Source: an uncultured Rivularia sp. | GTDB lineage: Bacteria; Cyanobacteriota; Cyanobacteriia; Cyanobacteriales; Nostocaceae | Length of the DNA: 32,000 nucleotides | Reading direction: 5' to 3' | Assembly: GCA_963665115.1 (NCBI GenBank) | Contig: OY762007.1 | Coordinates: 3,066,053 to 3,098,052, forward strand | Part shown: piece after piece, positions 1 through 32,000 of the stretch | Position numbering within the stretch: the stretch's first letter is position 1 | Layout of the letters: each line of letters begins with the position of its first letter | Position numbers and translations under genes: made by a program | Notes under the pieces: generated by a model | Databases searched by the model: none | Seen by the model: only the letters and a program-made list of their open reading frames with translations | Told to the model about the DNA's origin: nothing

Positions 1-199
1 AACTCGTTTCAGTATTAGAAATGAGTTATTTTAGCTATGAGATTTTATTTGTTACTTGCTACGAGTATACAGGCAAGAATGAAGACGGTAAAACCTACGT
101 AACTAAATACGGTTATCCAATCTTGCCAGTTAGGGGGAAGGATAAAAGATGAATTGTTCATTGATGAAAATTAAAAGTATATTTTAAGTAAACTTTCTC

Positions 200-293
200 T
201 AAATTGAATTTCGATCTAGTTCCCAGGTTCAACCTGGGAACCAGTGTTTGTAGGCTCTGCCTCCAATTATTGCAACTGGTGCAAGATGTTACT
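200..293. repeat. Small dispersed hairpin repeat (MITE-like), same family as the 22100-22235 cluster
   Basis: Perfect 9-bp stem GTTCCCAGG/CCTGGGAAC (219-241). AGGCTCTGCCTCCAAT (251-266) recurs exactly at 22166-22181. GCAACTGGTGCAAGATGT (272-289) recurs exactly at 27919-27936. Confidence 0.5.
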
Positions 294-337
294 TCTTATC
301 TAAATAAATTTTAAATTTAAAGTTGTGACTAAAGTCA

Positions 338-685
338 ATGGAAAAGGTAGAAAAATATCGAGAATATATTCAAAGTATATTAGCAGATTATGCTGAAAGT
401 AAAACTTCATATAATCCCGATGATAAATTGGAAATGCAAACCATTTTTGATACAGTGCGCGACCATTATCAGCTAATTTATGTGGGATGGGATAAAAAAG
501 GTAACAGAGTTTATGGTCCAGTAATGCACTTAGATATTAAAAATGGCAAGATTTGGATTCAGTGGAACGGTACGGAAGATGATATTGCTGTTGAATTAGT
601 GGAAAAAGGTGTTTCTAGAGAAGATATTGTTATAGGATTTCAAACGCCATTCATGCGTAAGTTTAGTGATTATGCTGTGAGTTGA
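338..685 (+). CDS. xisI: XisI family element-excision factor-like protein
   Basis: 115-aa ORF. The sequence (YREYIQSILADYA...HYQLIYVGW...HLDIKNGKIWIQWNGTEDDIAVELVEKGV..DIVIGF) matches my memory of the cyanobacterial XisI family. No xisH-like ORF is visible upstream. Confidence 0.75.
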   Translation: MEKVEKYREYIQSILADYAESKTSYNPDDKLEMQTIFDTVRDHYQLIYVGWDKKGNRVYGPVMHLDIKNGKIWIQWNGTEDDIAVELVEKGVSREDIVIGFQTPFMRKFSDYAVS

Positions 686-688
686 TGT

Positions 689-3061
689 TTAATAGGTAAG
701 TTTGCGTTTTTCAATTTCAGCGATAGGTAAGAGTAAGGTTTCTTCGATGTAGGAACGAATTTTGGAAGTTACATAGGAATCGCTATTTAGGCAGTCTACT
801 ATTACCTTATTAGCAAAACAGTATTTATGTAATAAATTCTGTTGTTCTTTGTTGAACTGCCAATCATAACCAATATTGCGATGTTCAATCATGATTTCTC
901 TTAAGAGTTTAGTCCACTTCTGACCGTTGACTTTCCACCATACACAAAATTTATCTTTATCCACTTCCGAATTAGGTAAATCATTACTCATTTTTTGCAA
1001 TGCTTGCTTTAATTTAGGTTCAAATGCACGGGTAAGACTTGCTATCAAAGAAATATATAAACACTCGCTAAAACTTTCCTTTTTAAGATTGTAAGGGGGA
1101 TTCATTATAGATGAATAAAATAAAGCTAAAATAAGACTACAATCTAAAAGTAAGTTTTTAGTATAAGTTGGATGAACAGAAGAATCATTTACCGCATCTA
1201 CTATTGGGATAATATTACGTTCTAAGGATGGATCTATATTAAATTGAGGCAAACAAACTTGTGTATCCCACAAATAATAACAGATACGAACACCGGCTGG
1301 TTTATAACTATCTGTGACAGAAAGAGATTTATCTTTTAACCATCCTAAATACTGTTGAAACTTTTCATTCCTAGCTAAAAGTTCATCAACCTGCTTTTTC
1401 ATCAACAATAATAAACAGTCAGCATTTGGCAACATCTCAACTGTCAGTAGAAATACTTCTTGCCATCTAGATTCATCAATATGGCTGGCAAGACTTTGCA
1501 AATCTTTATCATCTAAAGAATATGGATTACAGCTATTAACTATTTTTCTCGCGGTAAAATACTCCTGAAACGTCAAATGGGAAAATGAGTAAATTTCTCT
1601 TGCTCTTTCTACGAACAATCCATGTTGAGCTTCAATTGACTTGAGTACAGCTTCACTATCAAGCTCTAGTGCTTTTGAATCTGTTTTTGCATCTGGTAAG
1701 TTACGAATATAATCAGCAATATATCGTTCAATATCTTTTTGTTTGAAAAAATAATTTTTATTCTCAAATGTAGTAAAAGCAACTTCACTCAATAAATCTT
1801 CTTTACGCTGAACAGATAGCTTCTTATAAACTTGTTCTCTAACAATTCCACGTTTTGCATCCCATTTTCTTAATAATGTATGGGTTGCTCTTTTATACAA
1901 TTCTGCACGTTCAGCAGGAAAATCACCTGAATCTTCAAATTCTAAGCATAGTAACGTTAGCAATAAAGGATTTGTAGCTAATTCTTTTATTTGCTTATTT
2001 TTCTTGAGTTGGCCAATAAATTTATCAGATAATTCCAATTCTTTAGTATTAAACCACTTATCTACGAATATCCGAATCTGCTTATCATCAAAATCGGCTA
2101 TTTCCACTTCTGTAAATTCTTCAAAAGTGTATTCACTAGCTGCAATCCTACAGGTTATAACAAATTGATTCTTGTAATATTTGAATAAATTTTTAATCTG
2201 TCTTAATACCCGCTGTATATCTTCTTCTCTGACTTCATCTAAGCCATCAAGACAAAAAAATGTTCTACCTTGTTTTAGTAAATTATCTACTTGAGCAGAG
2301 TTAATCTTATTGTTAACAAAAGTTTGAATAATAAATTCTGAAAAATTAGGGTGATTCGGGGTTTCAGCAAATTCTTTTAGCGTTATGAAAATTGGTACTT
2401 GATTAGCTTGTAACTCACCTCTTATGCATTGAATGGCTAAATACTTTAAAAATGTTGTTTTACCTGCTCCGGGTTTACCTAATACCATCAGTTTAGAATT
2501 GTTTTTTACAGCTTCTAAACCTGGTACTCGCTTTTGTTCAATATCCGTCAATCCATAGCGGTTAAAGTCGTGAAATTCTAGGTCAAAATTTTGTTGTAGT
2601 TTAGCTATTTCTAACCGTCTACGCCCTGTGATTTTCTCTAAAATATTTACATCAGTATAGATATTATTTAAGCCGACAGGCTGCGTCATATCTAGTACCC
2701 GCATAGTGCCGCAGCGTTGCTGAATCGTTTCGTAAAATTGCGATCGCAATTTTTCCACTAAATCATCTATCTGTTCTTGCGTACACTCAAAATTCTCAGT
2801 TGTTAAATTATTTACTTTTGCGAATTTAGTAGTAAGCCAGTTGAGCAATTTTGTTTGTTTACCCGTACCTTTACCTTTAATACTAAACTTTTTATAAACG
2901 TTGCTCATTCTAGTTGTAAAGGCACTTTCGGAGATACATAGTTTGTCTGCTATTTCCTCCCGTGTATTCTTGCTTCTAAACAAAGCTACAAAAGTTTCCT
3001 CTTGTTCTGGTGAAAGCTCGTACTTACGAGCCATTTCAGTTAAAAAATCATGCGGTAACAT
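689..3061 (-). CDS. STAND NTPase: N-terminal LuxR/sigma70-region-4-like HTH + NACHT domain + about 350-aa helical C-terminal region without recognisable repeats
   Basis: 790-aa ORF. HTH-like LSPEQEETFVALF..REEIADKLCISESAFTTRMSNVYKKFSI. Walker A GKPGAGKTTFLKYLA, Walker B FFCLDGLDEV, sensor-like FVITCR, and the NACHT-typical NPLLLTLLCLEFE. Confidence 0.85.
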   Translation of the reverse strand: MLPHDFLTEMARKYELSPEQEETFVALFRSKNTREEIADKLCISESAFTTRMSNVYKKFSIKGKGTGKQTKLLNWLTTKFAKVNNLTTENFECTQEQIDDLVEKLRSQFYETIQQRCGTMRVLDMTQPVGLNNIYTDVNILEKITGRRRLEIAKLQQNFDLEFHDFNRYGLTDIEQKRVPGLEAVKNNSKLMVLGKPGAGKTTFLKYLAIQCIRGELQANQVPIFITLKEFAETPNHPNFSEFIIQTFVNNKINSAQVDNLLKQGRTFFCLDGLDEVREEDIQRVLRQIKNLFKYYKNQFVITCRIAASEYTFEEFTEVEIADFDDKQIRIFVDKWFNTKELELSDKFIGQLKKNKQIKELATNPLLLTLLCLEFEDSGDFPAERAELYKRATHTLLRKWDAKRGIVREQVYKKLSVQRKEDLLSEVAFTTFENKNYFFKQKDIERYIADYIRNLPDAKTDSKALELDSEAVLKSIEAQHGLFVERAREIYSFSHLTFQEYFTARKIVNSCNPYSLDDKDLQSLASHIDESRWQEVFLLTVEMLPNADCLLLLMKKQVDELLARNEKFQQYLGWLKDKSLSVTDSYKPAGVRICYYLWDTQVCLPQFNIDPSLERNIIPIVDAVNDSSVHPTYTKNLLLDCSLILALFYSSIMNPPYNLKKESFSECLYISLIASLTRAFEPKLKQALQKMSNDLPNSEVDKDKFCVWWKVNGQKWTKLLREIMIEHRNIGYDWQFNKEQQNLLHKYCFANKVIVDCLNSDSYVTSKIRSYIEETLLLPIAEIEKRKLTY

Positions 3062-3176
3062 CAGATATTTCGTTATTTATCTAAAAAATTGAATAAATCC
3101 GGTTTAGTCTTTCATATTGCTTATTTTGACTTATAAATAGCAATTTTGAGCCAGCTACACACATGATTGGAGTTAT

Positions 3177-3207
3177 GTCAGTCTAAGTCAGCCTATGTCA
3201 GTTTCAG
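3177..3207. promoter_or_regulatory. Three GTCAG direct repeats phased exactly 10 bp apart (3177, 3187, 3197) plus TTCAG at 3203, in the divergent NACHT/nuclease intergenic region; candidate operator
   Basis: Read directly: ttATGTCAGTctAAGTCAGCctATGTCAGTttcagt. It lies between the divergent starts at 3061 (-) and 3274 (+). The function is inferred only. Confidence 0.3.
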
Positions 3208-3273
3208 TATGAGAGTTATCTCCAAAACAAAGTTGCAAGAATAAATAAGCGCAACTTTTAGGAAATAACTTTG

Positions 3274-3921
3274 ATGAAAACCACTTACATCAACCAACCC
3301 TATCACCACAAACAAAACAATCTTCCCAGCGTAACCACCGTTTTAAAGTCAACACAATCGGCAAAGTCTTTAGCAGCTTTATCTTCTTGGCGTAAAACAA
3401 TCGGTAAAACAAAGGCAAATCAAATAGTATTTAATAGCTTTCGTCGCGGAAAAGCTTTACATCAAACAATTCAAGAACATTTGCAAGGTAACTTATATAA
3501 ACCGAAAAACAAGTTTATCGAACCTTACTGGGATAGTATTCAATCCGTGCTAAACGAACTTAGCGATATTCAATTAATTGAAAAACTTATACCCAACTAT
3601 CAAGAAAGCTATGCGGCAAGAGTAGATTTAGTAGCACGTTACAAAGGTATTCCTCACGTAATTGAATGGACTACTTCTGAAAAACCGAAATTTAAACTTG
3701 AAAATCTTTATGACAAGCCTTTACAGCTAGTTGCTTATGGCGGTGCAATTAATAGATATTATGGTGAAAGTCTTTTTTGCTGTAATATTCGCCGTGCTTT
3801 AATCGTTGTCGCTTTACCTGATAGAGAAGCAGAGATTTTTGAATTTGACAGAGCAAGCTTGATTGATTACTGGAAATTATGGCATTCCCGACTAAAGTTA
3901 TTTTATCAACCTAATACATAG
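3274..3921 (+). CDS. PD-(D/E)XK (RecB/Cas4-like) nuclease family protein
   Basis: ORF 3271..3921; ATG at 3274 is preferred over TTG at 3271, with AGGA 9 nt upstream. Motifs: LPSVTTVLK, RVDLVA (D), VIEWTTSEK (E-x-K region), QLVAYG (QxxxY). Confidence 0.7.
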   Translation: MKTTYINQPYHHKQNNLPSVTTVLKSTQSAKSLAALSSWRKTIGKTKANQIVFNSFRRGKALHQTIQEHLQGNLYKPKNKFIEPYWDSIQSVLNELSDIQLIEKLIPNYQESYAARVDLVARYKGIPHVIEWTTSEKPKFKLENLYDKPLQLVAYGGAINRYYGESLFCCNIRRALIVVALPDREAEIFEFDRASLIDYWKLWHSRLKLFYQPNT

Positions 3922-3938
3922 AAGTTTAATGATTTTTT

Positions 3939-3993
3939 AGTCCGCGAAGGCGGACTTTGCTTCTGTAGCCCCACCCTTTGAGGGTGAGGGCTA
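3939..3993. terminator. Two adjacent GC-rich hairpins between convergent genes (nuclease + / mobA -); dispersed-repeat type, possible bidirectional terminator
   Basis: AGTCCGC-gaag-GCGGACT (3939-3956), then TAGCCCCACCCT..AGGGTGAGGGCTA (3966-3993) followed by TTTTA. Confidence 0.4.
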
Positions 3994-3995
3994 TT

Positions 3996-4607
3996 TTATG
4001 ACGATTCCAAATCCCCCGGAGAATTGCAATTAAACAACATCAAATCCGCCTTCTCATCAACATTTAAAGCTTCTACCTCAATCCCCGAAAGCAACTCCTG
4101 AAACGAACGCTTTCCCTTTTTCAAAAAACTATCTAATTCTGTTTTCACCTCTTTTCTATAAAAACCACACATCGGTTCCCAAATATCCGAACGTTGAGGA
4201 ACTAAAGCTAATGTTGAAGTTGGAATTTGTGCAAGTTTATTTATCCAGCTTTGAATAATTTCTATATCTAATAAAGGTAAATCGCAAGCAAGTAATAATA
4301 TCCAGTCGGCGGAAATTTGCTCTAAACCTTCGGATAAACCATTTACTGGCCCTTTTCCTGGTTGACTTTCAATTAAATACTGACAATCTGACGGCAAAAT
4401 ATTTTGATAGCGTTCAATCCAAGGAGTTAAAACATAAACTTGTTCGGTACAAGCAGCAGCAACTTGATAAACCCGTTGCAAAATTGGTTTACCTTGATAA
4501 TTTACAAGTGCTTTATCTGTGCCCATACGAGAACTTTTACCGCCAGCGAGGATTAAGGCGGCGATGGGGAGATTGGGAGATTGGGAGATTGGGAGATGGG
4601 GAGACAA
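3996..4607 (-). CDS. mobA: Molybdenum cofactor guanylyltransferase MobA
   Basis: 203-aa ORF with LILAGGKSSRMGTDKAL..GKPIL and LLLACDLP motifs. The only in-frame start is TTG at 4607, and the first ~14 codons are encoded by an octamer STRR. It sits next to narB, which needs bis-MGD. Confidence 0.85.
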   Translation of the reverse strand: MSPHLPISQSPNLPIAALILAGGKSSRMGTDKALVNYQGKPILQRVYQVAAACTEQVYVLTPWIERYQNILPSDCQYLIESQPGKGPVNGLSEGLEQISADWILLLACDLPLLDIEIIQSWINKLAQIPTSTLALVPQRSDIWEPMCGFYRKEVKTELDSFLKKGKRSFQELLSGIEVEALNVDEKADLMLFNCNSPGDLESS

Positions 4608-4664
4608 GGGGATGAGTAGTTAGGAGTTATGAGTTATTTACCTTTAACCTTTGACCTTTAACCT
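4567..4664. repeat. STRR block: octamer GGGAGATT x~5 (4567-4606) and heptamer CCTTTAA/CCTTTGA x3 (4641-4664)
   Basis: Tandem periodicity read directly. The heptamer is the reverse complement of the AGGTTAA/AGGTCAA units at 28401-28449 and 29690-29717. Confidence 0.85.
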
Positions 4665-4666
4665 AT

Positions 4667-5119
4667 TTACACTAACCCAAATTCCTGAACTGCTGGATAA
4701 AAGTTCTTGTTTTCATGGCTACTACGACTCAATTTTATTAATGCAAAACGTTGCAATGGTGTCAGTTTTTCCCATTCTTCAACTGCAATATTTACGTTAG
4801 ATTCTGCGGCTTTTGTTTGTATTGTTTCGGGAATTTCTTTGTCGTTCATCCAAGCGGGATTGTCTTCTACGGGAAGTTCGCTTGCTGCGGTTCCTGTTTT
4901 TTCAATAATCAAGTTTTGCAAATATTCTCGATATTTCTGACATTCTTGATTACTCGTACATGGCATTTCAACTAATGCTTGGTGCTCTTGTTCGGTAAAT
5001 TGATGCCAGTGAGATAATTTTAATTTGACTCCGCAGTTGTCAAGTTTATAACGTACCTGCATGGGGATGCAGCGCAAGCTATCAACAAAATCAGCCTCGA
5101 ATTTAAAAAAGTCGCTCAT
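4667..5119 (-). CDS. narM: Nitrate reductase-associated protein (NarM-like, TIGR02664-type family)
   Basis: 150-aa ORF. The N-terminus MSDFFKFEADFVDSLRCIPMQVRYKLDNCGVKLKL matches my memory of the cyanobacterial nitrate-reductase-associated family. It lies immediately downstream of narB. Confidence 0.7.
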   Translation of the reverse strand: MSDFFKFEADFVDSLRCIPMQVRYKLDNCGVKLKLSHWHQFTEQEHQALVEMPCTSNQECQKYREYLQNLIIEKTGTAASELPVEDNPAWMNDKEIPETIQTKAAESNVNIAVEEWEKLTPLQRFALIKLSRSSHENKNFYPAVQEFGLV

Positions 5120-5167
5120 TTTAATTATTCCAAATATTTCTTTTTTGCCACATTTTTCAAAAATTCT

Positions 5168-5181
5168 GTAACTCTCATTAC
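5168..5181. promoter_or_regulatory. Perfect NtcA-type box GTA-N8-TAC (tGTAactctcatTACt)
   Basis: Read directly. On the + strand it is followed after 20 nt by TACATT (5202-5207, TAN3T), the canonical NtcA class II spacing. On the - strand (towards narM) no TAN3T lies at 20-24 nt. Confidence 0.4.
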
Positions 5182-5398
5182 TTTTTGTAAAAATAAACTG
5201 TTACATTGACTACATTTTTGCAATTTTATCTAAAATGAAATTGCAGAATTATTTATTTGAGAAAAGGTTTTGAGATGAATGTCAAACATTTAGGTAGCAA
5301 TTTAGAACATAATGCTGAGTTTGATCGGCATCCGCAGCATAATCTTCGCACGATTTTTCTAGTTGTATTCGCTTCGTTTACTTTGGGTGCAATTCCGA

Positions 5399-7690
5399 TT
5401 ACTTATGGTTCGAGGTTGACACCGGCATCAAGTCAGAATACTGTAACGGTTCCTGGTGAAGCAACTCTTTGGAAATCTGTTGGGGAAAGGTAACTGGTAC
5501 AAGTTGCACGGCACAAGCTTTCAGTTCTGGTTGTAAGGAAATTGGACAAGATAAAGGATGAGTCAAGTTGTTAGCTTCGGCGTTGTCAGCCCACAAAGCG
5601 CCCCAGTGCATAGGAACGAATACGGTTTTGGGTGCGATCGCCTTAGTTACTTTTGCGGGAAATTTAGCTGTTCCCCGACGGGATTTTATTTCTATCCAGT
5701 CTCCTTCTTGAATATTTAATTTTGCTGCATCGCGGGGATGAATTTCGATGAAGGGATGAGGATGCATTTTGACGATTTTCTCAATTCTTCCCGTGCGGGT
5801 TTGGGTGTGCCAGTGACCGTATAATCTCCCGATAGTGAGAACAAAAGGATACTCTTCACTCGGTGGTTCTGCTAAACCGCGAGAATGATAAGCCGCAAAT
5901 TTAGCCCTCCCATCAGGGGTTTGAAAGCGTAAATCGGTGTAGAGACGCTTTCCTTGAAGTGGTTCTTTTTCAGTAAAACCTTTTAATAAAGATGACCAGA
6001 AACCAGAATCGTTTTCTTCGATTTCGATCTCTGCTTTTTGGGTGTCGTACCACTGCATCGGGCCAATATTTGCCAAATTTTCGTGACTAATTTCTCCCAT
6101 ATCGCAAGGGCGATCGCTAGTTAATTTCACGAATTCGCGATGAACTGCGGCTGCATCTGCAAAAGCAAATTTATCCTCAAAACCAAGACGACGACCGACT
6201 TCGGCGAAGATTTCCCAATCTGCTTTCGCTTCACCAGGTGGTTCTCGAAACTGCGGACACAAGGTAACAACTCGTTCTGAGTTGGTCATGGTTCCTGTTT
6301 TTTCGCTCCATTGGGCTGCTGGTAATAAAAGGTGAGCGTAAGCAGAAGTTTCGGTGGGATAGTAAGCGTCTTGATAAATAGTGAAGGGAGATTTGAGTAA
6401 AGCAGCTTTGGTTCGCTGCAAATCTGGCATACTTACCGCTGGATTAGTGGCTGCAATCCACAGTAGTTCGACTTCACCAGTTTCCAATCCTGTAATCATA
6501 CTCCATGCATCGCGACCGGGTTCGCCATCGATTTGACCTGAATTTAAACCCCAAAGTTGTTCTACTTCGGCTCGATGTTGGGCGTTTTTAACGGAACGAT
6601 ATCCAGGGAGAATATGAGCTAAACCTCCGGCTTCTCTACCACCCATTGCGTTGGGTTGTCCGGTTAATGAAAATGGCCCGGTACCGGGTTTGCAAATATT
6701 TCCCGTCATCAAATGCAGGTTAATCAAGGTGCGTACTTTTGCAGTACCCTCAGAAGATTGATTTATCCCCATCGACCACAAAGACAAAACTTTTTTAGAA
6801 TCAGCCCAGTAACGCGCTGCTTGTTCGAGTTCGTCTGTACTAATACCGCACTTTTGCGAAACTACTTCTGGCGGGTAATCTTGGATAACCTGAGCGTAAT
6901 CAGAGAAACCTTGAGTACATTCATCGATAAACAAACTATCGAACGCATTCCAACGCATTAATAAATGAGCGATACCGTTGAGTAAATCAATATCTGTGCC
7001 TGGATTAATTGCCAAATGTAAATCTGCAACTTCTGCTGTCTTAGTGCATCGCGGATCTACAACAATCATTTTGACGTTGCGATTTTTTTTATGATGTTTT
7101 CGCAAACGGTTAAAAACAATCGGGTGACATTCAGCGGTATTAGTACCAATCAAAAAAGCGCAATCTGTTAATTCTAAATCTTCATAGCAACAAGGTGGCC
7201 CGTCAGCACCGAAACTTTGCGTATAGCCCGCAACCGCTGAAGACATACATAAGCGTGAATTAGCATCAAAATTATTAGTTCCCAAACAGCCTTTAATTAA
7301 TTTTTGGGCAATATAATAATCTTCAGTTTGAAACTGACCGGAACCATACATACAGATCGCATCCGCACCGTGAGAGTGGCGAATACTTTGAATGCGATCG
7401 ACGATTTTATCAAAAGCTTCATCCCAACTCACTTGACGAAAAGATTCTGACAGAGAATCTCGCATCATCGGGTATTTAAGGCGATTTCGATCGAGAGATT
7501 CCGCAACGGTAGCACCTTTAACGCAAACCATACCTTTAGATGAAGGATGACTTTTATCGCCAACTACCTTCCAAATCGGATTACCTTGACTATCTCGATG
7601 AGTTGCACGTCCTGATGCTGCGGGAGGAGATACTTCTAAACCGCAGCCAACACCGCAGTAAGGGCAAAGGGTTTTAACAGAGTCAGACAT
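5399..7690 (-). CDS. narB: Assimilatory ferredoxin-dependent nitrate reductase NarB (molybdopterin oxidoreductase)
   Basis: 763-aa intact ORF. It has the N-terminal 4Fe-4S motif [12 protein letters not shown]...C(x)KG and MopB-family similarity along its whole length. It lies in the nirA-nrtP-narB context. Confidence 0.9.
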
Positions 7691-8137
7691 ATTTTATTTA
7701 GGGGTTATTAAATATTAGAAAATTCACAAGGTGAAATATTTTTTTAAAACCTTTTTTAACTAAATAAATTACTAAAATACGTCTGATGTGAATTAAGCGC
7801 TCAAACCATTATCATTACGTTGATAATAAATTAAGAATTGAGATTTAAGCGAGCTTAAAAACCCTTGTAAAAAAAAGGGACATTTTTAATTCACATTAGG
7901 CGTAGAATAATTCATCTTACTATAATTGTTATGTTAATAAGTGATAAATCACTTACTACAAACTTTTCTTTTAAAGATAAAACAATTAGACTATAACCTT
8001 CTCTTAGCGCACCTCCGCGTAAACCTCAGTCAAACTTTGCGTTGAATCCTTTTCCTCTCATCAATCAAACTAAAAAAAAAGGAACCGATAAATAAAATGC
8101 ATTGCTTATCGATTCCTCAAGTCAAATAAATTAAATT

Positions 8138-9686
8138 CTATTGACGAATTCCTTTAGGTTCAATTACCAATTCAGAATACTCATCTTCTCCTTCATGATG
8201 TTCTGCAAAGGAGCCTTCAGGTTCTTTTAAGAAAAACCAACATAAGAAAGCAACTATCAAAGCCGCAATACCCATCATCTGGAAAAAGACTGTGTTCGAC
8301 TGAGCAATAACTGCTGGAGTCTGTTCGCCACCACCGCTCAACCATTCTGGTAACAAGCTGAATATAGTCAGATAAGCAACTGCGCCAACGTTTCCATAAG
8401 CTCCAACGTTACCTGCAATTTGTCCAGTAACTCGACGTTTCACCAAAGGAACGATCGCAAATGTCGAACCTTCTCCAGCCTGTACGAAGAAAGAACAAGC
8501 CATAACCAATAAGATAGCTAAAGGTAGCCACCAACCGCTGCCTACTGTTCCGAAAATCATGTAGCCTATACCCATACCACCAGTCAAGACTGCCATAGTC
8601 ACTCTGCGGCTACCCAGTTTATCGGAAATTAATCCACCGCCAGGGCGAGATACCAAGTTCATGAAGGCATAGCTAGCTGCAATCATTCCAGCCATTGCTG
8701 GGTTTAAACTAAATGTTCCTTCAAAAAACGCCGGAAGCATCGAAACCACGGCCAATTCGGAACCAAAGTTGACTACATAGGTTAATTCCAGAATCGCGAC
8801 TTGAGAGAAATTGTAACGATCTTTTGCAGGATATTTTTTCTTACCCGAAAGCAAATCTTTGTTTACAACCCAACAGTTATAAGCCTGGAATAAATATAAA
8901 CCAAGCAATCCAGCCAAAACCAATAAGAGAGTACTGTCACCGTATAAACCAACCTTTTTCAAGCGCCAAGCCAGAACCATCAAAATACCTGTTAAAGGTA
9001 AGTTCATTAGCATCAAGAACCAGAAATCGCGGACGGTGGTAACTTCCAAACCTCTAGCATTCTTAGGCTTTTGATAGACTTTTCCAGGAGGATGATCCTC
9101 TACATTGAAGAAATACAGAATTCCATACAGAGCAGCAATAACACCACTTCCAGCAATACATAATCTCCAGTTAAGAGTACCACCTGCTCCAAAAGCTAAG
9201 AATGCACCAATTGTAGGTAAAGTAAAAGCCGCAGCAGCCGAACCAAAGTTACCCCAACCGCCATAGATTCCCTCAGCTAAACCAATTTCTTTGGGAGGAA
9301 ACCATTCTGCAACCATCCGGATACCAATTACAAACCCTGCACCAACAATACTCAATGCCAAACGGCTGATTACTAATTGAGTGAAGTTTTGAGCGCTGGC
9401 AAAGGCAATACAGGGAATCGCTGCATAAATCAGCAATAACGAATAAGTAATTCTTGGGGCCGAATTTATCCAATAGCATCCCGATAATGATTCGAGCCGG
9501 AACCGTCAACGCAACGTTACAAATCGCTAAGGTTCTGATTTGGCTGACTTCTAAACCAAAATCTGCTTTTACCTGCGTTGCTAAAGGAGCAAGGTTAAAC
9601 CAAACAAAGAATGAGAGAAAGAATGCGAACCAAGTCATGTGCAGGATTTTGTACCTGCTGCGAAAAGATAACAATTCTCCGAGCAT
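8138..9686 (-). pseudogene. nrtP: Nitrate/nitrite permease NrtP (NarK-type MFS), interrupted by a frameshift at a C4 run
   Basis: ORFs 9273..9686 (N-terminus ...MLLDKFGP) and 8138..9436 (..LIYAAIPCIAFA...) overlap. On the - strand the sequence reads TTC GGC CCC AAG AAT; removing one C (+ strand G-run 9456-9459) gives FGPRITYSLLLIYAAIPC, which is continuous. The span is 1549 nt = 516 codons + 1. Confidence 0.85.
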
Positions 9687-9899
9687 TGATTAACCCCTTA
9701 ATAGTTCGTAGTAAGATTTACTTTTAGATAGATACAGCAACGGTGCATATTAAAGCTGAGTACAGATAATTATTCGCTTATTTTTGGAGCAAAGATTTAA
9801 TTAATTATGCTCGTTAATTGTGAAAATTACTGTATCAGTTTAGACTTTATTAAATAGTATTAATACTAATGAGATATATTTGTTTATTCATTGTATTAA

Positions 9900-11449
9900 C
9901 TAATCTTGCTTTGGCTTTGCGCCGAAAGATTCTATCAAAATACCCTTTAAGACATTATTAATCTCGTCACAGGGAATACCTTTCTGTACGCAAGTCCCTA
10001 ATTGGGCATCTTTGCCTACCTTGCCTCCCATATACAAGTCCACCCCTTCAACCGTCTTGCCATCTTTACGAACCTTTGTTCCCATCAGTCCGATATCGGC
10101 TACCTGCGGTTGTCCGCAAGAGTTAGGACAGCCTGTCCAATGAATTCTTACAGATTTGGGCATCTCCAATTCTGCGTCAAGTTGTTTGGCTAATGCCAAG
10201 GCTCTATTTTTGGTTTCCACCAGCGCAAAGTTGCAAAATTGAGAACCCGTACAAGATACCAAAGCCCTTTCTAAAGGTTGGGGTTCGATCGTAAATTTTT
10301 GCAGCAAAGGTTCAGTAAGGAAAACTTGCAAATTATCGTCAATAATATTGGGAATAATTGCGTTTTGCTCAACAGTTAAGCGCACTTCACTATTACCGTA
10401 AACTTCGGCTAGCTGTGCTAAATCAAACATATCTTGAGCATCAAGCCGTCCCCCACGGGAATGTGTAAACCAACGTAATTTAAACCAGGTTGGTTTTGCT
10501 TATAAACCCCAATGCAATCTCTTTTTTCCCAATCGATTTCGTCTTTTTCGGCTGCGGTTGCTAAGGTACGTCCAAATTCTTGTTCCACCATTGAACGGAA
10601 TTTCTCGATTCCCAATTCATCAATCAGCCACATTAATCTGGATTTTTGACGATTAGCTCTTGCTCCGTTATCCCGAAAAATAGATAAAATTGCTCGACAT
10701 AAATCGACAACATCGTCGTTGTTGGGAGGAACCCAAGCATTTAGAGGTATTGCACCTTCACAACGTTTAGCAGAGAAAAAGCCACCAACTAAAACGTTGA
10801 ATCCTAAATCGCCGTTTTTATAAGCTGGAACAAAGGCAATATCGTTGATTTCGGCATGAACTGAATTATCCCGTCCCCCTTCAATCGCAATATTAAATTT
10901 TCGAGGAAGATTAGTAAATGCATAATTACCTTTACCATTATTGGTAATCATGTCTTGAACTTTCTGCACTAATTCACGGGTATCAATCAGTTCCGAACCA
11001 TCAATCCCTGCAACTGGCGAACCAGTAATATTACGAACATTATCCATCCCCGACTGCATAGAAGTCATTCCTACTGCATCCAGACGACGAAAAATATCTG
11101 GTATATCTTCGAGACGAACTCCCCGCAACTGAATATTTTGGCGAGTTGTAATATCGGCACAACCATCAGTTCCGTATCGCTGCACAATTTCGGCAAGCAC
11201 CCGTAACTGACTGCTAGATAAAATCCCGCTAGGGATTCGCATCCGCAACATGAATTTACCTGGTGTAACGGGACGATAGAAGACTCCTACCCATTTAAGA
11301 CGATGTTCCAAATCTGATTTTTCCATCGCCTCCCAACCGATTTGGGCAAATTTTTCTAGTTCGTCTTTAACGTCTAATCCATCTTTTTCCGCTTTAATTT
11401 TTTCAAATTTATTAAGAGTTGCAGGTTTATTTGATTGGGTAGTAGACAC
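9900..11449 (-). pseudogene. nirA: Ferredoxin-nitrite reductase NirA, interrupted by a frameshift at a G5 run
   Basis: ORFs 10418..11449 (343 aa) and 9900..10430 (176 aa, with the CTGSQFC...CPNSCG siroheme/4Fe-4S cysteines) are the two halves. On the - strand CCC GTG GGG GAC GGC TTG should continue as ..RLDAQDMFDLAQLAEVYG in another frame. The break is at the + strand C-run 10450-10454. The span is 1550 nt (3n+2). Confidence 0.85.
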
Positions 11450-11616
11450 GGTTGGTTTACCTTAAAAATCCAAGATTAACTGGTAGAGAAGAGTTGCGAA
11501 TATTTACACTATCGTGCGATCGAATTGATTTCTTTTGCCCCAAAATTATCAATCAAAGTGTTTCAATATTTACTTGGTTAAGTACTCATTAAATAAATAA
11601 ACTCGTTGTTTATTTT

Positions 11617-11655
11617 GTATCGCTTGTAACTATTTATTCTTTTTATGGTTAAAAT
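11617..11655 (+). promoter_or_regulatory. Imperfect NtcA-like promoter candidate for the HEAT-repeat gene: GTA-N8-AAC, N19, TAAAAT
   Basis: GTAtcgcttgtAAC at 11617-11630 and TAAAAT at 11650-11655, read directly. One half-site deviates from the consensus. Confidence 0.2.
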
Positions 11656-11796
11656 TTTGCGTTATTTGCATGAATTTTATTTATTTTTTGCATATTATCA
11701 TCAAAAAACAGCATTACATATTCTCTAAGAGAACGGTAAATACTTAAAATTCGTGACACAGTTAAATAAGAACCACGTAAAATCAACGCTCTTACT

Positions 11797-13020
11797 TTGG
11801 TAATATATCAAATGTTAGAAACTCTTGACATAATTGCGGATGCTGTAACAGAAGCGAATTGGATACTGGTTAATCAGCAGTTACATCAGCTATTAGACAA
11901 GAATCGGGTAAAGGCTGTAGAAAACGGTGAATTAGAACAAGCTGTTGCAATCGCCATACAAATTTTGCGAGTAGGGGATTTTCAAACCAGGTGGGATATA
12001 GCAAAGGTTTTCCCCAAAATAGGTAAACCAGCAGTTGTTCCCTTACTCGAAATATTGTCAGACGAAAAAGCTGATTTGGAGATTCGTTGGTTTGCGCTTC
12101 GCATTTTAGGAGAATTTAACGAACCGCAAATAGTTATATCCTTAGTAAAATTACTTGAAGAAACACAAGAAGAAGAATTGGCGATCGCCTGTTCCCAAAC
12201 GCTAGCAAAAATCGGACAACCTGCGATTAGTGGGTTAACTGAATTACTCCTTGACGAAAAATCTAGGTTGCTAGCAGTAAAATCTCTTGCTCAAATTCGC
12301 CGCTCGGAAGTCATCGAACCTTTACTTTCGGTTGTCGATGATTCTATAGCAGAAATGAGAGTTACAGCAATTGAAGCTCTCGGTAGTTTTCACCACAAAC
12401 ATTTAATTCCTGTATTTATTAAAGCTTTGCAAGATACATCTTTTTCTGTTCGCAAAGAAGCAATTATCGCTTTAAAAATGCGTGCTTATCTTAAAGAAGA
12501 ATTTGATTTAGTTAATCATATACAACCTTTGCTTTACGACTTTGATTCACAAGTGTGTCAGCAAGCAATATTAGCAATGGGATGTATGAAAGACGAGGCG
12601 GCGATTAAAGCGTTGTTTGATATTTTGAATTTTAAAAATACTCCTTTATTTCTGAAACAAGAAGTAGTGCGTGCTTTGAATTGGAGTAGTAGTTTTACAG
12701 CTTTAGATTATTTAAAAGAAATTCTTTATTCAAACGATATTGCACTGAGTAAAGAAATTATTAATGTGTTGGGGAGACAAGAATCAGTTAAGTTAAAGTC
12801 TTATGCTGCTGAGATTTTGATTGACTTTGTTAATAGCGAATTAGAAATAACGCATCAGTCGGGGATAAAACAGGTAGTAGCGACATCTTTGGGAGAATTG
12901 GGAGATTTACGCGCTTTGACTCATCTTGAGAAAATGGCTTTGGATGATGATTCTAAGGTTAGATTGTATGCGAGGGCTGCGGTTAAGAAATTGAATGGTA
13001 GACTTTATCCGACACCCTAG
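11797..13020 (+). CDS. HEAT-repeat (PBS-lyase-like) protein, divergent from nirA; possibly a NirB-like accessory protein
   Basis: 407-aa ORF (TTG 11797, or ATG 11812) with repeated ..R..A..ALG.. helical units (IRWFALRILGEF, MRVTAIEALGSF, VRKEAIIALK, VRLYARAAV). The NirB link rests on position only. Confidence 0.7.
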   Translation: MVIYQMLETLDIIADAVTEANWILVNQQLHQLLDKNRVKAVENGELEQAVAIAIQILRVGDFQTRWDIAKVFPKIGKPAVVPLLEILSDEKADLEIRWFALRILGEFNEPQIVISLVKLLEETQEEELAIACSQTLAKIGQPAISGLTELLLDEKSRLLAVKSLAQIRRSEVIEPLLSVVDDSIAEMRVTAIEALGSFHHKHLIPVFIKALQDTSFSVRKEAIIALKMRAYLKEEFDLVNHIQPLLYDFDSQVCQQAILAMGCMKDEAAIKALFDILNFKNTPLFLKQEVVRALNWSSSFTALDYLKEILYSNDIALSKEIINVLGRQESVKLKSYAAEILIDFVNSELEITHQSGIKQVVATSLGELGDLRALTHLEKMALDDDSKVRLYARAAVKKLNGRLYPTP

Positions 13021-13042
13021 AAGGGTGCGGCTACACAAACAA

Positions 13043-13127
13043 AGCCCACCTGCGTGGGCTTGGAAACTCTCATAGCCCACGCAGGTGGGCTTTGTAGTAT
13101 TAGCCCCAGGCTTATAGCCTGCGGGCT
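13043..13127. repeat. Cluster of GC-rich hairpin repeats between convergent genes; possible bidirectional terminators
   Basis: AGCCCAC-ctgc-GTGGGCT (13043-13060), its inverted copy AGCCCAC-gcag-GTGGGCT (13074-13091), and AGCCCCAGGCT..AGCCTGCGGGCT followed by TTTTT (13102-13130). Confidence 0.5.
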
Positions 13128-13410
13128 TTTTGCCTGGATTACTCCCTTCCCGTACAATTAACCATCTCTCCTTATCTCTTTCCTCTGCGCTCTCTGCGTC
13201 TCTGCGGTTTTTTATATTAAAGGGATTGAGGGGAAGAAGAGGTGATATCAAATCTGTTGGTATCGGGATTATATTTTTTACAGCCTCGGAGCGCGGAGGT
13301 AAGCGCAGAGGGGCGCGGAGTTTTATTAGTGATGTATTTGGTAATTCCGATGTAAGGAGTGAAAGAAGTGAGGGGGATTGGGAATTAGGAGGTTTCCTAA
13401 TTATCGGGGG

Positions 13411-16400
13411 TTAATTTTGTAATTTATGTAATTCATTCATTACATCTTTATAAACATAAGTATGACCTTGAGCTTTTGATAATTCTGCTGCTTTTTGTAA
13501 TTCTTGAATAGCTTTTTGTTTATTCCCTAATTTAATTAGAGTTAATCCTCTTTGGTAGTAATAAAAATCAGCATTATTAGGATTTATTTCAATAGCTTTG
13601 CTATAATCAGCTAATGCTAAATTATATTTTTTCTGTTTTCGGTAAGAATTTGCTCGCGATATATAATTAGAAGCAGGATAGTTACTAGAATCAAGTTCAA
13701 TAATTTTACTGTAATCAGCTATAGCTAAATCCCATTTTTCTTGCTCTTTGTAAATCTGTGCCCGATAACTGTAAGCAATAAGATTTTCAGGCTCAAGTTC
13801 AATAACTTTACTCAAATCAGGTATAGCTAAATCTTTTTGTTTTTGGCTATTATAAATAGTTGCTCTTTTAAGATAAGCTTCAGTATTGTGAGGATTCAGT
13901 TCAATAACTTTACTCCAATCAGCTAAAGCTAAGTTATATTGATACCGTTCATCATAGTATTTAGCTCTATTGTAATAAGCTTCAGAATTATCCGGATTAC
14001 TTTGAATTGCTAAATCCAATTGTTTCTTTTTTTGTATATCCTTTTGTATGGATTGGAGTAAAATATTTGCATAACTATATGAAGTAGTTTGACCTTGAGC
14101 TTTAAATAGTTGGGCTGCTTTATAGTAATCTTGAACAGCTTTATTTTTATCCTTAAGTTTTTCATACATAAATCCTCGGTAAGCGTATGCTTCACCATTT
14201 TGAGGATTGAGTTGAATTGCTTTATTATAATCAGCTAGCGCTAATTCCGATTTATACCGTTTATTATAAATATGACCACGGTAAATATAAGCTCTAACAT
14301 TCTGAGGGTCAAGTTTTAAGATTTCGTCTAAGTTAGCTTTAGCCAAATCCATTTTTTCTTGGATTACGTAAATTAATGCTCGATTAAAATAAGCTTCAAT
14401 ATCTTGAGGTTCAAGTTTAATTATTTTATTGTAATAAGCTATTGCAGAATTAAACTGTTGTTTCTCGATTTTTAATTCTCTTGAAACATATGAAAATGGA
14501 TCGTAATAATCAAAACCAAACTTTATTGCTTTTTTGATATCAGCCATTGCTAAATCCCACTTTTGTTGTTCGAGATAAATAAGCCCACGGTAAGCGTAAA
14601 TTTTATCTGACTTAGGATTAAGTTTAATGACTTTATTGTAATCAGCCAGTGCTAAATCCCATTTTTCCTGGCTTCGATAACTATTTGCTCGCTTAAAATA
14701 AGGTTCAAAATTTTTAGGCTTAAGTTGAATCCATTTACTATAATCGGCTATCGCTAAATCCCATTTTTGCTGCTCTACATATAAACGCCCTCGGAGCTGG
14801 TAAGCATCATCTGATTTAGGATTCAATTCAATTGCTTTATCAAAATCAGCTTTAGCTAAATCCCATTTTTTCTGTGCCATATACATAATTCCTCTCCAAG
14901 AGTAATTAATTGCACTAGGATTTAGTTTGATTGCTTCTGTCATCGTTGCTTGTGCTTCTGTATAGCGTTGTAAATAAATCAAAGTTGTCCCTTTCACAAA
15001 ATATCCGCTAGGATTTTTTGGCTGAAGTAGAATTGTTTTATTTGCTGCGATTAATGCTTTATCATATTGTTCTATGTTCATGTACATAAAACTCAGTATT
15101 CGCCAAGCACCAACATAATCAGGTTTGAGTTTTACCGCTTGCTCAAATGTTTCTACAGACTCTTTATATTTCTCTTGGCTTGAAAAGTTTAAACCTTTAC
15201 CAAAATAAGCTAGGTAAGCGAAAGATGATTTACGTTTAATTACTTCATCAAAGGCTTTATCTGCTTCTTCATATCTTCCTAAACGCAACAGTTGGTTTCC
15301 TCTTTCTAACCATTTGTCAGCTGTTGCATTTCCACCTGAAACCTCTGCTGTTAGTGCTGCTTTTTTAATAGATTCAATTTGTTGAGGATTCAGTTGAGGT
15401 GGTCTATTATTTTCTAAATTTTGCGGTTTTACACCCAATCTGGGAACCAACCCTAAAAAGGTACTTACAGGAATCCCCAAACTAAATCCTATCTGAATTT
15501 GACATTTAGAACCAGAACCCCCACAGTCTCCTGTTTTTGAATCATAGGCTTCTTCCCCTTCAGCACGTCCGTGAATACCTATTACTCGCCCTTGTGAATT
15601 TAAAACTGGACCACCACTCATTCCACCATAAGTGATGCTGGTGTAAACTAACTCATATCCTCCAGTTAAGGAATTGATACCTTTTGAACCTAAAGAGCCT
15701 ACTCCTGATCGCGAAAAGTCGGAATCTTTTACTAATAATAATCCCTCTTCTTTACTAGTAATTTGCCCGACAGTAAACCGCCAAGGAGAATCATTACCTA
15801 ATTTGGGATATCCCGCAGTAAACATATAGTCATCTTCATTAGGATTGTAATTTGCAAGAGTTGCTATTTGATAATCTCCAGAACTTTTAAATTTAACTAC
15901 CGCTAAATCAACCCCTTCCTCAATTTTGATGCTGCTTTTATCTACAGAATATTTATTTCCATCTGGTGCAAGTATTTCATAATTAAATCCACCGCATGGC
16001 TTTGTTGCATCTACTCTTTCACACAACACATGAGCCGATGTTAAAACTGTGTAATTATTCCCTTCTCTAGCAATAATTATTCCCGAACCATTGGCGTTAC
16101 TACTGCTATCAATTCTGACAGTAAATTGTTTAGCTTTTTGTTCTAAATCCTTTACCCATTTTGGATAGTCTGGTTCCAGTATTGTATTTTTACCTTCTGG
16201 AAAAGGCAATTTATAAGCAGTCAAAACATCACCATCAACCCACGTTAAAACAGTTGAAATCGGAATTCCCCAACTCAACTTTCTCATTTCTCTAATTTCT
16301 GCTTGATTCGGACGTTTACCGTTTTGATAAACATAACCAGAATTTAAAATAGGATAAGCACTTTTACCATTTATCCCTACAAGTTCACCCATTGAATTAA

Positions 16401-16971
16401 GAATTGCACCACCGCTCATTCCTTGTTCGATGTTGCTGCTGTAACCGATTTCGTATCCTTCTTTTAAGTTAGAAGTCTTTTTAACTTCTCCTTCGCTAAA
16501 TATAATATTTCCCGTGGAACCAGAAAAACCCGCAGCAACTACGGGAGTATTAATTTCAGGAGTAGTTTTAGCAATTTCTGATAAACAATAACTTTGACTG
16601 CTTTGGAATTTTAATAAAGTTATATCTGATTTTTTAAATTTATTTTGCGGTACAATTTCTGCTGAATAGGTTTTACCGTCGGCAGTTTGCAATGTAATCG
16701 AATTAACTCCTTGGATAACGTGAGAATTGGTTAACACTAAATAATTATTTCCTTGTTTACCGATAAGCGTTCCCGAACCACCGTTGCGATCGCCGATGAT
16801 TTTTACTGTGATTTTATTGGCTAGGGTTTGTAATTGTTTTGTTGAATAAAATTCCTCTTCTCGTTCGATTCTGCAAATTGAATTTTGAGCAATGGAAGCA
16901 GGAGCGGCTTTGATGGGGATGGGGATTTGGAGCAGGAGTAGGGAGGAAAGAAAGATTAGATTGCGGTTCAT
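13411..16971 (-). CDS. Secreted protein with two trypsin-like (S1/Trypsin_2) serine protease domains followed by a long TPR array
   Basis: 1186-aa ORF with signal-peptide-like MNRNLIFLSSLLLLQIPIPIKAAPA. Domain 1: LTNSHV / DITLLKF / GMSGGAILN. Domain 2: LTSAHV / DLAVVKF / GGMSGGPVLN. More than a dozen 34-aa repeats of the type W(D)LAxADYxKxIxLNP. Confidence 0.85.
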   Translation of the reverse strand: MNRNLIFLSSLLLLQIPIPIKAAPASIAQNSICRIEREEEFYSTKQLQTLANKITVKIIGDRNGGSGTLIGKQGNNYLVLTNSHVIQGVNSITLQTADGKTYSAEIVPQNKFKKSDITLLKFQSSQSYCLSEIAKTTPEINTPVVAAGFSGSTGNIIFSEGEVKKTSNLKEGYEIGYSSNIEQGMSGGAILNSMGELVGINGKSAYPILNSGYVYQNGKRPNQAEIREMRKLSWGIPISTVLTWVDGDVLTAYKLPFPEGKNTILEPDYPKWVKDLEQKAKQFTVRIDSSSNANGSGIIIAREGNNYTVLTSAHVLCERVDATKPCGGFNYEILAPDGNKYSVDKSSIKIEEGVDLAVVKFKSSGDYQIATLANYNPNEDDYMFTAGYPKLGNDSPWRFTVGQITSKEEGLLLVKDSDFSRSGVGSLGSKGINSLTGGYELVYTSITYGGMSGGPVLNSQGRVIGIHGRAEGEEAYDSKTGDCGGSGSKCQIQIGFSLGIPVSTFLGLVPRLGVKPQNLENNRPPQLNPQQIESIKKAALTAEVSGGNATADKWLERGNQLLRLGRYEEADKAFDEVIKRKSSFAYLAYFGKGLNFSSQEKYKESVETFEQAVKLKPDYVGAWRILSFMYMNIEQYDKALIAANKTILLQPKNPSGYFVKGTTLIYLQRYTEAQATMTEAIKLNPSAINYSWRGIMYMAQKKWDLAKADFDKAIELNPKSDDAYQLRGRLYVEQQKWDLAIADYSKWIQLKPKNFEPYFKRANSYRSQEKWDLALADYNKVIKLNPKSDKIYAYRGLIYLEQQKWDLAMADIKKAIKFGFDYYDPFSYVSRELKIEKQQFNSAIAYYNKIIKLEPQDIEAYFNRALIYVIQEKMDLAKANLDEILKLDPQNVRAYIYRGHIYNKRYKSELALADYNKAIQLNPQNGEAYAYRGFMYEKLKDKNKAVQDYYKAAQLFKAQGQTTSYSYANILLQSIQKDIQKKKQLDLAIQSNPDNSEAYYNRAKYYDERYQYNLALADWSKVIELNPHNTEAYLKRATIYNSQKQKDLAIPDLSKVIELEPENLIAYSYRAQIYKEQEKWDLAIADYSKIIELDSSNYPASNYISRANSYRKQKKYNLALADYSKAIEINPNNADFYYYQRGLTLIKLGNKQKAIQELQKAAELSKAQGHTYVYKDVMNELHKLQN

Positions 16972-17041
16972 TTTTTTGGTGGGTGAATAGATGGCGAATG
17001 AATAATGAATAGCGGGGGATTTTTTCTTTGTTGCGGAAAAT

Positions 17042-17094
17042 GTAGAGACGCGATATTATGCCCTATCGGGCAGGCTGCGCTAACGCGTCTCTAC
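17042..17094. repeat. Dispersed hairpin repeat (GTAGAGACGCG ... CGCGTCTCTAC)
   Basis: 11-bp perfect inverted repeat, 17042-17052 / 17084-17094. The related GTAGAGACG motif recurs at 22018. Confidence 0.5.
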
Positions 17095-17428
17095 AAATCA
17101 ATGGGTGGGTAACAAACAGTTACTAATTACGTTAAATTTAGGTAATCAAATTGACCGTACAAGATGCATTAATCTCAGTCAATACACTTAACGGCAATAT
17201 TTTTGTGTAAATTCATCTTCAACCCTTGGAAATAAGCTTCTGATGGCATTACTGTCCGAATAATGATTTTTTACGCAAATTATTGAATTTTTTGGAAGTA
17301 TTTTATTCTTTTGTGGCGAATATTCGGATTGATTGTTCGTAGCTTTCATATCATCCACTTGTTAAGCAACCATTGATGATAAAAACCGAAAGCTGATATC
17401 TTTCACCATTGTCGTTAAGCTCAAATAC

Positions 17429-17545
17429 CCGCCTCGGAATCAATTCCAAGGCTTATATACAAAGTACGTTTTAACGTACTAAAAGCCTTGTTCAGTCGGA
17501 TTTATCAGACTTTGTGTATTAGCCTGAGAATTTATTCTAAGGCGG
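17429..17545. mobile_element. MITE-like element (about 117 bp) with ~25-bp terminal inverted repeats, nested inside two further inverted-repeat pairs
   Basis: TIRs CCGCCTCGGAATCAATTCCAAGGCT (17429-17453) and AGCCTGAGAATTTATTCTAAGGCGG (17521-17545). Internal hairpins AGTACGTTttAACGTACT and CAGTC..atttatCAGACT. A second copy lies at 27788-27913. Confidence 0.55.
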
Positions 17546-17874
17546 TTTAGGAAGCTAACAAAAATGGTGAAAGATATAACATTGCCAGAGTTGGGTTGCA
17601 CTCCGCTTAACCCAACCTACGAATTCATTAACTACGAACAATTGACAATAACGTGAGTCCTATTATCTATTTAACTAGTATAAAAACAACAAAAGAACCA
17701 TTGTTTTACCGTTCGAGGTAGCAATATAAGTGACAATTACTACAAAAAAATATTGAAACAGTATTTCTCTTAATATTTTATAGTTCCAATTTGACAATTT
17801 TATTTATTCAAATAGTAATAAACGTACAAATAAATATTAGAATATAAAGTTCGTCCAGGCGTGTAATTCCTCCC

Positions 17875-20322
17875 ATGACCGCTACATCCCAACCTCCGTT
17901 TTCTCCAGAAGAAATAGCCAAAGAAGGCATAAAACCCCAAGAATACCAAGAAATCGTCAACAGATTAGGTCGTCATCCTAACAAAGCCGAATTAGGAATG
18001 TTTGGCGTAATGTGGTCGGAACATTGCTGTTATAAAAATTCTCGACCTTTATTAAAACAGTTTCCTACAACCGGAGAGCGCATCCTTGTAGGTCCCGGTG
18101 AAAATGCTGGTGTTGTAGACTTGGGTGATGGTTTACAACTCGCTTTTAAAATTGAATCTCACAATCATCCTTCAGCAGTGGAACCCTTTCAAGGTGCTGC
18201 AACGGGAGTTGGTGGTATTCTCAGAGATATTTTTACAATGGGTGCGCGTCCGATCGCGGTGTTGAATTCACTGCGTTTCGGTAATTTAGAAGATGCCAAA
18301 ACCCAAAGATTATTTAGCGGTGTGGTATCGGGAATTGCTCATTACGGTAACTGCGTGGGCGTTCCTACGGTTGGTGGTGAAGTCTATTTTGACCCCGCTT
18401 ACTCTGGCAATCCTTTAGTAAACGTTATGGCGTTGGGATTAATGGAAACGCCAGAAATTGTCAAATCCGGTGCATCAGGTATCGGCAATCCGGTACTGTA
18501 TGTCGGTTCTACTACCGGGCGCGACGGTATGGGAGGAGCAAGTTTTGCCAGTGCAGAATTAACCGACGAATCAGTTGACAATCGTCCAGCAGTGCAGGTT
18601 GGCGACCCATTTTTAGAAAAATCCTTAATTGAAGCTTGTTTAGAAGCCTTTAAAACAGGTGCGGTAGTGGCAGCACAAGATATGGGTGCGGCAGGTATTA
18701 CCTGTTCCACTTCCGAAATGGCCGCAAATGGTGGTGTCGGTGTGGAATTTGATTTAGATAAAATTCCCAACCGCGAAACCGGAATGATTCCTTACGAATA
18801 TCTACTCAGCGAATCTCAAGAGAGAATGCTGTTTGTTGCCAAAAAAGGTAGAGAGCAAGAATTAATAGATATTTTTGTGCGTTGGGGATTAAATGCAGTC
18901 GTTGCCGGAAAAGTCATAGAAGAACCCATAGTAAGGATTCTTTACCAAGGAAAAGTCGCAGCAGAAATACCTGCCACAGCTTTAGCAGAAAATACCCCGA
19001 TTTATAACCGAGAATTATTAAAAGAACCTCCAGAATATGCCCGCAAAGCTTGGGAATGGACACCCGATTCCTTACCAGCTTGCACTCATGAAGGTATTGA
19101 AATTAAAGGAAAATTGCAAACCTGGAACGATATTCTGCTAACTTTACTTGATACTCCCAGCATAGCTTCAAAAAGTTGGGTTTATCGTCAATACGACCAT
19201 CAAGTGCAGAATAACACCGTTATGTTACCCGGTGGTGCGGATGCGGCAATTGTGCGGTTGCGCCCAGTTGGGGAAGACAAGGAGACAAGGAGACAAGGAG
19301 ACAAGGAGATGAGGAGAGAAGAAAATTCCAATGCCCAATCCCCTATGCCCCATGCCCAAAAAGGTGTTGCTGCAACGGTTGATTGCAATTCTCGTTACGT
19401 TTATCTCGATCCTTACGAAGGTGCAAAGGCTGTAGTAGCTGAAGCCGCACGCAATCTTAGCTGTGTAGGTGCAGAACCTTTAGCGGTTACAGATAACTTG
19501 AATTTTGGCAGCCCGGAAAAACCGATTGGTTATTGGCAGTTATCAGAAGCTTGTCGGGGATTAGCGGAAGGTTGTCAAGAATTATCGACTCCGGTAACTG
19601 GAGGAAATGTCTCTCTTTATAATGAGACTTTTGATACGAACGGCAATCCAAAACCAATTTATCCGACTCCCGTTGTCGGAATGGTAGGATTAATTCCTGA
19701 TTTAACAAAGATTTGCTCCCAAGCTTGGCAATCGGAAGGCGATATAATTTATCTCCTCGGTTTACCAATTCAATCGGAAACCGAATTAGGAGGAACGGAG
19801 TATTTAGCTACCATTCACGATACTGTTGCCGGAAAACCCCCAAGGGTAGATTTTGGCTTGGAACGTCGCGTACAGCAAGCTTGCCGTAAAGGTATTCGCC
19901 AAGGTTGGGTGCGTTCCGCTCATGATTGCGCTGAAGGTGGAATTACCGTCGCTTTAGCTGAATGCTGTATTAATAGTCATCTCGGTGCTGAGATTAAATT
20001 TGAATTACCAGCTGATTTACCAGCAAGCAATCCTCAGAGATGGGATGAAATACTTTTTGGTGAAGGAGGAGCAAGAATTATTGTTTCAGTTGCGTTAGCC
20101 AAGCAACAAATTTGGGAATCATACCTACAAGAACAATTAAACGATCGCTGGCAAATAATTGGCAAGGTCGGAAATTTCCAAACTGGTTTGGGGGTCTTAA
20201 CCACTGATAACAAAACTTTAATAAACGTTACGATAGAAGATGTAAGCAATCGCTTTCATCAAGCAATTACCAGGCGTTTAGCCGTTCCCCAACAGCTAAA
20301 TACTCAAATGACAATTAAATAA
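17875..20322 (+). CDS. purL: Phosphoribosylformylglycinamidine synthase subunit PurL
   Basis: 815-aa ORF with family motifs along its whole length ([31 protein letters not shown]). It carries a ~31-aa STRR-encoded insert. Confidence 0.95.
19276..19361. repeat. STRR inside the purL coding sequence: octamer GACAAGGA x4-6 followed by heptamers CCAATGC/CCAATCC/CCTATGC/CCCATGC
   Basis: Periodicity read directly. It translates in frame as [30 protein letters not shown]. Confidence 0.85.
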
Positions 20323-20461
20323 CTGGCAACTTACTATTAGTATCGCTGAGCATAAATACTGTACTGTGGTAAATAGATGGTTAAGAATTAATTAAGTTTT
20401 ATCTAACTATCCAGTTTCACAATCCCAGTGGCTTGACATCATCATCAGGAGCATAGCTAGA

Positions 20462-21964
20462 ATGATTCCCCAAAATTCCAAAGCCGTCACTTCGGATAAA
20501 TACGCCCAAACTAATCCCAATCCAATTAATCAAGATGAACGTCCTGACAAGCAAGAAGAAGCTTGCGGGGTTTTTGGCGTTTACGCACCCAAAGAAGACG
20601 TTGCTAGACTAACTTATTTCGGATTGTATGCCCTCCAGCATAGAGGTCAAGAATCCGCTGGGATTGCCACTTTTGAAGACAAAAAGGTACACCTGCATAA
20701 AGATATGGGTTTAGTATCTCAAGTCTTCAACGAAACTATCCTTGATGACTTACCAGGTAGTATTGCTGTCGGTCATACCCGTTATTCCACCACAGGTTCA
20801 AGCCATGTAGCCAATGCCCAACCTGCTATTGTCCAAACTCGACTAGGTGAAATAGCCCTTGCACACAACGGTAATTTAGTCAACACAAAGCAGTTGCGCG
20901 ACGAACTGCTCGAAAAAAGCTGTAACCTAACTACCACAACCGACTCAGAAATGATTGCCTTGGCGATCGCCGAAGAATTAAACGACGGTTCCCAATTATT
21001 GGAAGCTGCGATTCGGGCTTTTCATCGTTGCCGAGGAGCCTTTAGTTTAGTAATCGGTTCCAGTGAAGGTGTAATGGGAGTGCGCGATCCAAACGGCATT
21101 CGTCCCCTGGTAATTGGAACTTTAGAGGGAAGTCCAACACGTTACGTTTTAGCATCCGAAACCTGCGCTTTGGATATTATTGGCGCTAAATACCTGCGAG
21201 ATGTAGAGCCAGGTGAATTGGTTTGGATTACCGAATCAGGTTTAGCCTCTTTTCAGTGGAGTAAAAAGCAAGAAAGAAAGCTATGTATCTTTGAAATGTT
21301 TTACTTTGCTCGTCCCGATAGCATCATGAACGAGGAAAGCTTGTATAGCTACCGGATGAGATTAGGGCGACGATTAGCACAAGAATCTCTTGTAGATGCC
21401 GATATAGTTTTTGGAGTTCCAGATTCGGGAATCCCTGCTGCAATTGGTTTCTCAGAAGTTTCCGGTATACCTTACGTAGAAGGATTGATCAAAAATCGTT
21501 ACGTCGGCAGAACCTTCATTCAGCCTACCCAAGCAATGCGCGAATCGGGTATAAGAATGAAACTAAATCCACTTAAAGACGTATTATCCGGGAAAAGAGT
21601 AATCATCATTGATGATTCAATTGTGCGAGGTACCACCAGTCGCAACTTAGTAAAATCCTTGTACGAAGCGGGTGCAACCGAAGTACATATGCGAATTTCT
21701 TCCCCTCCAGTTACCCATCCCTGTTTTTACGGTATTGATACCGATAGTCAAGATCAATTAATTGCTGCAACCAAATCAGTAAAAGAAATTGCCAAACACT
21801 TAGAAGTAGACAGTCTGGCATATCTAAGCTGGAAAGGAATGTTAGAAGAAACCAAACAAGATACCAATAGTTTTTGTTCCGCGTGTTTCACCGGAGATTA
21901 TCCCGTACCAGTACCCGAAAGACTCAAACGTTCTAAATTAATTTTAGAAGAAGCAGTTGTTTAA
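20462..21964 (+). CDS. purF: Amidophosphoribosyltransferase PurF
   Basis: 500-aa ORF with the Ntn cysteine context EACGVFGVYA, the PRPP-binding loop VIIIDDSIVRGTT, and 4Fe-4S cysteines (CFYGID, CSACF). Confidence 0.95.
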   Translation: MIPQNSKAVTSDKYAQTNPNPINQDERPDKQEEACGVFGVYAPKEDVARLTYFGLYALQHRGQESAGIATFEDKKVHLHKDMGLVSQVFNETILDDLPGSIAVGHTRYSTTGSSHVANAQPAIVQTRLGEIALAHNGNLVNTKQLRDELLEKSCNLTTTTDSEMIALAIAEELNDGSQLLEAAIRAFHRCRGAFSLVIGSSEGVMGVRDPNGIRPLVIGTLEGSPTRYVLASETCALDIIGAKYLRDVEPGELVWITESGLASFQWSKKQERKLCIFEMFYFARPDSIMNEESLYSYRMRLGRRLAQESLVDADIVFGVPDSGIPAAIGFSEVSGIPYVEGLIKNRYVGRTFIQPTQAMRESGIRMKLNPLKDVLSGKRVIIIDDSIVRGTTSRNLVKSLYEAGATEVHMRISSPPVTHPCFYGIDTDSQDQLIAATKSVKEIAKHLEVDSLAYLSWKGMLEETKQDTNSFCSACFTGDYPVPVPERLKRSKLILEEAVV

Positions 21965-22020
21965 TAATTTTGCATTAAATTGGGTTTGTTTTTTCAGAAC
22001 ACTATAAATCACTTATGTAG

Positions 22021-22046
22021 AGACGTAGCAGTGCTACGTCTTTTTG
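22021..22046 (+). terminator. Candidate intrinsic terminator of purF
   Basis: AGACGTAGCA-g-TGCTACGTCT followed by TTTTT, 57 nt after the purF stop. Confidence 0.55.
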
Positions 22047-22049
22047 ATT

Positions 22050-22240
22050 ATGTAAAGTACATTCGGACGGGCAGGGATGCCCATCCCACAAGAGTTGTAG
22101 TATAACTGGTTCCCAGCCTCCCTCTATAACTGGTTCCCAGTCTCTGGCTGGGAACCTATTGCTTGAGGCTCTGCCTCCAATAAATACGCGAGGCAGAAGC
22201 TCGAAAACTGCATTCCCAGGTGAAACCTGGAAGTAACTCT
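22050..22240. repeat. Cluster of small dispersed hairpin repeats
   Basis: GGGATGCCCATCCC; GGTTCCCAG..CTGGGAACC (22132-22156); GAGGCTCTGCCTC..GAGGCAGAAGCTC (22165-22202); CCAGGtgaaaCCTGG. Same family as 200-293. ORF 22002..22244 is a translation artefact of these repeats. Confidence 0.55.
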
Positions 22241-22338
22241 TCACTCCTAACTAATAATTAATAAATCCTCAATTTTGATGGAATTAATATAGTCATTTAT
22301 GTAATATGTAGTGAAATTGCGCTCTTTTAAAACCACTT

Positions 22339-22758
22339 ATGGAACCGATAACCGCTGCAACTATCGCCACCCTTGCTTTTACCAAAGCCTTTGAAAAGAC
22401 GATTGAAAAATTTACTGAAGCAACCTGGAGTAAAATTGAAGCGCTACGCAAGAAGATTTGGCAGAAATTAAGCGGAAATAAACAAGCGCAAAAAGTTTTA
22501 ACTGCGGCTGAAACTGGTTCAAAAGAAGATTTGAAATTAGTTGCTCAATTTTTGGAGCAAGAAATGGAATGGGATAAAAACTTTGCTCAAGAAGTACAAA
22601 CTTTAGCTCGTGAGATCGATCAAGAAATTAATATCGGTCAAATACAAGGGCAAAACGTGCAAAATGTTTATGGTGGAGAAGCGCAACAAAATAATGCAAA
22701 TAACACCAATGCACCAGTAATTCAAGGTGGTAGCGGACACAATATTACATTTAATTGA
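22339..22758 (+). CDS. 139-aa helical protein/domain with a hydrophobic N-terminal helix and a Q/N/G-rich C-terminal motif. It is BELL-like, a putative NLR-associated effector module, in frame with the downstream NB-ARC ORF.
   Basis: MEPITAATIATLAFTKAF.. followed by charged helices. The C-terminus is INIGQIQGQNVQNVYGGEAQQNNANNTNAPVIQGGSGHNITFN, then TGA at 22756-22758. The family assignment is from memory and was not computed. Confidence 0.55.
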   Translation: MEPITAATIATLAFTKAFEKTIEKFTEATWSKIEALRKKIWQKLSGNKQAQKVLTAAETGSKEDLKLVAQFLEQEMEWDKNFAQEVQTLAREIDQEINIGQIQGQNVQNVYGGEAQQNNANNTNAPVIQGGSGHNITFN

Positions 22759-25700
22759 CTACAGTCGTCGGCAGGGGAACCGACAAAGTATCATCCCATT
22801 AAATATATACCGAAATTTGGCAGCGATAACTTTGTCGGAAGACAAGATGAACTTGCCAAAATTCACGATAAGTTTTCAGAAACAAACAATAAAGTCGCCA
22901 TTTCTTCTGTATCTGGTATGGGTGGTGTTGGAAAAACAGAGTTAGCGACGCAGTATGCACGAAAACACGAAAATGATTATCCCGGTGGAATTTGCTGGTT
23001 AAATGTTAGAGGTACAAATTTAGCTGCGGGAATTATTCAATTTGTCCAACAGATGGGTTTGGAAGTTCCCCAAAAAGATTTCCAAGAAAATGCGCTGACT
23101 CTAACTCAACAAGTAGCTTGGTGTTGGCAACATTGGCAACCACCCGAAGGTTTTGTGTTGATAATATTAGATGATGTGACTGATTTAGAAGATATTTCTG
23201 AGTTACTACCATCTTTTCAGCGCTTCCGGGTTTTGATGACAACCAGGTTGCGAGATATCGACACTAATGTTGAGGAAATATCCCTTGATGTGTTGTTACC
23301 AGAGGAAGCTTTAGAATTATTCAAAAATTTAATTGGTGAAAAGAAAGTAAATAAAGAATTAGAAACAGCTAACGAACTATGTAAATGGTTGGGATATTTA
23401 CCTTTAGGGATAGAGTTAGTCGGAAGGTATATCAAGAAAAAACCTCCCCATTTTACTTTAAAGAAAATGTTGCAGCAGTTGCAAGAACAACGACTGTATC
23501 AAGAAGCGATGAATCCCCAGCAAAAAGGATTACGTACAGCCCAATTAGGAGTTTTAGACGCATTTGAATTAAGTTGGAAAGAACTCAATCCTACAACACA
23601 GGAGTTTGCTACATTATTAAGTCTATTTGCAGCAGATATTTTTGAGTGGCAATGGGTAGAATCGATAAGTAAATCCCTCAATTGGGATGAATCTGATGTT
23701 GAGGTAGCTATTGAGGAAGTTTACCAACGTTACTTGGTGCAGTCTTTAGAATATGAAGATGTATCTTACTATCAAATTCATCCTTTAATTCGAGAGTTTT
23801 TACAAGATAAATTAAAAGCATCTGCACAAATAAATGAGTTCAAACAAGCATTTACCAGCACTTTTATTGAAATTGCTCAAACAATTCCTGATTCAGTAAC
23901 CCTGGAATTTATTAACTCAGTCAAAAACGCTATTCCCCATTTAACAGAAGTCGCAGAAAATCATCTTGATGCACTCAGCGATGAAAATTTATATTGGGCT
24001 TTTACTGGTTTAACTAATTTTTACCAGGGACAAGGTTTATATGCTTTAGCTGAACCTTGGACACAGCAATGCGTATCAGAACTAAAATCCCGTTTGGGAG
24101 AAAATCATCCCTATTTTGCTACCAGCTTGAACAATTTAGCTGAACTCTACAGAAACATGGGAAGGTACGAAGAAGCTGAACCTATTTATATCCAAGCTTT
24201 GGAGTTAAGAAAACAGCTACTCGGAGTTAATCATCCCGATGTTGCAATGAGCTTGAACAATTTAGCTAATCTCTACCACTTGCAAGGAAAGTACGAAGCA
24301 GCAGAACCTCTTTATATTCAAGCATTGGAGTTATATAAACAGCTACAGGGAGTTAATCATCCCGATGTTGCAACCAGCTTGAACAATTTAGCTGAACTTT
24401 ACCGTTCTCAAGGAAAGTACGAAGCAGCAGAACCCCTTTATATTCAAGCTTTGGAGTTATATAAACAGCGACTCGGAGAAAATCATCCCCATGTTGCAAT
24501 GAGCTTGAACAATTTAGCTTTACTCTACGATTCTCAAGGAAAGTACGAACTAGCAGAACCCCTTTTTCTGCAAGCTTTGGAGTTATATAAACAGCTACTC
24601 GGAGAAAATCATCCCCATGTCGCAATGAGCTTGAACAATTTAGCTGAACTTTACCGTTCTCAAGGAAAGTACGAAGCAGCAGAACCCCTTTATATCCAAG
24701 CTTTGGAGTTAAGAAAACAGCTTCTCGGAGAAAATCATCCCGACACTGCAATGAGTTTGAACAATTTATCTCTACTCTACAACTCCCAAGGAAAGTACGA
24801 AGCAGCAGAAACCTCTTTTAATTCAAGCTTTGGAGTTAACAAAACAGCTACTCGGAGAAAACCATCCCCACGTTGCTATGAGCTTCAACAATTTAGCAGG
24901 ACTCTACAAATCCCAAGGAAGGTACGAGGAAGCAGAACCTCTTTATATCCAATCTTTGGAGTTAACAAAACAGCTACTCGGAGTTAATCATCCCCACACA
25001 GCAATGAGCTTGAACAATTTAGCTCTACTCTACAACTCCCAAGGAAGGTACGAAGCAGCAGAACCTCTTTTTATTCAAGCATTGCAGTTAAGAAAACAGC
25101 TACTCGGAGTAAATCATCCCGATGTTGCTACCAGCTTGAGCAGTTTAGCTTACCTCTACTACTCCCAAGGAAGGTACGAAGCAGCAGAACCACTTTTGAT
25201 TCAAGCATTGGAGTTATGTAAACAGCTACTCGGAGTTAATCATCCCGATGTCGCAACCATTTTGAACAATTTAGCTTTACTCTACAACTCTCAAGGAAGG
25301 TATGAAGCAGCAGAACCTCTTTTGATTCAAGCTTTGGAGTTAACAAAACAGCTACAGGGAGTTAATCATCCCTCCGTCGCAACCAGTTTGAACAATTTAG
25401 CTTTACTCTACAACTCTCAAGGAAGGTATGAAGCAGCAGAACCACTTTTGATTCAAGCATTGGAGTTAAGTAAACAGCTACAGGGAGTTAATCATCCCGA
25501 TGTCGCAACCAGTTTGAACAATTTAGCTTTACTCTACAACTCTCAAGGAAAGTACGAAGCAGCAGAACCTCTTTATATTCAAGCATTGGAGTTATATAAA
25601 CAGCTACAGGGAGTTAATCATCCCGATGTTGCAACCAGCTTGAACAATTTAGCTGAACTTTACCGTTCTCAAGGAAAGTACGAAGCAGCAGAACCTCTTT

Positions 25701-26203
25701 ATATTCAAGCATTGCAGTTAAGAAAACAGCTACTCGGAGTTAATCATCCCGACACAGCAGGCAGTTTGAACAATTTAGCTTTACTCTACGGTTCTCAAGG
25801 AAAGTACGAACTAGCAGAACCCCTTTTTCTGCAAGCTTTGGAGTTATATAAACAGCTACTCGGAGAAAATCATCCCCATGTCGCAATGAGCTTGAACAAT
25901 TTAGCTGCACTCTACTATTCTCAAGGAAGGTACGAAGAAGCTCAACCCCTTTATATCCAAGCTTTGGAGTTAAGAAAACAGCTTCTCGGAGAAAATCATC
26001 CCGACACTGCAATGAGTTTGAACAATTTAGCTTATCTCTACTTTTCCATCGGAAAGTACGAAGAAGCTGAACCTCTTTATATCCAAGCTGTTGAGATTGC
26101 GGAGCGGATTTTGGGAGAAAATCACCCCAATACGGTGCTTTATCGGAAAAATTTGGAATATTTACGCGCACAGCGGGGAGAAGGTGGAAGCAGCGAAGAA
26201 TAA
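22759..26203 (+). pseudogene. NB-ARC (AP-ATPase) + 17 x 42-aa TPR (KLC-type) NLR-like STAND protein. It has no own start codon upstream of the P-loop and one frameshift in the TPR array.
   Basis: The frame is open from 22759. It encodes FVGRQDELAKIH..VAISSVSGMGGVGKTELA (Walker A), LIILDDV (Walker B), LMTTR and GYLPLGIEL (GLPL). No ATG/GTG/TTG lies in frame between 22759 and 22917, and the first ATG (22918) is inside the P-loop. ORFs 22918..24987 and 24830..26203 join if one A of AAA 24809-24811 is removed (GAA CCT CTT TTA ATT CAA = EPLLIQ). Confidence 0.8.
24095..26170 (+). repeat. Tandem 126-nt coding repeats (17 TPR modules, LGxNHPxxAxSLNNLAxLYxSQGxYEAAEPLxIQALEL.KQL)
   Basis: The NHP codons recur every 126 nt from ~24106 to ~26123. 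Blocks of more than 130 nt are identical (24301-24432 = 25562-25693). Confidence 0.9.
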
Positions 26204-26204
26204 A

Positions 26205-26225
26205 CAGTGAGCAGTGAGCAGTGAG
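26205..26225. repeat. Heptamer STRR CAGTGAG x3
   Basis: Read directly, immediately after the NLR stop codon (26201-26203). Confidence 0.8.
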
Positions 26226-26239
26226 CAGTTTCCGTGATT

Positions 26240-26636
26240 GTCATTGCGAATGTAGCGAAGCGAAATGTTAGCGGAGCGTGTCCGGAACGGACATAGCAAT
26301 CACAATAACTCGTTGGTGTTGAAGATGTTGGGATTGCTTCCTTCGTCGCAATGACGGAAACCGAGTTGTCATTGCGAGTGGAACGGAGTGGAACGAAGCA
26401 ATCGCAATAACTCGTTGGTGTTGAAGATGTTGGGATTGCTTCCTTCGTCGCAATGACAGAAACCGAGTTGTCATTGCGAGTGGAACGGAGTGGAACGAAG
26501 CAATCGCAATAACTCGTTGGTGTTGAAGATGTTGGGATTGCTTCCTTCGTCGCAATGACGGTTTGAGAGTTACTCGTTGGGATTGCTTCCTTCGTCGCTA
26601 TGACAGCTTCAAAATAACTCGTTGGTGATGACAGTT
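26240..26636. repeat. Tandem array of ~102-nt hairpin-forming units: 128-nt variant unit 26240-26367, units 26368-26469 and 26470-26571, and a degenerate tail to ~26636
   Basis: Units 2 and 3 are identical for ~92 nt. Each unit has nested inverted repeats, GTCATTGCGA/TCGCAATGAC and GAAGCAATC/GATTGCTTC. ORFs 26140..26640 and 26268..26555 are translation artefacts. Confidence 0.85.
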
Positions 26637-26927
26637 TCACAATAAACCGTCATACAAATCACACCATTGTGGATTCATACTATTAACTAAATCGATTTTC
26701 TTTTGTCTGGAACCAGCTTTAATTTGTTTCTCTCTTGCTATAGCATCATTAATATCAGCAAAAATTTCGTAATAAACCAGTTTATTAACGTTGTACTTTT
26801 TTGTAAAACCTGCAATTAATTTTTCTTTGTGTTCGTAAACTCTTCTAATTAAATCATTCGTAACACCTGTATAAAGCACTGTATTATATTTATTTGTGAT
26901 TATATAGATATAGTATTGCTGGCTCAT
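26637..26927 (-). CDS. GIY-YIG nuclease family protein (small UPF0213-type)
   Basis: 96-aa ORF with YYIYIITNKYNTVLYTGVTNDLIRRVYEHK (GIY...YTG motif, R, E) and AREKQIK. Confidence 0.85.
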   Translation of the reverse strand: MSQQYYIYIITNKYNTVLYTGVTNDLIRRVYEHKEKLIAGFTKKYNVNKLVYYEIFADINDAIAREKQIKAGSRQKKIDLVNSMNPQWCDLYDGLL

Positions 26928-26936
26928 TGATTGTAA

Positions 26937-27215
26937 TTACGCTTTACCCTTTCTGATTGCTTGGTTTCTTTGACGTAGTTTCTCAATTACTTTTCTACCG
27001 TCAAGTCTTTCCCCACCTTCGGAAGCTTCAACCCCAACCATAATTTCCCGTTTCAATTCCTCAAATCTACCTTTGTAAATCCTTTCTCTTTCCTTGAGCA
27101 ATTTAATACCCGCAATAATCACTTCCTCAGTTGAGGAATATTTACCACTTGCAATTTGACTTTGAATAAATTCTTCTAATTCAGGAGTTAGGGAGATACT
27201 TGTAAATATTGCTAT
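26937..27215 (-). CDS. parD: ParD-family (ribbon-helix-helix) antitoxin-like protein without a canonical start codon
   Basis: The frame is open from 27215. It encodes (IAIF)TSISLTPELEEFIQSQIASGKYSSTEEVIIAGIKLLKERERIYKGRFEELKREIMVGVEASEGGERLDG..., typical of ParD PF03693-like proteins. The only upstream in-frame candidates are ATA (27209, 27215). The GTG at 27122 used by the ORF track would delete the RHH strand. Confidence 0.65.
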   Translation of the reverse strand: MAIFTSISLTPELEEFIQSQIASGKYSSTEEVIIAGIKLLKERERIYKGRFEELKREIMVGVEASEGGERLDGRKVIEKLRQRNQAIRKGKA

Positions 27216-27227
27216 TCAAACTGTTTT

Positions 27228-27275
27228 CTATATTCTGATTATTAATTGCTGCTCGTCTGCGTAAAAACGTGCCAT
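27228..27275 (-). pseudogene. Truncated remnant of a DUF5615 (PIN-like, Mut7-C type) toxin gene
   Basis: The ATG lies 3 nt after the DUF433 stop. It translates MARFYADEQQLIIRI*; MARFYADE is the characteristic N-terminus of the DUF433-partnered DUF5615 proteins as I remember them. Confidence 0.5.
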
Positions 27276-27278
27276 CAA

Positions 27279-27605
27279 CTAGGCTACCTGATTACGCTCG
27301 ATTGCCAATTCTATTTCATCGGGATGAGCTTTTGCATAAATCCAAGCATTCGCTAAATCTGTAGCAGTAATAGTTGGATAGCTGATTAAAAGGTCAGAAT
27401 CACTATATCCGAGACTTTGAGCTTCCACAAGCACCCAAACTGGAATACGAGTTTTTGTAATCCGTGCTTCTCCACCACAAACTCTAGGTGTTTTCTCAAT
27501 CCCTTGCCAATTGCTACCCAAACTTTGAGCAAGTAACTGTATTACTTGTACTTTTTCATTGGGATTGAGGGCAAGAAGTTGTTGCTCTAATTCTTTGAGT
27601 GTCAC
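27279..27605 (-). CDS. DUF433 domain protein (antitoxin-like) with an N-terminal addiction-module-like helix
   Basis: 108-aa ORF with CGGEARITKTRIPVWVLVE..LGYSDSDLLISYPTITATDLANAWIYA, which is the DUF433 pattern. Confidence 0.8.
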   Translation of the reverse strand: MTLKELEQQLLALNPNEKVQVIQLLAQSLGSNWQGIEKTPRVCGGEARITKTRIPVWVLVEAQSLGYSDSDLLISYPTITATDLANAWIYAKAHPDEIELAIERNQVA

Positions 27606-27787
27606 AAATCAAAATACCTTACTGCGCTAGTTAAGCTGCTTTCCATATTCTTATTATAGAAGGGAGGCATCGCATTGTAATGAAAGCTGTGTTTTTTGCT
27701 GAGTTGGTTGGAAAGTGCGATTTGTTAGGTGGGTTAATTATGACATCTTGCACCATTCTTAATAAACCCTTAAATCCACCTTGTAAG

Positions 27788-27913
27788 CCGGAGGCTTTCT
27801 CGCAGAGAAATTTCAAGGCTCATATACAAAGTACGTTTTAAACGTACTAGAAGCCTTACCCAGTCTGATTTATCAGACTTTGTTTTTTAGCCTGGGAATT
27901 TATTCCAAGGCGG
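27788..27913. mobile_element. Second copy of the 17429-17545 MITE-like element (left end diverged)
   Basis: AAGGCTCATATACAAAGTACGTTTTAAACGTACTAGAAGCCTT..CAGTCTGATTTATCAGACTTTG..AGCCTGGGAATTTATTCCAAGGCGG aligns with the first copy with a few substitutions. Confidence 0.5.
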
Positions 27914-28108
27914 TTATCGCAACTGGTGCAAGATGTAAGTTAATTTGCTCTTTAATGATGAATAGGTTGTCTTCCATCAAACTTACTTATCCAAAAACAA
28001 AATCCCATCAACACAAAATAAACTCCCTAATTCCAAAGCCTGTTGTGAAGTTATTTCTAAATCACCATTTTCAAACAATTATCAATTAACAATTACCAAT
28101 TACCAAAT

Positions 28109-28393
28109 TTAACTTTGTGATAAAAAATCGATTTTAGGTAATAACGGATCAGTTACCATACCCACACCATTAAAACTCCATCGTTGAAGTACAGTTTTTA
28201 ATTGAGTACCTGAAACAGTTTCTACACCGAGACGGTTAGCTAAATCGCCAGCATGAGTATTGATATAGCTCAAAGCATCAAAATTTTCACGAAACAGCAG
28301 CACAAAAGTAGACGCATCATCTTCATTTGGACGTGCTGCCAAATAACGGCCATCAGCTTTAGAACGAATTAAATAATACGTTTCAGACAACAT
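28109..28393 (-). CDS. Conserved hypothetical protein (possibly DUF3110-like)
   Basis: 94-aa ORF with non-repetitive composition and an ATG start. The family guess is weak. Confidence 0.55.
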   Translation of the reverse strand: MLSETYYLIRSKADGRYLAARPNEDDASTFVLLFRENFDALSYINTHAGDLANRLGVETVSGTQLKTVLQRWSFNGVGMVTDPLLPKIDFLSQS

Positions 28394-28400
28394 GGGATTC

Positions 28401-28622
28401 AGGTTAAAGGTTAAAGGTCAAAGGTTAAAGGTTAAAGGTCAAAGGTTAGGAATTATGAAAATATTTGTAGTGGGAGCATCTTGCTCCCTTTATAATTTAC
28501 CCTACTTATCAATGCCCAATGCCCAATCCCCAATTCACCATGCCCAATCCCCAATTCACCATGCCCCATGCCCAATGCCCCATGCCCCATGCCCAATGCC
28601 CCATGCCCAATCTCCAATGCCC
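28401..28622. repeat. STRR module: AGGTTAA/AGGTCAA x7 (28401-28449), spacer, then [A/C]ATGCCC-type heptamers x16 (28511-28622)
   Basis: Heptamer register counted directly. ORF 28392..28670 is an artefact of the repeats. Confidence 0.9.
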
Positions 28623-28625
28623 AAC

Positions 28626-29675
28626 CTAAGATTTCCCAAGAGTAATCCTTGGATCGGCAACTTTGAGTAATAAATCTGCTACTAAGTTACCAACAATTAA
28701 TAAAATTGCGCTCATTATCAAGCTAGCCATTAGTACATATATATCTTGAGCGCGTACTGCTTGCAAAGTTAGTCTACCTAAACCAGGCCAGTTGAAGAAA
28801 AATTCGGCGATAAAAGCACCACTTAATAAGGCTGCTAGCTCAAAACCTAATAAGGTAATTAATGGGTTAATGGCATTACGAAGCGCGTGAACGTAAATAA
28901 CGCGATTTTCCGGTAAACCTTTGGCTCTAGCTGTTTGAATGTAATCTTGACGCAATACATCCAACAATTCACCGCGAGTAATACGCTGCAATCCAGCAAA
29001 ACTGGTAACACTCAAAGCAATTGTGGGCAAAATCATGTGCCAAAGAATATCAATAACTTTTCCCAAGGGTGAAAGTTGAGCATGAAAAATGCTTGTCATA
29101 CCTCCAACAGGAAACAGAGGAGCAGTAATTTGAGCAAAAATCAATAACAACAAAGCTGTAATAAAGCTGGGAAAACCTTGTCCGGCATAGCTAAGTACTT
29201 GCAAAATTCTGTCTGTAGCCTGGTTTTGTTTGACAGCAGCGAAAATACCCAAAGGAATGGCGATCGCCCAAGTTAAAATCAAGGAAGCAAAAGCTAAAAG
29301 TAATGTCGCGGGTACTCTTTCCCATATTAGTGAAGCTACCGAACGCTGAAAAACAAAACTCTGACCAAAATCTCCTTGGGAAATAACTCGCCACAGCCAC
29401 AAAAAATATTGAACGTGCCAAGGTTTATCCAAACCAAACTGTTGTTGCAATTCGAGAATTCTTTCTGGAGAAATTTTAGGATTTTGCCGCAGGTTATCTA
29501 AATAATCCCCTGGAGCCAGTTGAATAATAATAAAAGAAACTATCGACGCTAAAAAAATCGTCAGCAGCGCCTGTAATACTCGTTTGACAATATAAAGAAA
29601 TGTTTCGCTAGTAACTATTTTGAGCAAAGAATCTCGACTCGATTCCCAAAAGCTTTTTGACGTTGTTGCAGTCAT
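28626..29675 (-). CDS. ABC transporter permease (DppB/OppB-type, BPD_transp_1)
   Basis: 349-aa ORF with N-terminal YIVKRVLQALLTIFLASIVSFIIIQLAPGD, multiple TM segments, and DYIQTARAKGL (EAA-loop region). Confidence 0.85.
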   Translation of the reverse strand: MTATTSKSFWESSRDSLLKIVTSETFLYIVKRVLQALLTIFLASIVSFIIIQLAPGDYLDNLRQNPKISPERILELQQQFGLDKPWHVQYFLWLWRVISQGDFGQSFVFQRSVASLIWERVPATLLLAFASLILTWAIAIPLGIFAAVKQNQATDRILQVLSYAGQGFPSFITALLLLIFAQITAPLFPVGGMTSIFHAQLSPLGKVIDILWHMILPTIALSVTSFAGLQRITRGELLDVLRQDYIQTARAKGLPENRVIYVHALRNAINPLITLLGFELAALLSGAFIAEFFFNWPGLGRLTLQAVRAQDIYVLMASLIMSAILLIVGNLVADLLLKVADPRITLGKS

Positions 29676-29689
29676 AGCACCTGAATTAG

Positions 29690-29765
29690 AGGTTAAAGGT
29701 TAAAGGTTAAAGGTAGAGGGGGTAAAAATTACCAATGCCCAATGCGAGGGGGCCCAATTCCCAAC
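29690..29765. repeat. STRR module: AGGTTAA x3-4 (29690-29717), then CCAATGC-type heptamers (29732-29765)
   Basis: Read directly. It has the same two-block composition and order as 28401-28622. Confidence 0.8.
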
Positions 29766-29766
29766 T

Positions 29767-30285
29767 TTAGTATTCAACAAGAGAAACAATCGGCACGTCT
29801 GGTAGTTTTTTACGACCTTGTAATTCTTGTAGCTCGATGATAAATGCAAATCCGACTAATTCACAGCCTACCTTTTGAATAAGTTCGGCTGTAGCGCAAG
29901 CTGTTCCACCTGTGGCAATTAAATCGTCGGCAATTAAAACTCGACTTCCCGGTTGCAAAGCATCCTGATGCACTTCTAAAGTATCCGTACCATACTCTAG
30001 TGCATATTCAATTGCATGAATTTTTGCCGGTAATTTACCTTTTTTACGGACGGGAATGAAACCAGCTTCTAATTTATATGCTAGAGGTGCCCCGAAAATG
30101 AATCCTCGCGACTCCATGCCTACTACAAAATCTGCTGTCATTCCAGCATCAATACATTTTTGCGTAAATAAGTCAATCGTGTATCTTAACCCTTGGGCAT
30201 CGCGCAGCAAAGTAGTGATATCTCTAAATAAAATTCCGGGTTTAGGGAAATCAGGAATGTCCCGAATTAAAGATTTAAAATCCAT
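29767..30285 (-). CDS. apt: Adenine phosphoribosyltransferase
   Basis: 172-aa ORF with [25 protein letters not shown], and [13 protein letters not shown] (the PRPP motif). Confidence 0.95.
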
Positions 30286-31073
30286 AATATAGAAGAGTCT
30301 ACAATTAGTACTGTTCTCAAAACCTTACCCTAAATCTTAGTGCTGGGAAACCGAAACAGTGGGATGGTTATCAATTAACTATCAGCAAGCATTTAAAACT
30401 TTTTCTATCCGATAAAATATTTTACAGATTTGAATTACCAACAGAAAATTTAATTAGAGCCGTTTTTTAAGTTTATTTTTAACGTCTTTTTAGTATATGA
30501 GGTCTAATATATAACGTCGGGGAAATTTTAGCGATGGAGGTTCAAAAATTAGTAGATCGGTATTATTACAAATGACTTTACGCAGCATATCGCGACAGAA
30601 TAATTGAATTGACAACCGAATTGCAGCGATCGCCGGTTAATACACCGCGACAATACATAAGTACATTCATATGTATGGTTATTGCAACAAATTGTTGATG
30701 TTAGCTGTAAAGAAGAACCCGTAAAGGTTTAGGCTATAGTGGAGCTAACTGCTTTCGGCAAAGCAAACGCTATTGAACGTGCAGCAGCTAATTTGCTCGC
30801 ATTTAACAGAATATACGCCAATTATCCAAGTTGCGATAGCCCTTTATAACAACGCGAAGGCGTATCGCACTAACCAAATTGCAAACGGATGAACTAATAA
30901 TGGTTTAAAACTTAGATTTTCGGTATACGGAAAGCTTGGATATGAAACAGTAATTAATGTATATATCAGGCAGTTGGATTACTGCCATATGCCAACATAT
31001 TTATATTTGGCTACCATTGTTTAATTAATTTTACCTATTTTTCTAGGATAGCAGCCCTACAAGGAACTGATAA

Positions 31074-31700
31074 ATGAATGTTTCCGCTCCTTCAACGCCG
31101 ATGAACAGTTCGGCAGAACAAGATTTGCCAATGATTCTGGACACCCTACCCGATCCAGCAATAGAGGGACAAGGGTGTCCTCGTAGAACTAGACAACAAA
31201 TTGACCTTATTTTACTCGCAATTGAAGCTTTGGATCTTGGCGGATCTGAAGCAATTTTGGCATTTGCTCAAGAATTGGATCTTAAAGGTATTATCAAAGA
31301 TAGAGTAAATTTATGGCGGATGCGTAGCACTAATCCTTTACGCAGAGCTAATATTCGCCGTCCTTTAACCATTATGGAAGCAAAAGCTTTAGTGGTTATT
31401 TCCTGCTATTTAGCTAGGCGATTGACGGTTGTGATTCGTCAATTGTTAATGATCAATCAACAGATGGTTGAAAAGCAGATTCCCTTGGAACAGAATTTGC
31501 GTCTCTCTAATTATTTGGAACGATTTCGAGCGCATTTTAGAAGCCGCATGAATAAAAGACGTTCTGGATTAATGGCACTTAATTCTGACGATAAATTAAA
31601 TGAACTGGCTGTGAATCTATTAGCACAGTTACTTTTCTGTACGGGAACAGCCGGAATGCAGCGCTTCTGGATTAGTCTTTTTGATGGTGAAGTGGAATGA
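31074..31700 (+). CDS. Conserved cyanobacterial protein, DUF3038-like
   Basis: 208-aa ORF with CPRRTRQQIDLILLAIEALDLGGSEA and NLWRMRSTNPLRR. The family name is from memory. Confidence 0.65.
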   Translation: MNVSAPSTPMNSSAEQDLPMILDTLPDPAIEGQGCPRRTRQQIDLILLAIEALDLGGSEAILAFAQELDLKGIIKDRVNLWRMRSTNPLRRANIRRPLTIMEAKALVVISCYLARRLTVVIRQLLMINQQMVEKQIPLEQNLRLSNYLERFRAHFRSRMNKRRSGLMALNSDDKLNELAVNLLAQLLFCTGTAGMQRFWISLFDGEVE

Positions 31701-32000
31701 ATATTCAACGTAAATACAGTTTACCTAATTGCACGCTACTTTTAGAAGGTTTAAATGACGCTTCAAAAACCACACAGTTTCAGGAAATGCGCCCGGAATT
31801 GTCTATTTTGGTAAATGCAGAATGTACTGTATCTGGCTATACTCAAAGCCTAGCGGGTGGTAGAGATTTTTTTGAAAGTTTGGTTAGAGCTGTTAGTGCC
31901 TATGCTCAAGAGTTTTTGAGTCATGTTTCTAACCCGCAAGCGCACAACTCCGAATCGGAATTAGTGCAGCTGGAAAAAATTAATGCTAATAGCCACAAAT
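31697..32000 (+). CDS. Conserved cyanobacterial protein, DUF4335-like (partial, runs off the window)
   Basis: The ATG overlaps the upstream stop (ATGA at 31697-31700). The frame is open to the window end: MNIQRKYSLPNCTLLLEGLNDASK... It is absent from the ORF track because no stop lies in the window. Confidence 0.6.
   Translation, partial: MNIQRKYSLPNCTLLLEGLNDASKTTQFQEMRPELSILVNAECTVSGYTQSLAGGRDFFESLVRAVSAYAQEFLSHVSNPQAHNSESELVQLEKINANSHK

What the first reader, a model, noticed from the sequence alone, without database searches (positions are those of the whole stretch)
22339..22920. A single in-frame TGA separates a BELL-like helical module with a Q/N/G-rich amyloid-like tail from a start-less NB-ARC/TPR NLR
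Seen in sequence:
- ORF 22339..22758 and the NB-ARC ORF are in the same frame (both coordinates are 1 mod 3).
- They are separated only by TGA at 22756-22758.
- The 53 codons between that TGA and the first ATG (22918) contain no ATG, GTG or TTG.
- Those codons already encode conserved NB-ARC N-terminal sequence (FVGRQDELAKIH, strand VAISSVSG).
- The ATG at 22918 is the M of the P-loop GMGGVGKT, so the NTPase cannot be made from its own start.

The upstream 139 aa begins with a hydrophobic helix (MEPITAATIATLAFTKAF). It ends (nt 22627-22755) in two pseudo-repeats, IGQIQGQNVQNVYGG and APVIQGGSGHNITFN.

From memory of published work on bacterial NLR-associated amyloid signalling: BELL-domain proteins carry C-terminal BASS motifs next to NLR genes, mainly in cyanobacteria and actinobacteria, and one motif class is RHIM-like with a hydrophobic-Q-x-G core. 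This locus looks like such a cell-death/defence module, but in an unusual state.

Three explanations are possible:
- a fused effector-NLR gene inactivated by a nonsense codon;
- a module in which the small effector is the default product and the full NLR arises only by TGA readthrough;
- an intermediate between the all-in-one and the two-gene architectures.
Basis: partly seen in the sequence, partly recalled or inferred. Interest (0 to 1): 0.85.

Follow-up and report, generated by a model that had tools for sequence, protein, structure and literature searches.

The report
Conserved leaky stop joining effector and NLR
A small cell-death-type protein gene and a bacterial immune-receptor (NLR) gene are separated by a single in-frame stop codon that, with an RNA hairpin 8 bases downstream, is conserved in about 80 cyanobacterial loci, so the receptor is most likely made only when ribosomes read through the stop.

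Summary
ORF 22339-22758 (139 aa) ends in TGA. The NB-ARC/TPR reading frame continues in the same frame. There is no ATG, GTG or TTG before the P-loop Met at 22918.

This is not a private nonsense mutation. In 80 distinct junctions from about 20 cyanobacterial genera the stop is kept (TGA 78, TAG 1, TAA 1). It is always preceded by a pyrimidine and followed by C. After an 8-nt spacer comes a 5-bp hairpin with abundant compensatory changes (98.8% paired, 17 stem variants).

Downstream codons show a coding signature well upstream of any start codon. The same junction precedes NB-ARC+TPR, NACHT+HEAT and other STAND NTPases.

The 139-aa protein is homologous (hhalign 99%) to the effector side of canonical two-gene amyloid-signalling pairs. 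Here, however, the NLR has no motif of its own.

Best explanation: programmed stop-codon readthrough gives abundant free effector and rare effector-NLR fusion. No protein evidence exists.

This copy also carries a 1-nt insertion in its TPR array (24809-24811), which is either a sequencing error or a real lesion. I found no description of this arrangement in the literature I searched.

The parts
22339..22758 (+). Small ORF (139 aa plus TGA): the default translation product.
   Evidence: One search found 203 homologues; the 120 listed are 107-149 aa.
22339..22650 (+). Bell-like alpha-helical domain (residues 1-104). It starts MEPIT and has a hydrophobic first helix.
   Evidence: AF2 places helices at residues 6-104 with pLDDT 70-91. 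hhalign gives 99.2-99.6% to effector proteins of canonical amyloid pairs. The MEPIS motif is described in 10.1101/2024.11.07.622273.
22627..22755 (+). Q/N/G-rich amyloid-motif-like tail (residues 97-139): NIGQIQGQNVQNVYGG...APVIQGGSGHNITFN.
   Evidence: The tail is conserved in alignment A1. It is disordered in the AF2 monomer. It aligns with the tail motif of the L106 small protein, which is repeated at that locus's NLR N-terminus.
22756..22758 (+). In-frame TGA, in the context T-TGA-C: the candidate recoding site.
   Evidence: In 80 distinct junctions the stop is TGA 78, TAG 1, TAA 1. The -1 base is always T or C, and the +4 base is C in 80/80.
22759..22766 (+). 8-nt spacer CTACAGTC (consensus CURSAGYC).
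   Evidence: +5 T 74/80, +8 A 79/80, +9 G 75/80, +11 C 80/80.
22767..22784 (+). RNA hairpin: stem GTCGG (22767-22771) pairs with CCGAC (22780-22784); loop CAGGGGAA (22772-22779).
   Evidence: RNAalifold predicts it de novo. 98.8% of cells are paired. One pair shows CG46/GC13/UG13/UA7/AU1 and another CG47/UA29. 0 of 500 shuffles reach the observed covariation. There are 17 stem sequence variants.
22775..22797 (+). Candidate pseudoknot stem 2: loop GGGA (22775-22778) with downstream TCCC (22794-22797).
   Evidence: 91.6% paired, with only a few compensatory cases (L014, L035, L059, L092), so this is inconclusive.
22759..22842 (+). Linker codons between the stop and the NB-ARC domain (LQSSAGEPTKYHPIKYIPKFGSDN...). 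They contain no start codon.
   Evidence: In codons 1-16, third positions are not more variable than first and second positions, which indicates an RNA-level constraint.
22843..23517 (+). NB-ARC NTPase domain. It begins 75 nt upstream of the first ATG.
   Evidence: Pfam PF00931, E 1.4e-22, residues 29-253 after the TGA, profile positions 2-233. From codon 17 to the P-loop, third-position variation exceeds first and second (54.1 vs 29.7/19.6 in one group; 44.9 vs 17.7/11.2 in the other).
22915..22938 (+). P-loop GMGGVGKT. Its Met (22918) is the first canonical start codon in frame after the TGA.
24115..26203 (+). TPR_10/TPR_12 sensor array: 16 near-identical 126-nt units starting at 24130.
   Evidence: Pfam; unit table.
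24809..24811 (+). A-run carrying one extra A (GAAACC, versus GAACC in the other units). This is a +1 frameshift that splits the TPR array into ORFs ending at 24987 and spanning 24830-26203.
   Evidence: The orthologue L004 has an uninterrupted, shorter array.

Best explanation
The region 22339-26203 is one translational unit with a programmed leaky stop.

**Proposed mechanism.**
- Most ribosomes terminate at UGA 22756-22758 and release a 139-aa protein. This protein is a Bell-like helical domain (predicted membrane-targeting) with a C-terminal amyloid-type motif.
- A minority of ribosomes decode the UGA with a near-cognate tRNA and continue in frame into the NB-ARC/TPR receptor. In bacteria this tRNA is usually tRNA-Trp (general knowledge).
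- The poor termination context (pyrimidine-UGA-C) and the hairpin, possibly a pseudoknot, 8 nt downstream would favour this.
- The readthrough product is an NLR carrying the whole effector and motif at its N-terminus.

**Why readthrough matters functionally (inferred).** The receptor has neither a start codon nor an amyloid motif of its own. Only the readthrough product could link ligand sensing to the effector. By analogy with HET-S/NWD2 and Bell/BASS pairs, ligand-induced oligomerisation would bring the N-terminal motifs together and nucleate the amyloid fold. That fold would then template the abundant free 139-aa protein and trigger membrane damage and cell death.

**Shown here.**
- The stop, its context and the hairpin are conserved.
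- The frame after the stop is coding.
- No start codon is available.
- The small protein is homologous to effectors of canonical pairs.
- The junction is reused with different NTPases.

**Inferred, not shown.** That readthrough occurs, its rate, which amino acid is inserted, amyloid templating and membrane activity.

**This copy.** The extra A at 24809-24811, if real, truncates the sensor after about 5.5 TPR units.
For: 1. **The stop is kept, and the NLR is always in frame with no stop between.** This holds in loci from Rivularia, Calothrix, Nostoc, Tolypothrix, Scytonema, Brasilonema, Fischerella, Iningainema, Kastovskya, Tumidithrix and others. It includes the positional orthologue L002 downstream of purL-purF and the finished genome of Rivularia PCC 7116.
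2. **Stop usage and context in 80 distinct junctions.** TGA 78, TAG 1, TAA 1; -1 base always a pyrimidine; +4 base C in 80/80. The distant two-gene relatives use a mix of TAA, TAG and TGA and lack this context. Inefficient termination at UGA followed by C is documented in bacteria (PMC5289835).
3. **Hairpin 8 nt after the stop.** RNAalifold predicts it de novo. It is 98.8% paired, with up to five pair types at one position, and 0 of 500 shuffles reach its covariation score. It has 17 stem variants. A pattern scan of 0.93 Mb on both strands gave only 7 chance hits outside the junctions.
4. **Codon-position pattern.** Synonymous-site variation is suppressed in codons 1-16 after the stop, as expected for an RNA element. 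From codon 17 onwards there is a clear coding signature, upstream of any start codon.
5. **No way to start the NLR on its own.** WIN, L003, L004 and L011 have no ATG, GTG or TTG before the P-loop Met. NB-ARC begins 75 nt before that Met. Gene callers resort to ATA or the P-loop ATG.
6. **Modular junction.** The same junction precedes NB-ARC+TPR, NACHT+HEAT+NCC-H, NB-ARC with other repeats, and AAA_16/NPHP3_N NTPases. It also follows different tail motifs.
7. **Link to canonical amyloid pairs.** The helical domain is homologous to effector proteins of canonical pairs, in which the NLR has its own Met and a copy of the motif. Close NLR paralogues also have their own Met and motif. The window's NLR part has neither.
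Against: - There is no protein, ribosome-profiling or reporter evidence.
- The hairpin is only 5 bp. Folding the window's sequence alone is not better than shuffles (-8.9 kcal/mol, z -0.13). The pseudoknot has few compensatory cases.
- To my knowledge, apart from SECIS/SelB, stimulation of readthrough by a downstream structure has not been established for bacterial ribosomes.
- One variant (L125) has GTG directly after the TGA and G at +4, which would allow termination-reinitiation. That copy also has a TAG inside NB-ARC.
- The helical module also occurs N-terminal to TIR, CHAT+TIR and GUN4 domains. It may therefore be an adaptor rather than, or as well as, an executioner.
- No true sense-codon version of this junction was found. 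The apparent W in P0132 came from gene calling with TGA read as Trp.
- In this window the TPR frameshift means that even readthrough would not give the full receptor, if the extra A is real.
Confidence: 0.68

Rival explanations
1. There are two separate polypeptides. Ribosomes always terminate at the TGA, and the NLR is started independently. This would be termination-coupled reinitiation or initiation at a non-canonical codon (CTG, ATA, ATT) just downstream. The hairpin would serve to retain or reposition the ribosome, or to process or stabilise the mRNA.
For: - L125 has GTG immediately after the TGA, with the hairpin kept.
- The codon after the stop is CTG in a minority of loci.
- The deposited Rivularia PCC 7116 annotation starts the NLR at ATA.
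- Canonical relatives use adjacent or overlapping ORFs that suggest translational coupling (10.1101/2020.01.06.895854).
Against: - The codon after the stop is CTA, which is not a start codon, in about two thirds of the junctions.
- Several loci have no ATG, GTG or TTG before the P-loop.
- I saw no Shine-Dalgarno-like sequence at a suitable distance when reading the sequence.
- An NLR started there would carry no amyloid motif, unlike every canonical relative, so it would have no evident link to the small protein.
- Independent initiation does not explain the selection for the weakest stop context, UGA-C.
Confidence: 0.15
2. The TGA encodes selenocysteine, and the downstream hairpin is a bacterial SECIS element.
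For: UGA followed by a nearby conserved hairpin is the bacterial SECIS layout (general knowledge).
Against: - Variants with TAG (L059) and TAA (L092) keep the hairpin and have long downstream ORFs.
- No Rfam match was found, even at E up to 10.
- The loop starts 13 nt after the UGA and begins with A or C rather than G, which does not fit the usual bacterial SECIS description (my recollection).
- There is no redox motif around the site, and no homologue has Cys at this position.
Confidence: 0.02
3. The TGA is a pseudogene lesion or a sequencing error: a fused effector-NLR gene inactivated by a nonsense mutation, or a base-calling error.
For: This copy also has a 1-nt insertion in its TPR array, so it may be decaying. 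Some related loci have short downstream ORFs (L009, L032, L035, L049).
Against: - The same stop lies at the same position in 80 distinct junctions from independent assemblies, including a finished genome.
- Downstream ORFs of 400-1400 aa are under purifying selection.
- A covarying RNA element accompanies the stop.
Confidence: 0.01

Closest known systems
Bell-domain/BASS effector + NLR gene pairs of filamentous bacteria (Dyrka et al. 2020, 10.1101/2020.01.06.895854); E. coli Bab/Agp (10.1101/2024.11.07.622273)
   Same: - A small helical protein of about 100 aa with a MEPIS-type N-terminus and a C-terminal G/N/Q-rich motif.
- A collinear NB-ARC/NACHT + repeat NLR immediately downstream.
- Occurrence in filamentous cyanobacteria.
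- Distant members of the same protein family are canonical pairs.
   Different: - The NLR has no start codon and no N-terminal copy of the motif.
- The two reading frames are joined in frame by one conserved stop with an RNA hairpin.
- The published screen required the motif at the NLR N-terminus, so it would not have picked up these loci. The paper does not mention stop codons or readthrough.
Fungal HET-S/NWD2 amyloid signalling, and 'all-in-one' NLRs
   Same: An NLR nucleates the amyloid fold of a pore-forming effector. The effector carries two motif segments. Both two-gene and fused architectures exist in one family.
   Different: This is an analogy, not homology shown here. In the present case a single gene would give both the free and the NLR-tethered forms.
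Viral and eukaryotic programmed readthrough signals: MuLV gag-pol (stop, 8-nt spacer, pseudoknot), alphavirus/tobravirus UGA-C(UA), human UGA-CUAG genes (10.64898/2026.07.14.738498 abstract)
   Same: - A conserved in-frame stop.
- UGA followed by CUA.
- A structured RNA about 8 nt downstream.
- A small major product and a rare extended product.
   Different: - The genes here are bacterial and chromosomal, translated by 70S ribosomes with RF2.
- The stem is only 5 bp.
- The comparison with MuLV and plant viruses rests on my own knowledge and was not tested.
Phage Qbeta A1 (readthrough) protein
   Same: Bacterial ribosomes read through a UGA to make a minor extended protein that is functionally required (own knowledge).
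   Different: That case is a phage gene. To my knowledge it has no conserved downstream hairpin and is not a cellular gene family.
Bacterial selenoprotein genes (UGA + SECIS)
   Same: An in-frame UGA with a hairpin shortly downstream.
   Different: TAG and TAA variants exist, there is no SECIS match, and the phylum is reported to lack Sec decoding.

Membership tests
Bell/BASS-NLR amyloid signalling pair | Alpha-helical N-terminal domain of about 100 aa with the conserved hydrophobic MEPIS-type first helix. | tested here: met
   The protein starts MEPITAATIATLAF. AF2 places helices at residues 6-104. The motif is named in 10.1101/2024.11.07.622273.
Bell/BASS-NLR amyloid signalling pair | Sequence or structure match to a Bell-domain model. 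| tested here: inconclusive
   No Pfam family matched. There was no PDB sequence hit and no Foldseek hit with E below 1. Indirect support: hhalign gives 99.2-99.6% to small proteins of canonical motif-sharing pairs.
Bell/BASS-NLR amyloid signalling pair | C-terminal G/N/Q-rich motif of about 25 aa that forms amyloid. | not testable with these tools
   The composition and conservation fit, and the tail is disordered in the monomer model. Fibril formation needs an experiment.
Bell/BASS-NLR amyloid signalling pair | The same motif at the N-terminus of the adjacent NLR. | tested here: not met
   The 24 residues between the TGA and FVGR (LQSSAGEPTKYHPIKYIPKFGSDN) contain no such motif and no start codon. 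The feature is met in distant relatives L106, L121, L097 and L100.
Bell/BASS-NLR amyloid signalling pair | A collinear NB-ARC or NACHT NLR with repeats within a few bases. | tested here: met
   NB-ARC E 1.4e-22; TPR_12 E 1.5e-99; distance 0 nt.
Programmed stop-codon readthrough | An in-frame stop conserved among homologues, with the downstream ORF under coding constraint and lacking its own start. | tested here: met
Programmed stop-codon readthrough | A leaky stop context. | tested here: met
   UGA in 78/80 and +4 C in 80/80. Inefficiency of UGA-C is described in PMC5289835.
Programmed stop-codon readthrough | A stimulatory RNA structure a few nucleotides downstream. | tested here: met
   The hairpin follows an 8-nt spacer and has strong covariation. 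That it actually stimulates readthrough was not tested. The pseudoknot is inconclusive.
Programmed stop-codon readthrough | The extended protein is actually produced. | not testable with these tools
   This needs a reporter, western blot, mass spectrometry or ribosome profiling.
Selenoprotein gene | UGA-specific recoding with a SECIS element and Sec machinery. | tested here: not met
   TAG and TAA variants exist. Rfam gave no hit. PMC1794560 reports no Sec-decoding trait in Cyanobacteria. The genomes themselves were not scanned for selA, selB or selC.
Nonsense-inactivated pseudogene | The stop is absent from orthologues, and the downstream frame is decaying. | tested here: not met
   The orthologues L002 and L004 keep the TGA. 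Downstream frames are long and constrained.

The most novel reading that the evidence does not exclude
This would be a dedicated, portable recoding cassette of cellular bacterial genes. It consists of Y-UGA-C, an 8-nt spacer, a hairpin or pseudoknot, and a conserved linker.

- It would be the first RNA-structure-assisted programmed stop-codon readthrough in bacterial chromosomal genes other than selenocysteine.
- It would turn one gene into a two-product amyloid signalosome: many free pore-forming effectors and a few NLR-tethered nucleators.
- It has been transplanted between different amyloid motifs and different STAND NTPases.

A further, less likely extension (about 0.1): the readthrough rate is itself an input. 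Infection-linked changes in termination, such as phage suppressor tRNAs, RF2 limitation or translation stress, would then raise the receptor dose.
Probability: 0.55. Interest if true: 0.9.

Novelty: new variant of a known kind. Interest (0 to 1): 0.85.

Why it matters
- **For translation.** Programmed stop-codon readthrough is well known in viruses and eukaryotes, but is hardly documented for cellular bacterial genes. This is a family of about 80 natural variants with a defined context and a covarying RNA element. That makes it directly testable whether bacterial ribosomes use structure-assisted readthrough, and the variants serve as a ready-made mutational series.
- **For bacterial immunity.** It suggests a third architecture for amyloid-controlled NLR signalling, besides two-gene and fused forms. 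In this form the effector-to-receptor ratio would be set at the translational level.
- **For annotation.** It explains why these NLRs are annotated with truncated or non-canonical starts. Motif-pair screens that require the motif at the NLR N-terminus would also not detect them.

Tried and rejected
- **Pfam and NCBIfam on the 139-aa protein and on 31 family members:** only sub-threshold noise.
- **PDB sequence search with the family profile:** nothing below E 0.03.
- **AF2 model against PDB with Foldseek:** no hit below E 2. The Bab structure 9H9V named in the preprint was not retrieved.
- **Rfam at E up to 10 on 22300-23000:** chance hits only, no SECIS.
- **tRNA scan:** no tRNA in the window, and no suppressor tRNA in 60 related loci.
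- **An apparent fused relative with Trp at the stop position (P0132):** I first took this as evidence for a TGG ancestor or Trp insertion. Its contig has TGA plus the hairpin, and the protein had been called with TGA read as Trp. I withdrew the point.
- **Junction-spanning profile search for true sense-codon versions:** it returned only short NLR N-terminal fragments with their own Met and motif.
- **A 3-bp mini-stem involving the GA of the stop, seen in the MFE fold:** rejected, because its middle pair is broken in about a quarter of the sequences.
- **+1 frameshifting as at prfB:** rejected, because the NLR is in the zero frame.
- **Simple promoter scan:** no sigma-70-like site on the + strand between purF and the small ORF.
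Full report
**1. The observation**

- An ATG at 22339 opens a 139-codon ORF that ends in TGA at 22756-22758.
- The next 53 codons are in the same frame, have no stop, and have no ATG, GTG or TTG.
- The first ATG, at 22918, is the Met inside the P-loop GMGGVGKT.
- Pfam places the start of the NB-ARC domain at residue 29 after the TGA, at profile position 2 (E 1.4e-22). This is 75 nt upstream of that ATG. TPR_12/TPR_10 repeats follow.
- A protein started at 22918 would lack the strand that precedes the P-loop.

Upstream lie purL (17875-20322) and purF (20462-21964), followed by two terminator-like hairpins.

**2.

The TPR array consists of 16 units of 126 nt, starting at 24130. The unit that begins at 24760 is 127 nt long. 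It reads GCAGCAGAAACC where the other units read GCAGCAGAACC. The extra A, in the run at 24809-24811, shifts the frame.
- The frame-1 ORF ends at 24987.
- The remaining ten TPR units lie in ORF 24830-26203.

A one-base change in a homopolymer inside near-identical repeats may be an assembly error or a real lesion. The orthologous locus L004 has a shorter, uninterrupted array.

**3. The stop is conserved, not private**

A search with the 139-aa protein found 203 homologues. The 120 listed are 107-149 aa long and come from filamentous cyanobacteria. I fetched 66 loci from species-representative genomes and 55 from metagenomes.

In nearly all close relatives the small ORF ends in TGA, and a STAND NTPase follows in the same frame with no stop between. 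These include:
- L002 (Calothrix CCY 0018), which lies downstream of purL-purF and aligns to window 17735-22058 at 89% identity, so it is a positional orthologue;
- L004, which shares the downstream flank;
- the finished genome of the cultured strain Rivularia sp. PCC 7116. There the deposited NLR gene is made to start at ATA, and another gene caller starts it at the P-loop ATG.

Several genomes carry two or three such loci.

Among 80 distinct junction sequences:
- the stop is TGA 78, TAG 1 (L059), TAA 1 (L092);
- the base before the stop is always T or C;
- the base after the stop is always C;
- the following bases fit CURSAGYC.

The more distant relatives, which are ordinary two-gene pairs, use a mix of TAA, TAG and TGA and lack this context. 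A review of the termination literature states that termination at UGA followed by C is inefficient in bacteria (PMC5289835).

**4. An RNA element follows the stop**

Eight nucleotides after the stop there is a 5-bp stem. In the window it is GTCGG (22767-22771) paired with CCGAC (22780-22784), with the loop CAGGGGAA.
- RNAalifold finds exactly this stem without guidance.
- On 81 sequences, 98.8% of cells are paired. One pair occurs as CG 46, GC 13, UG 13, UA 7, AU 1, and another as CG 47, UA 29. None of 500 column shuffles reaches the observed covariation, and sliding the partner by one column reduces pairing to 47-58%.
- There are 17 different stem sequences. The loop is 8 nt in 68 of the 77 junctions with a perfect stem.
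- The compensatory changes alter the encoded amino acids on both sides (Ser/Thr, Pro/Ala or Val, Arg/Gln). The constraint therefore acts on the nucleic acid.

In line with this, third codon positions are no more variable than first and second positions in codons 1-16 after the stop. From codon 17 to the P-loop they are two to four times more variable than first and second positions. The entropy sums are 54.1 against 29.7 and 19.6 in one group, and 44.9 against 17.7 and 11.2 in the other. The frame is thus translated well upstream of any start codon.

A second pairing, loop GGGA with UCCC nine bases after the stem, would make an H-type pseudoknot. It is 91.6% paired, but only a few sequences (L014, L035, L059, L092) show compensatory changes, so I leave it open.

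The window's hairpin alone does not fold better than shuffled sequence (z -0.13). The evidence for it is comparative, not energetic.

A pattern scan of all fetched DNA (0.93 Mb, both strands) found the element at the known junctions, at one further junction (L079) and at only seven chance sites.

**5. The junction is modular**

The same stop, spacer, hairpin and linker (LQSPERERxKLNPP) precede four kinds of NTPase:
- NB-ARC + TPR (most loci);
- NACHT + HEAT + NCC-H (L053, L060);
- NB-ARC with other repeats (L012);
- an AAA_16/NPHP3_N/TANC1-lid NTPase (L026).

The junction also follows different C-terminal tail motifs. It is hard to explain retention of a stop codon through such reshuffling unless the stop is functional.

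**6. What the small protein is**

No Pfam, NCBIfam or PDB match was found. The AlphaFold model is a helical bundle (helices between residues 6 and 104, pLDDT 70-91) with a disordered tail from residue 101. The N-terminus MEPIT... matches the 'MEPIS' motif that Ibarlosa et al. describe as common to Bell, Hell and Bab domains.

A profile search of 1.84 billion representative proteins found 467 relatives.
- Most are 130-155 aa.
- A few carry the module in front of TIR, CHAT+TRADD-N+TIR, GUN4 or NB-ARC+TPR.

Several of the more distant relatives are textbook two-gene amyloid pairs.
- In L106, L121 and L097 the small protein ends ...MNQTNYGGTNYQ.KTG..NTNFFGG.H.H. The adjacent NLR starts with its own Met and the same motif.
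- L100, L094 and L095 do the same with a GWQTKVEGGTAYIGEIH motif.

hhalign links the window's family to these small proteins with probabilities of 99.2% and 99.6%. In the first case the alignment runs into the tail. Close paralogues of the window's NLR also have their own Met and a Q/N/G-rich N-terminus (P0284).

So the family contains three architectures:
- the two-gene architecture described by Dyrka et al.;
- fused forms (P0257);
- the stop-joined form found here, in which the NLR has neither a start codon nor a motif.

**7. Mechanism**

The best reading is programmed readthrough.
- Most ribosomes stop and release the 139-aa protein.
- A few continue and make an NLR that carries the effector and motif at its N-terminus.

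Only that product could connect sensing to the effector by amyloid templating, as in HET-S/NWD2 and Bell/BASS systems. That last step is an inference by analogy. The geometry (stop, 8-nt spacer, structure) is that of known recoding stimulators such as the MuLV gag-pol signal, and UGA-CUA is a classical leaky context in viruses and human genes (own knowledge; abstract of 10.64898/2026.07.14.738498). I put this reading at about 0.68.

**8. Rivals**

- *Independent or coupled initiation of the NLR after the stop (0.15).* One variant (L125) has GTG right after the TGA. However, the usual codon is CTA, there is no start codon before the P-loop in several loci, and such an NLR would have no motif.
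- *Selenocysteine (0.02).* TAG and TAA variants keep the hairpin, Rfam finds no SECIS, and Sec decoding was not detected in Cyanobacteria (PMC1794560).
- *Pseudogene or sequencing error at the TGA (0.01).* This is excluded by the conservation. The TPR frameshift is a separate, open question for this copy.

**9. A correction made on the way**

P0132, a 386-aa 'fused' relative, showed Trp at the stop position. Its contig has TGA plus the hairpin, and the gene had been called with TGA read as Trp. I found no genuine sense-codon version of this junction.

**10. Novelty**

None of the following mention a stop codon, readthrough or recoding:
- the Bell/BASS paper;
- the two Aravind-group surveys of these conflict systems;
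- the 2026 STAND survey;
- the Bab/Agp preprint.

Full-text searches for readthrough in cyanobacteria or bacterial NLRs found nothing relevant. The components are known kinds: amyloid-linked NLR systems and programmed readthrough. Their combination, and a structured readthrough signal in cellular bacterial genes, appears to be undescribed in the library I could search.

Noticed in passing
window 24760-24886 (A-run 24809-24811): One of the 16 TPR units is 127 nt instead of 126, because of an extra A. This splits the NLR reading frame into ORFs 22918-24987 and 24830-26203. It is either a homopolymer assembly error or a real truncating mutation.
   Followed up: partly
window 26295-26600: Three tandem copies of a 102-nt unit (98% and 73% identical to the first) lie just downstream of the NLR stop. 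They contain internal inverted repeats (GGGATTGCTTC... / ...GAAGCAATC). This looks like a cyanobacterial interspersed repeat.
   Followed up: no
window 22019-22043 and 22101-22156: Two terminator-like hairpins follow purF. The second lies within a 24-nt-spaced direct repeat TATAACTGGTTCCCAG(C/T)CTC, and its arms read GGTTCCCAG...CTGGGAACC. It may be a small repeat element.
   Followed up: no
window 689-3061 (-) and 13411-16971 (-): The window holds two further conflict-system-type genes. One is a NACHT + NCH2 protein (790 aa). The other is a protein of 1186 aa with Trypsin_2 and TPR domains. They sit among housekeeping genes (nitrate assimilation, purL/purF).
   Followed up: partly
L123:5487 (Rivularia sp. 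PCC 7116, CP003549.1) and L124:3693: The deposited annotation starts the NLR at an ATA codon, and another gene caller starts it at the P-loop ATG. This illustrates that pipelines cannot place a start for these genes.
   Followed up: yes
L122:917-919 (protein P0132): A metagenome gene call translated the junction TGA as Trp, producing a false 'fused' protein in the protein databases. Similar entries could mislead searches for sense-codon variants.
   Followed up: yes
L125:387-440 and L125:~603: A variant junction follows a different upstream module. The TGA is followed directly by GTG (G at +4), and the hairpin is retained. The same copy has a TAG inside the NB-ARC domain where relatives have Tyr. 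It was seen in two independent samples.
   Followed up: partly
proteins P0127, P0178, P0134: The same helical module and motif occurs N-terminal to TIR_2, to CHAT + TRADD-like_N + TIR_2, and to GUN4 domains. The module may therefore act as an adaptor as well as an effector.
   Followed up: partly
L051:11293-11679 and L053:11189-11576: In two loci carrying the NACHT+HEAT version of the cassette, the tmRNA gene (ssrA) lies about 5 kb downstream on the opposite strand. This is probably coincidental synteny.
   Followed up: no
protein P0299: An NLR N-terminal fragment from another sample runs into the same out-of-frame translation of TPR repeats (GVKKTATRRKSS...FEQFSSTLQ) as the window does. Frameshifts or deletions in these repeat arrays may therefore be recurrent.
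   Followed up: no
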